The translations under genes and the position numbers were made by a program. DNA of 64,000 bases from Epithemia pelagica (Eukaryota; Protista; Bacillariophyta): contig OX337228.1 of assembly GCA_946965045.2 (NCBI GenBank), positions 6,448,001 through 6,512,000 of the forward strand, written 5' to 3'. The notes under the pieces are model-generated. The model worked only from the letters and a program-made list of their open reading frames with translations. It was not told the DNA's origin and searched no databases. Below, piece by piece: positions 1-64,000 of the stretch (positions are counted from its first letter, which is position 1; each line of letters starts with the position of its first letter).

Positions 1-253
1 CTTTGTCCGGTTTGGGGATGGAACCGTGGACTATTGTCTATGTGCACGGGCGGCCCAGGCTTGTCACGAGTTGCAAGAGAAGGGGATGCAACAAGACAAA
101 GATGATGGCGATGATGATCCTGGTCGATTGAAACTGTTGGAATTTGCTCTGCATCCGCAACTTTGGGATACAGACTATGTTCTTCAAAGTCAATGGATTC
201 GTCCATCCACAACGACGACAGCATTGGTCGAGGGGGACCATGCGTATTCCTAA
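1..253 (+). CDS. 3' end of a gene running in from before the window; product unknown
   Basis: Frame is open from position 2 (FVRFGDGTVDYCLC...) to TAA at 251-253. Confidence 0.45.
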   Translation, partial: FVRFGDGTVDYCLCARAAQACHELQEKGMQQDKDDGDDDPGRLKLLEFALHPQLWDTDYVLQSQWIRPSTTTTALVEGDHAYS

Positions 254-627
254 GTCTAGAATTTTCTACTGTATAGTCTCTTGGTCTTCTCTTTCTTTCA
301 CGAAGACCTACTATGACGCATCGGACAAGGATCCAATCTCCCGCAATTGTTCATTGACAAGATAGAGGAGTCCCAACTCCCAACGTTGACGAATAGAGAT
401 ATAGCGACGGTAGCATATAAAAGCGATTAATATGCGATTTAGCAATGATGAGAGCGATCATGCCCAGGAAGCGACTCATGAGCGATCTAAATGATGCATG
501 GTCTTACCGTCTATCGCCCTACTAAAACGTTTTGGCTCACGGCTCTTTACAACCTCTCCCTCTCTATTTGAACTCTGGATTGACCCGCGAACCTTTTCCC
601 CATTCCTTCCATAGAGTAATCGACACA

Positions 628-1367
628 ATGGCAATGCAAAAAATCAAAAAGATGGGTGGTGTAAGTCCTCTATAATGGTGTTGTTGCGTGGAAGTATCCA
701 TTGTCCCTGTCTCGTCTCTCATGATCGTCTCCCTCCTTCTCTCTCTCTTTTCTTGGTTTGTTTTTGTCTTGTTGTTTGTTCTGGACGAATGACTGTTTGT
801 ACAATCCCTTCTCGTCGTTTTCCTCTGTAGGCCGAACCCGATGACTTTGAAAAGTCGGTGGCTCAAGAACTGTTGAATTTGGAAATGACGAGTCCGGATT
901 TGAAAGCCTCTTTGCGCGATTTGTACATTGTGGGCGCCAAGGAAGTCGAGACGGGCAGTGGTCGCAAGGCGATTGTGATTTACGTCCCCTTCAAATTGCG
1001 TTCGGCCTTTCAAAAGGTTCATCCCCGATTGGTACGAGAAATGGAAAAGAAATTTTCGGGCAAACATGTCTTGTTGCTCGCCCACCGAAATATCTTGGGC
1101 AAGAGCTTTGCGCGATCGACCAAGGGCACCAAGGGACCTCGACCGCGGAGTCGGACCTTGACGGCTGTACAGGATGCCATCTTGGAAGATGTGTGCTTTC
1201 CTACCGAAATTGTTGGCAAGCGAACACGGGTCAAGCTCGATGGCAAGCGAACCATCAAAATTTATCTGGACAGCAAAGATCAAGCCAATGTCGAAGGACG
1301 AGTGGATACCTACGCGGCCGTCTACGGAAAACTCACCAACAAAACAGTCACCTTTTTGTTCCAGTAG
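628..1367 (+). CDS. RPS7: 40S ribosomal protein S7 (eS7), 2 exons: 628-660, 831-1367
   Basis: [11 protein letters not shown]|[18 protein letters not shown]...KAIVIYVP...[15 protein letters not shown]...[16 protein letters not shown]...[15 protein letters not shown]; GTAAGT..TAG intron at 661-830 joins in frame. Confidence 0.97.
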
Positions 1368-2551
1368 ATACTTATAGCTGGAGCAAATCAACAAGCCTAA
1401 CGCAACGCAAAACTCTTTGGATTGTAGGTAGGTTATGCTTGCTGTCGTATGCTTTTTGCGAAGGACTCATGTGGATTGAGCGGAGACAGACCTAAACGTT
1501 GAGCAGTCATCCCGAAGTACAAGACACTCGGACCCACCATATGGTACTTTTCTCTCTAGGTGGGAAGAAGTTATCTTCAATACCAAGCAAATCTACCTCA
1601 CCGACCAGGTGCTTTGTGAAGACCACCCATCGTCTTCTCTTCCAATAAGACACTCTCCAATCCCCAACATCTACTATATAACTCGACATGAAAAGTGTCA
1701 AGGTCGTTCTTGGAAGGAGTGTGGCTTTGAATAGGCAAGGTAAGTGGATACTCCCTTGCCCTTCTTTTGTGGTATCTACCTACCTAGGTAGTCCTACTAG
1801 ATTATCTACCTCATCAGGTACGTAGTCTATCTCTATAGTGAAGTTTTGTCTCAGCCGACACGCGACTCGACGCGACATACAGACAGACACTGAAAGCCGG
1901 GCTTGATGTTTGGTCTTGTTGGGCTTGTATCAGTTGACTATGACTACAAGATCAAGAATAAATCCACAGATAAGCCGATGATGTCCTAATTATTCGCTGT
2001 GTAAGTATTATTGAGAATATAGTGTACACCTATTTTTCCTTACAAGATTCGAGGCACGAATGCGTCCAAGAGACGCTATGTGATTGATGTGCTTTCTATC
2101 ACTGGCATCAGGCTTCTGTATGGAAATGTCCTCTTTGCCCACAACAACAACGGTCCTTCGACCTCCCCAACCATATTCTCCACAGGACTCAACGGCTCTC
2201 ACAAAATAGGCTGTAGAGATTATGGTCGGACAGCGGGAGAGATGCATCGAGCGAGACGACTCCTCGTTGTCGTCGCCTTTTTGTGTATGGGAAAACACTC
2301 CAACATCCCAAAACAACCCTCAAAGAAGAACGTGCCCGTATCTGTTTGCCAGTAGACTTGACATTGCTACTTGCTATCTCCCTTTGGCACTCCTCGTAAC
2401 GATATTTGGTACTCCGAAACGATAGACAATATCTAGAATCTACACTCCCTTTGGTTGGATCTGATCCAGCAGAAATCGTTCCATCTCGATACGAGGGAGG
2501 CTGCTTCACATAAAAAGGCTTGGATTCATTGCATCCGCCAACAAAGACAGA

Positions 2552-3574
2552 ATGCGGCGCAAGCAACAGCAGAATAGCCTATTCTACAGTGCATCCACAC
2601 CAGCAACCACCAAGATAATACAAACACGTTGTCCCTCCTCTCGCAAGCGACCACCACTGATCAAGAATGCTGCTCCAGAACAACAACAACAACCACTACA
2701 CGCACCCGTGGCCATTTTGAGTACCACCGATTCCTTTGAGTTGCTGCACATGAATCCTGTGCACGACAACGACGACGAGGGGACCATAGTGTTACCTTTT
2801 TCCCAGTGGCGAAGACATGGAACCAAGAAGCTGACAAATCCTATTGATGATCGAGAAACCAACGAATCTGTGCCACCCCTTTCCTCCTGTGCATCCTCCT
2901 ACTCGTCTACAGCCTCTTCGTTGGCCTCCACTTCACAATCATCCTGGCACACGCGCTGGTTTGGCTCGAGATCCTCTCGACAACGAAGAAGAAGACGACG
3001 ACAATTCTTGCAACAGTTTCGCCAAGACAGCAGCATCATGGATGGAGCAGAGTCGGCTGTTTCCGACAGTTCCATTACCACGCGTACCACCCGTAATAGT
3101 AATGATGCACAAGGGAGAGATCCTGATCCTAAACAAGGAGGACGAACAGAAACAGGCGAACCATGGCAATCATCCCCACGACGGTCGTGGTGGAATCGTC
3201 GATCTTGCGGGAACAAGAAGCGAAACAGTCATTCGTCGTCTTCTCAATCATGGTCCACTCGCATGGAACAAGATCGCGAGGATGAAAACAAAGGTGAAGG
3301 ACGCATCATGGACCAGAATTGGGACAAGGACCCATTTGTTTCTCTACTTATAATTCCTCAACATGACGACGGCCACGACTATGATTGCTTGTGGACCTGG
3401 ACCGATTCCATGTGCGGAGATTCTCTACATGGCAATGACCAAGATGACATGAATACCATTTGCCCCTTGTACTTACAGCAGCAACAACAAGAGCCTGAAC
3501 GACACAACACCTTGGAAGAACACACGAGCGGAAATATGACTCAGTTGGAGACTCCTTCGACAGTTAATGAGTAA
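2552..3574 (+). CDS. Hypothetical low-complexity protein (340 aa)
   Basis: Long ATG-initiated ORF with Ser/Arg/Gln runs; no recognisable domain. Confidence 0.5.
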   Translation: MRRKQQQNSLFYSASTPATTKIIQTRCPSSRKRPPLIKNAAPEQQQQPLHAPVAILSTTDSFELLHMNPVHDNDDEGTIVLPFSQWRRHGTKKLTNPIDDRETNESVPPLSSCASSYSSTASSLASTSQSSWHTRWFGSRSSRQRRRRRRQFLQQFRQDSSIMDGAESAVSDSSITTRTTRNSNDAQGRDPDPKQGGRTETGEPWQSSPRRSWWNRRSCGNKKRNSHSSSSQSWSTRMEQDREDENKGEGRIMDQNWDKDPFVSLLIIPQHDDGHDYDCLWTWTDSMCGDSLHGNDQDDMNTICPLYLQQQQQEPERHNTLEEHTSGNMTQLETPSTVNE

Positions 3575-3689
3575 GTGATTTTTGACTTTAATGGGAACAG
3601 GACGATATGCCTGAAAATGGCTTAACCGATTCGAAAAATTAACCACCAATTATGACTACTGCTATATGATACTTAGTTAGATGAGATAT

Positions 3690-4514
3690 TCATTCAAGAA
3701 GGCCCTGTTGCATCCGTGCTAGTTCCAGTTCCATTGTTGTGTGTATATTCTGATCCAGCCATTGATCCAACGCATCGCTGTATCCACCAATGGCGTCACT
3801 CATCCACGGTAGTAACGAATTGGCCACTGTTTTGGTCAATGGCCGATCTAATATCTGCCTCCAGGTGAATCGAAACTCCTTGTCCCAAACTGCACCTCTT
3901 GCCGCCGTGAGATGATCCCCACTTTCCCGCCAACGGTATGGTTCCATGTCATCCTCCTCAATCACGGCATCCATAATGATTCCGTTCTTGTCAACGCCAT
4001 GTTTAGCCAGACTCTCCAAAAGCGAATTATTCAAATCTTTGTTTGGTTCCAGGGCAAAGAGACCTGCTTGCAGAATCGATTCCACTTGCCCCCGCTCCAC
4101 ACACTCATCTTTGTTGCTTTCCTCCACCCTTTGATGCAGTGGTGGCGTTCCTCATGGTCCCGCACTTTGCGATCCCATGAGTCTCGGATTTGCCCAGTCG
4201 CTTCATCGGATTTCATGTCCAAGCCGATACCAGTATTCATATCGACTCAAGTGTCTGAGTGATTCGGTGTGCCTCAGTTCGTCCTCGAGTGTCAGTTTTC
4301 TGTTTGCCGATTCAAGGTGTTGATCACCCAAACTGCTTAGCATAGCTTGCATCCTTCGAATATCTTCATCTCTTGCACCAATTTCTTTCTTGTTCTCGAG
4401 TAAAGTTGATTCCATCTCGCGCAGGGTTCTAATGGGACAACGGGAGAGGATGCGTTTGAAACATGCTTGGCATGAGCCACGGCAGTCCATAGTCGAGACC
4501 AATCGGACGAACAT
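3690..4514 (-). pseudogene. Fragmented ORF (Cys-rich remnant plus coiled coil) containing a segment shared with the aspartyl protease gene
   Basis: Protein-like ORFs 4203-4514 and 3690-4127 lie in different frames; 4226-4289 matches 43728-43791 at 56/64 nt. Confidence 0.4.
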
Positions 4515-5060
4515 TCAACTCGGGCACTTGTCGTTCACAATTTTTGATACACGGCATGCACAACGTACACTAGAGGAGCCATTGTGCCAATACACACACG
4601 TTTAGTGTAAGCAAGACCAAGAACAACAGACCATTCGTTTTCCCCGTGTTCCAACGTGCGGTGGCGGTGACATGGATACGGCCAAACGGGTGCGGCTGCT
4701 TTGGGACGACTCGTATCGAACCGCCGCAGTGGGAACCATGGTTGTCACTCGTTTGGGGTACTATGCTGGTTGGATGCAGCATGTCGACGGGTTGGGCACC
4801 AGGAACCGTGGATTCCGAGGAGGAGCAGCATATGGCCGCAGTGTTGTTGTTGTCGTCGTCGTAAATGCCTGTGCGAAAAATGGACTGTTCGAACTCCATA
4901 GACGAGCAATGAGCAATTGAAACAGAACGAACCATTGCGACACTGTCATTATTCTTTTTGTCTTCGAATCGTTGCCGTTCCAAGGATGCGTCGTTCTTGT
5001 TGTGGCCATCGTCGTGGTTGTTCTGGCGGGTGTTGCTGGGATGGACAGGATCCTTTCAAA

Positions 5061-5648
5061 TTAAAACACACGACATGGGTTCCGCATCAATATCCAAGAG
5101 GCTGATGACTGGAGCCCAGAGGCAACACCCACGAGAAATGGCAAGCCATCCTTGAACACCAAACACGAGACTGCCGCTCCTGCCTCCAACACGACGGAAA
5201 ATGCAAACAAGAAGGGCGATGCAGATTTGAACTCTGGATCGAAAAAGGGCAACATTTTGTGGCGCAATCCTTGAGTATTAAAGTAGGGTTCGTGTTCTTC
5301 ATCCTCATTGTCATAGTCTTCTTCTTCTTCTTCGTTTTGTTGTTGCTGTTGTGTCGTCGTCATCGACTTGTTCTTGTTCTTGTTCTTGTCGCCGTCGTCG
5401 TCTTGGTTGTGGTTTCGTAACAGAGGAGCCGTGTCCTCTTGGCTCCGCTGCCCTCGAGGTACGCCCGACGGTTGATTGTTGTGTAGTTGGGCTGTGCTGC
5501 TGCCCTCGACCCTCAACAATGCCCCGAATAAACCGACCCCGCTGCCTCGCACCTCTATGGTCAGATCGCCAAACAACACGAAACGCCAACAACACGCAAC
5601 AATCCAACACGCACAAAAAACAAATACGAACGAAATACGATTGACCAT
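5061..5648 (-). CDS. Hypothetical protein with Q/E/N runs and hydrophobic segments
   Basis: 195-aa ORF with poly-Q/E tracts typical of this genome; gene structure uncertain. Confidence 0.3.
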   Translation of the reverse strand: MVNRISFVFVFCACWIVACCWRFVLFGDLTIEVRGSGVGLFGALLRVEGSSTAQLHNNQPSGVPRGQRSQEDTAPLLRNHNQDDDGDKNKNKNKSMTTTQQQQQNEEEEEDYDNEDEEHEPYFNTQGLRHKMLPFFDPEFKSASPFLFAFSVVLEAGAAVSCLVFKDGLPFLVGVASGLQSSASWILMRNPCRVF

Positions 5649-5682
5649 GATGATGTGTGATTGTGATTACTGTTACGAAAAG

Positions 5683-6429
5683 ATGATCAGCTCCGAATGG
5701 GCTCAGTTAGTTGCTCCTTTTGTGACTCTCATACTGTGTTACGGTGTCGCTCATGTCCTCGATGAGGCGAAACTTATCGTCCAACACCTGTTTCGGGTCA
5801 TTTTCAACAAGAAAAGTCGTACTACAGGTAGCGAACACGCGGAGCTTCGACACGAACATGCGGAGCTTCGACAGCTTCGACACGACAAAGCTCAGCTTCA
5901 ACAACAGCTGGCCATTGCCGAAGCAAAGCTTGCTGCGAAGAACTGCAAGAATGGTCGCCACGAGGATGGAGAGATCGAGATTCGCGATCACGAGGAGGAG
6001 GTCGACGTCGACACTATTGCTGTTCTGCCTTGCGAGTTCGACGCTGACTTGGACTTCCCTCCTCTCGCACTCGCAGACGATCTCGAGGACGACGAGGAGA
6101 GCCCTCCAGTTCCAGTCGACCGTCATCAGCCTGAGCCCGAACCCGCGCTCCCTGACGACGACGAGATCACTTTGGGGCACGACTCACCCCCTCGAAACTC
6201 TGCCCCTTCTTCCGTTGTCGCCACCCATCCCCCCACCCCCACCCGAAAAGATACCTCGCCTCATATGGATGAGAATGCCCCCCAAAGCGTGATCGAGAGT
6301 TCCGCCGGCCCCGAGAACACCCCGCGTTTGGGCAGAATCCTTACTGTTGCCTACTCCAAAAAGGTACACGGAATGGTGCACGTTCGACGATCCGCTCGTC
6401 TTTTGTCCGCGGGTACGGGTAAAAAATAA
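5683..6429 (+). CDS. Hypothetical protein: N-terminal hydrophobic helix, coiled coil, acidic/Pro linker, C-terminal RRSARL motif; possibly element-borne
   Basis: Intronless ORF from ATG 5683 ending VRRSARLLSAGTGKK*, followed by an A-rich run; lacks the host-type poly-Q/T/N runs. Confidence 0.5.
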   Translation: MISSEWAQLVAPFVTLILCYGVAHVLDEAKLIVQHLFRVIFNKKSRTTGSEHAELRHEHAELRQLRHDKAQLQQQLAIAEAKLAAKNCKNGRHEDGEIEIRDHEEEVDVDTIAVLPCEFDADLDFPPLALADDLEDDEESPPVPVDRHQPEPEPALPDDDEITLGHDSPPRNSAPSSVVATHPPTPTRKDTSPHMDENAPQSVIESSAGPENTPRLGRILTVAYSKKVHGMVHVRRSARLLSAGTGKK

Positions 6430-6610
6430 AAAAACAGAAATATAACATGTCGGCTGTCGGTTGCCAGTGGTACGTTCGCACGTTCGTGTCGGTTATGAAT
6501 CTTTCCATACTCTCACTCTACCCCTTCTTCTGTTTCTAGCGATTGCAAAATTCTACTCCTACTCCTACATCAGCTGAGTCTAGCTCGAGTCCTTGTCGGA
6601 GATGTCCTTG

Positions 6611-6784
6611 TTGGTTTGTTGGTTTGTTGGTTTGTTGGTTTGTTGGTTTGTTGGTTTGTTGGTTTGTTGGTTTGTTGGTTTGTTGGTTTGTTGGTTTGTT
6701 GGTTTGTTGGTGTGTTGGTGTGTTGGTGTGTTGGTGTGTTGGTGTGTTGGTGTGTTGGTTGTCGGTGTGTTGGTTGTCGGTGTT
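6611..6784. repeat. Compound 8-mer microsatellite: 12x TTGGTTTG, 6x TTGGTGTG, 2x TTGGTTGTCGGTGT(G/T)
   Basis: Counted directly from the sequence. Confidence 0.95.
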
Positions 6785-6785
6785 A

Positions 6786-7124
6786 TCACAAAACCCTGGT
6801 GGCACGAGGACTTTGTCCTTGTGTCACCAGGTATGGCATGGAGACTTCGGTCTCTGTGCCATCTTGGAAGAGTGCCATAGTTGCCCCTGGAGAATCCATT
6901 GATTCCTCCGGGCTTCCTAATTTTCACAAAACCCTGGTGGCACGAGGACTTTGTCCTTGTGGCACCAGGTATGGCATGGAGACTTCGGTCTCTGTGTCAT
7001 CACAAAACCCTGGTGGCACGAGGACTTTGTCCTTGTGTCATCAGGTATCGCATGGAGACTTCGGTCTCTGTGCCATTGGGGAAGAGTGCCATAGTTGCCC
7101 CTGGAGAATCCATTGATTCCTCCG
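6786..7124 (+). repeat. Three tandem copies of a 76-bp double-hairpin unit; copies 1 and 3 extend by about 48 bp with a third hairpin
   Basis: Units start at 6787, 6925 and 7001: CCTGGTGGCACGAGGAC-TTT-GTCCTTGTGTCACCAGG and TGGCATGGAGAC-TTCG-GTCTCTGTGCCA. Confidence 0.95.
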
Positions 7125-7329
7125 CTTCCCTACCTGCTGTATTTAAGTGTTGGGTTGATCAATAACAAGGGGATTAGTTTTTCGGCTCAAATGTTTCTAT
7201 ATAACATGTAGTGGTAACAATAGCAAGTGGAACATTTGAACATGCACGACAACATTGCTGACTAGCGATTCCTAGGTGTAGTTGACAATCAGAGAGGATG
7301 AATGGTAATTGCTGTTTAAGTGGCTGAAG

Positions 7330-7969
7330 CTACTTCATGTGCTTCTTTGTGAGCTTTCTTGCCTTCCCTACACCAGCGCGACCCTTCTTTTTCCGGAATC
7401 TTGATGGTCCAAGTCCATCATCACATTCGTAGTCGAGAGCCGTTTCTCCCTTGGCATACTGTCCCTTTCTTATCTTTCTCCCTTTTTCAACACCACCACC
7501 CTCAACTACGCTCTTTAGCACCTTCATACTTCATTCTGCGAAAGCTTCTTTCCAGTTGCACTCTCGTATTTTGTTTTCTTAACATCTTTTTGCGCTCTGG
7601 TTCATCCTCTCTCATTTTGTCAAATCGCCCCATGGATACTGTTGATCGTGGAGTGGCCAAGAGAGCAGAAACAGTGGAATCCTTGCCACGCTTCATGGAT
7701 GATATCGGTCCACTCTTTTTTGTCGCCTGCAAGTCTACTGGGACGCCAGGTATGTTGACGCTCGAAACATTGTCACGATCCATGTTTCCACCGGCCTTAC
7801 CAGCCTTTCTCGATTGGATATTTGATTTCATAGAGCGAGAAGTGGTGCCCTTTGCCAAGACTCCCGCACGTTCCTGATTGGGCATACGTTGTTCTGTGTT
7901 TTTCTCCATTCGGGCACGCTTCGCTTCGTGACCATGGAATCGATGCTCGAATCCACCGCATAGCGACAA
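7330..7969 (-). pseudogene. Basic (K/R-rich) protein ORF broken by a frameshift at about 7522-7534
   Basis: ORFs 7502-7969 and 7330-7527 join (…FRRMK|VLKSVVEGG…) if the duplicated ATGAAG(T) is removed. Confidence 0.4.
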
Positions 7970-9477
7970 TTTTGTCAGCCTCCTGCTGCTGCTTGTTCTT
8001 GGTGGGCTTTTGCTGATAGTCCTTCATGGGGGCCTCCCACCAGGAATCCTCCTGCTCTTCGTGCAGGTTCCTTCTACCACGGGCCTTTTTGGTTTGTTGT
8101 TCTTGGGCTCGTAGGGCTTGTTGTTGGTGGCGTCGTTGCCGGTACCGTTGCAGATCGACCATGCGCAAAAACATGTACGATTGTTCTTGGATCAAGTGGC
8201 ACGTTTCGTCAAAGGACTTGTCCGCAGTGGCAATGCCATTGACGGCCACGACAATGTCGCCAGGGTTGCGAAAGACGCGACAGGCTTGACTGGGATTGAT
8301 CTGACCCGGCGCTTCGCAAAAGGTGGTGTAGGCAAAAATTCGGCTGCTTCCGTTGTGCGTCCTCGTGTGGTTCGGCCAATAAGAGAGGGGGTTCCTGGGA
8401 CCGTCCAAAGGCAGTACTGCTGCTGCGTTGTCGACAGGAAGGTGGTGGAAAGGTGGTATGCCGAACATACAATTGGGCTTGGTGGAGGACATTAGGGATT
8501 ATGACATCGTAATATTCCACCGCCGTATTGTCCAAGACGCGGTGATAGTCCTCGCACAAGCCATGAAAGTGATGGAGTGGCGATTCGTCGTCTTCCTGGT
8601 TGTTGTTGTGGTTGTTTTCTGTCGAAAAACTGGAGCGTCGTTTGCGTTGCGAGACACGTTCGCCAATCGAGGCGGAATCCATCGAACAGGTGGATGCAGT
8701 GGAGGAGTACGACGAGGATAACACCCACGACGAGGACTTGCTCTTGCTTCGTTGGACAGTCTTGGTACGAGCCGCAGCCACCGTCGTGGATGGTAAGAGC
8801 GGTGGCAAAAAGGGATTTTCGTGACCAATCACATGAATGGAGGAGGATCTTGGTCCTCGTCATCGCCATGGAAGCCGTCGTCGTAGTCACTCATCTTGGT
8901 TTCTTCTACTCTTCTGAGCCGTTGTTGAGACAACTTGGAGGAAGTTTGATGGAGTCCTGACGGTGGAACTGGAGGAGGCGATCCAAACCGCAAATTCTTC
9001 CCCTTTAAGTAAACAAAACAGGGCCCCTCTTCAACCAAAGATTCTTGCTCCGATCGATGAAACGGGTTATGGTTCGCCTATTGTTTGGGATACTGAAGGA
9101 AATGGGATAGCACTGGACAAGATAACGATCACGTTGATGGAACGGACGATTAGGAACAGGGCTGGTCAGTTCAATACAAAGGTGAACCACGGCAGCAGCA
9201 TCCTTTGTGTGCGTTCCCCTACAGATTGCCTGCTTCTTGTTGTGGTCGTTGTCGTTGTCCTCTCTGTGACAGTGTGGTCGGTACCATTGTCCTGTGCCAC
9301 TGCATCTTTTGAATCCATTGCGGTCCACCACGACATGTGACAAGTTCCAGTGGACGACGAGGATAATGAGGAGGCGTCATGACCCATCAGTACTGACCAT
9401 AATCGTGTTTCCAACGTCGATTGATGTTGCTGTAAAAAGTCGATACAGTCCATTGTCGAACTAGTAGTGGGATCCAT
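7797..9477 (-). pseudogene. PDZ-like domain gene with frameshifts and a probable intron at 8470-8344
   Basis: PGDIVVAVNGIATADKSFDETCHLI is PDZ-like; GTATGT..CAG splice gives YDVIIPNVLHQAQ|FRIFAY in frame; -1 break at about 8833 (TTC ATG TGA vs …HVIGHEN); upstream pieces in several frames. Confidence 0.45.
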
Positions 9478-9554
9478 GAGCGAGCAAAAGGTAAAGACGA
9501 TGGGACACTCTTGGCTTTTGGAGGGCTCTGGAGTGAGGATGATCCTAGTTCGTC

Positions 9555-10154
9555 TTATGCAGTTGCGATGGGCGGTGCGTCATTTTCGTCAATCGAGGAT
9601 TCCTCCTTTTGCCGATCCAAACCAGTAGATTCTGTTGCTGTCGATAGGGGTGTTGTTTCATCCTCTGGTGGTTGCGATTCATCCTGTTGTGTATGCAAGT
9701 TGGAAGATTCTATTACAATCAGTGGAGGTGTTGAATGATCCTCTATCTGTTTTGATTCCTCCTGCTGCACATCCAAGTCGGTAGATTCTATTGCTGTCGA
9801 TGGTGGTGTTATACCGTCAACAGAGGGGGGAGGTTGAGCGTTCTGGGTATCCAAGTGAGAAGATTCCATTGTCGAGGACGGGAGAGGAGTTGCATCGTCG
9901 TCCCCTATTCTGTGCAATTTCTTGCTTTCTGCAGTTGTGTCAGATAATTCTATTGTCGTCGACGGAGGCGGCGCATCGTCCTCGGTTCTTTGTAATTCCT
10001 CGTTTGGAGCTTTCACAGTGGTCGATTCTAGTGTCGTTGCAGCAGGTGTTGCGTCGTCCTCCGCTCGTTGTGATTCTTGCTCTGTAACGTCCAGGGATTC
10101 TGGAGGCGTTGATTCACCCTTCGTTAGATTGGATGCTTCTATTGGTGCATCCAA
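9555..10154 (-). pseudogene. Acidic repeat ORF with about 7 imperfect 27-28 aa repeats (EDDATPxxTxIESxxL…); no ATG, in-frame TAA just upstream
   Basis: Repeats visible in the translation; the repeat pattern continues upstream across a stop (…QSEAQE*NLPPSTTKES…). Confidence 0.45.
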
Positions 10155-10559
10155 GTCGATCGATTCCTTGGTCGTCGAAGGAGGTAAATTTTACTCCTGT
10201 GCCTCACTTTGTCCATCCGAGTCGGTTGGTTGTCATCCCACAGGCACGGGAGATGGAGCGACAAGCTTTTAGATGGTTTGTTGACGCCATGACCACAAAC
10301 AAGAAGGATTCGTCATCACAGTGTCTCGTAACGAATCATTGTTGCATAATAACCAAAAGAGGTTTTTGGCATCGTCTTCGGGTCGTCGATTGACCGAAGC
10401 AGAATGTCGCGAAACGGGACGTGTGGTGACTGTGGAACTCTATGGTCTCCAAAATACCATGGGGAGTCAATTTTTAATCACCACCACCACCAGTGGACCC
10501 GACAAAGCCTTGGATGGCTATAGCCCGATGGTCCCAGAGGACGATGGAACGAACTCTGC

Positions 10560-11520
10560 AAGAACAGGAAACGATACCTTCGTCCAATAACAAAATGGCT
10601 GGATTCAAGAGAATGACGCGGGCAATGGCAATCCGCTGTTTCGGACCTCCACTCAGTTTGGTTCCCCGTTCGCCAATCAATTCGTCCAGTCCTTGAGGAA
10701 AAGCGTTGGCAATAAAGTCTGCCGCATTCGCTTTGCGACAAGCCTCCCAAATTTGGTCGTCCGTGGGCGCTGCCACAGAGTGGAGATGTACACCATTAGT
10801 GATATTGTCTCGGACCGATAAGCCAAACAAGGTGGGCTCCTGTTGGACTAGGCCAATTTGACCACGGAGTGTTTTCAAATTCAGGTCCCGTACATCTTGT
10901 CCATCCAACCGAATACAACCCTTTTGGACATCGTAAAAGCGCTCCGACAGGGCAATCACGGTACTTTTCCCAGCTCCACTGGGCCCCACGATTGCCGTGG
11001 TTTGGCCCTGACCAATCTCCAAACTAAAATCTTGTAGGACAGGCACATCCGGTCGAGAGGGATAGGTAAAGGTGACATGTTCCATGGCAATACTGTCTTG
11101 CAATCTGCCACTCCATTTTGATGCCTGTTCGACATCATGCGATCCATTGGCCGTATTGTTGTCGGCAGTTACTTGACGATCATGATTGTTACCTTCGTCT
11201 TGTTGTTGGGGATGTGGAGCGGAGGATGGAATTTGGGGTTTTCGATCGAGCAATGCAAAAGATTCGTTGCGACGTGCCGAGTGCTTCAATGCAATTGGAG
11301 ATACTAGGTACTGGATATGTGGGCCCAAATGCCACCAATTTGAAAAATGTAGCTTTGAAAGGCTGTCAAATCTCCCAGTGAAATATGGCCATTGTGGACC
11401 AAGGAAAATAAGCCATACCACAAGGACCCGCACATGGCTCCAAAGCCATGACCAAAAATGACAAACAAAAAGGCGGATCGAACCAAGGATTGCTGATATC
11501 CAATACTGTAGGTTGTCGTT
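10560..11520 (-). pseudogene. Degenerate ABCB-type (TAP/ABCB10-like) transporter fragment
   Basis: Walker A GPSGAGKST, Q-loop LVQQEP, signature altered to LSGGP, Walker B ILLLDE but no D-loop (ATSALD); TM6 region (SLWYG…ISLGDLTAFQSY) frameshifted; 5' part absent. Confidence 0.8.
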
Positions 11521-12210
11521 GTTGTTGTTGCTTCCTCAGGGCCGTTGCGATTCCTCCCACTTATTGTTCGGGATTCTTGCGAATGGACCGACTGTAGCAT
11601 CTTCGCTCTTGACCAAAGGTGTATCATTCCCAGGCAGAACGATGGAAGGGGCAATACACTTCTACTTACGACCTTGAGGGTAAGAGCTGTTGGACGAGGT
11701 GGGAGGAGCAAAAGGTCGTTTTTGTGTCGAGCAAGCGGCACCGCCGACAGAAGAAAAAACAACAGACGAATTCAGACGAAGATCAGGGTTGAGCCGCGGC
11801 GATCTTCGGAGAGGTTGGCGGCTCGTTTGCTTGGGGGAGATCGTTTTCGCATCATCGTGCTTCTTCTCCTCGTCCTTCGACACTTCCCACACGTTCTCCC
11901 TTTTCTTCTTTCTCTGTTGCCGATAAAAGATCGGAGGGTAACCCCAGTGTCAGAACAGGGGCATTTCGAGTGCCATCAGTGGCCTCTGAATTGACAAAGA
12001 ATATAAATATTGAGGAATGAACCACCGTCTTTCCAGTTCCATGAGTAGGAGTAGGTAGGAGTACTCCTAGGTAGTTTATCTCTTTTTGTTGCTATCAAAG
12101 TAGACTGAGTCGCCCGGTGTAGTTCACGAGTATGACGTCGATATCAGATTCGGAAGCTGCTCTTGGGGCTTTCTCTATTCAGCGTATCTTTTGCCCATGA
12201 TCAGAACACG

Positions 12211-14013
12211 ATGTTTCATGGCAAGGTCGTTGCACTTGTCGTTGTTCTGGCCTGTTCAATAGGCCATGTTTCGCCGTTCACCTCCTTGACCTCCCATAAA
12301 TCGCATCTTGAAAGCATCAAGAACAAGAACTTACACCTTCCGGGTCGGCTTCTGCACGATCATCTGCAAGCTGGATCGGAACACGCACTGTCAAGATACT
12401 TCAAAGCTTCAAGAATACAAGGGACGAACGACGACAACGAATCCATGGTGTCGTCTGCACCGAATGGAAACAAAGGGTGGCTTGTCCCTCTCACTCTTCC
12501 ATTATGGCTCATCTTCATCTCCAACCAATGGAGCCGATCGTCCATCTACTACCTTGTCGACTTTTCGGCTGATGCTCAAGCCTTTAAAGCTCTCAATGTA
12601 GACATTGGCTTTTCCGAGGCGGAATACGGACTCTTTGCTTCAGTGGCATTCACTTCCTTGTTTGCCATTGCCTCCCTCGTGGCCGGCGCCACGGCGGATC
12701 GGTTCAATCGCAAAACCTTGACCCTGGCGTCGGCCTTGGCGTGGTCCCTGGCCACATTGGGCACAGCCTTGTCTCATTCCTACTTCCAGATTGTTCTCTG
12801 TCGTATTTTGATGGGATTGGCCTGTGCTTTTACGGCTCCGGCCGCCTTTACCTTGATTCGAGACCGTGCTCCACCGGAACGTGCTGCATTGGCCTCGAGC
12901 TTTTACTCTACGGGCATTGCAGTCGCTAGTGCACTCGCATCCCTGTCCATTTTGTTGGATGATCAACTGGGCTGGAGAAATGCCTATGGATTGGTGGGAA
13001 TCTACGGTCTGGTTGCACTTGTCATTACCTTTCTCCTCTTGGAAGATGATCCGCAGAATAACAGTGTGCTTGATGCCAGCGAAGCGACCATCGAGGAGAG
13101 CAGCACTGCTTCCAGTGTTTGGAACGATGTCAAAGATGTTTTTGCAACCCAACGAGTGCAACTGATTCTCCTGGCATCTCTCTTTCGATTCTCGTCTGGA
13201 CTCATGATCGGAGGTAAGCCTACTGGAAGTCTTCCCACAATTGGACGTCTGTTTGCAGAACGTCAATCACTGGACTCACGCTGAATTGACTTGTTTCTGA
13301 TGTCTGTAAAAGTTTGGAGTGGTCCGTACTTTCGGCTTGCCTTTGCCGATAATCAGGCGGACTATGCTGTAGCACAAGCCGCCATTAGTGCCATTGGTGC
13401 TTCGGTGAGTGGGTTGATTGGAGGAGCCACGGCGGATTGGTTGGTGGCCAATGCGTCACCCGACACGATCGATCCCATTGGACGGAGATTGTGGATTGTC
13501 ATTGTCGGATCCATTTTGGCCGCACCGGCATGGTACTGGGCGGTACAACCGGACCAATCCTTCCAAGTGGCCATGACCTGGTTGGCAGCCGAGTATGTGG
13601 CAGCCGAATGTTGGTTTGGACCCACTGTCAGTACCATTCAATCGACGGTGGGTCCCAAAATTGGGGGCACGGCACAAGGAATTTTTACCCTCACAGCAGC
13701 CACGGCCAATTTTGCACCCACGGTACGTAGCGTCAATGGTCTTCAAGTACGACACGATGACAAACACAAGCTTCCGGGAAAAAAAAACACTCATGGAGAT
13801 TTCTTTTGCGTGTTTTGTTGGCAACAACACTCGTTATAGATTTTGGGCTTGCTTTATAGCCAATCCTTGGCCGATGCAATTGATACGTCCGGTATCGAAC
13901 TCTCTCATTTCTTATCCACGGGGGTCAGCGCTTGTTACCTTGTGAGTGCCGTCATTTTTGTCTTGGCGGCCCGAGCCGAACCACCCACAGACAAAAAGTC
14001 CAAAGCCTTGTAA
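12211..14013 (+). CDS. MFS transporter (Spinster-like), probably plastid-targeted; exons 12211-13213, 13313-13722, 13840-14013
   Basis: MFS motif A (AGATADRFNRK), about 12 TM segments; signal peptide plus SP|FTS motif; both GT-AG introns splice in frame. Confidence 0.88.
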
Positions 14014-14276
14014 GAACGTAAGAAGAATAACACATCAGACTTCTAGTAGTAGTATAATAGCATCATGACAAGACATTGCATGCACTAGAGGGGAAAATGG
14101 TAAAACGATCTGAATCCTTAGTTAGGAGCACAACGTTCCCCTAGTCTACCTGCCTACCTACCTACCATTTTCCCCGCGCGGGAGACGTCATCTGGTATGC
14201 CAGTCGCGCACACAGAATCCAGTCGCCTTAATCCACCGCATCGCCGCTCTCTCAACGTTATATATCACCATTCACC

Positions 14277-14648
14277 ATGTCGAGTCGAAGATCGGGGTCT
14301 GCTGTTGTATCTATCGTTGTCGCTGCGACAGTAGCCGCCATTGGCTGTGGATGCATTTGTAAGTTCGTGTTCGAGACGTGAGAGAATTGGTCTACTCCAT
14401 CTGACGAACGACTGTTTTGTGGTCTCTGTTTGGACGAAATCGGTTCGCTTCGCAAAGATCTCCCCTTTATTGCGGACAAGGACAAGCTGCGAGGCCTGAA
14501 TGAAGACGCAGACAAGCAATACGAACAAGTTCTCAAGGCACAATTAAAAGAAATGAAGGCAAAGCAACTGCAAGAAAAGATGGAAGCGGAAAATCCAAAA
14601 CCCCACCAATCGTCCATGTGGAAAGCCCTTTCGTGGGGCCAAAAATGA
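14277..14648 (+). CDS. Small single-pass membrane protein with coiled coil; exons 14277-14358, 14458-14648
   Basis: MSSRRSGSAVVSIVVAATVAAIGCGCI|YLPFIADKDKLRG…; GTAAGT..AAG intron splices in frame. Confidence 0.7.
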
Positions 14649-14890
14649 CGCAGTGCATCCGCAATCCACACTCGGAGTAGTAGAGGGTGTGAATGGGGTG
14701 AGGGCATGTTTCACCGAATGGAAACCATTGTTTGGGAACGAGCAACAACGAAAACGGTGTCCTCGGATGCATCCTCTGTTACCATTTGGCAAAACCCTCT
14801 TACAAAGGCTCCATACACAATTCGACAACTAGAATGCGTGATTGCAGATTGAACGTTTGAACATTGTATTATACCCGTCTCAAAATCATC

Positions 14891-15654
14891 CTAAAGAACA
14901 TTCATAGATGTAACTTCGGCGGACTGTACTTCATCTTCCATTTCCAAAATCTTGTCAATCACATCATCCGAACTGTAAATATTACAAAGAGTGTTAGACC
15001 ATCCATCCATTGGACGAATTCACCAAAGGTTCGACCGTGACGTCGACAAAAGATACAGGAGATAAACACGTCCCGAAACATTCAAACGACAAGTTAGAAC
15101 CGAAACAACCAACTACAGTTGAATTCGTGATCCGACAAACGATATACATCGTTGCAGGGGTTAACGTACCTGTTGTTTACTCCCATTACAAATGTACATT
15201 GGATCTTTTTGATTCCAAAGGCCACATCGGCCAAGGTACAGTTTTCTCCCCACTTGAGTCCATCTTGAACCACGGTAGTGGTGATTTTCTTCCAAAGTTG
15301 CATCAAATCTTGTTCCACATCCCACGGCTTGACTTCAATCGCCACCAAGGTTCGTTGCTTGGCTTCCTTCTTGGCCGTACGTTCTTCGGCTTCTTTCTTG
15401 AGTCGGGCCAGCATTTCGGCACGACTTTCCTTGGGTTCCTCCTCGGCTTCGGCATCGTCATCTCCAAAGACATCAAAGTCATCGTCGGCAGATTCTTCTT
15501 TCTTTGCTGCAGCAGCCTTCGGGGCAGCCACGACGGGAGCCATGACCTTTTTGGCCACGTTGACGGCCACGGATGTGTACGAGACCTCGCTGTTGGCGTA
15601 GGTCAGAGCAATGCGCAGCTCGTCCATGGCAATGTCGTAAGCGGGAAGGGCCAT
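14891..15654 (-). CDS. EF1B: Translation elongation factor 1-beta/delta; exons 15654-15170, 14972-14891
   Basis: DDDFDVFG motif, IEVKPWD…GLKWG…VAFGIKKIQC…EVQSAEVTSMNVL; GTACGT..CAG intron. Confidence 0.93.
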
Positions 15655-15930
15655 CTTCTTATGTTTTTAAGTTTCAACTTTGTGATTGGAAAGAACGAAT
15701 GGGTTGGAGGTTTGATTTTTCGAGATCCAACAATGACAAGCAACGACAAAGGGTCAAAGCTTTGACTCTATAGCGCGTCGACGGTCCAAGCAACAAGCAA
15801 TGGAGGAGATGAATGGCCCATCGAACACGCACGCATGGCACAAGATTCGTCCGAATGAGTCGCGTATTAAATTCGTGACACACGTCTGTCACCCAAATCG
15901 CCCACAGAAAATCTTGAACCATTGACCATC

Positions 15931-17103
15931 ATGAGCGGCAACAACACAACAACAAGCACGGCAGAAGTTCAGCATAATGAGGAACCATCATTCCCACGAA
16001 ATAATGAGGAAGACGATGGAGGAACGCTAGTCGGTCCCATGTTTTTAGTGGCAGTTGCTTTGGCCTTGGCCGTGGCGGGGAGCTGGGGATGGGCCGTGAT
16101 AGCCTTGTTGTTGGCCATTTTGTTTGCCGTGTGCCTCATGACCGGAAAGATTGAGCACAAGTCCCAATATGAGATTCGTTTCAATGTAATTCATCCGGGG
16201 GACATTTTTATGGAGATGCTTCAATGGGAAACGCGCTACCTGACCTTCTATGAAGAGAACAACAACAAGTTGGAGGATCCACAACTCGTCCAAGATGGCC
16301 GAATCCTCGTATTGGCGGGCATTCACGCCCAAATTCGAAAGCTTAAAGAAGGCAAGCTAACGGATACTGTTGCAGTGATTGGTCTGGAATCGGTCTACTT
16401 AGTGTTTCGAAGATTTGGACGAGATGATCAAGTGTTGATAGCTGCAATCTCGTTATTGGCTTTGATTGCCAAGAATGACAAGGTTCGAGAAAAAATACTC
16501 TTTGAAGCGGATGCATTTGGATTAAATTTTCCAATCAAGGCCCTTTTCGATGCGCTGGAACGAGCCAAACTGCTGGAACACAATTCCGAACAAGAAGTTC
16601 TTGCGGCCGAACTGCAACGCAAAGGATTTCTGCTTCTAGGGGCCCTTTGCGATGGATCTACCGAACTGGCGCAGCTTGCCGTTCAAGAGGGAGCTTCCGA
16701 TGCCGCTCTTGGTGCTATAAATTGGTTTCGATGCCATTCCGAAGTTGTCAATTGGGCATTATGGACCTTGTTTATCTTTTGTTATGAACATGCTCCCAAC
16801 AAGGTCGCGGTAATACAGGGTGAGGGGATTCCGATTGTTATTGAAGCCATGCGGCATTGCTCCGACAGTCTGGAAGTGTCTCGGCATGGAATTGCGCTTC
16901 TCTTTGATATCATGAGAGATGAGACGGCAGATTGTCAACCAGGAGGACGGTCGCTTGACATTTGGCGGTTACGAGCGACGGCTCAATCTGTTGGTTTGCA
17001 TCAAGTGCTGTTGGAGATTCTGCACAAACATAGTGAGGCTTCGGATGTCGCTATGATGGGTATGGAGCTTCTTGCTGGCACAGGCTACAGCAAGACAACG
17101 TAA
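15931..17103 (+). CDS. Membrane-anchored armadillo/ARM-repeat protein
   Basis: Two hydrophobic helices near the N-terminus, then ARM-like helical repeats (GIPIVIEAMRHCSDSLEVSRHGIALL). Confidence 0.7.
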   Translation: MSGNNTTTSTAEVQHNEEPSFPRNNEEDDGGTLVGPMFLVAVALALAVAGSWGWAVIALLLAILFAVCLMTGKIEHKSQYEIRFNVIHPGDIFMEMLQWETRYLTFYEENNNKLEDPQLVQDGRILVLAGIHAQIRKLKEGKLTDTVAVIGLESVYLVFRRFGRDDQVLIAAISLLALIAKNDKVREKILFEADAFGLNFPIKALFDALERAKLLEHNSEQEVLAAELQRKGFLLLGALCDGSTELAQLAVQEGASDAALGAINWFRCHSEVVNWALWTLFIFCYEHAPNKVAVIQGEGIPIVIEAMRHCSDSLEVSRHGIALLFDIMRDETADCQPGGRSLDIWRLRATAQSVGLHQVLLEILHKHSEASDVAMMGMELLAGTGYSKTT

Positions 17104-17222
17104 ACGCGTTGGCTTTGGCCATAGCTGACGCATCAAAGTCCACTGGGACATGTTTGCCGCAGAAACTGGTGGATTTGTTCATAGAACTGGGTACTACCAC
17201 ATATTCCAGTTGTTTTTTAATC

Positions 17223-17885
17223 GGAAACGCGCTACCCGACTTCTATCAAGAGAACAGGTCTGAGGATCCATATCCGAATCCTAGTATTGGCGGGCATTCA
17301 TGCCCAAATTGGAAAGATTAAAGAAGACAATATAACGGATACTGTTGCAGTTCTTGCTGCCGCACTGCAACGCAAAGGATTTCTGGTCCTAGGGGCCCTT
17401 TACGATGGATCTACCGAACTGGAACTGCTTGCTTTTCAAGAAGGAGCTTCCGATGCCGCTCTTGGTGCTATAAATTGGTTTCGATGCCATTCCGAAGTTG
17501 TCAATTGGGCATTATGGGCCTTGTTTATCTTGTGCTTTGGAAATGCTCCCAACAAGGTCGCGGTCATACAGGGTGAGGAATTCCGATTGTTATTGAAGCC
17601 ATGCGGCACTGCTCCCACAGTCTGGAAGTGTCTCGGTATGGAATTGCGCTTCTCTTTGATATCATGAGAGATGAGACGTCAGATTGTCAACCGGGAGGAC
17701 GGTCGCTTGACATTTGGCGGTTACGAGCGACGGCTCAATCTGCTGGTTTACATCAAGTGCTGTTGGATATTCTGGACAAACATAGTGAGGCTTCGGATGT
17801 CGCTATGATGGGAATGGAGCTTCTTGCTGGCACAGGCTACAGCAAGACAACGTAAACGCGTTGGCTTTGGCCATAGCTGATGCAT
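17223..17885 (+). pseudogene. Tandem partial duplicate of the ARM gene 3' part (16227-17133) with deletions and a frameshift
   Basis: High nucleotide identity including the 3' flank; about 225-bp internal deletion at an AGT microhomology; 1-nt loss near 17578. Confidence 0.9.
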
Positions 17886-18561
17886 GTTGGTTGATCTGAT
17901 TTTCCCTCAATCGCTTTGTTTGTTCCTGATTGATGACAACCATATGTAAGACCGAGCGAGTTTGATGATGTTTGCTCGCAATCCTTCGTTCTCCTTCTAT
18001 GATCTACTCTGACATGGATCAAACCATCAAGGTGTACCACAAGGATCTTGTGTCATCAGTGATTCCAGTTAGAAAGGATTACATTCCCTTGATCACTTCG
18101 TTTGTTCATGTTTGATGACAACCCATCCAAGGCGGACAATGTTCAATAATGAAAACCTTACACTTCCGGCTGTATGGTGGATGATCTACTCTGACACGCT
18201 TCAAACCATAAGTGCTATGACAAGAACCTTGTACTATCAGAGATTCCGCTTGGTTAGCCTCATATTCCCTGGATCGCTCGGTTTGATACCGGCTTCTTTT
18301 TGTGCGACAAGGCTAACATTACCAAATACTATCACAAATTACAGCTGGTACGTCTATTTCATTTTACTGGAGAGCTGATGATCCATCAAGCACTAGTTTC
18401 TGTACAGATGGTGGTCTCGCGTTTGACACATCGAAACTATTTCCCCCCAAACTCACAGCAGCCAGCACAAACAGTATCTGACGCGTCCATTCTTTCACAT
18501 GTTGCCATTCCATAAATGAGATTTTAGTAACACACCCTCCTCGCGTCAGAGAACAGCCGTC

Positions 18562-19080
18562 TTAGACAATTTCTGGGTAGACATATTGTATTCCCCAGTC
18601 ACCGAATTCTTCAAAGAGAATTTGTCCTCCACCATCCGCATCAATAATTCCAAACTCTTTGTCCGCATCCTCGATTTCCACACCCAGCTTGCCCAGCTTC
18701 TTGATACCCTTTCGGAACTCATCGATATCGATGCGGCGGTCATGGCCGGTGTCGAGAGAAGAAAAGATCTCCCATAGAAAGGTGTACTTCTTCAAATACA
18801 CAAAGAAAAGTCGAAACTCGGAAAACTCAATAAAGGACTCGCCTTCTTTTGTAAGATTCTTCCCATCGTCCTGGGCAACATGGCATGCCGCCTTGAAGGC
18901 CCGCATAATAACCGGCTTGGGAAGCTTCTTGCCAATTTGGATCAACGCTCGATCGCATTCCGCCAGGGACAGGTATCCATTGCCGTTGGGATCAAAGAAG
19001 CGGAACATTTCCTTACGCTCTTCTTTTCCCTTGAGCGTCTTCTCTGTAGGAAGCGTTTCAATAAGCGGTGTCAACTTCAT
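18562..19080 (-). CDS. EF-hand protein of the flagellar calcium-binding protein (calflagin)-like family
   Basis: RKEMFRFFDPNGNGYLSLAE…PVIMRAFKAA…FIEFSEFRLFFVYLKKY…LDTGHDRRIDIDEF…IDADGGGQILFEEF. Confidence 0.8.
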   Translation of the reverse strand: MKLTPLIETLPTEKTLKGKEERKEMFRFFDPNGNGYLSLAECDRALIQIGKKLPKPVIMRAFKAACHVAQDDGKNLTKEGESFIEFSEFRLFFVYLKKYTFLWEIFSSLDTGHDRRIDIDEFRKGIKKLGKLGVEIEDADKEFGIIDADGGGQILFEEFGDWGIQYVYPEIV

Positions 19081-19378
19081 TCTGGTCAAAAACACAAGTT
19101 GTGTATCGTCGTCTTTCAATGGTATGAGAAGGAGCACCTCCCGCGACAAAAAAAATTCGCTGATTGTGTTCCTGTTTGCTCCGTTGTTGTGTGTGTTTCT
19201 GTGAATCAATCCCCCAAAACGAAAAAGGGGGGCTTGGGCTTGGGCATGATGCGAGAGCGAGACGCGTGGAACGTGGAACTCTATCTATGGACGGGCGGGC
19301 GTGATTTTTGCGAGCCGATCCCTCGCCCGAACGCCAGCCGACTCCCAATCAAAACTACCTCATGCTCAAAGTAAGCTA

Positions 19379-19917
19379 CAAGCTGAGTTCAGACAGAATG
19401 TTCCTGTCGTAGCACTCCAGTAGGATTTCTACGTAATACGCGCCAGCCATCTTTGTTAATATAGCCCTTATAATTATGCCTCTGTTGTGCAAAGTGCTTC
19501 CGAAACTCGACAATCTCGCGTTCCCCCAGAAAAACTTCGTTTTGTACGAGACTATCGTGCGTGGGGTGCATCCGATGATCATGTTGTTGTGGATGATGCC
19601 AACCGTTTGAGCTGTTGCCCCATTGGTGGTGGTCGAATAACACCCTAAGGCACCTGGATGCAGCTCGGCAACATCTCGAACGGATGGGGTGGCCCTCCAC
19701 CATGGTCAACACAGTCGACTGTTTTTTCGTAATTTTTGATGAAAAGCTAGCGTTCGGAAGAAATCACACATAACACTAAAGTTAATAAAATATTTATTTC
19801 AGCCACTAGGAAGTCGCTAGTCGGACGCTAATAACGCAGAACGCTTTCCAGGATTACTCCTCTGGTACAAATTCTACAGGAGTCTACGACAGGAACACAC
19901 TCCCTGAACTCAGCTTG
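19379..19917. mobile_element. MITE (539 bp) with about 54-bp imperfect TIRs and TA target-site duplication (Tc1/mariner-type)
   Basis: TA|CAAGCTGAGTTCAG… at 19377 and …CTGAACTCAGCTTG|TA at 19919; first 14 nt perfect; similarity extends over 19379-19432 vs 19865-19917. Confidence 0.8.
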
Positions 19918-21125
19918 TACCCCATTCCCATGTTGGTTTCGGTGCCGATGCGAGCAAAGGGGCTTACCACCGTTCCGGCGGGAGGTCCCACTGAATGGGA
20001 CAAGGGAGGGATTTCATCGACTCGACTGAGTGGAATCTGAATGGCCGGAACAACCCACGTGCCACAGGAACACTGAGAGCCGGACCAATGCCAGGTTCCT
20101 AATTTGGTGCCACATTTGGGACAGCCAAACTTTCCCTCAAAGGCAGACATGTCACCCATCCACGGCAAGCCGTCGCGAAGAAAATGCGATTGACAAAACG
20201 GCCGATCAGGGGCGGACGTACGGTGTAATACGGAACCATGATTCACTTTGCGGGCCGAAAACGAGTGTCGGGCAGGAACATGCGGTGGATCCTCGAAATC
20301 GTCTTGACCAAACAGCACCGTCCGACATTTCCGGCAGGTGTACCGAGTTTGATCCGCATTGATGCAGTGGGGGATTGAAATGGGGGTGGTTTCTGTAGAG
20401 GATTCGCCATTCCGAGGATCGTCGGATTCGTCCTGCTGTTCCATGACTGCGTGTTCCACAGTAGTGTCCAATGATTTCGTCGGCGGACTCGACATTTGGA
20501 GCAATCGATCTCGTACTATGCCACGCGCAAAGTCTAGGACAAACTTTGCCATTTTCCCTGGACCCAGTGTATGCAAACGGGTCGCTTCGGCCTTCGCGTC
20601 GGGGCTCAAGATTCGAAAGGCCTCCAGTTCTTGTGTCATTGTGGCATATTCTGGATTTGGTTGAATGATTCCACATGGGAGTTCTTTTCGAGACATGGAC
20701 TCCACGAAGGACCGTATTTTCGACACGTCTTGGTCATTTTCCAATCCTGCGCCAATGGCCAGGGCCGAGATTCCTGCAAATACGGGCAACTCTTTGTTGG
20801 AGGACGTAGTTTCGGAGGATACTGCTTCTTCTTCGTCAAAGAATGGTAATAGACTCGATGGTTTGGTGTTCGTCGCTTGTGGCCCATAATAGTCGACGCT
20901 CGAAAGGTATCGAACCACGGTTTCGTGTTCATCTTGGTACGATCCAAACACGGCCACCGCGGGCAAAAATTCCAATGCAACTGGTGATGAATGGTTCGTC
21001 GCATCTTCCTCCTCCTCCTGAACTAGTTCGGAGAGCAAGTGGGCCACACGGCTTGCCCTCGTCTTGTTAGGTGCCACGAACAGAACACGACAGGTCGGCT
21101 CCTCCTTGCCTCCATTTTGCTTCAT
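19884..21125 (-). CDS. YVH1/DUSP12-like zinc-binding-domain protein without a recognisable phosphatase domain
   Basis: YTCRKCRTVLF…CQSHF…PWM…GKFGCPKCGTKLGTWHWSGSQCSCGTWVVPAIQIPLSRVDE; no HCx5R motif. Confidence 0.8.
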   Translation of the reverse strand: MKQNGGKEEPTCRVLFVAPNKTRASRVAHLLSELVQEEEEDATNHSSPVALEFLPAVAVFGSYQDEHETVVRYLSSVDYYGPQATNTKPSSLLPFFDEEEAVSSETTSSNKELPVFAGISALAIGAGLENDQDVSKIRSFVESMSRKELPCGIIQPNPEYATMTQELEAFRILSPDAKAEATRLHTLGPGKMAKFVLDFARGIVRDRLLQMSSPPTKSLDTTVEHAVMEQQDESDDPRNGESSTETTPISIPHCINADQTRYTCRKCRTVLFGQDDFEDPPHVPARHSFSARKVNHGSVLHRTSAPDRPFCQSHFLRDGLPWMGDMSAFEGKFGCPKCGTKLGTWHWSGSQCSCGTWVVPAIQIPLSRVDEIPPLSHSVGPPAGTVVSPFARIGTETNMGMGYKLSSGSVFLS

Positions 21126-21471
21126 GGTTTGTAGATTGTGCTATCTCATTCTTGTGTTGTGGTGCCATGGTATGGCTGGATTGGATGGAGGTGAGACGTG
21201 AGACACCAGACGTGCTGCCCGCGACTGAGAGGTCGCGAAAAGGGTGACTCATTCATCGGTCGCGAATCGCTGTATCGGATCCATCTCGGAGGGTGATGAT
21301 GACGTACGAAGTAATCCGACGCAGGTTGTCGATGTCAACTGTGGATCGCGATGATCCTCGAGAGAGTCGTTGTCTTTTGTTGTGTAGTGTGTAAGCTTTG
21401 ACACTTTCTCACATCATCATCACAAGTCCGCTCACGTCTTTCCCCAAAACAAAACACTTGAATATCCCATC

Positions 21472-21798
21472 ATGATGAAGCAATTCCTTGCCGCTCTTTT
21501 GGTTGCCAGTGCCGCCGCCTTTGCCCCTTCCCCAGTGGCCTTTGTCGCTCGTCCTTCCACGGTTCTCTATGGAGAAGTCGCCGATAAGGTCAAGGAAATC
21601 ATTGTCAGCCAATTGGGCGTCGATGCCGAAAAGGTTGTTGATGATGCCAAGTTCATTGATGACTTGGGTGCCGACTCGTTGGATACCGTCGAATTGATCA
21701 TGGCCATTGAAGAAGAATTCGACTGCGAAATCCCAGAAGAAGATGCCGCCAAAATCTCTCAAGTTTCGGAAGTCATTGCATTCGTCGAGGGCCTCTAA
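21472..21798 (+). CDS. ACP: Plastid acyl carrier protein
   Basis: [11 protein letters not shown] phosphopantetheine site; signal peptide plus ASAAA-FAP plastid motif. Confidence 0.96.
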
Positions 21799-22348
21799 GA
21801 GAGATCCAACAGGAGATTGAGACACGTACTGGATGCTTCTCCTCCGGTTGGGAGAGGAATGCGCCAGACAAGAAGAAGATACACAAGTACTACTACTACT
21901 ACGATAAGCAAGACACCAAGACTAAGCTTACCGACTAATGTGGGATGAATAATAAAATGAGAATGGGTGAATGCCTTCTCTTTTTGATCTTGACGACTTT
22001 CATTGCACTTGATCCCTTCCTTTAGATCCTGCTTCTTTGATGGTAGGAGTAGTTGGCAGCTCCAGGTTCGATTGTCGTCTCTCTTTCCTTTCGCTACGCA
22101 TAGACGAGGTAGATTGTGGGTCGCTTCTTATATCCAGTCGCTGAAACATTTCGTGACAGAACTCCCGCCAATGCGGACCATGTTGTCAAGGATCAAGGAG
22201 CATTTGTTGTGGGTTAGATCCTTGTCTTCTCACCTTGTTGTCTGCTCCACACAAACAACCGCAAGCCAACGCACAGTGTTTGTGACCACACGTCCTCTGC
22301 AAGGCCTTTCTGCTCTCCACCAGTCGGTCCGTTCTGTGCTGGATCATC

Positions 22349-24676
22349 ATGTCGTCCGCTGCGGCCATGCGAAAAGGACTCTCCTCCTCATTGTGTGAAT
22401 GGTTGGAGGACTGTCCGGTTCAAGTCCAGGGTGAGGACGACGAAGATTTCGACTTGGACCAAAACAACAACGACGACAACGACAACGAGGAAGAGTATGA
22501 ATACCTCACACCGGGTCCAGCCTTGCAAGCCTGTTCGGGATGCGATATTCATTTGCCAAAGTCGGCATGGGCAGCCTCGTCGAAAAAGGGAACTCAACCA
22601 CACAAGTATTTGGCCATTTTGCCGGGGATCCTCGACTGGGAACCACCCCCCAAACAAGAAAACGAACAACAGGCACCCACAGCCGTTGCAATGTGTTCTC
22701 AAGAGACGGAGGATCCTACTACTACCAACAACAACAACGATGCGGTACTTTCACAAGATTCCACTCTGTACTTGTCGTCTCAGCAGGAAGGCTTGGTTGT
22801 CGAGGAGGAGGACCCTGAAAAGCCTACCCACAACAACTCAAACATCAACAACAATAGCAATCCGACTCGCAAACCGTCCTTGGGGACGGTGCACAATTGG
22901 GAGTCGGATCAACCCACTCTGTCCTTGCCGCTGGCTGCCAATACTAAGAATGGCACCACCACCACCATGTTACAGATTCAAGGTCAAAAGATTTCGACGC
23001 GAACCAAATTTTTGGTCTTGTCTATTCAACCCAAAAAGAAACGGGTCGTTTGTAAACACATTTTTGACTCGGCCCTCGTCTTTGGCCAGGCACAACTCGT
23101 TCCAGCATCAACAGCAGCTGGATGCGCATCATCCTTGACCAATCAACAGGAACCAGACGGAGAACCACAAGACGACAAAGCGGCTCTTCCAGTTTTGTCG
23201 TCGTCGTTGTTGTCTCAAGAGGCAACGATTCGGGTGGAAGAACAACAAGAACAAGCAACCGTCGAACCGGGAGACGGTGGTAGGAGGGAACGTCCCTTTC
23301 AGCACTATGGTGTTTCCCTTCGAGCATCGTCGCAAAGTACTAGTCGAGGAAAATCATTGCTGCACACAACCACTTCCGCAACAACAACAACAGGTTCCCA
23401 CAAACCAACTGCCGGCCGCACTAGTACCAATCCACCAGCAGCGTCCGAGAACAAGGTCCCTAGTGAAAAGGATGAGACGGATGATGATGATTCATCCGTG
23501 GTGTCGTCGTCGGCAGCAGTGCCGGCTCCTCCCCTCTTGTCGTCCTTCTCCTCTCACGAAGAAGAGGACGAAGAGGACAACAAGGACGGTGCCAACGATG
23601 ATGAATATCGTCTAAAAACACCTGTATCTCTTTCGCAAAAACGAAATACACGACGGCAATCTCGAAAATCTGTCAAGTACACGGAAGAGGAGGAGCCAAT
23701 CGAGGATAGTGATACCGATGACGACGACGACGACGACAAATCCGAACAAGATGACAATGAGGAGAAAGATACGAAGCAATCCAGCACCAATCAAAGGAAA
23801 ACAGCAAAACGATCAAGAAGTACTCAAACGCAACAAGAAACAACAAAAACGACGACCGTCAATGCCAAGAGCAACAACAAGAAGAACATGAAGAAGAAAA
23901 GCATTCTCATGTCCTTGTCGTCGGACGATAGCCAGAGCCAAACATCCGATCATGACAGCGATTCCTCACACAGGGAGTTGCAAGAACGCCCCAGTCGAGC
24001 AACGACAACACCCAAATCGAATCGACCATCTCGTGCCAACAATTCGCGCAAGCGATCCATCAACGACAGGAAAGACGCAGACCACAAATATCAAGAAGAA
24101 GAAGAAGATGATGAAGATGATGATGATAATACTAGTGATGATGAGGATGGGGAAGAAAGCGGTTCGGATGATAAAGATACAAATGGACTTTCTGAGGCAA
24201 AGGGTACCAAGCGAACGCCCCGCTCTGGTCGACGGGCTAGTACGCGGCAGGAGCCATCCAAACGGCGAAAACCATCATTGGAGACGACCGCCAATAACAA
24301 GAAAAAGGCCAAAGGAAACAAGAACAACAACAAGGACAAGAATAATAATGAGGATGATGATATCTTTGATGAATCCAGTTCCAGCGAAAGCGTCGAGCGC
24401 CCGGAAAAGAGTCAATCCACCGAACGGAAACGAAAAGCACCACCAACCAGCATGAGCTCGTCGCCACGGACCGCTCCTTCTCCTCCCAAAGACAAGAACA
24501 AGAAAACAGCAGTCGAACCAAAAAGGAGTCTTGCCGTCACGACACCTCGGGCAACTTCTTCTTCTTCGCAGCGACGACGACGAACCGCATCCTCGTCATC
24601 ACCACTCAAGTCACCCACGGTGCTGCGAGACCTTGTTGTCGATGACAAGGACTACAACTTTTTGGGAGACAACTAA
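22349..24676 (+). CDS. RHL1-like protein (topoisomerase VI accessory subunit family) with a long disordered acidic/basic tail
   Basis: Blocks GCDI…KYLAILPGIL, LGTVHNWESDQPTLSL and LQIQG…TKFLVLSIQ…VVCKHIFDSALVFG match, in order, plant RHL1 as recalled (GTDI…RFLFSFPGLL, IGDL…NPVLYL, MKLFG…NRYLTLQF…VLCDDYFDNMIVFS). Confidence 0.72.
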   Translation: MSSAAAMRKGLSSSLCEWLEDCPVQVQGEDDEDFDLDQNNNDDNDNEEEYEYLTPGPALQACSGCDIHLPKSAWAASSKKGTQPHKYLAILPGILDWEPPPKQENEQQAPTAVAMCSQETEDPTTTNNNNDAVLSQDSTLYLSSQQEGLVVEEEDPEKPTHNNSNINNNSNPTRKPSLGTVHNWESDQPTLSLPLAANTKNGTTTTMLQIQGQKISTRTKFLVLSIQPKKKRVVCKHIFDSALVFGQAQLVPASTAAGCASSLTNQQEPDGEPQDDKAALPVLSSSLLSQEATIRVEEQQEQATVEPGDGGRRERPFQHYGVSLRASSQSTSRGKSLLHTTTSATTTTGSHKPTAGRTSTNPPAASENKVPSEKDETDDDDSSVVSSSAAVPAPPLLSSFSSHEEEDEEDNKDGANDDEYRLKTPVSLSQKRNTRRQSRKSVKYTEEEEPIEDSDTDDDDDDDKSEQDDNEEKDTKQSSTNQRKTAKRSRSTQTQQETTKTTTVNAKSNNKKNMKKKSILMSLSSDDSQSQTSDHDSDSSHRELQERPSRATTTPKSNRPSRANNSRKRSINDRKDADHKYQEEEEDDEDDDDNTSDDEDGEESGSDDKDTNGLSEAKGTKRTPRSGRRASTRQEPSKRRKPSLETTANNKKKAKGNKNNNKDKNNNEDDDIFDESSSSESVERPEKSQSTERKRKAPPTSMSSSPRTAPSPPKDKNKKTAVEPKRSLAVTTPRATSSSSQRRRRTASSSSPLKSPTVLRDLVVDDKDYNFLGDN

Positions 24677-24922
24677 TAATAAGAATGATTGGGTAATCAT
24701 TCAACCGTTTGGGGGGATTATTCGGGGTACTTCGTACAGAAGCGCTTGGAGGAGCGCCTATGCGATACAACTAGAGAGAATAATAGGGGAATGCTGGATA
24801 CCCGAAAACGAGTGTAGTAAAGAGGGTGTGACAAAACTGTTTTTTGTTTTTGGTAGTGCTGTGTATTAGTACGGCGACTCCTTGCCAACTTTACCCATTG
24901 GGCTGCTGCTACTGCTTGTGAT

Positions 24923-25927
24923 TCATCCAAGAAAGAAGGAACGACAGAGTTCGTAGCTCGTCATGGTAACGGTAGTGGCGGGTGCAATGTGCAAAACTCG
25001 AGCACCGGCTCCTCGAAACAAGCCGGACCACCCGCCTTCGTAGCGATAGGCATGGACCAGACATTCTTGAATGCCACCGTGATATGTTTTGTTGTGCAAC
25101 GAGGAAGATAATGATGATTGTTGTTGTTGTTGTTGACGAGATCGTTGGACTTGGAGACGTAATTTGGCCATATCCAAAGGACTGGTCAACCAGGATGCCA
25201 AGGAACCAGCCGTGGCACTACACGCCAAGGTCCAATAAAAGGGAATGGCTTGATGTGTATCTTGTTGTTGTTGTCGCTTGACGTGTGCCACGAATTGCTC
25301 GTAAAACAGAAAAAAGAATCCCGAATAGGTACCAAAGGACAAGAGTGTCGCTCCATATCCCTTGTACAAGGCGAGAATGCCTTCTGTTCGAGCAATGGTT
25401 CGAATGGCATCCGCACTGCCCGCATAGGCCATCTTGTCCGTACCGCGTTGGATTTGCAATCGTTCTTTAATGACGTCGACCGGAACATAAATGATGCAAG
25501 CAATCGCTTCAGCAATCATGCCAGACGAAAAGGAAATACCAAAGTCTACCAAGAGCGAGGAGGAAGAAGACCCATTCAACTGTCGTTGCCTTGTTGCCGT
25601 CAAGTGCTCCTTGGCCCAATCGTAACTGGTCAAATACAAGACCGTGCCTGGCGTTCCGCCCAAGACTACGGCGCCAAATCCACGATACAATCCGGCCAAT
25701 CCTTCGAGTTGCAAGGTGGATCGTAACACATGAAAGGGGCCTTTGTAAGCCATGGTAGTAGACGTAGACGGAGTGGTTGGAAGAGGAGCTTGCAATCGAG
25801 CCTTGGCCGTATCGAGGGGATGCGTGACAATGCGAGCCATGATACCGGCTGCTGCGGAAGAAACTAGATTGATCCACAACAGCGGCGATGAGGAAGAGCC
25901 TCCTTGAGCGTTCTTGTCGTTCGACAT
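24923..25927 (-). CDS. Mitochondrial carrier family (SLC25) protein
   Basis: Three PX[D/E]XXKXR[L/M]Q signatures (HPLDTAKARLQ, VPVDVIKERLQ, SPLDMAKLRLQ). Confidence 0.93.
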   Translation of the reverse strand: MSNDKNAQGGSSSSPLLWINLVSSAAAGIMARIVTHPLDTAKARLQAPLPTTPSTSTTMAYKGPFHVLRSTLQLEGLAGLYRGFGAVVLGGTPGTVLYLTSYDWAKEHLTATRQRQLNGSSSSSLLVDFGISFSSGMIAEAIACIIYVPVDVIKERLQIQRGTDKMAYAGSADAIRTIARTEGILALYKGYGATLLSFGTYSGFFFLFYEQFVAHVKRQQQQDTHQAIPFYWTLACSATAGSLASWLTSPLDMAKLRLQVQRSRQQQQQQSSLSSSLHNKTYHGGIQECLVHAYRYEGGWSGLFRGAGARVLHIAPATTVTMTSYELCRSFFLG

Positions 25928-25950
25928 GGAGTGGAGAAGATGGGAAAGAG

Positions 25951-26224
25951 GTGGATTCTCTTACGGTTGTCGTCGAGTTTGCCTCTTGTCACTTCTGTTG
26001 TCATTTGAGATTGGGATTTGGGATGAACATCAGCCTTAACAGCGATAGAGATCCGCGACCTGTTAAATCGCGAAAAATCTTTGGCCGGGAGCCGGGACCC
26101 ACCAATCACCAATCACCATCCATCCATCACAGAATTCTTGATCCATCGAAGAGACCATGGCCGAAGCAACCGCCGCATCCAAAGAAACCAAAGTTGGCAA
26201 CAACAACAACAAGGATGAAAAGAA
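25951..26224 (+). pseudogene. Duplicated promoter and 5' stub of the SAICAR synthetase gene (MAEATAASKETKVGNNNNKDEK)
   Basis: Matches 30206-30494; homology stops after 22 codons. Confidence 0.85.
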
Positions 26225-26696
26225 TACAGGGCCGAATGGCACGACATTTATCAACCGGCCGTGCACCAACAGCAACAACCGCCACTGCCACCATAATGAT
26301 AATCATCATCACGAACCCGCACAGCACACCATGATTAGAGAGAGAGAGGGAGATTGGGAGAGAGTTCCTGCCTCCTTGGTGGTTCCACACTCCGACAACA
26401 ACGCAACAACAACAACACAACAACAGATTCTCGTTCGGCACTCTACTACAAGTAGACGTACCGAAGCAGGCCACCACCACCATTCCATGGTTCTCTACGG
26501 TCGTCCACCTACCTGGACCTGCAATGTCTACAATCCTTCTACTCTCGGCCACCCCAGTAGGTTCCTCACGTGTATAGTGTCTCGTCTCGTGTGTACCAAA
26601 CACTCCTACCCACTCGAGAGGGACAAACGAAAAGGGACGGTGTTGCCGTTGCGAATCGCTAATAGCGCTCTCACATCGTTTGGTGGCCCATTGTCT

Positions 26697-27262
26697 TTTT
26701 CTTCTTTTCTTCATGACAGATTCCTTCCTTTGATGTTTCTGGATTGTAACCCAGGAGCGATTCAAAAAGAGACATCATTGTCTCTCATTGTAGAGAGCCG
26801 AACGAATGGTTGTCTTGTCCATCAAACCGAAAAGAATCATAGTGGATAATGCGCAAGTTCATAAAAAAGAGAGAAGAACCCTAAAGATTTCGACAGGTTT
26901 CGCCATATCATTACATTAATCGACCTTGTCGTGAAACTCGGCCGCGTTCGATCGGGTTTCCAGTTGTGTGAATCGCTAGCCCTCTCAAATCGTTTGGTAG
27001 CTCATTGTTTTCTTCTTTTTCTTGGCAGATCCCGCTTCCTGGACTGTACCCAGGAGCGATTCAAGGAGATATTTCTCTTTCTCACACACAATTTCCTAGA
27101 GAGCCAATAGTTGTCTTGTCCATCAAAGCCAAAAAGAATCATACTGTAGTGGACAACGCACAAGTTCATAGAAAAGAGAGAAGAACCCAAAAACATAGAC
27201 AGGGTACGCCATATCTTTATATTAGTCGACAACTCGGCCGCGTGCGATCGGGTTTCCCGTTG
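26697..27262. repeat. Diverged tandem duplication of about 260 bp (26697-26966 vs 27008-27262) at the 3' end of the HDAC fragment
   Basis: Shared blocks such as ACCCAGGAGCGATTCAA, GTTGTCTTGTCCATCAAA and AACTCGGCCGCGT.CGATCGGGTTTCC. Confidence 0.85.
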
Positions 27263-27625
27263 TTGATCGGTGGGAGTTTCCTCGTCTTCGGGCGCTCGTC
27301 GACGAAAGGGTGGAGGGAGCTGTTGAATAGCGACATTGGGAGCTCCCTGCAAACCTTGTAATTGTTGAAGCAACTCGATTCGGACACCCTCCAATACATC
27401 TTTGCGATTCGTGTTTTCCATGGTGGGTTCCGGCGTCAAATGAAGTTCGTATTCGGGAGCGTAATACTCGTAATAATCATTGTAGGAAATATCATTCGGT
27501 ACTTCCCGATCCAACAAGAACGCCGTTTCGTAGGCCCAACATCATGCCACGTTTCGAATGGTGTAGCCCCCTCCCCCAACACGAGCGTGGGAACTCCAAA
27601 GCTCTTGACATATGCAACGCTCTGC
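27225..27625 (-). pseudogene. 5'-truncated class I histone deacetylase (RPD3/HDAC1-like) fragment
   Basis: VAYVKSFGVPTLVLG[-1][45 protein letters not shown]; one G lost at 27573-27577; TGA at 27544-27542 where R is expected. Confidence 0.88.
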
Positions 27626-27819
27626 TTCAGTTGCATTGTCATCCCCAAGACTTTGATTTTCCCGAGCAAAAGTCTCTCTCAACAGGCTTGTTGCTGCAAC
27701 TCTTGCAGGTGAGCCTGATTCACAACTGACATTCGCGCATGGTCAACTTCTTCCGAGTCTCGTAAGGTGACGTGGGTTGAACCGTTCGAAAACCCCAATG
27801 CCCTGATGACACGGGAAAG

Positions 27820-27899
27820 CGTGAGCAAAAAAGAGAAGTAAGCGTACGATTACTTCTCTCTTTGCTTACGAACGCTTACTTCTCTCTTTGCTTACGCTT
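27820..27899. repeat. Local inverted-plus-direct repeat cluster (one reverse and two forward copies of about 21-25 bp)
   Basis: TTACTTCTCTCTTTGCTTACG at 27850-27870 and 27876-27896; near reverse complement at 27820-27845. Confidence 0.85.
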
Positions 27900-28823
27900 C
27901 CCGTGTCATTTAGTGAATGTGCAAGGCAGACGACGTAGCATTTCAAGTTCATCAAACAAGGAAAATCAATCCAACGATGAAAAATACGACCGACTCCGTT
28001 GGTATTGGATCGTTCCGAAGCAAACGGGCAACAATTTATCCGGCGTGAGACACAATTCTCGCAGTAGCAATCCTATTTCTTTCACAAGAGCAAAAGATCA
28101 GCTTACCTCAAATAGTGTGGTTGATCGAGCGACTGCAACATGTCTATAAAACTCTAGTTGCTTGGATTGAAACGTTTCCAACATTTGGTGAGAATATCCT
28201 ACTGGGAGAACATGAAGACAATGAAAACGCCAGTTTTATAGACATGATCTAACGTCCTGCTACGAAAAGAGGTCATGGCTCTACTTGCAATCCAAGCAAA
28301 TAGAGTCATGACGTCTTCTCGTTGCAGGACATCATTTTCATCGAACATCGTCTTATTCTCACCAATGACGACATTGTTTTTGGTACTGTTGCTCAAGCTA
28401 AGGACACATGCTAATCACAGACTTACCGCATATTCCTTTTTCGTCTCCTTCCTTCGATTCCGGTTCAGGTGATTCACTTTGGAGATGGTCTTTTCGTTTT
28501 TTGCGTCGAGTTGAGAAAGAGAAGAGAGAAGATCAGATGTCGGTTTGGTGCTATCGCGTAGAAGGTCTCTTGGATTTTGGTGGTCCACGAACTGTGACTC
28601 AACAGGATTCGACGCCCCAATCCCAATCGGTTAGGCATCGGGAGTCAGGGGTACCTTACCCTACACAGCAAGGGACGGCGGGAACTGAGTCTTTGTTCTG
28701 GACCATGGAGAGTAAAGTCAAGATCGGAGGCGGTGATTAACCTTTTCTACTCGTACAATACCTAGAGCTAGAGCTAGTACAATAGAGGCAGTAACAGTCA
28801 GTAAGCAGTAATCGAAACAATTA

Positions 28824-28859
28824 CAAATCCCAAATCCCAAATCCCAAATCCCAAATCCC
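28824..28859. repeat. (CAAATCC)5 heptamer microsatellite
   Basis: Counted directly from the sequence. Confidence 0.9.
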
Positions 28860-29724
28860 GCATTCAAAAGCAAAGACATGGAACAGAACTGGCAGCCGGG
28901 GATGATAAATAATGATAACACTCATGTCTTTTTCTGTATCTCGAGCATCTGGATTCTACGTCCACCACTGTCTACCATACAGCATGACGGCGGGAACTAC
29001 TCCTTACTCCCAAGTCATTACGACTACACTATCTAGAACATCTGGAATCTCGATACTACGTCGACTATCGTCCATGTCATCGTTCCCTGTTCCCTGGCAT
29101 CTTTCTGCACAATCTGTTGGATCAAAGAACAAATAATAACGTTGGGGTTGGGCCTTATCGTTACCTTGTTGCTTGTCGTAGTAATAGTAGTCATATTGGG
29201 CCAATATTCATTCTTCATACTTCATATCCTTCTTCTTCGGTGTGTGCGTGTTCCGGTTCTAGGGCGACCGCAATGCGTCACGTGCTCTCTGTGCTCTACC
29301 AGATGTGTGATGGTGATGTCATTGCCAGTTTTCCCCCAAGTTATATCCTCCAAGTAAAGCAAAAGATTGGATCTAATAGAACACTATATACCAAGGACAT
29401 GATAATCTCTGCAGGAAGGAAGGAAGGAGGGTGGTTAACCATGTTCTTCCTCCTCTGGAATTCATACTCCTAGCAATCGAACCAAGCAAAACCAAGTCCT
29501 CTGTGGAGCGCATACGTCGCACCATGCGACACAACAAGCGAGGATCCAAAAAAGGCCCATGCATCTCGCTATCCGAACGTGGATCCCCGGACCAGAGGTA
29601 CCGGTCGATGATCCACAGTGGGATTGGGTCTGATGAATCTTTTGTGTCTTGTTGCTGCTCATGTTGTGATTGTTGTTGGGCCCTTATCGTCGTCGTCTTT
29701 TTGACCAATTTCACCCACTCCCAA

Positions 29725-30201
29725 TCAATCGACCCGATGCCTTGCCACACGAAACGACATGACCGGATTCCACGACATAGGCCGATGAATCGTAGCCGGC
29801 AAAGGCCGACACAATGGCTGCATCCTTTTCACAAACCATGCGATGCGCAAGATATGGAGGGGAATCTCCTCCTTGACAGGGTTCCAAGAAATACCGGCAC
29901 TGGCAGCCGAGTCGACTGTCGCCGTGGCTCGGCTCCCCGGACTCTCCTGCGGGTCGGTGGCACTACCAGATCCCATGGCGAAACGCGGGCATGTGAACGA
30001 GACTTCGACGGGGGAACAGAATCGTTGCCTTGATGCCGTTGTTACCGTCAAGTGTTCCTTGGCCCAATCGTAACTGGTCAAGTACAAGACAGTGCCTAGC
30101 GTTCCGCCCAAGACCACGGCGCCAAATCCACGATACAATCCAGCCAATCCTTCGAGTTGCAAGGTGGATCGTAACACATTAAAGGGGCCTTTGTAAGCCA
30201 T
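29725..30201 (-). pseudogene. Chimeric ORF: internal mitochondrial carrier fragment fused to unrelated sequence
   Basis: 30022-30203 matches 25583-25755 (MAYKGPF.VLRSTLQLEGLAGLYRGFGAVVLGGT.GTVLYLTSYDWAKEHLT). Confidence 0.85.
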
Positions 30202-30420
30202 GGCTTTGGATTGCTGTACGATCGTCGTCGAGTTTGCATTCTTGTCATTTGGGATGGAGAATTTTGGATGTTACGTCAACCTTAACAGCGACAGATCAGC
30301 GAGCTTTAAATCGCGAAGAATCTTTGGCCAGCCGGGACCCCCGGGACCGGGACCCATCACCAATCACCATCCATCCATCCCACAGAATTCTTGGAGAGAG
30401 AGAAATCCATCGAAAAGACC

Positions 30421-32031
30421 ATGGCCAAAGCAACCGCCGCATCCAAAGAAACCAAAGTTGGCAACAACAACAACAACAACAAGGATGAAAAGAAAAAAGA
30501 AGCCATTTGCGTTCATCTCTGGATTGCGGACAGCTCCTTGTCCTTGTTTGCCAACGCCATTGGTGAGCAATTGGCGGCGCGTTATGGCATTCATCAGGTT
30601 CTGGTTCGATCGGCCGACATTCCCGTATCGCAATTGTTATCCTCGACGACGACTGATCCATCCTCGGTGGACCAGCCACTGCTATTGTATGTGTTTGTGG
30701 GTCCTCCAACCTTTGCCACATCTGTCTTGGAACGTGAATCATCGATTCCTCTCTTGACCATTCCCCATACTGTTACTTCCACTACTACCACAGCCGCTGT
30801 TCCAACTGAGCCATCTGCTTCTTCTTCTTCCTCCTCCTCCTTGACGAGGGAAGCAGACGAAGTGGCCTTGACCATTGCCAAACATTGTTCCTTGGCTTCG
30901 ACATCGTTGCGACAAACCGTTCGAGATGCTGTGATGGCTCGAAATCAAGCTCGTATCATTCAAGACGTTCAACTCAAGACTGAATCCTATTTGTATCGAA
31001 CTGCCATTGCCAATTGTTATGATGCAAACAACCAAATCACGGGAGATGACATTGTCCTGTCTGCGAATGATACTGCTGCTAGTAATACTACAACCTTGCC
31101 CGAACGACAACGAGGCAAAGTACGCGATCGGTACGAAACCAGCGACAGCCATCGTGTAGCATTGGTTACGACTGATCGCCAATCGGGCTTTGATCGCATC
31201 TTGGCGCAAGTTCCCTTCAAGGGCGCCGTTCTGAATTTGACATCGGCCTATTGGTTTCAAGCTACGGCACACATTATTCCCAATCATGCCATTTCCATTC
31301 CTCATCCCTATGTGACTGTGGCACACAAGTGTCGTCCTTTTCCTATTGAATTTGTCGTGCGAGCTTACTTGACTGGCTCCACATCGACATCAATTTGGAA
31401 ACATTATCAAAATGGCGTTCGCAACTATTGTGGACACGACTTGCCCGATGGCATGGTCAAGAATCAACCCTTGTCCAGCACGCTCTTGACACCCACCACC
31501 AAGGAAACCGATCATGATCGACCCATTTCGGCCGAGGACATTTTGAAAGAAGAATGGATGACGGCGGAAGATTTCCAGGTGTGTGCCACGGCTGCCCTGG
31601 AAATTTTTAAAGTGGGACAAGAATTGGCCGCACGTCGGGGATTGATTTTGGTCGATACAAAATACGAATTTGGTCGTCATGTGGAAACAGGTGAAATCCT
31701 CTTGATTGATGAAGTCCATACACCCGATTCGTCTCGATACTGGTTGGCCAGTACCTATCCGCAACGCATGGAGCAAGGGTTGGAGCCGGACAATATTGAT
31801 AAGGAATTTTTGCGATTGTGGTTTCGCCAACAGTGCGATCCCTACAATCACAAGGAACCACTGCCCGAAGCACCACGAGACTTGGTGGTGGAATTGTCAC
31901 GACGATATATTCTCTTGTATGAACTCATTTCGGGACAATCCTTTGATTTCGCGACAATGACGACCGGAGAAGCTGGTATTCAACAGGTCCTGCAACAAGA
32001 ATTTGGTGTCCAGGTAAACAAAGACAAGTAG
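30421..32031 (+). CDS. purC: SAICAR synthetase (PurC/ADE1) with an N-terminal degenerate PurE-like domain
   Basis: RGKVRDRY…TDRQSGFDRIL..VPFKGAVLN…PIEFVVRAYLTGST…LVDTKYEFG…LIDEVHTPDSSRYW…DKEFLRLW. Confidence 0.93.
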   Translation: MAKATAASKETKVGNNNNNNKDEKKKEAICVHLWIADSSLSLFANAIGEQLAARYGIHQVLVRSADIPVSQLLSSTTTDPSSVDQPLLLYVFVGPPTFATSVLERESSIPLLTIPHTVTSTTTTAAVPTEPSASSSSSSSLTREADEVALTIAKHCSLASTSLRQTVRDAVMARNQARIIQDVQLKTESYLYRTAIANCYDANNQITGDDIVLSANDTAASNTTTLPERQRGKVRDRYETSDSHRVALVTTDRQSGFDRILAQVPFKGAVLNLTSAYWFQATAHIIPNHAISIPHPYVTVAHKCRPFPIEFVVRAYLTGSTSTSIWKHYQNGVRNYCGHDLPDGMVKNQPLSSTLLTPTTKETDHDRPISAEDILKEEWMTAEDFQVCATAALEIFKVGQELAARRGLILVDTKYEFGRHVETGEILLIDEVHTPDSSRYWLASTYPQRMEQGLEPDNIDKEFLRLWFRQQCDPYNHKEPLPEAPRDLVVELSRRYILLYELISGQSFDFATMTTGEAGIQQVLQQEFGVQVNKDK

Positions 32032-32356
32032 TGGCGTAGCTGCATAAACAAGGGAAATGGACACGTAGTTTCCAGGAGTCTACCAAAGGAGCGTTGGAAG
32101 GGGAGGGATATACCATGTTTCTTGAAAGTGGCATGTAGTGATGCTTCTACTACTTGACAGTTCTATGGGTTCTTTCCTCTCGCTACCTGCTTAAAGATTC
32201 GAAAAAGTATGTGCAGTCTCTGTCAACATTGAGCATCGAGACTGCAATATTCGTTGCCACTATACTCATTGAAGATTCAATCAATTCGTCATCTTTCCAC
32301 AATCTTTGGGCATTCGTTCTTGTGAATCCAAGACACGGTCGTTCGCTCGTCAATTT

Positions 32357-33325
32357 CTAGAACACATGGCGACTCTTCATGTGATTGAGAGCCCAAATCG
32401 CTTGGGCCACTCCAGCAACAATGACCACAATGATTCGAAACATGGGCCAATATCGAACAGCTCGATGTAAATTGACTTGCTTTTTATGAAAATCCTGTTC
32501 CATGTCTCGCGACAGTTCCGAGTGAGAAGCCAACTCTTTGAGTTTTTCTTCCATGCGACCCAATTCCAGAGATATGCGGCTCGATTCGACATTCAAGATA
32601 GCGTTCCCTTGTTCTTTATCCGGAATCTTCTCTTCATTTTGCTTCACTTCATCGTAAATTGGCGTGTTCTTGAGTTGTTCCTGCACCGTGGCGGCTCGCT
32701 GCGTAATGTTGAGGGCAATCCGACGTGGCGCAGCAGGTGTCGCCTTGAAGGATTGCCGACAGATTTCCAATTGTCCTCCTCCGTTTCCAGTGTAAAAGTG
32801 AACCGCGCCCTTGGGTTCCTCAATCTGCGTACGAATCCTAGAAGATCCTGTGCGTTTCCGATTTTTCGTCTTGTCCATCATGGACGAAGTCTTGGGATCA
32901 TTCCTCTGAAAAACCAGGAGCGACATATCCTGGCCCATTTGAAGCAGAGAGAAAAGACAAACATGTAAGATTCCATTTTCAAGGACACATTAGTGCATGC
33001 ATAGATATTGCCAATGACGAACCTGCTGTTTGCTGTCATTGTTCAATATGACATCTAGAAAAAAGTAAGATTAGAACGTCCAAAGTCAGTGTGAGACCCA
33101 TTCACCAAGTCTGGACACCAAATCCATTCTGTTTCGTAACGCCTTACCTGGTGCGTGATATTCAATCGTCACCACAAGTTCATTGGACACGTCCAAAAAG
33201 ACGCATTTTTGCGATGAAGATGAAAGGATGGTGTAAGGAAAGCCGACAACCACTGGCGTCAGTACGACAACAACCAGGAACCAAAGGCGCAAGGCACGTG
33301 TATGTCTGGTGTGCTGCTCTTTCAT
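32357..33325 (-). CDS. p24/emp24/TMED GOLD-domain protein; exons 33325-33148, 33054-33023, 32929-32357
   Basis: Signal peptide, C(VF)…IEYHAP, GQLEIC, coiled coil, C-terminal TM and short tail; both introns splice in frame. Confidence 0.8.
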
Positions 33326-33601
33326 TTCAAAAGATATATGTATATTATGGCGCTGCAGCGGCAACGGCAAGCACTCTCCCTTTGAGCTTTCTGGTGATTG
33401 TTTTGTTGTTGCAAAAAGCGGTCGGCTGGGGTCGCACATAATGTCACTCTCCAGAGGGTTGTTTTCTGAGATTTCTATAATGGATCGAAGCTTGAAATCC
33501 ACCCTGCTGGGGGTTGTGATATTGTTGTATGACGTCACCTGCGTCAACCAAAAACAAAAATTGCCCTCATAGACTGTTTCCTCTCGTTTGCTCGGTTGAC
33601 C

Positions 33602-34748
33602 ATGACGAAGATGCAGAGGGTCCACAAACGTTTTGTGTCATTCTCATGGCTACTATATATGTGCTCCTCTCTGGAATCTGTCATAGCATTCTCGACTCCT
33701 TCTGGTCGTCCAAAAGTTGGAGCAGCAACGACTGCGGAAGAGCCGTCGAACAAGGCGACTCAAATTCTGCAGGGGATTGGCCCTGTCCAAGTGGATTTGA
33801 ACCAATACAATCTCGACTCGTTGGAAGATATTGCCATGGAGTGGACGGCCAACTTGAAGCAGAAAATATCGGAAAAAGAAGTGAAGGCAGTCCTTGGAGT
33901 TCGAAATGCCACTGAACTGTTTGTTGACACGGTTGAAATCCTGCTCCCTCGTCAACCTGGACAAGGATTGGGATTGGAACTGGCCGAAATCGCCGGAGGC
34001 CGAGACGACGGACTCGGCATTTCCCTCATTACGGGTGTCGTGGAAGGAGGACCAACAGATGGCTTGGATATATTACCTGGCGATTCCATTTCCAAAATTA
34101 CCTTGCTTCGGCGCCAAACGACCACTGGGGATGCCCTGTCCGAAGTCCAAGAAGCCATCCCGGTACGAACCGAATGTCTGGGCTTTGATGCAACGGTTAA
34201 TGCCATTCAAAGTCTACCGGATTGCTCCGAGAGTATGGATGAGACTCTGCAACTCTCTCTTCGACGCATACGAAGGAAACCGAGAGTGACGGTCAAGTTG
34301 CAGTACCCACCCTCCCAAAAAGAACAGGATGCTACGCTGGAACTCTTTGCAGGAGAAAATCTACGAATGGGAATGCTCATTCGAGGTGTCAAGCTCAATG
34401 ATCCATTGGCGAAAAGGTTTGATACAAAGAATGGAGGTAGGTAGCGCATGTTTCTCGCGTGTGTGCATACAACGACGATGGTGACTTCGTTCCCTCAACA
34501 AGACTGTTTTTTCCTGTTGTGAACGACGCCTTTTGCCAAACACAGGCAATTGTGGTGCTGGAGGACTGTGTCGAACCTGTGCCGTGTCGGTTTTGACAGG
34601 AGGAGACATGCTGAATCCACAACGATTGGCCGAAAAGCAAATGTTGGAGAACAATCCACGATGGCGACTCGCCTGCAAGGCCATTGTCGGATACGGAATG
34701 AAAGAAGGAGAAATGACAATTCGCGTCAATCCCAGACAATTTGATTGA
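33602..34748 (+). CDS. PDZ plus 2Fe-2S ferredoxin-domain protein, probably plastid-targeted; exons 33602-34436, 34546-34748
   Basis: GLGLEL…VVEGGP…ILPGDSI (PDZ); NCGAGGLCRTC…WRLAC (2Fe-2S); presequence VIA-FST. Confidence 0.85.
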
Positions 34749-35104
34749 GTCTCTACTTTCTTGACTCCAGATTGTAGAGGACCCATATGCGCATGTGTTT
34801 GTACACAAGTTTATGAACATACCTAGTATACTTGCTTGCTGTCCATTATGTGAGTATTCATGTCAATCCGAGACAGTTTGATTGATTCTCAAGTCTTTAC
34901 TTTATGCTACGGATTTCAAATCCATGCAGTCCTCGCAACAGAATCGTGAAGATGATCATTAGCGACATCATATTTCTTTAAGGACTAGAGTACATTTTGT
35001 TGAAGCAAACGAGTTGTTTGGTACTCCTAGGTTGCATACAACGACGTGTCGACTGTTTGAACAATGGTTTCTTCTAGGAGTATTAGTTTACATACATATT
35101 TTGT

Positions 35105-35788
35105 TTACATACATATTCGGTAGGTGACATAACGACCAGCTGTCTCGGATGGCCGGATAATCTTGACTACTTGCCCCCGTGACATCCCGTAGTACCTGGC
35201 GACTGGATCATTGGGCTGAATTCGAGGGAGCTGTTGATCCTTCAAGCGATATCGCTTGAGCAAGGCGCTCTTTTCGTTGGGAGTCAACACTTGATGCTCT
35301 GGAACCAGTTGATGTCTTGTGATGTCGACCAAGAGTTCTGCTTCTTTAAAGTGTTCAATTCGAAACGAATCACTCATTTCCTGAAGAGCCAACTTGGCAA
35401 ATGGGGTAATGTTGACCCGCAGAACCATGATTGCATTCGATACATTGTCCGCCCTCATGCGATCGGTATATACCTTGATCGGTTTGACCCCAACCTTTTC
35501 ATCTTCTGGAAAGAAGACAAAAAGTTGATTGGATTCATCGTCCGCCTTGACAACCAAAATTGTCAAGTTTTCTCGACTAGGATGTTCCCCAAACTTTTCC
35601 TTGAACGATGTGGGCGTAATCTCTCGAAGATCCTTGGGGACCATGTATCCTCTCTTTTCTAGCATGTTAGCCATGGTCCGATAGACGCGAAACAAACGGG
35701 CCGCATCAGGAGACAGTCCTCCCCGTATAGCTGGGGCCGAAAGGGCTTCGGAAGCAGGTGTCTCGTTTGGTTCGTCGTCAGCCATCAT
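35105..35788 (-). CDS. RPB5: RNA polymerases I/II/III shared subunit RPB5
   Basis: LFRVYRTMANMLEKRGY…IEHFKEAELLVDITRHQLVPEHQVL…LPRIQPNDPVARYYG…KIIRPSETAGRYVTYR. Confidence 0.97.
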   Translation of the reverse strand: MMADDEPNETPASEALSAPAIRGGLSPDAARLFRVYRTMANMLEKRGYMVPKDLREITPTSFKEKFGEHPSRENLTILVVKADDESNQLFVFFPEDEKVGVKPIKVYTDRMRADNVSNAIMVLRVNITPFAKLALQEMSDSFRIEHFKEAELLVDITRHQLVPEHQVLTPNEKSALLKRYRLKDQQLPRIQPNDPVARYYGMSRGQVVKIIRPSETAGRYVTYRICM

Positions 35789-36187
35789 GGTCCACTCTTC
35801 TCGTCTGGTCTTCCAGATACAGGGATGGTTGCTGCGCGTCCCTGGTTCTTTTGGCTCATCCCTCCAACTCCAGCCGCCGGAGCGACGACAAGACGGCGTC
35901 CATGGGGAGCCTATGAGTCACGCGTGACTGAATGCGCGATGGGCACAGATCTTGCATCGAGACCAAACATGATTCACCCGCGCTGGGGATTATTCTACGT
36001 AGGGGATGAGTCTTTTATGATCGTGAATGAGAGCTGGACGCATTCTATTCTGTATTAGCTCTAGCTAGAGGAGCACTACGTTTGTTGATAATATAGATAG
36101 ACTTGTCTTCTTCGGGACTCAAAATCCATAATTCCGAGTGTGCCAGGGCAGTCTCGGTCGGCGTCCGGCTCCGTGCTTGCGACACAG

Positions 36188-37468
36188 ATGGAAGAATTGA
36201 GATCTTCTGGGGAACACAAAGCGATAGGTGTTACTCCTGAACGAAACGATCAACAAAATTGGCATTCTACTTGTACCATGACAACGATGCCAGAACGAGC
36301 CCGCCACCTGTCGGAACGTGTCGTTGACTCCGACACAAACAGCAGCAGCCTAACGCGTCCGTCTTGGAATCGTGACAAATGGCCTCCACTGTTGGGCGGT
36401 GGATCTCGATGCAGTTTTGCATCGGTGGTTGTGAACGCTGATTGCAGTCGTTCTGGTAGAAATGATTTTTTGGCGGTAATTGGAGGAAATGATTCCAACT
36501 TTTCGTACGCACGAACGAACTCAGTCATACTCCTGAATCTTGGAGACCCAAACAAGAAGTGGTTCGAAGGGCCTCCCTTAAACGAAAGACGAGCCTTTCA
36601 CGCTGCCGTGGTGGGCAACGGCAGCGTTTATGTCGTGGGAGGATCCGGAAAAGACACTATTGAACGCATCCGGGTCGGTGATTTACTCGGAACCAAGAAG
36701 GATGACGACAACGGATGGAAGCTTTTGGAAAAATGTCGCTTGTCCACAAGACGAAATGAGGATTGTGCAGCAGCCATGGTTCAAAACCGTTTTATTGTCA
36801 TTGTGGCTGGAAGTCGAAGACACGCCTTGTCCTCGGTCGACGTGATTGACCTGGCATCCGAGCACTGTCACAGAGTTTGTTCGGGACCATCTCTGAATGT
36901 TCCTCGTTCTCACTGTGCCGTGGCAACTATTGGTTCACGTGTCTACGTTGTGGGTGGACATGATGGAACAGAGGCACTTGATTCTGTCGAGTTTTTGGAG
37001 CTAGACGAGAGACGTGTCGAGCGGATTACACGAGCTGCAAAGACAAAAGCCTATATAGCTGGATTGTCTTGGACTCTGCACAAGGACTTGATCCTCAAGT
37101 CTCCTCGTTTCGGCCACGTCTTGGTGCAATGTGGAAGTTGCCTGGTTGTTGCCGGCGGTATAAGTGACGCTAAAAGAGTCGAGGTTTTCGACACCCAATC
37201 GTACCAATCGTGGAATCTGGAACCTTACCCCGAAACATATCTAAATGTCGGCGGAATGGTAGCCTACTCCCATGGGATTGCGATCCTCAGTGGACCGTTT
37301 CGGGAAGAATGTCTAACACTGGATTGGATGGAACCCAAGTCCAGACTTTTTTCCCAATCGAAGCGAAGCCTTCCATCCATTGTTGCTTCATGCTTCGAAC
37401 AACAACGCCCACCTGTGGAAGCAGCTGCTTCATGCACCAAACGTAAACGAAAAGGTGTGGAACCTTAG
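36188..37468 (+). CDS. Kelch-repeat protein
   Basis: Repeated GG motifs: VIGG…EGPPLNERRAFHAAVV…YVVGG; GPSLNVPRSHCAVATIGSRVYVVGG; PRFGHVLV…VVAGG. Confidence 0.88.
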   Translation: MEELRSSGEHKAIGVTPERNDQQNWHSTCTMTTMPERARHLSERVVDSDTNSSSLTRPSWNRDKWPPLLGGGSRCSFASVVVNADCSRSGRNDFLAVIGGNDSNFSYARTNSVILLNLGDPNKKWFEGPPLNERRAFHAAVVGNGSVYVVGGSGKDTIERIRVGDLLGTKKDDDNGWKLLEKCRLSTRRNEDCAAAMVQNRFIVIVAGSRRHALSSVDVIDLASEHCHRVCSGPSLNVPRSHCAVATIGSRVYVVGGHDGTEALDSVEFLELDERRVERITRAAKTKAYIAGLSWTLHKDLILKSPRFGHVLVQCGSCLVVAGGISDAKRVEVFDTQSYQSWNLEPYPETYLNVGGMVAYSHGIAILSGPFREECLTLDWMEPKSRLFSQSKRSLPSIVASCFEQQRPPVEAAASCTKRKRKGVEP

Positions 37469-37980
37469 GACGGTGAGGTATGACAAACAAAGATGCATGT
37501 CTGGTGGTTAACGAGATGGTGTGGGTCCCACCAAGACAATCGTAGGTCGTCATAGATATATAAAGTAGACCCCGAGTATAGAGAAAATTTTCAACTGTAT
37601 GGTTTCGTTCCCACATGCACACACACACGTGCATGTACTACATGTCGGTTGGCCAATGATGGTGTCGGTCTGATTCAGACTATGGTAGTTCGACATTTAC
37701 ACTATTTTAAAGTACGATCCCACATGTCATGCGTGGTACCACCGGCCCTGCGCATGACGAGGGTTACCATTCCAACAATATGGTGAGCAAGGAGAAGCGC
37801 ATTCATCGGAATGGGCGACAAGCAAGGGGCGAATAGCGGCCGTGGTCGACCAGGCAAAGAACAAACTTGTGGAACCCAAACCGTTTCTACGACCTTGAAC
37901 AAGACATGCATGACAATACTCTACTGATGGGGGGAATATATAGAAGCTACTTTTGCTGAGCAGCTATGATCGACAAACTA

Positions 37981-39740
37981 CTAGTGGTAAAGATCGGAAA
38001 CGTCGCTCTTCATGGAACCTGCACCCACAGAGTGTACAAATTGTTCCGGAATTGGAATTTCCTTTTGGTCATCGCCGTCCGGATAGCTTACATTCATTTC
38101 CGAACTGAGACTGGTCGTAAAGGTTGAAACCTTGGCCGACTCTTCACTCAAATACACGGTCAAACCAATCGTCTTGTCAATCGTAAAGACTGGACACACA
38201 CCTGTGGCTTGGAGTTGAAGCCGCTTGCAGTTGACCATCTCGGCGGACGAAATCAAGGTTTCGTAGACCACCGCCGTCTTGGTACAACTGTCAATGACGA
38301 GACTCTTAAACTTACCCACCACCTTGACCGTAATGCCATCGCAGTTGTATAGGTAGACTTGTTGCTTTGGATCGGAAATCTCAATGGTAATGACACCGTC
38401 GGCCGATACTTCCTTCTTGGCGGTTTCACTCGTGTGGTTCTCCACAATCCACTTGAATCCACGATCTTGGTATTCAAAAATAGGAATACCACGGAGTGGG
38501 GCCTTCTTTTTGGGCGCCACCTTTTTGGTCTCTGCGGCAGGCTTGAGAGCCGCCGATCCCTTTTCATCGGGCTTTTTGTATTCCTTGCGCCATGTCTGTT
38601 GATCTTTGGTAACCTGTCGTCATGGAACAAATAAAAAGAATCGTGAACCGCAAGATTGTGAGAACATGTACGCTTTGTAGGACACCAAAGACTGTGTCAT
38701 AGTGCAGTATTCCTGACGAGACGACGGACCTACATACCTTTCGAAGACCCGTGGCGGCCGAGGAACCATCGGCATTTTTGCGCTGTCCCAATTCGGCAAT
38801 CAGACCACCCACGTTGCCGACCGCTGGTCCTCCCTTGAGTGTTGGATGTCGCTTTCGTGCCGACGTATCCATAATGGGATCCTTGGGTGTACTAGAGGCC
38901 TCATCCGTCAATCGAATGGCCGCTTCGGCTATGGAAACGCCCTTGGGGTTCCAGACCAAACCAGCCTTGTGATTGTCCTCAATATACGTGACCAACCCGG
39001 TCAAGACAGTTTTCAAATTGTCGCAAAAGGCAATTTGCGAATCGTCCTTTCCTTTAAAGTCTTTTCGAATACGGTTCGTCCAAAACTCGGCCGAACCCAA
39101 GGCTTCCTTCACAAAGGGTCCCGGCAATTGCTGAGGCGGTTTCATCAATATCCAAGACAGACAGGCCAGCATTTCGCTAATGGCCTTCATGTGCCGATCA
39201 AAGTCCCGATCGACCCGCAGACTACTAATCTTTTTGACCGTTTCTTGTATGGGGGCCAAATAGGGGGCCAATTCTTGGGCGACATTGGCGGGTGCCTTGG
39301 ATCGCGAGGCCAATACCACAATGGCCCGCATATCATCAAAAGCCTTTTTAATGAGAGAGCCCGTGTCTTGGAGACCCTTGAGGTCGTCGCAACTATTCAC
39401 AAAGGGAACCAAACTAGCCTTGACGTAGGCATCGTAGGCCTTGACAGCGGGGGCTTCTCCTCCGCCGGTGCCGACTGTCGCACAATCGAATGAACATCCA
39501 AGCAACAACACCAGTCAGTCTGAACAATAACAACAACGTGGTCAGTCCAGGAACAAACGAACGAACGCACGAACCTGTCAACGAAGCCGTCGAAGGAGAC
39601 GGTTTGGCACTGGGAGACGAGCTTGAAGAAGCACTAATGCCGACTTTGGATTCGAGCGCTTCGAGACGACTCAAAATATCACCAAACATATCCTTGAGAG
39701 GATCAAAGAGTGCTTGCGCTTTTGGGGAAGCCATGGTCAT
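37981..39740 (-). CDS. CAP: Adenylyl cyclase-associated protein (CAP/Srv2); exons 39740-39575, 39474-38738, 38613-37981
   Basis: LSRLEALE (RLE motif), helical domain, TGLRK|VTKDQQTWRK, C-terminal CARP beta-helix (…EMNV…EIPIPEQF); both introns splice in frame. Confidence 0.93.
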
Positions 39741-40319
39741 TCACTCTGTTGGACAAGGGCGACGGAATGACTGTTTGGGATTTCGGTTCTATCTTGCTTG
39801 TGCTTGACGTGTAACGACACAAATGGATTTCTCTCTTCACACACATCATAGAATCTCCCTCTGCCCCCACAAAGAAGCAAGATCTGGACGGATTCCCGAG
39901 CACGACTGCGAGTCAATGACCAGTAACAATGACTCCGTCTCGATTCTCGATGGATAGCGGATAGAAAAAACTTATGCCCTCACAAAATGAGACATTGGGT
40001 CATTTTCGGTTCTCATTATCCGCCGAGAAAGGATTTTCTGGTGAAGAATAAAACCACCACAAGCCTCTCTAGCTAGAAAAAGTGGAAAAGCTTACCTGAC
40101 AACGAAAAGGATACTCCACCTCTTAATACTATGGATTCCGTGGGAACCACCAGAAAGTATGAGTCCTAATACGTTTCTCTATTGTTTCCTTGGACCAAGG
40201 GAAAAGGTGCCAGCAAGTTGACTATGGATACGGTTCTCCACTTTTTGGCATCCACGTCGTCATGCACCTCCCTCGTTCGGGTGGACTTGCGCTCCATCTG
40301 TCACCACTTTGAATCATCA

Positions 40320-43300
40320 TCATCCTGTCGTTCGGGAACCAGCGCCTCGTCGTTTCTTGGGACTGGTCGATCCATGTCCAACCGATCCCCGTACAAGGGC
40401 CACGCCTTCGTCTTGCGTACTGCTGCCACCATGCTCCAATGGATCGTCGTCCTGTTGTTGTTGTTGCTGCTGCAAGTTGGCAAACGACGACGACGACGAA
40501 CGAGTCCGTGTGGGTCGAGACAATCGTCGCCGCACACATTGGTAGTAATAGTCCATCCATTCACAGTCCATACCATTTTCATAAATGTTTTGAATCACTC
40601 CAAAGACACTCCACAATACCAAGGACGAAGTAATGAGAACCGTAATGAAATGAACCACGCGAAAGATACCGAACCACCTGTATATGGCAACACAAAAGAA
40701 ACCATATGAGATGGACCCTGCCCTTGAAACAAGAAGACGCCGAGAGCATTTCTTTGCGTGTGGACAACGTACCAAGGTTTCCGTGGACCAAGAAAGTTCA
40801 CGTTATTATCCACGCCATTTCGAAAAGACCAGGCCGACACCACCTTGCTTTCATTGAGAAATCGAATGGAAGAAAACATTTCCTTGCTGTCCTTGTCACT
40901 CTGATCCTGCAGCAGCTGGAGAAATCTCTGTAGAAATTTCTCTTGGGACAAGACGGTTGTTTTAATCGCCAGAGCTCGTCGAGCCAAAACAAACAAATCC
41001 TCCTCGTAGCATTTCACTTCTCGTAACTCACCAACGATATGCTTGGACAGATTCCCCAGCATCTTTAAGGGTTCTTCAAAATCGCTGTCATCTTCCAGTG
41101 TACTGGTATTGGTAAGAGTTCGGTTGTTGGACACGGAAATGTCCACAATGAGTTTGACTCCATCCGGTCTTGACCTTGTCGTCGTTGCCGTCGTCGTAGA
41201 TTCCTGGGCGTGCTCATCACCAGTGGTTGGAGTCGAGGTGAGTGCATCGGGACTGTCTTCATCCAAAAACCAGGATCGTGCCATTCGAACCGTGACATCT
41301 CCCGGCAACACATTCAAGGTTGGGTCCATGTCTTGTAGCGCACGAGAAAGAGACTCGGCCACGGCCATGTCCGTGTAAATGGACCACTTGGCTCCATGGA
41401 CACTGTTTAATCCAACAATCACCCGTACGGCGTAGGGTGCCCGACAGGGATCTTCTCGAGCGCAGGCGTCAATGTGACAGGGACGTACCGTCCGTGAGAT
41501 TTGGTGGCATTTGCCATCGGAATAGGCCGCCGAGACAATGCGGGTTTGTACACACTCACGATCACAGGCACTCCACAGAGAATCACCACATTTGAGTCGA
41601 GCGTCTTGGTCTGGCATTGGGATCACCTTTTTGGCCTGTTCCACTTGTGCACAAGTTAATTGACATGGTCGTTCCTCTTCACAGATTCCTTGCGAGTTAC
41701 AGCTCACGTTGGGATCTCGATACAAATCCGTCACCTTCATTTGCTTGGCGGCATTGACACATGTGACGCCCAACCGTGTGCCGGGATTCTTGACCACGGC
41801 CACCCACTTTTCCGTGCCCAGCAGGGCAATGTTGGATTGATTGAATCGACAGAGAGGTTGATCCACACTTTCCAAACAAGTTCTGGACAAGACCGGATCC
41901 TGGACTTGGCAATCTGAAGCATAGCCCGAGTCCTCAGCAAATTCTTTGGGTACATTGCTCTTGTCGTAGGAACACGAACTTTCGGCAAAGCCAACACGAC
42001 TGTGTTCCCTGCGTAACAACAACAACAACAACAGCAACCACAACCGAGAGGATGTAGCCTTTCAGCAACTACAAGTACTGCAAAGAATGCTCTCCATTAT
42101 CAAGTACACCACTTACCAATCAAACACGACATTGTGTCCCTGCATAGTGTTGGAACCAAGAACGCCACCGGCCGTTTCGGTAAAGTACAAGCGCGAGGTG
42201 TAGAGTTTGGTGGTGGGCGAATAGTCCATGTAGCTGGTGGCTGGGATGGCAATGAGCAAATCTCCGGGTGAGGAGGGATCCAGTGTACCCGTGTAACCCG
42301 GTATGCTGTCATAATTATCAATCGAGGGATCGGTTCCACCATTATTGTTGTGCGCATGACATTGGACCAATACTGTGGGCAGTCGTTGCAATTCCTCCAG
42401 TGTTAATTTGACGGACGAATGCGAATAGGCTTTTCCCGTGGCTTCTCTCCAGGCCTTGTTAAAGGCTGGAGCTGCCGATTGACTCAAATACGTGTCGGTC
42501 GTCCCCGAGTCGACAATGACACCCTTGCCACTATTGACTGTGCGAGGATTGATGCGAACTCGAATGACTTTTTTGTGGTTGTGGTTGTTGCGGGATGATG
42601 ACGACGTTGTGGAATCTTGAGCTGCCGACTGACCGCCACCGACGCGAATATAAATGTTCTTGACAAAGACGGTAAACCATCCGGCCCGTGCCATGTTCTT
42701 GGCATAGACTAGTGGTGATGTATCCAGTGAGGTAGACAGACCGCCAATCGTCATGCTTCCGGCCGACACGCCCCGTTTGCTCGTTCCCAATTCGCGTCGA
42801 TAACACATGGAAAACAAATTGTGTTCAATCAAACCCTTGTCCCACAATTGTTTGGGAAGTGTAGCTTGATGAGCCGACATGCCCATAATGCCATCGGCGA
42901 GTTGTGTCAAAAAGAGACCTGCAGTATTCGAGTGTGTGTATGTGTGGAGGAACGGAATGGAAGGTGGTTATCACAACGTAGATATAAAGACGTGAGAGAA
43001 TGCATGACTCTCCAACAAGAATAATGTATCGTGGTGGTCCCCAATACACGTCAAACACACCACATCTTTCATCCGCAAACAAACGTACCCGACATTTTGG
43101 TCATGCATCCAAACATGAAATCAATGGAATACTTTTGATGGATGGGATCGACGGAATCCAGGACATCGGATCCTCCACAATAAAACTGATCCTTCACTTG
43201 GATGGCATCCCAACTCGAGCCTTCGGTATAGGATTGCGAAAAATGACACCGACTGGTTTCGCACGTGACACCAATGCATTCGTCGCATTCCAAAAAGCGA

Positions 43301-44181
43301 AAGGTTTCCGAGCGGGCCGGATTAAAGTAGGGATCGGTATGATGCGACCGGCCACAATTGCGACACCCCTTGCAGGGAAAGGCCGTATAATGACTCCCCG
43401 TATCGACAATCACCGTCTTGCGTTGGGGTTTGGGGGCGCCCACCCAGACCGTGGCAATGTGCGTTCCATAGCCCTGACTCAGTGGAATGGCTTGATAATT
43501 GTCAAACTTGCCACTGTGCAAGGTGGTAAACGAAGCATGAGAATGAACATGAGCACCCCCACGAGTGGTCTGCAACCGTCGTGGGCCAGGACCGTGTCCA
43601 TAGGTGTCGCCGTTATCGTCATCGTCGTCCTCTTCTTCTTTTGTAGTGTTTTGGTTCAGTCGATAAAAAGACGAATGATTGTAAAATCCATTCCAATCCA
43701 ATTGGAGATCCAGTCCCTGTTCAAGACGATACCAGTGTTCATATCGACTCAAATGACGGAGTGATTCGGCCTGCTTCATTTCGTCCTCGAGCGGAAGCAA
43801 CAGATTGGACCGATTTTCATGGGCCAGTCGTCGACGACGAGTGTGCAGTAGCTGACGAACCGATTGCAATTCCATGCGAGCATGTGGATTATTATTATTG
43901 TTTGTGCTGGCTGTTGTTCTCGTGACCGACAGAGACTCGAGCCATAAGGGCATGTCGTTGGGTTCCGGATTGGTCGTCGTCGTCGTAGTAGTCGTCCACG
44001 TCGGAGCTGCTGTAGTAGGATCCATGACCGTCGTCGTATGGCCGCTTGGAGGCAGTGCTTTCCATCGCAAGGAAAAAGAAGAAAGGACGTTCTTGTGCTC
44101 GAAGTGAACGATCAACACCAAGACAAACAATCCTGCCACCATCAGCAGCGCTGCGAAACGATGCCCCTTAGAACATGCCAT
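40320..44181 (-). CDS. Membrane-anchored A1 aspartyl protease (plasmepsin V/ASP5-like) with a TSP1-like Cys-rich module; exons 44181-43089, 42918-42117, 42008-40773, 40677-40320
   Basis: Catalytic DTGS and DSGT; FPCKGCRNCG insert; WSACDREC…RPCHIDAC; C-terminal TM; three GT-AG introns splice in frame. Confidence 0.88.
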
Positions 44182-44573
44182 GGTCACTGACTGTGTGGGT
44201 CTATGGTTCGCAACAGAAAAATGAGACGGACGAGTGCGACCGAATTTTGTGGGGCTGTCAAAAATTCACAACCGCACACGTTGGCGCGCATGGCAGGACA
44301 CGGGTATGCGCGAGCTCGCGGTATCATTCCCCATTTCCAGCATCAAGTTCAAAAAACGCGCGACTAATCATGGGGCGACTCACCGGCCCACCCGCCCGAC
44401 GTGCGCGCAGACCACGATTGTCTTCTTGTGTCACAAATCACAAAACACTACAATTCTCTTGTCCTCCATTTGGAAACGTCGGGAGGGAAGGAAGGAAGGA
44501 AGGAAGGAAGGAAGGAAGCAATCGAACCATTAGTCTCTCCATAAGGACAAGAAGGAGTGTCCCGAAGCAGATC

Positions 44574-46100
44574 ATGTCGTCTTCAAGTTTCAACGGACAG
44601 GAAGCTGAGGGTGATGCGTTGGTGGCGGCCACCATGGAAAACAAGGAGAACGTCAACCTTGACGACAGTGATGAAGTGGTATTTTTGGGGAGTCGTCCGG
44701 GAAATCCATGCCAAACCAATTTCTCCCGTCGCACTCGGCCACCGAAAGGCAACATGGTTCCACGAGCTTCTGTCTCCAAGAAGTGCCCGTGGAATGACAC
44801 GAAATCAACGCGTTCTAAACCACCAGCCACCAAGCAGCACGAAGAGTCGGAAACGGAAACTCCAGTTTCATCATCCAGGGAACTTCCAGTTGTGCAGGCC
44901 CCCAAGACAAGCACCACCACTACCAGCACCAAAATGCAGGGCATTACCCCTCGCGCACGATATGAAGAAATGATGGAAACTTTTCGAAGCAAGGTGGAGC
45001 AATCCTTGGAAGAAGTCCATCGATTGCACCTTCACAAGACGGGTCTTTTGGAAGAACGCTTTCAAGCGACTGCCAAGGAACGATTGGGCATTTGCAAAAC
45101 GGAACAACCCGAAGCCCAACAAATGGCAGAGGCCGAGGCAAAAGGCTCTGCGCTCGTGTCAGGTATCGCGGCCTCCTTTGATGATCTTAGAGAATCGCTA
45201 GCTGTCTTTTTGAAGGAAGAACAACAATCCTTTGACACCAATCATGCCGCCACTTCCAAAGAGGGCATTGCAAAAAAGTTTGAACAAATCGTTGCAGAAG
45301 AGGAAGAATGGATACACTTGGAACGAGGTATGGGCTTGGTCAAGGCGGAATGTCAAGAACAGGAACGAAAATTTACACGACTTCGGGATGAAGCACGCGA
45401 CCGGGCCAAGGTGGCGGAACAAGAAGAGGAAGATTTGAAAAAATTGCTTGAGGCAAAACAACAAGAGGTGGCCTCTTTACGAGCCAAAGCGGCGGGTTAT
45501 GACGAGTTTATCCACAAGCGTAGTCAAGACTTGAGAGACCTCGAAAAAATTCGGGAGGGATGGCAAACGGAACTCGCTGCCTCGAAACAACAAAAGGAAG
45601 CACATGATTTGCTCGTCGAACGAGAACCTCTTGTGGCTGTCTCGCATCGGCAAGTGAAAATGGCCGAAACCTTTCATGCCATTGTAGCCAAGGAAATTAA
45701 CTTTGATGTCTTGGGCACACAGGAGGAAGATGGTTCGTCACCCGACAATGGGAAATTGGTCGGTTGTGAAGCGGCCGTTATCGAAGCCAAGGAAGACGTA
45801 CAAGCAACCGAATCGTCGCTTCAAGACTTGGAACGAGAACAAGTCCAACTCCAAGACAAATTGCAACGATATCGCGAATTGGCTGACATGTTCCATGAAA
45901 AAGATGTGGCCATGAAAGCGGCCGCTGCAGAAGAAGATCATGAAAAGGCTGCCGAGTTGGATGAAGCCATGCAAGGATTGTTTCAAGAAATCCAGTCTCT
46001 TGGTTTGACGAGAGGTCAGATGCCTACGGACCTTTTTTTCCGGTCCTGCTACATCATGGGCGACAAATTACTGGATATCTATAGCAATGCTTCTCAATAG
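44574..46100 (+). CDS. Hypothetical coiled-coil protein (about 508 aa)
   Basis: Long ATG ORF rich in E/K/Q/A heptads. Confidence 0.65.
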   Translation: MSSSSFNGQEAEGDALVAATMENKENVNLDDSDEVVFLGSRPGNPCQTNFSRRTRPPKGNMVPRASVSKKCPWNDTKSTRSKPPATKQHEESETETPVSSSRELPVVQAPKTSTTTTSTKMQGITPRARYEEMMETFRSKVEQSLEEVHRLHLHKTGLLEERFQATAKERLGICKTEQPEAQQMAEAEAKGSALVSGIAASFDDLRESLAVFLKEEQQSFDTNHAATSKEGIAKKFEQIVAEEEEWIHLERGMGLVKAECQEQERKFTRLRDEARDRAKVAEQEEEDLKKLLEAKQQEVASLRAKAAGYDEFIHKRSQDLRDLEKIREGWQTELAASKQQKEAHDLLVEREPLVAVSHRQVKMAETFHAIVAKEINFDVLGTQEEDGSSPDNGKLVGCEAAVIEAKEDVQATESSLQDLEREQVQLQDKLQRYRELADMFHEKDVAMKAAAAEEDHEKAAELDEAMQGLFQEIQSLGLTRGQMPTDLFFRSCYIMGDKLLDIYSNASQ

Positions 46101-46646
46101 CGCCTATAAAATAAATAATATTGAAAAGGTGGAGATGACACACTTTCGTGGCTATCAAGCATGGTTGCATGATGAGAGCTAGATCAACCAACCATCGCCT
46201 ATCGCCTACAAGTAATTGGCGTTGGTGGGAGGGAGGAGAATTCAGTCATTGTTGGCGGTTCCAACGTCGGTCGAGTCTTTGGTATCGGGGTTGGACGATC
46301 TCGAACAGCCGATGAAATGGTACTCTGGAGAACTGTCGGAAGGATGATGATGAGGATGATCCAAGGTCCCAATGGGATGTTCGGGCAGTCACATAGCTCC
46401 ATCGAGACCAACGAGCCTCGGCTTCGACGTGAAGAAAACTTCGCCCAAGGAATCTAGGGTGGAAGTTCGCATGGCATGGAGGCATACGAAACGACTTTTG
46501 TTCTCCAGCAACGTACACTACTAGTGTATGATTGTAATTCATGTTTATTCGAAGCATTGTCTATATCACTCTCGCCCCGAAACTGCAAAGACGTACTACA
46601 GACCTTTTACCACGATCATGTCTCTTTCACTTTAGAATTCCTCATT

Positions 46647-49600
46647 TTACTGTTCCGCAGCCAGAGCTTGAAGCTTGCTCATGAATTTCTCATCCTTTTG
46701 AATACGATCCATGAATTCGGCAAATCGGTGCGAGCTCATGACACCTTCCACCTTGCTCACGGCCACAGCCACTCGCAAAGCACTCTTGATCCAATCGCTG
46801 TATCGTTCCAATTCCGGACCTTGTTTCTGCCCCGCCTTTTTCTTGAGCGTCTTTTCCAGGGGCTCGATAAAGGCATCGGCCGCATTCACCACGTAGGAGG
46901 GGTGGCGGGAACACATGGAAATGACAATTTGATGCGCATGCAACTGAATGTCTTCGGCATCTCCCAATGCTCGAGCCAAGACGGGCATAAAGGAGGCCAT
47001 GTCAAGACTGCCGGGGAGGGTTTCGAGAGAGGTGGAGAAAATGCTCAAGGCTGCCTTGCGAAGAGGAATGGCATCGTCCACCTTGTGCTTAAAGGGACCC
47101 AGGTCCACTTCACGCTGTAATTTCAAGCCCGATACTTCAAAGAGGGCCGGAACAATGGAATCTTGCATGAGATCCACCACAACTTGCGGCATGTGATGCG
47201 CAGCCGAATAAACCAACAACAGGGCGGCCGTCCGAACAGTCAGTTCAGTTTGGTTCAACAAGGACACAAAGGCGGACATGTGCGGTGCCAGTTGAAGAGG
47301 GTCCACCTTTCCGGCAATGGCCAACTTGACCGATGTCGCCACTGTCCAACACACCAAGGAATTCTTTTTGGATGCTTCATCTTCCTCACCGATCATACCT
47401 TCTGGAGCGACAATTTCCGAATGCAAGGTTTGGAGTTCCTTGAGTTTCGGCAACATGGTCTCGGGGCGAAGACATGAGAGCGATCCAAAACATTCCGCCA
47501 CCATGGTACGGACACCCTCTTCGGGATCGGCACAATGTTCTTCCAAGGGACCAATCAGGTCCGACAAGCTTGCCGACAGTGTCTCGGATCCGTTTTTCGC
47601 ACTGCACTTGATAAATTCGCGCAGGGCCGACAAGAGCAAGTACTGTTGTTTCTTGTTGTCTTCCTTGAGCGTGTCAATAATGGCAGGAATCAACGTGGTG
47701 GGAGATCCCACAGCCGCGTTGCCCAGTGCATAGGCAGCCGCATGCTTCAAGTCTTCCGAGGTGGAACTTTCAAAGGTGGACATGTAAATTTGTTTCAATC
47801 GATCCGCCGATTCACCCAAATCGGTGATTCGGCCGAGATCACCCGTAATCAAGAGGGACAGCTGGACGCGTCGAATGCCAAGGCTTCCATCGGGTGCGGT
47901 TTCCGATTCCAAAAGCTCAAAGATTTCATCCAATACCTGTTTTGTACTGCCGGAACTCGCCGTCACAATGGCAATGCATTTGGAAAGATTGTAGATTGTG
48001 TTTTTCCCCATTTTGCCCTTGAGTCGTTGTCGTAAAGAGGCAAGAAGTTCTTCCACCGGCACTGCCTGCGTTACAGTCACTTGCTTGAAAAAGGCCAACA
48101 ACGAGTCCAAGGCCATGTCTTGTAACAGGGATGATGTGGACAATTTCAAGGCTGGTTCGAGAACATGCTCCTTGACGGCTGGACCGCAAGCCGGACACAC
48201 TTCTAGAATCGAATCCGTACACTCCAGGGCCAAATGGCTCAAGTGCAAGTCCGAATCAACAATCAAATGGGTAATATCTTGGACCAATTTGGAGAAAAGT
48301 TGACCATCCCGAAACTCTGGATACGAGCCATGATTGGTCACAATGATATCCAAGGCCTCCAAGGTACTTTGTTTGAGACTCCGACTCTGCAGCTTGAGAA
48401 AGGAGGACATGGCGGCAATGGAATCGGCCAAAATGGGGGACAAATCAATGGCCGCATTGTCTTGCATGGAATTGAGACCCGAGGCGGCTGCAATGGTGGC
48501 CACGTTCTTAATGGCCGAAATCCGCGTTGTTTCATTCTTGAGACGTTCCAACAAGAGTTGGAGAAGCCGTGTCTTGTGTTGGTCCGACATGTGCGGATGC
48601 AAATACGACAAGAGAGAGGCCGATGCCTTGAGAGCGCATTCCTTGATTTCTTGATCGACATCATGAGCCGCCAACTTGGGTTCCACAGCTTTGAAAATCA
48701 TTTCCGCCACTTGAGATCGTTCCTGTGACACACTTTCTTGTTCTTGTTCTTCCGGACTGTACCCCACGACAAAAAAGCGTGGAACAAAGGCAATGGCTTG
48801 GAGGGCTTGAGCAATGACCTTGTACCATTGTTCATTGACGCCCTGGCAAAGTTGTGGCAGCAAGGTTTGGTGCAAACAAATTCGAACATGGACGCGAGAG
48901 TGATTGTCGCTGGCGAGCATGACATGGACCAAGGATAGTGCATCGAGTCGAAGGGCCTTACTAATTGTGCCTTCCCGATGATGATGATGCTGTTGTTGCT
49001 GTTGCTGAGGACTGGCCAAAAAGGCCTCGACGTGCTGAAAGACCGATGTCAGTTCCGCTTGACTTCCCACTCCTCCCGGTGCCTTACAAAGCGTTGCCAA
49101 CAAGGCAAGACAACTGGATTTGGACCGTTCATTGCCCTTTTTGGTACTGAGAATCTTTTCACATTCCTTGACAATCTTTTGTCGATACTTGTTCAAGTCA
49201 ATCATGGACTTTGTGGTTGTTGTGGATTCGGGAGGAGTATCACGATTTGTGGAGGCAAACGACACGACTGTTGCACTGGCCGCATCCGAGGCCGCGGCAA
49301 TGGTGACAGCCAAGAGACGGGTGAAGCAATCAATGACTCCGACACGGCAATTTTCTTCTCGTTCCTTGAATCGATTGACCAAGGCTGCTGCTACGACTGC
49401 CTGTTGTTTGCGAATGGCAAAGGAGGTCAACCACAAAATGGCCGGATCGTGTTTCTTGGCTTCCACCACCGCCTTGAGTGCCCGGACAGCTCCTCGTCGC
49501 ACTTTCCAACTCTCATCGTCGTCATCTTCTTCTTCATCCTCGTCATCGTCATCCTCTTCGTACTCATCCTCCTCGTCGTCGTCGGCATCGTCATTGTCCT

Positions 49601-50915
49601 CGTCGTCGTCACCATTGGGAGCGTTGTCGTCCTCCTCTGGATCGCTGCCATAGGAGTAATTGGGATCGTAACTCATATAGGCCAAGGCGGCTTGAATGAT
49701 ATTGGTCAAGTGCGGTTCAACTTGTTTGGGACACCTCAAGACAAAACTTTCCAAGCCCATGAAACAGGATTCTCGCAATTCATTCAAGGCCAAGAGTGCC
49801 GCATCGTCGTCTGCTGGAAGATCCATCATGGGTTCATCGCCGTCCTCATCCTTGTTGGTTTGCATGGGTTCCGCCTCGTCGTCGTCCTCGTCGTCATCAT
49901 CGCCGGTAATGGCTTGGGTGGGATTGGTAAAGCGCAAAAAAATGGGAATGATGCGATCCATTTGTTCTTGTCCCAATCGATGACCAACGGCCCCGGCCAC
50001 GGCACACATGGTTCGAATCAAGGCTCGTGTTTCTTCGACGGTTCGAATGGAATTGGTGGTGGTGGTGGCCGATCGATCAATGTGGGTCAAGAGCGATTCC
50101 ACCATGCGCATCAACAAGGCATCGCTCAAGACACTGGAAAGACAGGCCAAGGTATTGCCACTGCGTTTGCGCACCACGGGTAACGTCGTTGTGGTCGTCG
50201 TTATGGTGGCAGTATTGGTGGTGGTGGATCCACCCAAGAGGGTCAAGCACATTTGCAAAATTGCCTCGTGTTGTCGAGTGACCGCGACCGCCGTGCCGCC
50301 AAACCGTCCCAACAAATCGGTCAAGACATCCAAACAACACAAGACAATGACTTCTTCTCCTTCGTCCGTGGCCAAAGTCGTTGTAGGAGTCGTACCAGTA
50401 GTATTCGTTGTAGTACTGGTCCGAATGCCATCCAACAAGCGACTGACCAATCGATGAGCGACGGCATTGCCGGAACTGTGCGGAATGGTTTTGACCAAGG
50501 TCCGCAATCCAATCGTATAGACATCGCGCAATTCCGATTTGCTCGCATCCAACACTTGATCCGTCAAGGAATCGGCAATTTCCAACACTTGTTCGGGATG
50601 GACCGTGGTAATCAAGACCCCCAATGTCTTGACCGCAATGGCTTGGACATCGTTCGACTTGTCATGCAACAAGCGCAAGACAGCAGTACAAATTTGCCGT
50701 TCGGTATTCGAATCCAAAAACGACGACGATGTCGTAGTAGTAGTCGTCGTGGCAGCAGCATCTCCGGCCGTGGTGGTCGAGCCGCCCGAATGACGCTTCA
50801 AGACTTCACACAAATCACTCGTGGCCATGTATCGTTCATCCTTGTCATAATGCTCCGTCTTTTTGAGCAAGGCCGTAATGCTCACTTGAGGATGACTGCC
50901 CGAGGAAGAAGACAT
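46647..50915 (-). CDS. CAND1: Cullin-associated NEDD8-dissociated protein 1 (TIP120)
   Basis: DKDERYMATSDL, DKSNDVQAIAVKTLG, ELRESCFMGLE, DDESWKVRRGA, RFKEREENCR, REVDLGPFKHKVDDAIPLRKAA; intronless. Confidence 0.96.
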   Translation of the reverse strand: MSSSSGSHPQVSITALLKKTEHYDKDERYMATSDLCEVLKRHSGGSTTTAGDAAATTTTTTTSSSFLDSNTERQICTAVLRLLHDKSNDVQAIAVKTLGVLITTVHPEQVLEIADSLTDQVLDASKSELRDVYTIGLRTLVKTIPHSSGNAVAHRLVSRLLDGIRTSTTTNTTGTTPTTTLATDEGEEVIVLCCLDVLTDLLGRFGGTAVAVTRQHEAILQMCLTLLGGSTTTNTATITTTTTTLPVVRKRSGNTLACLSSVLSDALLMRMVESLLTHIDRSATTTTNSIRTVEETRALIRTMCAVAGAVGHRLGQEQMDRIIPIFLRFTNPTQAITGDDDDEDDDEAEPMQTNKDEDGDEPMMDLPADDDAALLALNELRESCFMGLESFVLRCPKQVEPHLTNIIQAALAYMSYDPNYSYGSDPEEDDNAPNGDDDEDNDDADDDEEDEYEEDDDDEDEEEDDDDESWKVRRGAVRALKAVVEAKKHDPAILWLTSFAIRKQQAVVAAALVNRFKEREENCRVGVIDCFTRLLAVTIAAASDAASATVVSFASTNRDTPPESTTTTKSMIDLNKYRQKIVKECEKILSTKKGNERSKSSCLALLATLCKAPGGVGSQAELTSVFQHVEAFLASPQQQQQQHHHHREGTISKALRLDALSLVHVMLASDNHSRVHVRICLHQTLLPQLCQGVNEQWYKVIAQALQAIAFVPRFFVVGYSPEEQEQESVSQERSQVAEMIFKAVEPKLAAHDVDQEIKECALKASASLLSYLHPHMSDQHKTRLLQLLLERLKNETTRISAIKNVATIAAASGLNSMQDNAAIDLSPILADSIAAMSSFLKLQSRSLKQSTLEALDIIVTNHGSYPEFRDGQLFSKLVQDITHLIVDSDLHLSHLALECTDSILEVCPACGPAVKEHVLEPALKLSTSSLLQDMALDSLLAFFKQVTVTQAVPVEELLASLRQRLKGKMGKNTIYNLSKCIAIVTASSGSTKQVLDEIFELLESETAPDGSLGIRRVQLSLLITGDLGRITDLGESADRLKQIYMSTFESSTSEDLKHAAAYALGNAAVGSPTTLIPAIIDTLKEDNKKQQYLLLSALREFIKCSAKNGSETLSASLSDLIGPLEEHCADPEEGVRTMVAECFGSLSCLRPETMLPKLKELQTLHSEIVAPEGMIGEEDEASKKNSLVCWTVATSVKLAIAGKVDPLQLAPHMSAFVSLLNQTELTVRTAALLLVYSAAHHMPQVVVDLMQDSIVPALFEVSGLKLQREVDLGPFKHKVDDAIPLRKAALSIFSTSLETLPGSLDMASFMPVLARALGDAEDIQLHAHQIVISMCSRHPSYVVNAADAFIEPLEKTLKKKAGQKQGPELERYSDWIKSALRVAVAVSKVEGVMSSHRFAEFMDRIQKDEKFMSKLQALAAEQ

Positions 50916-51584
50916 GGTGGTGGTTCTACTCAATCGTTCCTAGCCAAAAGCAAGAAACTCAACTCGACACAAACAATACGGTTTGCTTTTGCTCTTGCTC
51001 CAATACGATTTATGATCGTGATGATCGTCCACAGAATGAATGATCTGCATCCAACAAAAAAAGTGTCCGGGTGTGTTTTTCGGACCGAATATCCGGGTTT
51101 CTTATGAGGAGCTATCCCCTCCACGCGATGGAAATGGATCGCCATCAAACGTAGTCTACCTCTAGAGGAGTACTTTTGGATGGAAATGGATGGAGGACCA
51201 TTCCTCTCTGTCCAAAACAACACGCACAAGAGGCATGGTTCACATCTCATCTCTCCACAGACTCGGAACCAAGGAACTTTTTGTGTGTGTGTGTGACAAC
51301 GAACCACAAGAGAACAAGGAGAGTACCCAACGGACTTCGTTTCTACTACAGGAGGAATTGAGGACAACACGCAAAAGCATTGACACAACACCAGGAGTAC
51401 TGGAGAGCACACGAAACCAAAAGACGTGTGTTGTGGAACAGTGTTTCATCCATTTCTTCTTGTTAACTAGGTATAATAGTATAATCATAAAAAGCTCCTG
51501 TTGGACGCAACGTGACTGCGAATATACCATGCTCCGTGTTTGTGTTCACACACACGCACACACACACAAGGCAGCAAACACCGC

Positions 51585-52888
51585 TTACAAGGTGGTGACG
51601 GGGAAACTGGCCATTTTCAAAATGGCACAGACGCCAAATTGATTCTTGCCACCGCGTCCAATCTTGACATAGCCCTGGTCGCCCCATTCGGGTCCCCAGG
51701 AATTCTTGACCAAAAAGTAGGGTGCCTGCGTGTCCAAATCGGTCCCATAGCCAATGGCCAAGACACCATGGTCGACGGCGGCCCGCGATCCGCAACTGTC
51801 GTCGGTAATGACCCCCTCCTTGTAAAATTGAAAGACAAATTGATTGGCTTGAATGGCAATGCTAATGGGCTGCATGGCAATGGCCGACAACAAGGCCTTT
51901 TCGTCACCCGGCGGCACGTCAATAAAGGTCTTGACCAACGAACCCGGCACGTCCGTGCAATTGCTGTACGGATACATAGAGAAACGAGAGAGAGAGATTA
52001 CAATTACAGTGAGACACAGTTCGAGATAATTCGTTCGGATAGATATACATCCTTGTCCTACTCACGTCAAACACTGTTTGCCTCGTCGGGCCTTGTAGGG
52101 ATAGTCGGCTTCAGAACAGAGTCCGCCCGACTTTTCATCAAACTTGAAGGCATTGTCCATGAGACCGCCATTGCAACCCAAATCTTGATGATCGCAATCC
52201 AACAAATTTTGTTCACTGAGAGCGACCAATTCTCCCGTTTGAATAAACTTGGCCCCCTCCAAGGCGCCCGTCGTCGAAAAGGCCCAACAGGAACCGCAGG
52301 CGCCTTGATTCTTGACATCCGTCACGGCCCCCATTTGCGCCCAATGAATATAGTCGGGCAAGGACAGGGGTGTCAGGGATTCCCACAAGTCCCGAGACGT
52401 TGTTTGCGTCGTGGTTGTCGTGGGCGCATCTTGGGCATGGGGGCCCAATTTGAAATGCTGGTGAAATTCGTCCAAGGTCAGGTCCGAATAGGGATTGTGA
52501 CCCAACCGAACCGTCGTTCCCGGTTGCGCATTGTGCGCTTCAATCTTGGCTGTGTGTGTGTTTCAAACAACAACAAACAATCCAGAGAGTGTGTGTGAGA
52601 GACCATTCGTTCGCTCGGTCGTTGACACGAGCCTCAATTCAATCCTACGGTTTCAGTAGTCGTACCATGATTGTCCATCCACGTGGCCAAGCGTTGTTGA
52701 AATTCGGCATGGGTATCGTAGACTTTGGCATGGGTTTGCACCCACGCTTGAAAGTGTGCCATGAGTTGAATGCCATGCAACTCTTGTTCGACGGACGTGA
52801 CAACCGTATGCGTGGGTTCTGTGGCGGAAGCAGCAGAAGCGCCGCCCCAGAAAAGGACACTGGCGAGGGCCAAGGAGGAAACCTGCAT
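51585..52888 (-). CDS. Cathepsin L-like papain-family (C1A) cysteine protease; exons 52888-52666, 52549-52066, 51963-51585
   Basis: QGACGSCWAFS, DHGVLAIGYG and FLVKNSWG catalytic motifs; I29 prodomain; signal peptide. Confidence 0.95.
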
Positions 52889-53084
52889 GCTGATGATGAT
52901 GTTAGTACTGCGAATACGGAGAATGGTCTGGTGGAATTTCTTGTCGTTGTTGCGAGAGTCCTATTCTCCAACAATGCACAAGGAACCGAACAAAATCTGT
53001 GTTCTTCGTTTATCGTCGTCGTCGCAGGTTCCTCGACAAATTCTGATGGGGGCAATCGTGTCGTGTGGAGCAAGGATGCTACTG

Positions 53085-53189
53085 TGACGACGTCACATTT
53101 GACGCACGTCACGTGACGTGACGTAAAATTGACGACGTCACGTCAGGCCATAAGGCTGTGACGAATGACGGGAATGAAAAAAAGTGACG
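53085..53189. promoter_or_regulatory. Dense TGACG/CGTCA cluster (12 sites) upstream of the cathepsin gene
   Basis: Counted directly; bZIP-type (CRE/as-1-like) core motif. Confidence 0.55.
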
Positions 53190-53550
53190 GGAAACAAAAA
53201 AATCTTTTGTGGATCTTTTGTAGTCAAACAGATACGTCGAGAAACGCACAAAAATGGCATCCAAAGTGATCCAAGGAATGAACAACAATCAACCATTGAT
53301 GATCAAGCATGGTCATAACTATTATGTGTGCATGATCGATGTTGACTTACCGTGGTTGGATGTCAGAACCACTACTGAGACGGGACAAGGACAAACTTTG
53401 GGGATTCATCCTTGGCAAAGGAGACGAAGTGGAGCTTCCGTCCACTTCAGGCACCATTTACAGACATCAGAGACCATTAATCATGATACATACAGTCAAA
53501 ACATCCTATTTCTATCATACATCCCTATTGTCTTATCAATATCCCAAAAT

Positions 53551-53639
53551 TGACGAAAGTGACGGGAAAAACCTGACGGGAACATATTCCCGTCACTATT
53601 TGACGGCGTCACGTCACGGTTGTGGCCCGTGACGTGACG
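53551..53639. promoter_or_regulatory. Dense TGACG/CGTCA cluster (9 sites) upstream of the PGI-like gene
   Basis: Counted directly; related in sequence to the 53085-53189 cluster. Confidence 0.55.
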
Positions 53640-53842
53640 TAGTAGCAACCTTGTGTGGAGCGAGATCTCTTTTGTTCTACGATGCCATTTCTATTAGGGA
53701 TAAGGATCCATGGTGTATCTTTCGGAGGTTGAGTCGCACAAAATGTGTGTGCCGCTCCCTTCGTCATTGGGATTCTGTCATTTTTCATTTTTCTCAATCT
53801 TTCTCAATCTCCAAAAACAACCAACCAACGCAACCACAACCA

Positions 53843-56800
53843 ATGGCTCCTCCTCCTCCTAACAACAACAACAACATCAACAACAACAACGCTGGCGTGG
53901 TGAATGCCCTCCAAGCGTGGGCCATTTTGAAACGGCATGCCCACGAAGAAATTGGTCCCTTGCGGTTGCAAGAATTGTGTCGTGATGCGGACCGTGTCTC
54001 CTCCTTGGTGGCGGTGCACAATTCCCAGTATCCTTCCAACGACACTCACCAAAACAACAACAATAACAATCGCATGCTGGTGGTGGATTTGTCGCGACAA
54101 CGCATGACGAGTCAAACCTGGAATCATTTGTTGCAATTGGCGACGGCACGACGAGTGTCGCACTTTGTGCAACACTTGTCGTGGGGTAGTGGGGATCCAC
54201 AACGACAACGACAACGTCCACGACAACGTCCACGACAACCACCCAACGACGACAAGAAACATCAACACCACCACCCCAAAGGAGGAACCACCAATACCAA
54301 TAGTACCACACCACGAAGTCCTCCCCAACACGAACGGTATCATCGCATGACCCAAACGACAACGACCACGACGGACCAACCGAAAACGACACGATTTCAA
54401 GGCGAATCCACCACCACGACGACAACGGATCCAATCCGATCCACAACAACAACGTCGTCGTCCTCTTCGATGCACATGGCCTTGCGAGTTCCCGACCAGC
54501 AAGGATATGAAATGCTCGCCGAGGTATGTACGTACGTACTCGTATAATAAAAGAACTGCTGATGTTTTTGCTTGTTGGTTGCTTTGCTTTTGCTTTTGTT
54601 TGTGGCTCATGAGTCGGTTCCGGTATACGGATATTACTTGAATCTCTCTCTCTTCTCTCTCTTCTCTCTCTTCTCTCTCGTTCTCTCTCTTTTGTTATTA
54701 TTTGTGTGTCATTGTTCGGACTGTTTGCCTGGTTCCATTTCGACAACCTACCTACCAACCAACTACCTTCTATATATATATTATACTATATAGGATGGTT
54801 CCAATGTGTTGGAGGATATTCATTACGAATGGAATCGGTTGGAACGATTGGTCAATTTGATTCGACAAGGCTCCTTTCGCGGCATGCAGGGACATTTCAT
54901 TCACACGTGTTTGGTCGTGGGATCGGGAACGGCCGTCCAGGCCTTGCAATTTATCTACCAAGCACTCTTGCAAGATGAACAAGCCGTACGGGCCAGTCAA
55001 GCCGGCCTCGTCGACGGCGAACCGACCCATCATCCTTCGGGTGGTGGTACCACCACAACGTCGGCGGCCATGCCCAGTACTACTAGTACCCCATTGGCGT
55101 CCTCCTCGACCAATCCTACAACGACGGCGGCTGCCGCCAATCGGCTCTTGTCTCGACCTCGCAACATGCTCATGACCGCCGCCGCCGCTGCCACGGGCGG
55201 AGGTGGAGGAAATCCGACATTGTCCTCGTCGTCCTTTTCCTGGCGGCCCCATCGATCCGCACCACCACCACAAGACCAACGTTGCCGTCGTCTCGTCTTC
55301 TTGTCGTCGTCCCCCTTGGATGCCGTCGCGGCCGCCCAAACTCTGGAATCCCTCCATGCCGGCAGTACCTTGGTCGTGTCCATTGCCTTGGGTGGCAGCA
55401 AGACGGAAGAATCCAGTCTCTTGACCTTGCTGGTCAAACAATGGCTCTTGCAAGAATTGGGCGGCAACGACAAGGACACCACCTCGGCCGCATCGTCCTC
55501 TTCTTCTCCTTCTTCTTCCACACAAGCACAATCCGCACCACCACTGAGCCATGCACAACGCATCTTGTCCAAACATTTAATGCTCGTGACAGCCAATGAC
55601 ACATTGACCAGTCCCAAACCGGAATCGGTCCATTTGATTCCTCCTCCCGGTCGAGCCGAAGCCTTTACCACCTGTACGGCGGCCACACTCTTGCCCTTGG
55701 GCCTGGTCTTTGGATGGTCCACTTGTCGCGACCTGTTGGCGGGAGCGCACAATGTCGATTGTCATTTGATCGAGACACGGAATCCCCGACACAATCTCCC
55801 CATTCTCCTCGCCTTGACCGATGTGTGGAATGCCATCTTGTTGGGAACTGCAGGAGGCGGACGGGTCGTGACACCCTTTTCCCAAGCCCTTGCCGGCTAT
55901 CCCGCCTATTGTGCCGCGCTCGAAGCCCAAGTCTGTGGGACCACCACCACCACGACGACGACCACAGCAACGACGACCACCAACCACCCTGGCACACCGT
56001 CTCATTTGCTAGACACGAGTGTGGGTACCAGCCCATTCTACGGCGGCATGGATCCCACAACCACACGAAGTAGTAGTCTCCCTAGTAGTGGATCATTTCA
56101 GCAGGGAGGAGGAGGTGGGTGTTGGTCCATGGTTGTGGATGGAGGCATTGCGGCATCCTGTCATGATCGAGCCTTGTACCAATCCCCACAAATCATGAAT
56201 TCTGAATTGGTCATGGTGTTGGATCCCCAATTGGAATTCAATGCCTTCAGACGCCTCCAGTCCAACCACAAGAACAAGAAACACAATAGCAACAACAACA
56301 ACACTAACGACGACGACGACCTGCACCAATCGCCCTTGGCACAAACCATTCAAGCCACGTAAGTATACTTGAAACAAGCCGATGGGATTGGTAACACACG
56401 CGCGAGCCATGACACTGACGAATTCAGGGATTCTCTCTCTCTTTTCTTGGACACACTGTCATGTTGCTTTCCTTCTTATTTCCACCATCGCAGACAAGAT
56501 GCTCTCATTTGTTCCATGTTTGCCCATGCCGATGAATTGGCCTTTGGTAGCCTTGCTCCGACGGATTCCGGCTGGGCTTCCACGGCCACTAATGGAGATG
56601 CCATGGAGACGAATCCGGAGGATGCAGCCCGCATGTCGTCGTCGTCGTCACGAGGGAATCGTCCAAGTTCCTTGCTTTTGTGCAGCAAACTCGATGCCTT
56701 TTCGTGTGGACAACTCATTGCCTTGGCCGAACATCGTGTGGCCATCAAGGCACATATCTGGGGACAGTTGGTCTGGCAGCGGGAACTGGGATCCTCTCTT

Positions 56801-57013
56801 CGTACGGCACGGACTCTACAACTTCAAGAGGGGTTGACCACCATGGTCCATGCCATGGCATCCTCCTCTCCGGAAAATGAGGAGGACGAAGACGACGACG
56901 ACGATGATAATAACTTACCAGGAGTTGTCTTGTCCACCAAAACCATTCTGAGACACTATGGGAGACTCATCAAAGATACTCGGGGGACAACACGATCGCC
57001 ACAAGAGTCCTAG
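53843..57013 (+). CDS. Highly divergent glucose-6-phosphate isomerase-like protein, probably catalytically inactive; exons 53843-54523, 54794-56358, 56494-57013
   Basis: PGI-like blocks AWAILKRHA, VDLSRQRM, MHMALR, DGSNVLEDIH, HNLPILLALTDVWN, PFSQAL, FAHADELAFG, GNRPS, GQLIALAEHRV…IWG; introns splice in frame. Confidence 0.82.
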
Positions 57014-57528
57014 GTGGAATGTTTGACAAGACACACCAAAACCATGCCGTTCCAAAGCCAAATCGTTTCTCTGTGTATCGGCCGTGCGCTACGATTCAAA
57101 TTGCTATAAATTCGTGGTGCTGTCGTCAAGGACGAATGGGGAGACGGCAAGAAGTGTCTCGCATCCAGGTCTCCACGAGGCCGTTCCCGGTCGTCTAGAC
57201 CTAGTAGGACCGATTGGACAAACTCTGTGCAAGGACACATGTGCTCCGCCCGATCCAATCACGCTACACATGCCGGTCTCTAGAGGCAAAGTCCAATGGT
57301 GGAGCGGGGCAACATATTGTTGACGCAACTTCACTGTTGCATCTTCGATAGGAGCATTGGATCGACTTGCTCAATGATAGCTAAGGTTATAATAGCCTAT
57401 GGTAAACATTGTGCTTTCACAACTCCGCGATCTAAGAGCGACCTACGACCGATCTTCCACTTCCACGTGGCATGCTTTCCACAATCCGGTTTTTTCCTCT
57501 GCCGAATCTCCTCCACCTCCACATCACC

Positions 57529-57905
57529 ATGGCGGCAACGACGGCAACGCGGGCCAAAGCCCTATCTTTGTACCGACAGCTCCTTCGGGCGGGAGGCAAA
57601 ATGCCTACTCCCAATCGAAGAAAGTTCGTGATTAGTAGGACCAGTACGTGAACGTCAAACACTTCTTTGTTTTGCCGCCATTTGTCTTGAGAGGCTCAAT
57701 GTTTGACTACTGGTGTGTCTGTTTGTTGGTTTTGATGCTTTCCTTTTATGCAGGAATGGAATTCAAGGCAAACAAGGGCTTGACCGATCCTAAGGAAATT
57801 GAGTTTCATATCAAGCTTGCCGATACAAATTTGGATTCTGTATTACTTCAAGCGGAACATTTGACTACGCTAATGAACGATCCGAACTATCAAGTCGACA
57901 TTTAG
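57529..57905 (+). CDS. LYR-motif (LYRM) mitochondrial protein; exons 57529-57643, 57754-57905
   Basis: ALSLYRQLLRAG…|RMEFKANKGLTDPKEI; GTACGT..CAG intron. Confidence 0.85.
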
Positions 57906-57928
57906 GAAGTAAAAGCCGAAGCATCATT

Positions 57929-59371
57929 TCATGAGGAATTCTGTAAATGAAAGGGCACCTGTATGGTCTGGCCACGAAAACGATCTAAATCTTCTCCGGC
58001 ATACGACAAGAGGGGAGAAATCTCACATGGATCGTCCTTGTTTCCATTGCTCTCCTGAAGCTGGGTGCCAACGGATTGTAGCCATTGTTTAGACAAACCT
58101 GTGATCATGGAACGAGCAGTATCTGGACTATCCGAAGGAGAACCAGGGGCGTTCTTTACTGGAGCAAACTCTTCAGATCGTTCCACTTCCCAAACGACAA
58201 ACCGTTCCGACAAGGGAAATACATCAAAAATAAACGTTTCCAATTTGATACCATTGTTCGAGTCTGGTTTCACCGTTGCCTTTTCTTCATCGTTGTAGTA
58301 GGGAATTTTCTTTTGGGCCACATGAAACAAATGATTCATTTGTGGAAGTACCTTGTCTCGCAAGAAGTCGAGAGTGTAGAAATGATTGCAGATATTGCCC
58401 GCACCAAACTCCAGTCGTCCTGTGGCGGCATTCGTACGTTCTGCCATTTCATGCGAAATCTCGGAATACTCCACAACACAGGGACGACCATTGCGCAACG
58501 CTACAACACCAACCTTTTCGTGTGCATGAGACTTGAGCGTGGATTTGTTTCCACAGTCAGCGCCCTTGTCCACACAAAAGCCGACAAAGGCAGGATCTGC
58601 TGGTTTCGCCAATGCGTTATCAATCGAAAAGACATGCAAGTACTTCACGCCTCGTTTCTCCATTTTTTCGAGGGCTCCTGATTTCTTTAAGGAAGGGTAT
58701 ATGCCTCCGTTCCCATCAGGAGACATGGCAACTTTGCTTGGAGTTTCCATTATAACTTTCCCTTCTGGCGTAAAGCAAGGAAGCATCCCTTGCTCAAAGA
58801 GTACGACATTGTCTTCTCCTAATCCAAAAAACTTGTGTTCCGAGAAGAATGCCTTGGTTGCTTCGTGATTCATGGGGGATGTCATGACGTAAAACGGCAA
58901 GGAGGAACTTTTTCCGTCTGCAACGGTTGCCAGTTGTTTGAGTTTCACCAATCTTTCCGCAATCATTTGAAAGAGAGAACTGTGACTGGGCAGTCCGATA
59001 TCGTACATGCCCTTGGGTCCGTCAAAGCCCAAACGAGTGCCTTGTCCACCGGCCAAAACCAACGCTGCTACCTCCCCACGACCAATCGCTGCCAAACCAA
59101 TTTCAGAACATTTCTGGGCCAACGCTTGATCGTCATTCGACCCAACGCCTTCGCCCCCAAACGGTTCAATGGTATTCTGCTGGTCGCTGCTGCCGCTCGT
59201 CGTAGTGGCACGTTGAAACAGGTCGGACAAATCTTCCACCTGTATTGAAGCCAATTGATCTAATAAAGACTCACGGTCCGATGCATCGAGTGTGTCATAG
59301 TATGTGAACACATGGCTTTGGTTTGCGTCTCTGTATCGATCACGAAGACGAGATTCGTCAGTCGTCGACAT
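57929..59371 (-). CDS. UAP1: UDP-N-acetylglucosamine pyrophosphorylase
   Basis: LAGGQGTRLGFDGPKG, PDGNGG, SIDNAL, EYSE, GNICNH, GIKLETFIFDVF, EFAPVKNA. Confidence 0.96.
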   Translation of the reverse strand: MSTTDESRLRDRYRDANQSHVFTYYDTLDASDRESLLDQLASIQVEDLSDLFQRATTTSGSSDQQNTIEPFGGEGVGSNDDQALAQKCSEIGLAAIGRGEVAALVLAGGQGTRLGFDGPKGMYDIGLPSHSSLFQMIAERLVKLKQLATVADGKSSSLPFYVMTSPMNHEATKAFFSEHKFFGLGEDNVVLFEQGMLPCFTPEGKVIMETPSKVAMSPDGNGGIYPSLKKSGALEKMEKRGVKYLHVFSIDNALAKPADPAFVGFCVDKGADCGNKSTLKSHAHEKVGVVALRNGRPCVVEYSEISHEMAERTNAATGRLEFGAGNICNHFYTLDFLRDKVLPQMNHLFHVAQKKIPYYNDEEKATVKPDSNNGIKLETFIFDVFPLSERFVVWEVERSEEFAPVKNAPGSPSDSPDTARSMITGLSKQWLQSVGTQLQESNGNKDDPCEISPLLSYAGEDLDRFRGQTIQVPFHLQNSS

Positions 59372-59707
59372 GGTGGTTCTGTTGTTGGATCTTTCGCAGT
59401 TTGCGTCCCCAGATTGGATCTTTCTTAGGCAAGGCCTGCTTAGTCGTGGTCGCGATTACAGTGGAATTTCAATTAATTGTGGGCGGGTCACGCTCAGACC
59501 GCCACAATTCATGTGGTCGCGACATACAACAAATCCAGAGATCTAAGAGCTTGAGAGGGAATGACATATGTGGATTAATTTAGAACCTTTAGGGAGAAAT
59601 ACTGCGAAATTCTCCCTTGCAATACCCGATATGATATTTTATACTATGAAAATATGAACACAATCTTCCTCATCCATGGTGAGAGTGTTTTCATGCGGTT
59701 CGTCAAG

Positions 59708-62700
59708 TTAGGGACACACAAGGGGAACCGTTGCCGAACAGCAGTCAATGGTACCAATGGACGGCGACGCTTCGCACACCGGGCAGTCTGCCTCCAATCT
59801 ATCGAGACTGGCGAAACGCAGCCCACACACACTACCCGGGATTCCTCCGGTGAATGAATTGTTAAACAGAGTCAATACCTCCAGAAAAAAGAGTGTGGAT
59901 CCCCACTCAGTGGGGATTGTGCCCGTAAACGAGTTGTCGTGGAAAAACAGTTGAGTTGTAGTATCATTCCCGATCCGCGGAGGCAACTGCCCACTGAACC
60001 TGTTTTGCGTCACGGAAAGACTAATCAAACTGGTAAATGTCGAGAAGAACGTAGGGATCGTACCACTGAGATCGTTTTCGTCGATCCAAAGAAATCCTTA
60101 ATTCGACCAAGAAAAAAAACATAAGTGAGATCATACCACGAGCCTCACTCTTGTTCGACCCAGGTCTTGCGAAACGTACGGAGCGTGTCAGCCAAGTTCT
60201 GAGCAAAATTGATGTTGTTTCCAACAAAGCCGCATTTTCTCAGGAAGGCGAAGCGGAGGGCAGGTAGATCTCCAAGTGTGGGAGGAATCGTCGAGTTGAA
60301 TTTGTTGAACTCAATCTCCAGGAACTCTTCAAATAAAACGGACCGAGAATAATGATAAGACTATTGCTCTGACGTGAGTATCTCAACCTCATAGGCAAAG
60401 ATCCACTTACCAAGTGCCGTCATGTCCGACGGAAATGCAGCTCCGTCCAGTGCGCCTGAATACAGATTGCTTGCACATCCGTAGGCAACCAACCTCTTGA
60501 GATTGCCAATTTCAGTTGGGATGCCCGTTAAACTGATAAAGTTGACTTCGTCATGTCGCAACTCAACGAGATTTGTAAGCTGCCCTATAACCGTTGCATA
60601 TTCTTGTAGGGCAAACACTGGAGTTTGCCCAACATCAAGAATTTCAAGAGTAGGACCCAAAAGAGCGAGTTCCTCAGGCATCCGCCCTGTCAGAAGATTA
60701 TTGAACTATTTTGACGTCAGAGAACATGCTTTTCCATAAATGGTCCAGCGAAATAGTGATGACTATGAACCACGTACCATATCAATACCAGTGACTTGTC
60801 CGGCGGCATTACAATTTAACCTCACCCACCCACATTCTGGGCTATTTTCCAGCCAGCCGTTTGTTTGGAGCCAGGGGAAAACCACGCCCTCACCAAATCT
60901 GAGATCGGTGAAAAAAGTCCTCACGTTGTTTGTAGCGAAGTAAAAGCATACCAGTACCCACCGTTGAATCACTTGAGCGTCAGACATTCCTGTTCTGTCC
61001 GAGTCACATAACCACTCAAGTGATTGACTTTGGTATGATGCCGGGTCTGACAAAGCAGTGACATTCAATGATACGCTTTCAATCAAACCACGAACAGTAC
61101 AAGGAGTTGGAGCCGCGGTAGGAGCAACTGTGGAAAAACACAAGAAAAGGTCAGACAAACTGGGAAGGCATAATCGCGGAGCATCCGAGTTTGACTGGAA
61201 GAGTTTACTTTGACTTACGCGTCGTCGGTTGATCCGTTGGTGGATTTGTTGGTGCATTAGTCGGTGGATTTGTGGGTTGATCTGTTGGAGGATTGGTCGG
61301 TGGATTTGTTGGTGCATTGGTCGGTGGATTTGTTGGTTGATCTGTTGGTGGATTAGTCGGTGGATTTGTTGGTTGATCTGTTGGTGGATTAGTCGGTGGA
61401 TTTGTTGGTTGATCTGTTGGTGGATTAGTCGGTGGATTTGTTGGTTGATCTGTTGGTGGATTAGTCGGTGGATTCGTTGGAGCATTTGTTGGCGGATCCG
61501 TTGGAGCATTTGTTGGTGCCGGTGTGGGAGGGGGTGTTACGGCAGTCGGCGGAGGCGTAGCTGGGGTTGGAGCCGAAGTAGGAGCATCTGTGGGTGGATC
61601 TGTCGGCGGATTTGTGGGCGGATTTGTTGGGGGATTAGTCGGTGGGTTTGTTGGCTGATCTGTCGGTGGATTTGTTGGGGGATTAGTCGGCGGATTTGTC
61701 GGCGGGTTTGTTGGTTGATCGGTTGGTGCATTTGTGGGTTGAGGTGTCAGAACCGTGGGTAGATCCGTAATGGAAGTTGGAGCAGGAGTCGGTTCATCCG
61801 TCGGTATGGATGTTGGTTCAAGCGTTGGTTCTGGTGTTGGGACAAGAGTTGGCGTGAGGGTTGGTTCGTCTGTCGGTGGAAGAGTCGTTGGAACCGTTCC
61901 TGGTGTGGGTTCCGTAGTCGGCACTGCGGTTGTCGGTGCATTAGTCGGAATATTGGTGGGCGCATCAGTTGGGGCGTTTGTTGGCGGCACAGTGGGGTCA
62001 ACATTCGTGGGAGATGGAGCAGATGTAGTCGGCGATGTGGGAATATTTGAAGGGGCAAACGAAGGAATATCACTCGGAGAGGCTGACGGAAACGCTGTTG
62101 GCAAGGGAGTTGTCGGGAGAACTCCGGTTGGTGACGATGTCGGTATGTCAGTTGGTGAAGGTGTTGGGCTATCTGTCGTTGGTACGGACGGAGAGGGAGC
62201 ATTGGTCTCCGTTGTTGGACTTGTCGTGGGGTCAAAGGATGGCTCTTCCGTCGGTGTAGATGAAGGGCTTTCTGAAGGTGCATCACTTGGACTAGCAGAA
62301 GGCGATACCGAAGGTGTAGCAGACGGAACATCAGATGGTTCAGCTGAAGGTGTCTGTGATGGACTCGATGACGGTGAATCACTGGGACTAACAGAAGGAC
62401 TAGTAGAAGGAGCATCACTTGGACTTGTAGAAGGAGCATCACTGGGACTTGCAGAAGGTGCATCACTTGGACTGGCAGATGGAGACACCGAAGGTGTTGC
62501 TGACGGGGAATCCGAAGGGGCATCGGAGGGCCGAGCTGAGGGTGTTTCTGACGGAGTTGTTGACGGCGCTTCACTGGGACTGACCGAAGGCGTCTCCGAA
62601 GGTGATGATGAAGGTGACTCCGAAGGTGAGGCTGAAGGCGAAGCAGACGGAGCATCGGACGGCTCGGCTGAGGGTGTCTGCGATGGACTCGACGACGGAG

Positions 62701-63247
62701 CATCACTGGGGCTAATAGAAGGCGATACCGAAGGTCTACTGGACGGGGAATCCGAAGGAACACTCGACGGTGCAGGTGTTGGTGCTGCTGTCGGTGACCC
62801 TGGGGCACTGGATGGTGCCGCCGTGGGAGGGATACTGAACGTTTCTTGGCCAAGTTTGGCGTTCGCCAGAATTTGATCCCAAAATAAAGCAGAATCGAAT
62901 CGTTCCACGTTTTCATTAGGCGAAGAAGACTCCTGTTCGTTTGTTCTCATATAGTAATCAACGTTTTGTGTTCGATCAACTAGTTTTCGCTTTTCATGAT
63001 AGGTTGGAAGGAGTTTGATTCCTCTCTCTTCCATGATCTTCTCAGCTTCCTTTTGAAGCCGTCTTCTATGGTTTCCCCGACGATCATGATATGTTCGTAA
63101 CTCTTCATTTCTGTACCATATTCTCTTCTCCTCTTCGCTCTTCGCTTCGTAGTATTCTAGATTGCGATTGTACGCTGTAACCTTAGTATCTAGAAAGAGA
63201 AGGATTGATACTAACAGCACGAATGATCTCATTGCGGCTAATGGCAT
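59708..63247 (-). CDS. Secreted mucin-stalk (PS/PT-rich) leucine-rich-repeat protein; exons 63247-61219, 61127-60778, 60705-60411, 60326-60180, 60096-59708
   Basis: Signal peptide; long PS/PT repeats; SYQSQSLEWL…RWVLVCFYFAT…WL…ECGW..L.C cap; LRRs (N.L.G.IP); four introns splice in frame. Confidence 0.87.
61229..62800 (-). repeat. Coding tandem repeats of the mucin stalk: 36-bp PTNPPTNPPTDQ units and 24-bp PS(A/V)SPS(D/E)A units
   Basis: Several near-identical 36-mers at 61330-61470; degenerate PS repeats at 62250-62800. Confidence 0.85.
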
Positions 63248-64000
63248 CACGCCGCAATATATGTCCCGTCTCTGATCTCCTCTGATCTCCTCTGATCTCT
63301 TGTTTCGAGAGGAAGAATGTGACTCTCATTCAACTGAATGCTGTCCCGTGTTCTTACTTGCGTACTTGGAACGATAAAAATGTGTGAGCGCATTCAACTG
63401 TCGCTCACGCCTCGCGTATCCTCGCTGAATTTATCTTGTTAAGTGCTATTAATATCTCATACCAATAGTAGCATGCGTTGAGAATGCCTATGCTGACAGT
63501 CCGGTTGCCATGCTCGGAGTATGATTGGATTCAACAGCTCTTCATCGCCAATCGTCAAAAGATCATCCTTCTAGGTAAATAAAGACTGCACGTGCGACGC
63601 ACCGGCATAGCCATGTCTATATATAACAGTAGAATCGATGGTCTACTTCCGACACAATTGATTCGCCCACGGACCTGCCAACTTGGATACTCTGGTACCC
63701 GGCCGGCGCTCAATCCGCTTTGCATTCTTGCAGCCGCATTGACTCTATCCTTGTGCTGTATTATGTGCATGGATTCAGAACAAAATTGGTAGACAACAAC
63801 GCAACGAAGAGTAGAGAGCATACCTCGACGAGATTGCCATACCTGAAGAGAGAGCAACCTAATTCGACGAAAGACAAACAACTATCTGTCTCTCGTCCGA
63901 ACCGATTGAAACAGACAATCACTAAACACTTTTCAATTCGCAATTGTTGTGATCAACGAAATTGAATGGATCTACCATGTCGCTGAAAATGGAATCGGTT

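Follow-up and report, generated by a model that had tools for sequence, protein, structure and literature searches.

The hairpin array described here is the tail of a gene. Alignment with its paralogs shows that the 770-bp stretch at 6440-7209 is no discrete element: it makes up the 3' part of one copy in a family of paralogous gene cassettes. Its three kinds of hairpin (A, B and C) probably form a structured RNA element, specific to this family, in the 3' untranslated region (UTR) of an orphan-gene mRNA. The array lies in a window of 64,000 nucleotides (C1:6448001-6512000) from the 60.5-Mb, 23-contig genome of Epithemia pelagica; positions without a contig name refer to this window. At least 11 full-length genes for silicon transporters, scoring 500-755 bits, mark the genome as that of a diatom-type alga. 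The initial annotation had read the same stretch as a new non-autonomous mobile element, a single-strand origin or a structured non-coding RNA (ncRNA) family, enclosed by an 11-bp direct repeat.

Organization of the Cassette

The cassette spans about 1.6-2 kb and runs in a fixed order: an orphan open reading frame (ORF), a variable Lys-rich repeat (A-rich in the DNA), a conserved segment, a variable microsatellite and one to four hairpin modules built from A, B and C (Table 1). Its extent was read from a pile-up of 24 loci aligned on the window copy. Around 21-23 of these loci cover the interval from 5529 to ~7144, with lower depth across the microsatellite, where only 3-8 loci align. Both edges are graded, the left one falling away in steps at 5464, 5343 and further out, and the right one at 7393, 7401 and 7928. 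Upstream of the leader there are tandem CCCGACGGTTGATTGTTG-type motifs whose number differs among the copies; the alignment there consists of short reshuffled motifs without a sharp element end. Downstream, a separate repeat has been joined to the cassette in one subgroup, while the copies outside that subgroup continue after 7144 into a different, GC-rich tail hairpin.

Table 1. Features of the window copy of the cassette and the evidence on which each is placed.
Feature	Position	Strand	Basis
Shared upstream region or leader of the cassette	5530-5649	+	21/24 loci align from 5529
ORF P0001, 259 aa	5650-6429	+	open frame lacking internal stops in nearly all copies
Former coding tail, in frame with the ORF, cut off by TAA at 6427-6429	6430-6498	+	read-through in paralogs
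Conserved segment between ORF and microsatellite	6445-6607	+	22/24 loci align, ~90% identity
Microsatellite (TTGGTTTG)12 (TTGGTGTG)6 plus degenerate units	6608-6775	+	Tandem Repeats Finder (TRF), exact count
Unit 1, hairpins A (6795-6831) and B (6833-6862)	6795-6862	+	RNA fold, pairing check
Unit 1, module C	6866-6917	+	outer stem GGAAG/CTTCC, inner bulged hairpin 6886-6912
Unit 2, hairpins A (6933-6969) and B (6971-7000) only, 76-bp unit	6933-7000	+	repeat search, pairing check
Unit 3, hairpins A (7009-7045) and B (7047-7076), module C (7079-7130)	7009-7130	+	RNA fold, pairing check
Separate repeat joined to the cassette in one subgroup; contains the right 11-mer (7199-7209)	7145-7928	.	cassette-free copy L040

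The Orphan Gene Family

Genome-wide searching, which had been proposed as the first check on the annotation, found the sequence to be multicopy, with about 30 copies of the orphan ORF and with both flanks multicopy as well. The copies occur within a few hundred kb of the ends of six contigs (C1, C2, C3, C4, C8 and C13), end proximity being measured against the known extents of C1-C3 only. On C1 they fall in the last 0.76 Mb of 6.98 Mb, on C2 in the first 0.62 Mb and on C3 in both end regions, and they sit in mosaic regions with varied contexts.

The product of the window copy, P0001, has an N-terminal hydrophobic helix, a coiled-coil-like stretch, an acidic and Pro-rich middle and a conserved basic C-terminus; the family protein looks membrane-anchored. 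A search of 5.8 billion proteins returned only 22 paralogous relatives, all of them in an ENA assembly of the same organism (ERZ21939226). Pfam gave nothing above its cut-off, the protein Atlas gave no usable match, and a literature search on diatom subtelomeric families with stem-loops found nothing relevant. The rate of mismatches per codon position in the ORF is nearly flat (0.066, 0.049 and 0.070 for the three positions), from which the family gene is judged to be kept open yet weakly constrained.

In most paralogs the ORF reads on through the Lys-rich tandem repeat and through ...ITCRLSVASGTCA.SCRL before it stops. In the window copy and its C1 siblings an in-frame stop, TAA or TAG, comes 22 codons before that of the longer paralogs, which leaves a former coding tail behind the stop. 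This tail holds the left copy of the 11-bp repeat (6440-6450) together with three TGTCGG motifs that encode Cys-Arg in the paralogs; since most paralogs read through them, the left 11-mer and these three motifs are taken to be ancestral coding sequence. The recurrence of TGTCGG noted in the initial annotation is real, with six occurrences on the + strand within 6448-6780. Three distant ORF fragments occur without arrays.

Hairpins and Microsatellite in the Window Copy

The microsatellite is as first described. An exact count gives (TTGGTTTG)12 at 6611-6706 followed by (TTGGTGTG)6 at 6707-6754, and TRF reports a period of 8 with 21.1 copies. Three hairpin units follow. In each of them hairpin A has a TTT loop on a 17-bp stem, and hairpin B is closed by C-TTCG-G, a C(UNCG)G loop with its closing C-G pair; the stem of B measures 13 bp, correcting the 12 bp given originally. 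A third, bulged hairpin was correctly placed in units 1 and 3, and is confined to them. This module C combines the short outer stem, a conserved unpaired AGTGCCATAGTTGCC and an inner bulged hairpin with the loop CATT.

In unit 1 the sole positions of hairpins A and B that depart from Watson-Crick pairing are 2 + 2 G·T pairs, as had been observed, and units 2 and 3 contain one true mismatch apiece. Folded as RNA, the + strand of the array reaches -186.6 kcal/mol (z -12.0 against shuffles) and the - strand -146.1 kcal/mol (z -5.4); folded as DNA, the + strand has a z of -9.2 against shuffles. The strand that carries the hairpins is the sense strand of the ORF.

An alternative reading of the array as coding sequence was considered because of the gene call P0020, which reads through the microsatellite and the hairpins. 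It was rejected as a gene-call accident, given that the unit length of 76 bp is not divisible by three and that other copies do not keep the frame. Exact look-up of the small ORFs called within the hairpins found them only in the genome assembly.

Architecture across Copies

Behind almost every copy of the family ORF the remaining components of the cassette lie on the ORF's own strand and in one order, and this order and orientation stay constant while the number of modules varies. Every array begins with A-B and ends with C. The simplest string is ABC; the window copy shares ABC-AB-ABC with four others, and the remaining strings include AB-ABC-AB-ABC, ABC-AB-AB-ABC, ABC...C and variants with extra A hairpins. 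In the type II subfamily A-B precedes further modules, and hairpin C is enclosed by long outer stems of quite different sequence. These richer arrays also fold better on the sense strand (-319.4 kcal/mol) than on the antisense strand (-270.4 kcal/mol).

Hairpin A starts 235-411 nt past the conserved end of the ORF. This spacing varies because the Lys-rich repeat and the microsatellite differ in length; in the paralogs with longer ORFs, hairpin A is estimated to begin ~100-200 nt past the stop. The microsatellite differs among copies in its unit as well as in its length, and other copies carry the 13-mer TCCTTGTTGGTGG. The leader that precedes A (GGTGTTATCAC) is similar in sequence to the stretch made up of the end of B plus the next unit (CTGTGCCATCAC). 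Slippage or unequal exchange at this short homology could change the module number, with units of 76 bp (AB) or ~140 bp (ABC) being added or removed.

All 67 matches to the hairpin unit in the 60.5-Mb genome lie at loci of the gene family, and the A/B hairpin loci are directly 3' of a family ORF in all but two cases (C1:6417119 and C2:461336). About six arrays have no family ORF. Among the three that were read in context, one is cut in the microsatellite (L039), another near the stop (L047), and the third (L035) is a truncated array, which breaks off within a module and is joined in sense to the final codons of an unrelated ORF. The others are at C11:96 kb, C17:14 kb and C13:1.308 Mb. The sense fusion of a truncated array to this second, unrelated ORF was counted for the 3'-UTR reading.

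Selection on the Sense-Strand Fold

Comparison across copies shows that the hairpins are specific to one strand, the sense strand, and are maintained there only. That this fold is selected is supported by the covariation in hairpin C, by a C/T bias limited to the array and by the stronger fold of the + strand.

Covariation is clearest in hairpin C. Across subfamilies, 94% of its cells are paired, compared with 29-51% when the partner column is slid, and both sides have changed in 7 of 11 pairs while the loop, the position of the bulge and the 5' unpaired motif are kept. At the base of hairpin B an A-T pair is replaced by C-G, with a two-sided extension, in type II. Covariation, for which a check had been proposed at annotation, was found in hairpin C; hairpins A and B show zero double compensatory changes over 48 units. 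The double changes in hairpin C come from few independent events (type I versus type II; IIa versus IIb), and template switching within DNA palindromes can mimic them.

The evidence from hairpins A and B is of a different kind. Over 48 aligned units, G-C pairs have become G·U in 42 cells and pairs are broken in ~10. Shared polymorphism in the paired columns (minor allele present in two or more units) comprises 7 C/T changes and 0 A/G changes; conversely, there are five A/G changes, every one a singleton, and no C/T singletons. G-to-A changes therefore arise without spreading, while the C-to-T changes that keep a pair do spread. In the array as a whole, 25 shared polymorphic columns are C/T and 4 are A/G, against 32 and 34 in the ORF, post-stop segment and downstream repeat taken together (Fisher p = 5.6e-4). 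The excess is restricted to the array and does not stem from a regional strand-biased mutation process. It had been cautioned that the G·T pairs might reflect C-to-T deamination, mostly at CpG; this is not borne out, since only 2 of ~10 C/T sites are at CpG and the excess stops with the array.

Sequence identity follows the same direction. In the pile-up the hairpins are 96-99% identical to the window copy, the ORF ~92% and the post-stop segment 90%, the values for tandem units being biased upward by the choice of the best-matching unit at each locus. Gene conversion could also keep tandem units alike.

Alternative Explanations

The alternative that survives best, although we regard it as unlikely, is that the array is a palindromic minisatellite acting at the DNA level in the 3' flank of the gene, with no role as RNA and kept uniform by gene conversion among end-proximal paralogs. 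The array may then promote fork stalling, breakage and ectopic exchange, by which the family would be reshuffled. Several features fit this explanation: module number and microsatellite length differ among copies, rearrangements have their junctions within the array or the microsatellite, the copies occupy mosaic regions close to contig ends, A and B lack double compensatory changes, and the DNA fold is also far better than that of shuffles. However, a role in duplex or cruciform form should be strand-symmetric, while the + strand folds 40-49 kcal/mol better than its complement, and the C/T excess is found only within the array. Furthermore, template switching would erase bulges and G·T pairs, both of which are invariant across the 23-48 units compared.

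It is improbable that each family member is followed by a separate ncRNA gene or small-RNA precursor, one that would, for example, silence or coordinate the family. A conserved strand-specific structure, the few arrays without an ORF and the position of the array as the most uniform part of the cassette would all suit such a gene. Against it, the array is always sense to the ORF and lies shortly 3' of it. Its stems of 13-17 bp are also below the usual size of a Dicer-type duplex, such enzymes normally processing longer ones. No Rfam family matched: at the gathering score Rfam 15 gave no match across the whole window, and a relaxed search produced only sub-threshold matches to generic hairpins, with E up to 5 and none on the richer array. 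The structured ncRNA option of the initial annotation can be kept in that the structure is strand-specific and preserved by selection, while it fails in that the array is the tail of a gene rather than a free-standing element.

A site for recombination or replication of single-stranded DNA, with the ORF as a mobile 'gene cassette' moved by a tyrosine recombinase or an HUH enzyme in the manner of integron attC sites or bacterial REP/BIME elements, is very improbable. Imperfect one-strand hairpins at the 3' end of an ORF, present in many copies and varied contexts, would be expected of such a system. Nevertheless, the ends of the cassette are neither sharp nor constant, the promoter-like sequence upstream is itself shared and graded, and junctions have so far never been found at a fixed hairpin position. 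Partial copies are truncated at arbitrary points, and no recombinase is linked to the array at the loci examined.

Absence of a Mobile Element

The proposal of a non-autonomous transposon (DINE-1/HINE-like or MITE-like) over 6440-7209 with an 11-bp target-site duplication (TSD) drew on an exact direct repeat and on a superficially HINE-like mix of microsatellite, tandem core repeats and stem-loops; it is scarcely credible, and is refuted by homology with ~30 paralogs that continues unbroken through both proposed ends.

The two copies of ATATAACATGT do flank the stretch (6440-6450 and 7199-7209), as had been reported, yet they do not behave as a TSD. The left one is variable and coding in origin: paralogs have AAATAACATGT, AAATAACTTGT, TTACATGT or AAAAACATGT at this point, and the homology of the ORF is continuous across it. 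The right one is internal to a different repeat, within ...TTCTATATAACATGTAG..., a sequence conserved among a dozen copies that are homologous to either side of it; this repeat also occurs without cassette or hairpins at C1:6221575-6222313. The two 11-mers match exactly only in the window copy and its recent duplicate. By simple arithmetic, an exact 11-mer repeat within ~1.1 kb has a chance expectation of ~0.1-0.15 and, with one mismatch allowed, at least 3 matches were found in 4 of 100 shuffles of the window. The exact repeat is a coincidence, no more than expected by chance.

Other marks of transposition are also lacking. Terminal inverted repeats (TIRs) are absent, with 0 bracketing pairs in 6300-7400, and no close paralog lacks exactly 6440-7209, the hairpin-free copies being distant fragments. 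With all the hairpin-unit matches at gene-family loci, no larger element carries the hairpins, and no autonomous partner, for which a search had been proposed, was found in the 60.5-Mb genome. The hairpin-A pattern had no match among JGI metagenome or IMG/VR contigs, that is, in viral or metagenome sequence.

Three more specific identities were tried and set aside. Retroposed mRNA copies would share an end, but the sequences that follow on the 3' side belong to several homologous groups and have neither a common end nor an A-tract. For a Helitron-like end, no CTRR-type terminus was seen by eye at the 7144 junction. Finally, membership of the DINE-1/HINE group was rejected, there being no conserved termini shared with an autonomous Helentron and no dispersed insertion, with boundaries that are graded.

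Proposed Role of the Array

In the preferred reading, that of a structured element of the 3' UTR, the array would be transcribed as part of the gene's 3' UTR and would set the stability, localisation or translation of the mRNA. It may act as a cis-element common to the whole family, such as a binding platform or a block to 3'-5' decay; a shared protein-binding or decay-blocking platform is the most likely of these roles. The conserved unpaired motifs (GUGCCAUAGUUGCC and the loop CCAUUG), together with the invariant G·U pairs, could serve as recognition sites.

The 3'-UTR reading is weakened by the possibility that the A-rich stretch after the stop holds the poly(A) site, by the lack of double changes in A and B, by the TTTG loops of hairpin B in 8 of the 48 units, by the ~6 arrays without an ORF and by the weak constraint on the gene itself.

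More tentatively, the A/B/C array might be a previously undescribed RNA module present in the 3' UTR of every family member, which would provide a single post-transcriptional handle, through protein binding or RNA pairing, on a fast-evolving family of membrane proteins. Such a shared handle might stabilise or localise family members, or make them mutually exclusive, and module number, shifting by slippage, would tune the dose. A conformational switch can also be envisaged: the unpaired GUGCCAUA of module C repeats the 3' arm of hairpin B and, because of this duplication, could compete for the 5' arm of B.

Relation to Known Systems

Backed by covariation and coming from a group that has been little studied, the array is a candidate for a new structured cis-element. 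If it works as RNA, it would join the very small number of structured cis-regulatory RNAs known from diatoms and be a eukaryotic counterpart of bacterial REP-type arrays, modular, variable in copy number and family-wide near chromosome ends, and coordinated post-transcriptional control of the family would be directly testable. If it is only a minisatellite of DNA palindromes, it would be a local curiosity that helps to explain rearrangements in end-proximal regions. Either way, a false mobile-element call is removed, its exact 11-bp repeat being coincidental.

Stem-loop elements in the 3' UTRs of multicopy genes include the 3' stem-loop of replication-dependent histone mRNAs and the SIDER-type elements of trypanosomatids. 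The array resembles them in placing a conserved sense-strand structure soon after the stop across a multicopy family, and in a structure at least as conserved as the coding sequence. It differs from them in having three kinds of hairpin arranged in tandemly amplifiable modules behind a microsatellite. In addition, its family is an orphan of one organism.

Bacterial REP/BIME sequences have a proposed role in shielding upstream mRNA from 3'-5' decay. Both they and the array are G·U-containing imperfect palindromes, variable in tandem number, located just 3' of ORFs and strand-specific as RNA. However, the array belongs to a eukaryotic nuclear genome, has no RAYT-like enzyme linked to it and, apart from a few rearranged fragments, goes with a single gene family, whereas REP sequences are spread behind unrelated genes.

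With DINE-1/HINE elements and MITEs the array shares a microsatellite, tandem core repeats and stem-loops in less than 1 kb, but it lacks their conserved termini, TIRs, TSD, dispersal to unrelated sites and autonomous partner. The likeness to integron attC sites lies in an imperfect hairpin that comes after an ORF and forms well on one strand only; unlike attC cassettes, the array has neither fixed cassette boundaries nor an integrase platform, and promoter-like DNA is shared upstream of it. Finally, hairpin B carries the cUUCGg (UNCG) tetraloop, as C-UUCG-G, in 40 of 48 units. The remaining eight have UUUG, so the special UUCG loop is not a strict requirement, and hairpin B as a whole matches no Rfam entry.

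C-Terminal Tail and Upstream Region of the Cassette

The window copy of the orphan family ORF and its siblings on contig C1 (OX337228.1) have lost a C-terminal tail of about 22–55 aa through an in-frame TAA or TAG (window 6427-6498). This tail, comprising a Lys-rich tandem repeat and the sequence ...ITCRLSVASGTCA.SCRL, is still encoded by most paralogs, and the A-rich DNA repeat past the stop of the window copy is the same Lys-rich coding repeat. In one database protein of the family, P0020 (436 aa), the microsatellite (as LVCW repeats) and two hairpin units are also translated. This read-through most likely reflects an erroneous gene call on a copy whose stop codon has been lost.

Back-to-back with the family ORF lies a 195-aa ORF, the two starts being 2 nt apart (Table). 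This ORF is unlikely to be a genuine gene, because the graded left boundaries of the cassette cut through it. The upstream regions of the family (window 5380-5530 and the paralog equivalents) are composed of reshuffled tandem motifs, CCCGACGGTTGATTGTTG and CTGCCCTCGAGGTACG, whose number differs from copy to copy; these motifs are possible promoter elements.

Table. Features around the cassette and at related loci (L, individual loci; C, contigs).
Feature	Location	Strand	Remarks
195-aa ORF	window 5061-5648	minus	gene call in ENA annotation
Repeat downstream of cassette	window 7145-7928; L040:5276-6079
Second array type (type II)	L048:6187-6990 = C2:620686-621489		further examples: L039, L041, L047, L050
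Unrelated ORF and type II array	L035:282-1614 = C1:6844581-6845913	minus

Downstream Repeat and Other Genomic Features

The downstream repeat follows the cassette at 12 loci and also stands alone, without a cassette, at C1:6221575-6222313. It may be the 3′ part of the neighbouring gene, which runs convergently, or an element in its own right.

Elsewhere in the window, a further local cluster of the TGTCGG motif noted in the initial annotation contains seven motifs on the plus strand within 550 nt (61601-62143); BLAST revealed no relation between this cluster and the cassette. Full-length genes for silicon transporters (PF03842) number at least 11 in the genome; they are located on C11, C16, C1 (at 6394216), C13 and C18, several of those on C11 being arranged as tandem pairs. 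Their presence confirms that the genome is of diatom type.

Type II Arrays and a Second Gene with a Hairpin Tail

In the second array type, hairpins A and B are followed by extra modules in which hairpin C is enclosed by long outer stems of unrelated sequence, as illustrated by the pairs AGTACATACAAT/ATTGTATGTACT versus GAATACAT/ATGTATTC. Folding of the sense strand is more favourable than that of the antisense strand by 49 kcal/mol.

At L035, an unrelated low-complexity ORF of 308 aa runs directly into a 5′-truncated type II array, within which its stop codon falls. The same ORF–array arrangement is duplicated at C3:3940110. The ORF at L035 is a second gene with a hairpin tail, gained through rearrangement.
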